Source: Bugula neritina (lineage: Eukaryota; Animalia; Bryozoa). From it: DNA of 18,367 nt. Positions 1 through 18,367 of this stretch are shown piece after piece. The notes under the pieces are model-generated. The model was not told the DNA's origin, did no database searches, and saw only the letters and a program-made list of their open reading frames with translations. Numbering within the stretch: the first letter of the stretch is position 1; every line of letters begins with the position of its first letter. The position numbers and the translations under genes were made by a program. The stretch is from contig CAXIUT010000168.1 in assembly GCA_964035545.1 (NCBI GenBank), positions 1 to 18,367 of the forward strand, given 5' to 3'.

Positions 1-94
1 CCCAACCCCCAACCCCAACCCCAACCCCAACCCCAACCCCAACCCCAACCCCAACCCCAACCCCAACCCCAACCCCAACCCCAACCCCAACCCC
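1..94 (+). repeat. Left telomere, (CCCCAA)n
   Basis: Tandem C4A2 hexamers from base 1 to 94, the Tetrahymena-type ciliate telomere repeat, with the C-rich strand 5' as expected for a left end. Confidence 0.98.
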
Positions 95-121
95 TCAATC
101 AAAGAAAATAATTAACATCAT

Positions 122-520
122 TCAATAAAAATAATTACCTTAACAATATAATTTACATATTATTAGAGAAATTAATTTCAAATGTTAAATTTAAAATATT
201 TATTTCAATCTTTTGAACTAGTTCTTATTTATTTTTACTTTTTTGAATTTATAAAAATGTATTGTATGTTTTTGAGAGTTTTTCAACTTATTTATTGTCT
301 ATATCAAAAGAAATTCGATAAAATCATAAAATTACATTAATTGTTTGATTTATATTACTTAGTTCTATTTAAAGATTTATTTTATGAAATTTATTTGGAT
401 TGATATAAATAATTTTTATTTTAAATAAACTTACTTTTTAGTTTTATCACTCAATGATTAAATTTTGAAATAAATTTAAATAGTTATGATTGATTCAATT
501 ATGTAATTGATATGGTACAT
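122..520 (-). CDS. Possible 132-aa hypothetical protein (subtelomeric)
   Basis: ATG at 520, open to TGA at 124-122 with TAR=Glu (MYHINYIIESIITIEIYFKIESLSDK...). Divergent from the next gene with a 52-nt gap. Extremely AT-rich with no motif, so it could be a chance ORF. Confidence 0.3.
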
Positions 521-572
521 TTATTTTAATTTCTTATAAGCAACTTAAAATTACATTAATTGAATATTATTA

Positions 573-3096
573 ATGTAAATGTAATAGCAAACATAGCAAG
601 GATAACGTTTCCTCAATGAACTAGCGTAGATATTTAATTATTTAGAATCATCAGTTAGTAGATAAAAAACCATTCAGGGTTTGAAGCAATTGAACTATTC
701 AATAAATTTATCAATCTCTATATCAACCAACAAAAATATTCTGAAGACTTCTTCATGTACCCATCTTCATAACAAGGACTCTTTGTTAACATAATATCCT
801 TCCAAGACTATTCAATCTCAATCTCAAAAACCCTAATACTATACATATTCTTTAAACTTTCAATCTCTTACTGTTCAACTCATCAAAAATGAATCACCTT
901 GTCTTCATCTTCTCTCAATCAGCTTTCCATGAATTCTTCTTCTAAAAAATAAGAACTAAAAAAGAAAATTGTGAGACAGTGTAGTACTACATCCAAATGA
1001 TAAAATCAATATTAATGAAAATATCAGGTAAGAATAACCTTTCTCTGATAAAACTCTTCTTCAACTCTCGCTTCCCAGACTTCCCCCTTCTCAGTACAGT
1101 CGCTACCCTTGCAGTAGATTACTAACAAGAGGAACTAGTAAGAGTAACGGCTAATCAATGCGTATTACTCATCATTCAATTGTTAAACAAATTAAAATTA
1201 GGAGTATAATATCTCTCAGAAATGCAAATGGTTGTCTACTACCACGAACTAACTTCGAATTTATTTATCAATCAAAGTAAAGATTAACAGTGCTAAGGTG
1301 TCAAGTTTATTATTGATTTAATTCTTTCACTTAAAGATAACGCAGTCAGTAAATCAATTCTGATGAACCTTTTAACTAATCACCTCCTTTTCAGCTATGC
1401 TGGTGAGTTACATAAAATGATCTCTTTTGTCTCCCTCCTCTTTCGCTAAATGAGTTAACATCACCTGTTTCCAAGTTAATTCAAATAATAAATAGTTCTT
1501 ATCCTTTTCAGAATTATATCTAAATACCACCTAGCTCCCTCTTTCAACTACACCTATCACTCAGCACAAAAAGTTCTTATCAAACTATCTCCCCCAGAAA
1601 AACCATCTCTGAATAAATTTTATAAAGAACGTTGCAAAAAAATAGAATAGTATCTCATACAAGACACTCTCATTCTCGAAGACTACAAATAATACTAATT
1701 CGTTTATGAAGAATACATTCACTTTAACACCAGAACATACTAATCATTACCCATAAGAAACTATAAAACAAATCCTAGAAGTGCTTTTGAATAATTTTTC
1801 ACAAGCAAAGAAGAAATGGTTCATTAGTATGTCAAATCAGTGATGGTACTAGCAGGTCTAGCCCCCTAAAAATACAGATAGCCCATCCATAAGCTATCAT
1901 ATAGTGCTAATTATCAAACAGCTCTCTATTTAATGGAATATGTTAGTTATAAGTTCAGTAATAGATTCTAAAAAAATAAATATGGACATGATAAATTCAT
2001 GAGAGATGAAATTTGGTAGATAAAAATTAATTAAAATTTGCTTGTTTAAATCTATTCTGTTTGCAATAAAATATTCAAACAGAGAAAACCTATTTTTACT
2101 AGTTAGAAAAAAATATCTACTTAAGGAAAAATATTAAAATAATCTAGAATTTTCAAATAATCAAAAAATTATAAATTATTAGCCAAAAGTTCATCGAAAT
2201 AATCCCAATAATCAGAAGATAATGGTATTTTATTAGGTTTTAAACATTTTGTTAAATAATTAAAACCTATTCTAACTTCCAAATTTTGTTAAGTTTTATC
2301 AAGTCACACAGGTAAGCCAGAAATAAATTAATTAGTTTTAATATCTTCTATTAGTTCTCAAATCAAATCTAAAAAATATATCACAGAGTAACAACTACAA
2401 AGTCTTTTGAATAAGTTAAAAAATATACAAATCTGTATTACTTAAGATATTTTCAGTTAATAAAACTTTCATTTTGTCTTCAAATATCTTAATAAAGGAA
2501 AATAAAAAACAATTCTTAGAAAAATATAAAAAGGAAGTGAGAATGAATCACCTTTATCTCCAAAAAAGAAGTTTCATCAAATCAAATCGAGAATTTAAGG
2601 CAACTTTATACAATATTAAGTTATCAAAAAACTTATTGATAGTTCTGTGCAAAGTTTAGCATAATTTATGAAAGATTTTTGGTTCAATAGATTTTATTCC
2701 CAAAAAGATTAAGCCCAATTTCCTGTCACACAATTTCTTTACAAAGATTCTAATGGTTCGTTACTTGAAGTTATAGCAGATACAAACTTCGATTTTTCTC
2801 TTAAAAAAAGTAAACATAATCATGATACTGTATTTTATTCGATAACTCGAGATGACTGTAATTATGATTAAAAAAACCCTACTTATCTTTCATTTGATAG
2901 CAATACATTCTTAATTGATTTAGAAACATTAGAAAAGGCTTCAAATTTTAGAGAAGATTTGAAAAAATTAAGAAAAGAAAGAACTGAACTCATAATGAAT
3001 GGAATTTTGGAGTATCTAACTTTTAGCTTCTAAAGTCTTGTTATCATAAGTAAAATTAAAGTTAGCAATAATCAGGAAATAATGACTCCGCAATGA
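573..3096 (+). CDS. FPL-domain protein, CLEC16A/TT9/GOP-1-like (~827 aa)
   Basis: Exons 573-625, 646-756 and 777-3096, with two 20-nt introns needed for frame. Contains FFMTLCEHNIL...ETVEYYIQMIKSILMK...LFFNSRFPDFPLLST...ELVRVTA, matching the FPL domain pattern. The last exon has ~770 codons free of TGA. Confidence 0.8.
626..645 (+). other. 20-nt spliceosomal intron
   Basis: gtagatatttaattatttag; removal joins ATG 573 to the next exon frame. Confidence 0.75.
757..776 (+). other. 20-nt spliceosomal intron
   Basis: gtacccatcttcataacaag; removal restores the FPL-domain frame (FFM/TLCEHN). Confidence 0.8.
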
Positions 3097-3147
3097 TACA
3101 TTCATAAGTTTAGATAACTTATTTATAAAAATTAATAACCAAATAAA

Positions 3148-4479
3148 TCAAGAGTGATAGGGACTAAATAATAATGAAGATTTTGGAATACAATTTTTAT
3201 GTCCAACTTTTTTCTTCGCATTCTCTTTTTTTGAATTATTTTCAATTACAATATCAAGCTACTAGCTTTTTTATAAAAAAATATGTAAATTTTTAACTGC
3301 TTGTTCATCCAATTTGCTTTCTTCATCCTTTTTGCCCTTCTTCCAACAACCTTTGTATGATAACTTTTCACTTCCTTTCTTAACAATATAAAATTAACCA
3401 TATCCTTATCTGAAATCATCTCGAAACTATCCCTTATATATTTGCTTTCCTTTCCAATAGTAGATTCCTAATCCCTATTTCTTGTCTAATCTATAGTTTC
3501 CCTTAAAACTTTCATTTTAATCCTCCCAAATTCCATAACCGTGCCTTACTCCCTGCTTAAAATCTCCTCTGTAGACACTACCATCAGCCCAAAAGTATTA
3601 TCCATATCCCTATGCCATACTATTGACATATTATCCTAAATATAAAAAATTATACCTACATATCTATCTTTATTTCCAAATTTTTACTATCCGAATCCGA
3701 ATTTAAGTCCATTTACAAACTGTCCCTAGTACCGATCTTTACTCACATGAATACCTGAACCATGAGGTAGTCCTGCATGCCAATTACCTACATATATTTA
3801 GTTATTAGTAAACCAATAAAAAGCTCCAGGACCATGCTTAAGTCCTTCTTTGAAAGTTCCAATATAAGTATTGCCATTAGCCTGCAGTTAATATCCCTTG
3901 CCGCAGCGACTACCATTATGATAGATTCCTTAGAACACATTACCATTATTCAGAAGTGATACTGACTGTCCATTAAATGTACTTTACTGCTCTTCCATGT
4001 CAATATACTTAGAAGCATCTTTCTATTTGTACTATTAAACCAGATGAATACCATTTTAATCCTAGACTAGAGATGCTACAAACTCACCATCTTCATTTTT
4101 TAAACGTTATTAATCAAATTTGAAAGTCTACATGTTACAGAAAGGATAATTTTCTAAGATCTATTCAGATGTATAATTTTTATTCCTGCATTTCTTTAAA
4201 TAAAGTAACTTTTCCTGACCCTTAATTCTTACTTCTTATGATATCACTGTCTTCTCTTAATGAACTTCTAATTCAATATGATTTTAACTCTTCTATTTTT
4301 TTAGAGAAGGAGGTGATATTTTTACTCCTTGCTTACCTATATATATCTTAAACTACCTAGATAAAAGACTCTTTACCTACTTGAACAGCATTTTTCTTTG
4401 TTTTCTTTGTTGACGATAGAAACAACTCATTAGGATCATTTTTCATAGGAGAAAATTCGAAAGAGCTGTCGTTCTACAT
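3148..4479 (-). CDS. MORN-repeat protein (~420 aa)
   Basis: About 9 MORN units, e.g. FEGIYHNGSRCGKG, YIGTFKEGLKHGPG, YEGQFVNGLKFGFG, YRGDFKQGVRHGYG, YKGEFRDDFREGYG. 20-nt intron at 3636-3655; TGA at 3150-3148. The 5' structure is uncertain: ATG 4479 plus splicing around 4337-4376, or an unspliced start at ATG 4439. Confidence 0.9.
3636..3655 (-). other. 20-nt spliceosomal intron
   Basis: gtataattttttatatttag; removal restores a MORN repeat (YVGEYVNSMAEGYG). Confidence 0.92.
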
Positions 4480-4527
4480 ATTATTATTGCACTACAATTA
4501 TTATTAATTCGTTTAAAATTATAGAAA
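4480..4527. promoter_or_regulatory. Putative bidirectional promoter (48 nt between divergent ATGs)
   Basis: AT-rich spacer between the minus-strand ATG at 4479 and the plus-strand ATG at 4528. Confidence 0.5.
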
Positions 4528-5589
4528 ATGATTCCATCAATACAAGAACAACAGGAGTCTGGATTCTTTTCCAAAAGTCCTAACAGTCACCACCAAGACG
4601 AAGACTCTCTTTCAATAATGAATAAAATAGCTAATTTTATCGACTCAAGACAAATTTCTATTTTCGATTTCTGGAAATCTAATCGCAATTGGGCTTCTGC
4701 TACAGATATTGCAGGTTTTTGTAAAATTTGTGGTCTAAACTTGCCTGAATATGATGTAGTTAATCTCAAAAGTTAAATCTTCAATCAGAAGTAAACTGTT
4801 TATGTTGACCAATTTGCATATCATATTCCATTCTGGTAGTCCCAATAAAAAGATACAGTGGCTGAATTTCTTAAACAAAGATCAGATCTACTTTTAACAA
4901 AACTACAAACTAAATAAAAGAAAAGACCTCAAAGTGGATTTCCTGTCAATAGATTATCTTCTGAATTCAAAAGACCATTCACAGGAAAAGATTCAGGAAA
5001 CCAGATCAGATTAGAATCCGCAGGAAAATCTAGACATAACTCAAGTGGAACTATTAAAAAGTCGTAAACAAGATCAATTTTAAACAAAAATAATTCAAGA
5101 GATTATCTGAAAAGATATAAAGATAAAGAATTAAATAGATAAAAATAACTACACGACAACATTGAAAAAAATAAAATTGATGAAGAGTATGCTATGCTTC
5201 TTAAAATGAGTGAACTCAATACTATCAATAAAGAAAGAGGAAATAATACTACATATAGAGCATATAAAAGTGCTTAAGGTGTTATTAAAGTAAGAGTATT
5301 CAATCTTAACAAATTTGAAAAAGAAATCTCTTTGAATGAGTTTGATACTGTCTTCAAAAATTTCAAAAAAACCAGTAATTAGAATAAAGATTGGACTATA
5401 GTACCTCAAACTCAACAACAAAAGCTAACAGATTAGCTTCAAACTCTAAAAAATAGAAATGTTCAAAAATCTGAAAGACAGCAAGAACTCAAAAACTTAT
5501 TAGTAGGAACAGTGAATCTGACTAATCTTCTCAAAGAACAAATCAAAATCTTTAAAGAGAAAGGTATTTTAGGTTGTTAAAATCTATGA
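4528..5589 (+). CDS. Hypothetical protein (353 aa)
   Basis: Uninterrupted ORF with TAR=Glu: MIPSIQEQQESGFF...KRPQSG...EQIKIFKEKGILGCENL-TGA. It extends the supplied 82-aa ORF. Confidence 0.85.
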
Positions 5590-5629
5590 TATTCATCTTC
5601 TATATTGTTTAAGATTAGTAAATATTTAA

Positions 5630-6163
5630 TCATCTATAATACCTTTCCTTCATTGCAATCATCACTCGATGAGCTGTATCCAACTAGTAATCAAGTCTTA
5701 AATTCTCTCTAGAAGATAACTATTGCATCATCTATTATTGACGAAATGCCTCTTCAGCTTATCTTTGTCTTGCATATAAAGCCATATTTGCTTGATGCTC
5801 TTCTCTAATAGTTTGTTCCTGGATTAAAGCATGTCGACGATTCATTATTTCTGTTTATTACAATGCCTTCTGATTTTCTTTTCGCAGCTGAAAAGCTGAT
5901 TATAAACGAGAACGATTCATACTGCTTTCGGCTTTAGCTCTTACTGCTGATAACTCAGCTGATAGTCTTGATCTTTAAAGAAAAGCTGATGTTTATTGAT
6001 CTTCGATCTTTCTTGATTGTCTTGAAATAGATTTTTTATCATAAGAAGTAAACTGAGAATTCTCAAGAACACTTTTTTCGTGTAGTTCAGCTGATATTTT
6101 CTTCTTTTAAAGATCAGACTCTTCTTAGAGATTGCGAATATGACTTTGATAATAATAGGACAT
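5630..6163 (-). CDS. Charged alpha-helical / coiled-coil protein (177 aa)
   Basis: MSYYYQSHIRNLEEESDLEKKK...ERSRLSAELSAVRAKAESSMNRSRLESAF...MKERYYR-TGA; no introns needed. Confidence 0.85.
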
Positions 6164-6237
6164 TAAAAATAAATTATATTTGATAAAGTTATATAATTAT
6201 TATATAGTTAAAAATTTTTTCTTATTTATCTAAACAA

Positions 6238-7002
6238 TCAGATGAGATTACTTTAATTCTCTTCTTTTTTCTTTTTATTCTTTCTTTTTTTCTTATTTTT
6301 AAAATCATTTAGCCCATTTTTAGCTATCTTTGAAAATATTTCTTAGAACTAGCTGACTTCTCTTTTTGATTTTTCATATTTCTAAGCTTGTTTGTAGTTT
6401 GACCAGTAAATCTTAAAAGATTACTAAATATCTTTTTATTTCAAAGCTTCAGTCATAGTTTCAATAGTTTTTTATAGCTAAATAAATCTTTTCCTTTGAT
6501 ATTTATTGGTCTCTACTAACTTTTCTTTTTTAGAAAGTAACTACTTGATTCTTATTTCCCACTTTGTTTTGATTTTATCAAATAAAGATAGTTATTTTAC
6601 CATAACTAACATTTTAGGGAAAACTCCCATATTTTTATTTCTATAAATCTTGTTTATTTCTTCTCTTAAAAAGCCTAATCGTTGTATATTTTTTGTAACC
6701 TCTATAAATGTCTACCTAAAGCATTTTCATACCTTTCTAAACTAAGACAAACCTGTCTTAAAAATAGTATTAGAGGCTCTCTTATCCTCTAACTCCTATC
6801 TCGAACTTTCTCGCATCGAGATATGATTTGATTATTATATTTATGATTCAACTAGAGGTAGAAATTAATCGATGATTAACTGTCTAGGTGATTATTATCT
6901 AGGCAGTTCTTGAAAAGATTCAACTAGAAAAGGTACATCTAGCTAGTCAGCCTGAAACTAATTGATAGCAGGACTATCAAAGATATCATCGAGATCGTCC
7001 AT
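6238..7002 (-). CDS. Hypothetical protein, acidic N-terminus and basic C-terminal tail (~247 aa)
   Basis: MDDLDDIFDSPAINEF...KNKKKRKNKKKKEENESNLI-TGA. A 21-nt intron at 6712-6732 contains an in-frame TGA. Confidence 0.8.
6712..6732 (-). other. 21-nt intron with in-frame TGA
   Basis: gtatgaaaatgctttaggtag; removal deletes the only stop in the ORF. Confidence 0.8.
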
Positions 7003-7067
7003 TTTATTTGAATAAGTAAGATATTTTAATAATAAGTAGAGTAGCAATAAAATTAAAAATCATCATT

Positions 7068-7586
7068 TCAAACTGAATTATATTGAGAACTATATTTACC
7101 TTTCTTATTTTTCATCTTCAAAACATATTAATTAAGTACTATCTTAACTTAATTTAGTATTTATTATCGATGTTTTGATTGGTAAACTTCTTATGTTATA
7201 TCTTTGAATATCTATCTTTCACTTCCTGAAATACCTGATGATCTCAATGATTGTTCCGGTTAATATTCATAAGGACAAATATTTTCTTTATCATCCTCTC
7301 TGGAACTAATATGACTATCATGATCAAAAGTTGAAAAAGAGAGGAAACTTATCTGTTAGTGAGGAGATCTTAAAGGCTAACCTTTGTTATTCTCAAATTA
7401 TTTTATTTATCGTAGCTCTTGATCTTTAAAGTTTCTTTGTAGATGTTTGAAATGTTAATTTTCATTACTTTCTATACTCTCTTCGTACATATTCTCTTTA
7501 TTTTTGATACAATTCAAATAAGAGTTAGGTCTACTCTTGATATTACTAGTTTCTTTTGATTATGTAGTTCTGTATTGGTGTTGCAT
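7068..7586 (-). CDS. Hypothetical protein (~172 aa) with a KEN-box-like DKENICP motif
   Basis: MQHQYRTTESKETSNIKSRPNSY...DDKENICPYE...REIFKDITEE...NSV-TGA. Confidence 0.7.
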
Positions 7587-7689
7587 CGATAGATTTTGTT
7601 TTATATTATGCGCATATTATTCAGTTAAAACAATTTCAGTTATGATATATCATAATTGATCAGAATAACGGACAAAAATACAATAATAA

Positions 7690-8673
7690 TCACATACGGT
7701 TCGTGTTAAACCGGACCCTGCTTCCAAAATAAAGCTATCTTGGTGGTTATTAGTGTTTTTAATGAGGAATTTCAATCAGAAAGCTGTTTTTATTTCTCCA
7801 ACTCTCTTTTACAGAATGGTTATCAAAATATAACTTAGAACCTTGTGAATCAATTATCTTTTGTCCTCTATTCATATTTTTTTATTCTGCAAGTTTGTAT
7901 TGAAATTTGAGCGTTTAATTTTATTTTTCCAACTCTTCTATTCTTTTTTATAATCTATTAATCTTTTACTAATAGTATTTCTTCTCCTACTTCAATACTT
8001 TTTACTTTTTATTCAAAGTTTATTCGAAAGCTCTTTGAATTTTATCAATATCCTCACTATTCCTATTTTTAATTTATAAAACCTTCTTGTATTTCATCTC
8101 CAAACATTCATTCTATGACTTCAACTCATTAACTTTATCATGAAAATATCTAATTGCATCTTCTGATAGTTTACTTAGCTTATCCTTTTTCTTCTACATA
8201 TAATTCTGCGGCTATTATGTTGATCTAGAATATCCTGATTCAGAAATTAAGTATTTATTATGAGAAGGATTCATAATTCTGGATCGTCGTTATAAACTAG
8301 TATCTTATTTGATTTGAATATACTCTTCTTTAGATTCTCTAACACGTTGATGATCATGTTGAGAAAAAGATCGCTTATTTGAATTATTAAGTTTGTAAAA
8401 CGAAAGTTATGATTCTAATTTTTCTACTTTTTACTTCAGTTAATCATTTTCACTCAGAAGAAAAGGTATCTTCTTTATTAGTTTATTTGCCTCTTCATGG
8501 GGAACTTATTATACCTTTATTCCTTATTGATGTTTCCCTCTCGAATTATTCACTTTTGGAGAGCATGTAGTTAATTGAGGATCAAACTCTTAGACTGATC
8601 CTCTCGAGTCATAGACAATATTTGAAGATTGTTCGAGTGTCTTTCTAAGTTTAGATAAAATATTTTTGCTCAT
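7690..8673 (-). CDS. Coiled-coil protein (327 aa)
   Basis: MSKNILSKLRKTLEQSS...LLSENDELKEKVEKLESELS...KINRLEKRIEELEKENETLK...RFNTNRM-TGA; uninterrupted. Confidence 0.85.
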
Positions 8674-8716
8674 GTATGAATAAAAATTATTTAAAATATT
8701 AAACACAATTACAACA

Positions 8717-9742
8717 TCATTTCAGTTGATAATTAAATTTCTTCACCTCTTTAATCTATCCAGATCCAACTGTATACTTATCATAGTTAAAAATAGTAGA
8801 ACGATTACTTTATCTCTGATAACTAAACTTACTCATACTTTTCGAAGGCTGAATATGATCATAATTTCTTAATTAAATATTTTGGTTTAATTTTTGAGGT
8901 GCTTGAACAGGTATCGCTTGATAACTTTTGTATCTATTAACTTTAAAAGTTTGAAAAGATTAGTTTTCTTTACTTTTAGCAAATCTGACTGGTTTTCTTT
9001 CCTAATAACTTCTTTAAAATATTCTATTTTCTTATTTCAAAGGAATTAGATCATTACATTATCTTCTTTTATCAATGATTTCAGGATTTTTATTAGCAGA
9101 TATCTTCATAATTGGCTATTTTTCTAGAATTGGATTGTTTATATTCTGATTAAGTTTGTATTGATTATAACTCAACTGCAATTCATCATGTTTTCTGATA
9201 AACTACTAACATTTTCTATCCAAAGCTTGATATTTTTGTCTAATTATTTAATCTGAATTTTCTTTATTATCTAAAGTATCTTCAATAGGACTTTTCTTTA
9301 TTTTTAATTAAATTTTATCAAAAACAGATGACTTAAAACTTCCATTTACTTGCTTTGTTGATTATTAAAAATTTCTATCCTTATTTCTTTAACTAAGAGC
9401 TATTGGATTACGATTACTTTCTTGTAAAATATTAAAAGGAGTATCATTCATAACTTTATCATTTTAATCAGATTCAATACCTACAATATAAATCTTACTT
9501 TATTCTAAGAGTTAACTGATCTTCTACTTGATTGTTTTCGATAGATTTTAAGTTACTAAGATTAATTTGAACTGTTCTTCAAGACGATTCTTAACCCTAT
9601 CTTTAGATATAGATCTCCAAGTTACTGTTTGAGATAATTTATTAAGTAAATCATCCAAATTATCTTCTTAATGCACTCGAAGTTTCACTACTTGTTTGTC
9701 TATTTTCAAATTTATTGTAAAAACAGAGTGATTGCGACTCAT
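8717..9742 (-). CDS. Hypothetical protein (~340 aa)
   Basis: MSRNHSVFTINLKIDKQVVKLRVHEEDNLDDLLNKL...KFNYQLK-TGA. Possible in-frame 18-nt intron at 9481-9498. Confidence 0.8.
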
Positions 9743-9874
9743 TTTACAAGTAAAATTATTAAAAATCAACCGTATTAAAAAGAATTAATCAATGAAAAAT
9801 CAAAATTATCTTTTATGAAGAATTTAAATATTAAGAAAAGGTTTATGGTAGTTTAATAATATATCTTTTTAAAA
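9743..9874. promoter_or_regulatory. Putative bidirectional promoter (132 nt)
   Basis: AT-rich spacer between divergent ATGs at 9742 (-) and 9875 (+, LCMT1). Confidence 0.45.
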
Positions 9875-10942
9875 ATGCAGGAATAATACGATCTAAAAGT
9901 CGAAGACACCAATTAATAAGCACTTTCTTCTAAACTGTATATATTTCTCATTAAGCTCTGCCATAAAGTTAGGCTATATGGTGGACAACTATGCTGAATA
10001 GTTTACAAATTATCGAGGAAAAAGGGATATCATTATCCATCGAGGATATTGGGCAAGAGTACATATTGTTCGTAGACTCATCTAAAAAATGATTATTCAT
10101 GGTATTACATCTTCTAATGTAGGACAAAATGTTCAAATTATATCTTTAGGTAGTGGCCTTGATACCACCTGGTTCAATCTTATGGATTAAGGATTTAAAG
10201 ATAAACAATTTAAATATATTGAGCTTGACCTAGATATTGTGGTTCAAAGAAAAGTTCGAAAGATAAAGAAGTCTAAAAAACTAGGTCAACTCTTCTAAAA
10301 ACTCAATCTTACTCAAACCATTTCATGTATTTAAAAATATATCTTAGAGAACTAACAAATCTTTAAACTTGGTGATAAGTATTCCTTAGCTTCCTGCGAT
10401 ATCTCTAATTTACAACAATTTCAGTAGATTATTGAACACCATAAAATCGATCCTTCTCTGCCAACTCTGTTTGTCTGTGAATGTGTTCTCAGTTATATCA
10501 ATGCTGATCGAGTTGATGATTTAATAGCTTACATTAAAAAGCAATTCAATATGGCTTTCATTTTCGATTACTAGATGTATAACCCAAGCGATCGTTTTGG
10601 ACAAATGATGGTCAAGAACTTTAATCAACGAGGTTGCCCTTTAGTTGGAATCAATAAATATCCTTTATTCGCAAATCAACATGAAAGATACCAGAATGCT
10701 GGATGGCAAAGAACTTAAGTCTACACAATGAAGGATGTGTAAATTATCATTAATCTAGATATTATGAATGCATCGATAAGAATGAACGAATGAAAATATA
10801 AAAGATTTAAATGTTAGATTAATTCGAGGAATGGAATCTTATCATGGCTCACTACTTTGGATTACTAAGTGTAACATACAATGAAGAAGGATAAAAACAT
10901 CCAAGTTTTAAGTAACTTATGTAAAATGTCAAATTAAAGTGA
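9875..10942 (+). CDS. LCMT1: Leucine carboxyl methyltransferase 1 (PP2A methyltransferase, PPM1 family)
   Basis: Family motifs VEDTNEEALSSKLSAIKLGY, IIHRGYWARV, QIISLGSGLDTTWF, YIELD, PTLFVCECVLSYI, YEMYNPSDRFGQMMVKNF, RGCPL, IEKIEMLDEFEEWNLIMAHY. Frame-required introns at 9937-9955 (19 nt) and 10739-10758 (20 nt); probable in-frame introns at 10102-10122 and 10327-10347 (21 nt each). Confidence 0.95.
9937..9955 (+). other. 19-nt spliceosomal intron
   Basis: gtatatatttctcattaag; removal restores the LCMT1 SKLSAIKLGY motif. Confidence 0.92.
10739..10758 (+). other. 20-nt spliceosomal intron
   Basis: gtaaattatcattaatctag; removal restores LCMT1 MKDVYYECID..ER. Confidence 0.9.
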
Positions 10943-11010
10943 TATTAAACAGTCAACTTCATCTTAAACCCTATAAATATACACTATATGATAATATAAT
11001 TTAAATTTAG

Positions 11011-11220
11011 ATGAATAACTTGCCTGGTTTAGGAGGAATCCGCTAAAACGAACAACAAGAAATCAGAGATGCTCTGGAGCAAGCATTCCAAATCAGCAAC
11101 TATCTTAAGTGCGGTGTAGATAAGAGTACTCTTGCCATTATGATCAATTTGGTGTAAAATGGAGCTAAACCTGAACATATTGCTATGATAGTATCTTAGA
11201 TAAAAAGAGCTCCACAATGA
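11011..11220 (+). CDS. MZT1: MOZART1 / gamma-tubulin ring complex-associated microprotein (69 aa)
   Basis: MNNLPGLGGIRENEQQEIRDALEQAFQISNYLKCGVDKSTLAIMINLVENGAKPEHIAMIVSEIKRAPQ matches the MOZART1 pattern (IS..L..GLD..TL..C..L.E.G..PE.L..V..EL). Confidence 0.9.
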
Positions 11221-11302
11221 ATGATAGTTGATAATTTTTATCTAAATAATTTGGATAGATTTATCTGTCTTTATTGAATTTATAATTGAAATTATTGATA
11301 AA

Positions 11303-13692
11303 ATGCACGATAGAGATCATGCAAGTATTGATTAGTCAATTAAAGTTAATAGCTGGGGATCTTAGTCTCCAAATAACATACAACCCAACCATAACTTCTT
11401 TAATAAATACCCTTTACAGAAAGAACAAGAAAATGGATCAACAAAGTTCCACTAAGCTGAACACTTTAGCCATGAACCACAGTCAGTAAATAACATAGAT
11501 TTCGCTTTTAAAAGAATCAAAAATGAGCAAATCTAAAAATTAAACGATCTTAAAAATGAATACTAATAAATTCGTAAAATAACTACATAATATGCCAGAC
11601 CTCGTGTTAGTGTTAGCTCTTCTATGCAATCAAGTAATGTTCGTTCGAGTCAACCCAGTCAAGGACAAGATAATAGGTTTAAAGTTAATAGTGTTTCAGG
11701 AGTAGGTAGGGAAAATCAAATCTTGTAATTGGAGAAGAAACAACTTTAAATCATGCTTTAAAATAGTATGAAAAAAATTGAATAATTACTCCATAACTAA
11801 ATGCAGTACAAAAAAACTATCCATTAACTAAGATTATAGAAATAGAGTAAAAGTTTTGGATAAAGTGATAATCATTCTTTAAGCAGAGTTGCAAAAAAGA
11901 AATAAAAATAATTTGGAGATCAAATTAAGAGTCTTTAATTATAACGAGAAAATTTGCTTTCAAATGTAAGTAGTCTCAGAGATAAAGTAAAATATTTAGA
12001 AAGTAAGTTAGGAAATTCAGAACAATAACTCAGGAAAATGATTGAAGAAAAAAGAAATTATGAAGAACTAATTCGAATGTAAAAAGATAAACTTATGAAT
12101 TTATAAATTTAATTTAGAAGAGATAAAAGATAATTCGAAATTATGGAAAGAGATAAAAATTTATAAATCAATCAACTACTCAAACTTAAAGATATAAAAT
12201 AATCTTAGAACTAAAGATAGCTTCGTTTGCAGGTTAATTCAATGCAAGAAGAACTAAATATCAAATAAAAAAGATATCTTCTCCTTTTACAACAACTACA
12301 AAATGTTCAACAAGAAAAAAATAAATAAGACAAAGATCAAGAAGTTCAACTGATGAACTAAATTCTCAATAAAAATCAAAGTGTAGAACAACCGAATAAG
12401 GCATTTCAATAAACTATAAATGGTCTTCTTCTAAGACTCACAGATCTAGAATCTAAACCAAATCATCAATTAATTCCTACTGATATTTTTCCTAGTATTG
12501 AAAGAAACGATTATTAAAGTTAGTATCTAAAAGAACATATCAACAATCTTTAAAAAGTATTATAAATATTATTTAGAGAATAATCGGTTATTAACAAAAA
12601 ATTACAGCATTAATTCACTCTAATACAAACCTTACTTCTTAAATAAAAACTCTAAAAACAGAAAATGATAGTATAGCCAGGAAAAATAGAACTTTACATG
12701 ATACATAAATTACTTTGAGAGAGAAACTTGAAAAATCAAGATCTAATGAAAGAAGAATATCAAAAAGTGATTCAAGATAGAAGATATCTTCTATGATAGT
12801 TCCTGTAAAAGATGATAATCCTTCTAAATTATAATTTATGATAAAAAAGATCAATAACTTGTAAGGTTAAATTCAAATACTAAACAAAAAATTGATTGAA
12901 TAACAGAAATAAAGATCTAAAATAGAAGATTAGAATCGATCTCTTTTGAATAAGATGAATATAGTATAATTTTAAAGATTTAAATCAAAACAAGAGTGTG
13001 ATTTACAATTGAATATGATGAAAAAAACACATTAAACCAATATGAATGTAGCAAAATAAGATTTAATGTCTTAAAAAGCTCAAAATAATAAAACTAAATT
13101 TGAATTAAATGAACTAAAAAAAACATTTTATGGACATAGATAATCTCATAATCAATAAATTGCTCAACTAAAACATAAAATCGATACCTTAAAAAGATAA
13201 AAATATTCTTTTGATGCCGATTCAAAAGCTGTCTATAGTAATAATTTATAAAGAATAAAAGAGGACTATATAGATCAAATATAAAAACTAACTTCTTCTG
13301 TTAAAACTCTTAATATCTAAAATAAAAATCTTCAATAAAAATGTAATAGAGCACAACTAATATTCACTTAAAATTAAGAACTAAAAGATTCGTTAAAATG
13401 GGCTAGATTATAAAATAGATAAGAAATGAGCAGAACACTTAGAAACAACGATCCCAACAGAAACATGAATATAGCAGGTTCTATAGTCCAGGGATTCATG
13501 GGAAACAAAGAAGATAATTTAAATAGAACTCCTAGAAATAATGATAAAAATAAAAATAGAAATATAAATACTAACAATGGTATGGATAGAGATATAGCAG
13601 GTTCAATAGCTCAAGTCTTTGATTCAACTAATAAGAAAAATTAATCAGAATAAAATATAATGGGAAACTTTTTTCAACACTTCAAAAGTTGA
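11303..13692 (+). CDS. Long coiled-coil protein (~789 aa)
   Basis: Exons 11303-12556 and 12577-13692 (20-nt intron). E/K/L-rich heptads; the C-terminus has two imperfect RT.RNND...IAGSI.Q.F repeats. Confidence 0.85.
12557..12576 (+). other. 20-nt spliceosomal intron
   Basis: gtattataaatattatttag; joins two long open frames. Confidence 0.88.
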
Positions 13693-13821
13693 ATCATGAT
13701 TTATAACCATATCAATACATTATTACTGACTTTATCATTCTATCAGTTTATCTTTGACAAATTATTACAAGTCTATGAATATATTAATTAATTTGAGAAG
13801 AGAATATTAGAAGTGACTGAG

Positions 13822-14612
13822 ATGAGTCACTTTCATAATCATATGTTTAAACTCATCAAAAGCCTCTTCGGATACTCAGCCCCACGCAGAACCTAAAGCG
13901 AAGAAGCCAAATCCAAAAACAAGCTCTGCTCAGATCTTGATCTATAACAAAGGAGGGTAGTTTCCATTGACAGCAAAAACAAAATACTTACAGCCAAAAA
14001 AAGAACTCAATCTCCAGAAACCCTCTATGAACTTGATTAAGTAGGAACCATCAAAAATAACTTCATTTCTTCTCGCTTTATCAACTCTCCTGATGAAAAA
14101 ATTAACCTTGATCTTGTCTCAGATCTTGGAGAGAATAAATCATCAGATGACTATGATTTGCTGACAGATATTCCAGAACACTATCCTCTCAATTATTCAG
14201 TCAATATTCCACAATCTGAACACTAATTCAGGTAATTAAATCTTATTTCAGAGATGATGTCTTTACTTTTGCTCCATAAAAGCCTTCTCCAAAAAATGAA
14301 GAAGAAGTTGAACTGTCAAAGAAGAAAATAAAAGATGGAAAGCCAGAATTCAGAAAGATACTTCCTAAAAGAAATCAGATCAAAAAAAGATTCAATGCTA
14401 AGTTGAGATGTCCATTTTGCTCAGAACCACTCTAACTCTAAAATTCTTTGAAATTGGCTTGTTCTCATTGTTTTCATTCAGCTTGTGCTTTGAAAATGAG
14501 AGAAAGAAACTTGTTTGAGTGCGATTTATGCGAGATAAAGAGGAAGAACTTATGTTCAATTATCACAATGGATAGGAAAAGAGGAAGAGGATATTCTCCG
14601 ATCAATAAATGA
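13822..14612 (+). CDS. RING-H2 zinc-finger protein, putative E3 ubiquitin ligase (~250 aa)
   Basis: C-terminal CPFC-x11-C-S-H-CF-H-SA-C-x11-CDLC (C3H2C3). 20-nt intron at 14232-14251. The start may be 13822 or 13843. Confidence 0.85.
14232..14251 (+). other. 20-nt spliceosomal intron
   Basis: gtaattaaatcttatttcag; joins the N-terminal exon to the RING-encoding frame. Confidence 0.88.
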
Positions 14613-14661
14613 TTGCCACCAAATTGAATAATTAAATATTAAATAGAATTGAGATGATTAA

Positions 14662-15672
14662 TCAGTTTTTAATGGGTTAAATGTTTTTAATATTTTTGTT
14701 AATTTATCTCTTATTGGTGTACATTAAGAAAAGAGGATACTAGGATTAACCCATGGCTTCTTAAGCTTATGTTTTTGATAGAGTTTCTTACTTGTTTGGA
14801 GGAGGCGGAATTAATTCATCATTTTTTGGAGCTTTATTTTGATTCAGTATTTCATTTGTTGGCAAAGAAGTATTTTATTCTTTTTATATATTTTTTTCCT
14901 TGATGATAGAGCCTTATTACTTATTTATAGATTAATTTATATGAGTTTAAGTAACTGTTTTTTAACCTGGTTATTTGACTACAATAGATATTGATTAAGT
15001 AGATTCTTTAATTGATATATTTTTTGATTAAGTTTGTGTTAAGGTCAATCTTAGCATAACTTATTTACTTTTTCTTTCAAAAGTCTAAGATTTGTTTAAC
15101 TATTTATTCTCATAAAATTAATATTTATTTTAAGAATTTTCTTTTACATAGAAACAATTTTTTTCTTTATCTTGTCGATTAGAAATACCGAACCTTGAGA
15201 TGAAATCGATAAAACTTGATTTAATATTTTATAATTAAGATACTTTCAACTTTGGTGAATAGTTTTATGGTAGTTGTAATTGATATAGAATTGGTTTTAA
15301 TTCTGGATAGAAACTTCTTCCTTAATAAGTTTCATTGACTTATGATTCTCCTTTTTTCTTAATTTCAGGATTATCAACAACTTTAGTTGATTAAATATTT
15401 TCCTTATTAGATCTAATCTAATCTAGTTGAGAAAAATTTGATATAATATCCATCTGTATTACTGATTACATAAGATTTCTCTTGTTAGGTGGAACTATTA
15501 AAGAGTCAACTTGATGGACATTAATAACGATCTTTTATTCTTCTGGAATCGCATTAATTTTCTAAATCTAATGTTGAGAAACAACAATAGTTGATGACTT
15601 CTTTATTTACAGAGATTCCTTGGTTCTTGCTTATGTTTCTTTCAACTATTTTCTTGCTTGACAAGTCCCCAT
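14662..15672 (-). CDS. Low-complexity protein with N-terminal MGTC acylation motif (336 aa)
   Basis: MGTCQARKELKETEARTKES...ELIPPPPNKEE...IEPIKN-TGA; uninterrupted. Confidence 0.8.
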
Positions 15673-15915
15673 ATATTTAAAAATTTTAATAAAATATCTA
15701 TCAAACAAAAATTTTCTCTCATTTATTGATAAATTAATACTTAATAAAAATTCTAGGAGAACAATTTTGTAATAAATAACCTATCTCTAACTCAATTTTA
15801 TTTATTTCTTTCAAAAATTATTCAATTTATTTCATTTTGATATTTTATAGGATAAAAATTATTCTTTATTTTCTATAAAAGTCATATTATTATTATCAAT
15901 AAGTAAACATTATCT

Positions 15916-16779
15916 TCATCTACAATCACTTTCTATGCGAAGTATTCTACTTTCTAAAATAAAACTAGGAAAAGATCTCACCTCTTCATCAGGAACTACC
16001 CTTAGTCTTGACTTTATTTAAGATTTTTTCAAAGAAGATTTAACTATTTTACAAGAATTTAAGCTAGATTTATTAATATTACCTTTTATGTCTGATATAT
16101 ATTGTCTTTCTTCTTGAGAATTATGATTTTTTAAAATATGTGATTTAGCCTTTTCATGATAATTTTGAAGTTATTCAATATGTGATTTTTCTTTTTAGTT
16201 TATTTTATTTTATTAAGTATTTTTTATTACACTTTTTTATTAATTTTAATTGATAATCTATTAAGTATTTTTAATATTGAACTTAGAAACTTAAAAATTT
16301 TTAATAAAACTAATTTATTTTTGATTAATTTGAATTTTCAATGTCGATGTAATTGTTAATTTCATTTGATGATCTTTAGGATATTTAAATCCACTTTGAT
16401 AAGAATGTGTATTATAAGGCTAAATAGGTAGCTTACTTTATGGTTTTTATAGTTTATAAATTATTTATTAACTAACATCTTTATTACTATTCTATCCTAT
16501 ATTACTTTTTATTTATAGTTATTCTTTCCTTAAAATTTATTTTTATTCATTATTATCATTATTTATTATTATAGTTTTAGGACCTTAGGGTAGCTTAGAT
16601 GTCAATTGTTTTTATTTATTTATAATCATGTCATTGTTTTTATCCTTAATCTCATCTTTATCATTTGAAGGAGGTCTTTATTGAGGAACTTCTGAGCTAC
16701 ATAAAGGATCACCTTATTTTGGACTTTTTGTATCTTTTTCTTTTGATTCTCGACCTTCTTTATGAGTACAGGTACCCAT
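15916..16779 (-). CDS. Low-complexity protein with N-terminal MGTC acylation motif (~287 aa; 3' end uncertain)
   Basis: MGTCTHKEGRESKEKDTKSPKEGDPLCSS... open to TGA at 15918-15916. The 3' end may be spliced differently, since the downstream gap (~240 nt) is unusually long here. Confidence 0.7.
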
Positions 16780-16956
16780 ACTTTTTTTAAATAACTAATT
16801 ATTATCATCTATAAAGTTGAAATTATAATAGACTTATTCAATTAAATTTAGATTCTTGAAAAAAATATGAAATAACCACTTATTTACTTAATTGATTTAT
16901 TTATCTTTAACATGATAAATAATATTCTATTAAAATATACTTCTATTATATTAAAA

Positions 16957-18275
16957 TCAATGAATGCTTTTATCTAACTATCTCTTCCTTCTTGCTTCAA
17001 TTATTTCTTCTTTCATCTTTTTCAAATTGAATACTTTAAGTTTTTATTCTTATCCTTTATTAATAATTATTTATTTCCTTTTTTACACTTTTATCTTATC
17101 TTTAATTTCAGGTTATAATTATATAATAACCTTCTCAAGAATATTTAAAGTATCCAGAATTTATTCTACTTTCATCTGATGCTTATCTCTTCTTAATTAT
17201 TATTATTTTTCTTTGTTTTTCATGAATTATTACTTCTCTTTTTCAAAAAGATTCGATATAATAAAATATGCTTATTTAAGATAGTTCTCATTTTTTGTTT
17301 AAATTATTATTTTTATATTCTTTTTAATTTCCTCTAAAATTTTATAATAAAAATCACTAATTTGATAAATACTAGTCAGAATTTTTATACATTCAGCCAA
17401 ATGTTGCATTGATCTATCAAGATAATTAAGCTAGCTTTGTATTTTCGATAAAACAAAATGAATTTCCACTAAAGCATTTTTCGATCTTTAATCATTCGAA
17501 GTTTGATAGATAGAAAGAGATGAACCAAGTAAACTAGCTGCTTCACTCATATTTTTATCATATTAAAAAGCTACGATTCCCAGTTTATGATATATTCTTG
17601 GGGTTGGGGTTGGGGTTGGGGTTGGGGTTGGGGTTGGGGTTGGGGTTGGGGTTGGGGTTGGGGTTGGGTCTTCTTTGTACTCTTGATTAAAATGATGTAG
17701 AAATGCTTTATTTTACATTGAATAACACTGATTAACTTTTAGATCAAAAAGATAACTATCAAAATCTTGACCATAAAGATTTACATTTTATCTTCGATAA
17801 ATTGCTTCTTTCAAAAGATTAGCTCTACTTTAAGAAGATTATTTAAAGAAAATATTGGCTTATAAAGGTTTATCTAATTTTAATTTTAACTTAGCTAATT
17901 GATCAGTTATATGATAAAAATCAAATTTATCATAGTTTTATAAACGAAAACTTACTTATCTTGCCTTAGAGAGAGCAGTAATAGCAAGTGAATATTTTTA
18001 TGTTTATGAATAAATACAAGCTAACACTTTATAATATCTTACAGCTTCTTATTTTTTTTATTTCTTATTATTTGTAATTAACTTCCAAACCTACTGACTC
18101 TATTTAAAGGCTGTCTATGTATCTCTAACTTTGAGAAGTAACTAAGCAGTTCGTAATTTGATTTAGATGTTTAGCAAATTTTTTGGACTAATAAGTTATG
18201 AGTTAATTTAATATGTTTTATAGTAGATATGAAGGGCAGATTGATATTGAAATTGCTATTTGAGGATAAAAGCTA
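16957..18275 (-). CDS. TPR-repeat protein, 5'-truncated by the telomere and interrupted in frame by a telomeric tract
   Basis: One TGA-free frame from the right telomere to TGA at 16959-16957, with no upstream start. TPR-like helices: LAFILKEQFQYQSALHIYYKTYEI, YYKVLACIYSETEKYSLAITALSKAREV, IYHKLGIVAFEYDKNMSEAASLLGSSLSIY, IHFVLSKIQSELNYLDRSMQHLAECIKI. Confidence 0.8.
17598..17668 (+). repeat. Internal telomeric tract, ~12 x TTGGGG
   Basis: 71 nt of T2G4 in the same orientation as the right telomere and about 600 nt inside it, flanked by coding sequence on both sides. Confidence 0.97.
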
Positions 18276-18367
18276 GGGGTTGGGGGTTGGGGTTGGGGTT
18301 GGGGTTGGGGTTGGGGTTGGGGTTGGGGTTGGGTTGGGTTGGGGTTGGGGTTGGGGTTGGGGTTGGG
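18276..18367 (+). repeat. Right telomere, (TTGGGG)n
   Basis: Tandem T2G4 hexamers to the window end, with a few G3/G5 variants. Confidence 0.98.

Follow-up and report, generated by a model that had tools for sequence, protein, structure and literature searches.

In-frame TAA and TAG as glutamate codons on a telomere-capped ciliate macronuclear chromosome

The chromosome and its genes

The window, by which we mean the whole stretch of DNA analysed here (18,367 bp, G+C about 26%), carries (CCCCAA)n at its left end and (GGGGTT)n at its right, and is therefore a complete, telomere-capped macronuclear chromosome of a ciliate with Tetrahymena-type repeats. The telomeres and the four genes on which most of this work draws are as follows.

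1–94: left telomere, (CCCCAA)n, a Tetrahymena-type C4A2 repeat that is read directly
745–3096, plus strand: FPL-domain (CLEC16A-like) gene, a TGA-bounded frame recognised by a Pfam FPL piece and by alignment to the related locus L012
3102–4442, minus strand: MORN-repeat gene, recognised by its translation, by alignment to the related loci L012 and L013 and by a faint MORN match on the orthologue
9875–10942, plus strand: LCMT1 gene of five exons with the stop codon TGA at 10940–10942, recognised by gene model, profile, PDB and Pfam
11011–11220, plus strand: MZT1 gene of 69 codons, with ATG at 11011, TAA at 11044 and 11155, TAG at 11197 and the stop codon TGA at 11218–11220
18277–18367: right telomere, (GGGGTT)n

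An internal G4T2 tract at 17598–17668, 700 bp from the right end, is probably an alternative chromosome end.

In its six frames the window has no open reading frame of at least 100 aa under the standard code versus 86 TGA-bounded ones, a contrast that by itself carries little weight, as AT-rich DNA contains few TGA triplets; the code was therefore examined by homology. An earlier note on this DNA had described its genes as full of in-frame TAA and TAG (together TAR) and as ending in TGA. This description is accurate for LCMT1, with 18 TAR codons, and for MZT1, with three, both of which end in TGA, and every codon singled out in the note (TAG 10572 and 11197; TAA 787, 853, 10799, 10808, 10820 and 11155) is indeed in frame.

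The MZT1 gene was identified through a stop-free piece that matches Pfam MOZART1 with 27.3 bits (cut-off 27), and all six of its PDB matches are MZT1. Its orthologue in the related locus L006 is 72% identical and carries TAR at the same two positions, together with a TAG opposite a GAA of the window. Ungapped extension of the PDB alignment places TAG 11197 on Glu66 of human MZT1, the first letter of ELRKATE (66–72), in agreement with the human glutamate proposed for this codon in the note. TAA 11155 presumably corresponds to a Glu of the human protein as well.

The FPL gene is less readily recognised by its domain: Pfam FPL matches the piece 985–1122 only, with 22.5 bits, which is below the cut-off of 26.1. 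No candidates came from a word search for which the query was a 46-aa piece of FPL, and the orthologue was reached by walking along the contig of a relative. In the resulting 768-codon alignment to L012, both TAA 787 and TAA 853 stand opposite Glu. In the MORN gene, TAR occupies the Y-x-G and G-x-F/W positions of the repeats, at which the orthologue has E or TAR.

LCMT1 and its introns

Contigs of four public runs were placed on window positions 9800–15799. Contigs of one run, X4, lack exactly four segments of 19–21 nt in the LCMT1 gene and retain its TAA and TAG codons. These contigs are apparently spliced; the records do not list X4 as an RNA run. The gene model derived for LCMT1 is the following.

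9875–9936, 9956–10101, 10123–10326, 10348–10738 and 10759–10939, plus strand: LCMT1 exons
9937–9955, plus strand: intron 1, 19 nt, GTA..AG, absent from the X4 contig
10102–10122, plus strand: intron 2, 21 nt, GTA..AG, in frame if retained, absent from the X4 contig (10101/10102, with an ambiguity of 1 nt)
10327–10347, plus strand: intron 3, 21 nt, GTA..AG, containing TAA 10332, absent from the X4 contig
10739–10758, plus strand: intron 4, 20 nt, GTA..AG, absent from the X4 contig

The spliced gene encodes a protein of 328 aa with 14 TAA and four TAG codons in frame. Introns 2 and 3, at 21 nt each, keep the frame if unspliced, and in-frame introns of this length are readily misread as coding sequence with extra "TAA codons". 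TAA 10332 is such a case: it lies inside intron 3 and so is not a codon. Removal of the same intron builds a TAG codon across the junction (T|AG, from 10326 and 10348–10349), opposite which the related locus L002 has Glu.

TAA and TAG in distant LCMT1 homologues

Related loci were found with a 48-aa piece of LCMT1 as the query, and an exact look-up of a 47-aa piece matched no record. An exhaustive protein search with an 82-aa stop-free stretch of a relative (L002:216–461) produced 66 full-length LCMT1 proteins from across the eukaryotes, which were used as a profile. The spliced LCMT1 of the window matches this profile end to end (338 bits, E = 2e-105), and Pfam LCM recognises a stop-free piece of it with 23.4 bits (cut-off 22.3). 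In the matches to human LCMT1 in PDB, the pieces that flank TAG 10572 end at residue 228 and start at residue 230. Individual TAR positions are listed below.

9914–9919, plus strand: two successive TAA codons, each on an acidic column, with Asp in 41/61 and 52/61 homologues, respectively, and Glu in 3/61 at either column
10572–10574, plus strand: TAG aligned with Glu in 59/66 homologues, with GAR (Glu) in L002, L003 and P0001 and TAG in L001
10799–10822, plus strand: TAA 10799, 10808 and 10820 on columns that are Glu in 31/66, 62/65 and 62/66 homologues, respectively

The columns of TAG 10572, TAA 10808 and TAA 10820 are thus 89–95% Glu, and the claim that TAG 10572 and the three TAA codons at 10799, 10808 and 10820 occupy Glu positions of LCMT1 is borne out; the TAR sites of the gene that are not listed above fall on variable columns. 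Base 10822 differs between samples of the same species, with G in runs X2 and X3, which turns TAA into TAG on the column with Glu in 62/66 homologues.

A score in the manner of Codetta was obtained by summing the profile log-odds of each amino acid over the TAR sites of LCMT1. For the window alone, it is highest for E (10.5 nats), followed by D (6.1), then Q (3.7) and lastly K (2.0). Over the LCMT1 genes of six related ciliates, the score of E at the 37 TAA sites is 24.2, compared with 9.4 for Q, 9.1 for D and 5.3 for K, and at the TAG sites, which are fewer (16), it is 11.2, compared with 3.9 for D, 2.2 for Q and 1.1 for K; these sums are somewhat overstated because orthologous sites of related species are not independent, but the ranking with Glu first stays clear.

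Codon partners in a syntenic relative

The related loci represent no fewer than five ciliates, whose G+C is 24–41%, and every locus has genes rich in in-frame TAR. One comparison employed a 75-kb ENA contig with 37% G+C (ERZ22295043 NODE_259, comprising L006 and L012), on which at least 12 genes stand in the same order as in the window (window 745–14609). We aligned the window with this contig over 3595 codons of 12 genes and recorded which codon of the relative stands opposite each TAA and TAG.

The 180 TAA codons of the window are paired with Glu (64), TAA (33), TAG (13), Asp (12), Gln (8) and Lys (7), among others. Glu accordingly makes up 48% of the sense partners (64/134), versus 7% expected (p = 1e-37). 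The 56 TAG codons are paired with Glu in 11 cases, with TAA in nine and with TAG in nine, and the Glu share of their sense partners is 29% (11/38, p = 4e-5). Neither codon has an excess of Gln, Lys or Tyr among its partners. GAA of the relative is about as frequent opposite TAA of the window (31) as opposite GAA of the window (30); its CAA, CAG, AAA and AAG stand opposite TAA in 0–5% of cases. The combined usage of TAR and GAR is about equal in the two species, at 11.9% of codons in one and 10.9% in the other, and the TAR share tracks AT content. As the total is stable while the share of TAR follows AT content, TAR behaves as synonymous with GAR. Both TAA and TAG are glutamate codons in these genes, as the earlier note had claimed, and the profile log-odds and the codon partners in orthologues agree on this point.

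This contig also differs from the window in its organisation. A gene block that lies on a 75-kb contig in the relative forms an 18-kb telomere-capped chromosome here, and because of this difference either chromosome fragmentation varies among relatives or the contig of the relative is germline or otherwise differently processed. Another syntenic contig of a relative is L013 (JGI 3300008085, 46 kb). In L003, the orthologue of the gene at 5633–6304 is found about 400 bp from LCMT1 (L003 6317–6700, compared with window 6305–9874); the window and L006 have three extra minus-strand genes (about 3.5 kb) between these two. A 4.4-kb contig, L010 (GCA_050043615.1, JBNHEI010034116.1), holds a fragment of the LCMT1 of a relative in the same code. 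Within 11225–13692 the window has two long TGA-bounded frames that overlap at 12502–12718, and their L006 orthologues (10877–12253 and 12111–13097) overlap too; the two frames are probably the parts of a single long gene for a coiled-coil protein, with a short intron between them.

Genetic code and source organism

From these comparisons, and from the position of TGA codons described below, we consider it nearly certain that the window is ciliate macronuclear DNA that uses NCBI translation table 30, in which UAA and UAG specify Glu and UGA is the terminator. Table 30 is the peritrich nuclear code, known from Campanella umbellaria, Carchesium polypinum and other Sessilida. The window shares with it the Glu meaning of both codons, UGA as the terminator and the setting in an AT-rich ciliate macronuclear genome, and the code of the window does not differ from it in any respect.

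In line with this code, the source is most likely a sessilid peritrich, an assignment that is favoured by the code itself, the G4T2 telomeres, the introns of about 20 nt and the grouping of LCMT1 with oligohymenophorean ciliates. The nearest named LCMT1 homologues are those of Ichthyophthirius and Paramecium, followed by unrelated eukaryotes, and a quick maximum-likelihood tree of LCMT1 unites the window, Ichthyophthirius, Paramecium and one unnamed protein in a clade with an SH-aLRT support of 99. These features are compatible with an oligohymenophorean, a peritrich being the favoured candidate.

An organism with the same code that is not a peritrich, either another oligohymenophorean or a member of some other ciliate lineage in which the code arose independently, appears unlikely. 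The LCMT1 clade consists of Ichthyophthirius, Paramecium and the unnamed protein only, there being no named peritrich homologue among the LCMT1 search matches, and an independent origin would not be out of place in Oligohymenophorea, which already has three code variants, one of them recent (PMC10553269). Against this, UAR=Glu among ciliates has been reported for peritrichs only, with a single inferred origin (PMC10553269; PMC10089648); introns in three sequenced peritrich genomes are very short and narrowly distributed in length (PMC13685798), as seen here; and the clade, which is diverse, is often met with in environmental assemblies, as would be expected of sessilids. We likewise give little credence to the wider proposition that this genome and the environmental clade around it (L001–L003, L006, L009 and about 20 protein fragments) lie outside the peritrichs, in which case UAR=Glu with UGA stop would have arisen twice independently in ciliates.

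Termination at TGA

Genes of the window terminate at TGA. For five genes, the orthologous alignment reaches within 0–8 codons of TGA in both species, and the TGA of the gene that ends at 5587 is aligned with the TGA of the relative (5587 and 3292). A six-frame BLAST search with all stops written as X gave mostly off-frame noise, and only the true-frame HSPs were used. No internal TGA was found in the true-frame orthologous alignments of the window, an absence that is partly by construction since the open reading frames had been cut at TGA.

Codes in which UGA is context-dependent exist in Condylostoma and karyorelicts, and it is conceivable that UAR means Glu here while UGA is also a sense codon, for example for Trp, in some genes. 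We regard this as very improbable, considering the lack of internal TGA in the true-frame alignments of the window and the termination of genes at TGA directly past conserved C-termini in both species. The alignments lend support to UGA as the sole stop within this window, in agreement with the earlier note, and TGA follows conserved C-termini in the window and its relatives alike.

A public gene call on L006 (82–294, minus strand) crosses an internal TGA, so the caller apparently took TGA as sense. Public gene calls on the contigs of relatives are unreliable in both directions.

Other codes

Table 6, the ordinary ciliate code, in which TAA and TAG both specify Gln, is used by Tetrahymena, Paramecium and Oxytricha. 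As in the window, the two UAR codons have changed meaning jointly and translation stops at UGA only, and Tetrahymena also has G4T2 telomeres; the difference is in the amino acid, Gln in table 6 versus Glu here. This is the commonest reassignment in ciliates and the inferred ancestral state of Oligohymenophorea (PMC10553269). The earlier note had added a weak counter-site in its favour, TAA 853, at a position where FPL domains usually have Gln. That reservation can be dropped, as the orthologue has Glu at this site. Moreover, Gln accounts for 8/134 sense partners of TAA (6%) and 4/38 of TAG, which is not above the 4.8% expected, and in the profile log-odds Q trails E by 15 nats at TAA sites and by 9 nats at TAG sites. 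CAA and CAG of the relative stand opposite TAA of the window in just 5% of cases. For practical purposes the Gln code is refuted, and its remaining probability is negligible.

The same is true of a split code like that of Oligohymenophorea sp. PL0344, with UAA for Lys and UAG for Glu. PL0344 belongs to the same class as the window, judging from the nearest named homologues, and has UAG=Glu and UGA as stop in common with it, but it differs in the meaning of UAA (Lys, as opposed to Glu here) and in its median intron of 57 bp, as opposed to about 20 nt (PMC10553269). Lys is found in just 7/134 sense partners of TAA (5%), versus 10% expected; the TAA log-odds are 5.3 for K and 24.2 for E; AAA and AAG of the relative are opposite TAA of the window in 2% and 0% of cases, respectively; and TAA and TAG interchange freely. 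TAA sites of LCMT1 stand on columns with Glu in 62/65 and 62/66 homologues, by which the split code is refuted, leaving it a vanishingly small chance. Table 30 was thus correctly preferred in the note over both the Gln code and the split Lys/Glu code, since neither Gln nor Lys is enriched and both have lower log-odds.

Table 29, the Mesodinium code with UAR=Tyr, was rejected with Tyr in 3/134 partners of TAA and 2/38 of TAG; like table 6 and the PL0344 code, it fails both the profile and the codon-partner tests. The conservation of 3595 codons across several species, together with the spliced contigs, rules out pseudogenes and assembly errors.

Outside the ciliates, UAR=Glu is shared with the nonstop code of Blastocrithidia, a trypanosomatid in which UGA means Trp and UAA doubles as a stop, whereas the window is ciliate DNA with UGA as terminator (PMC12153298).

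By analogy with known reassigned-stop biology, UAA and UAG would be decoded by tRNAs derived from tRNA-Glu with UUA and CUA anticodons, and eRF1 would no longer recognise UAR and be restricted to UGA. In the eRF1 of Carchesium, the GTS loop has a deletion and its Thr is missing (PMC10089648). ARAGORN detected tRNA genes neither in the window nor in the nine related loci that were scanned, and Rfam detected no RNA family in the window; rRNA and eRF1 genes are likewise absent from the window and these nine loci.

Implications

The code described here is already known and not new, as the peritrich nuclear code has been catalogued as NCBI table 30. In practical terms, standard gene callers fragment every gene of this chromosome and of the related metagenome contigs, and public protein collections carry these genes as pieces of 50–200 aa only. 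Translation with table 30, taking introns of about 20 nt into account, is required before other findings on this genome are judged. Only a placement of the organism outside Peritrichia would make the occurrence of this code scientifically new.
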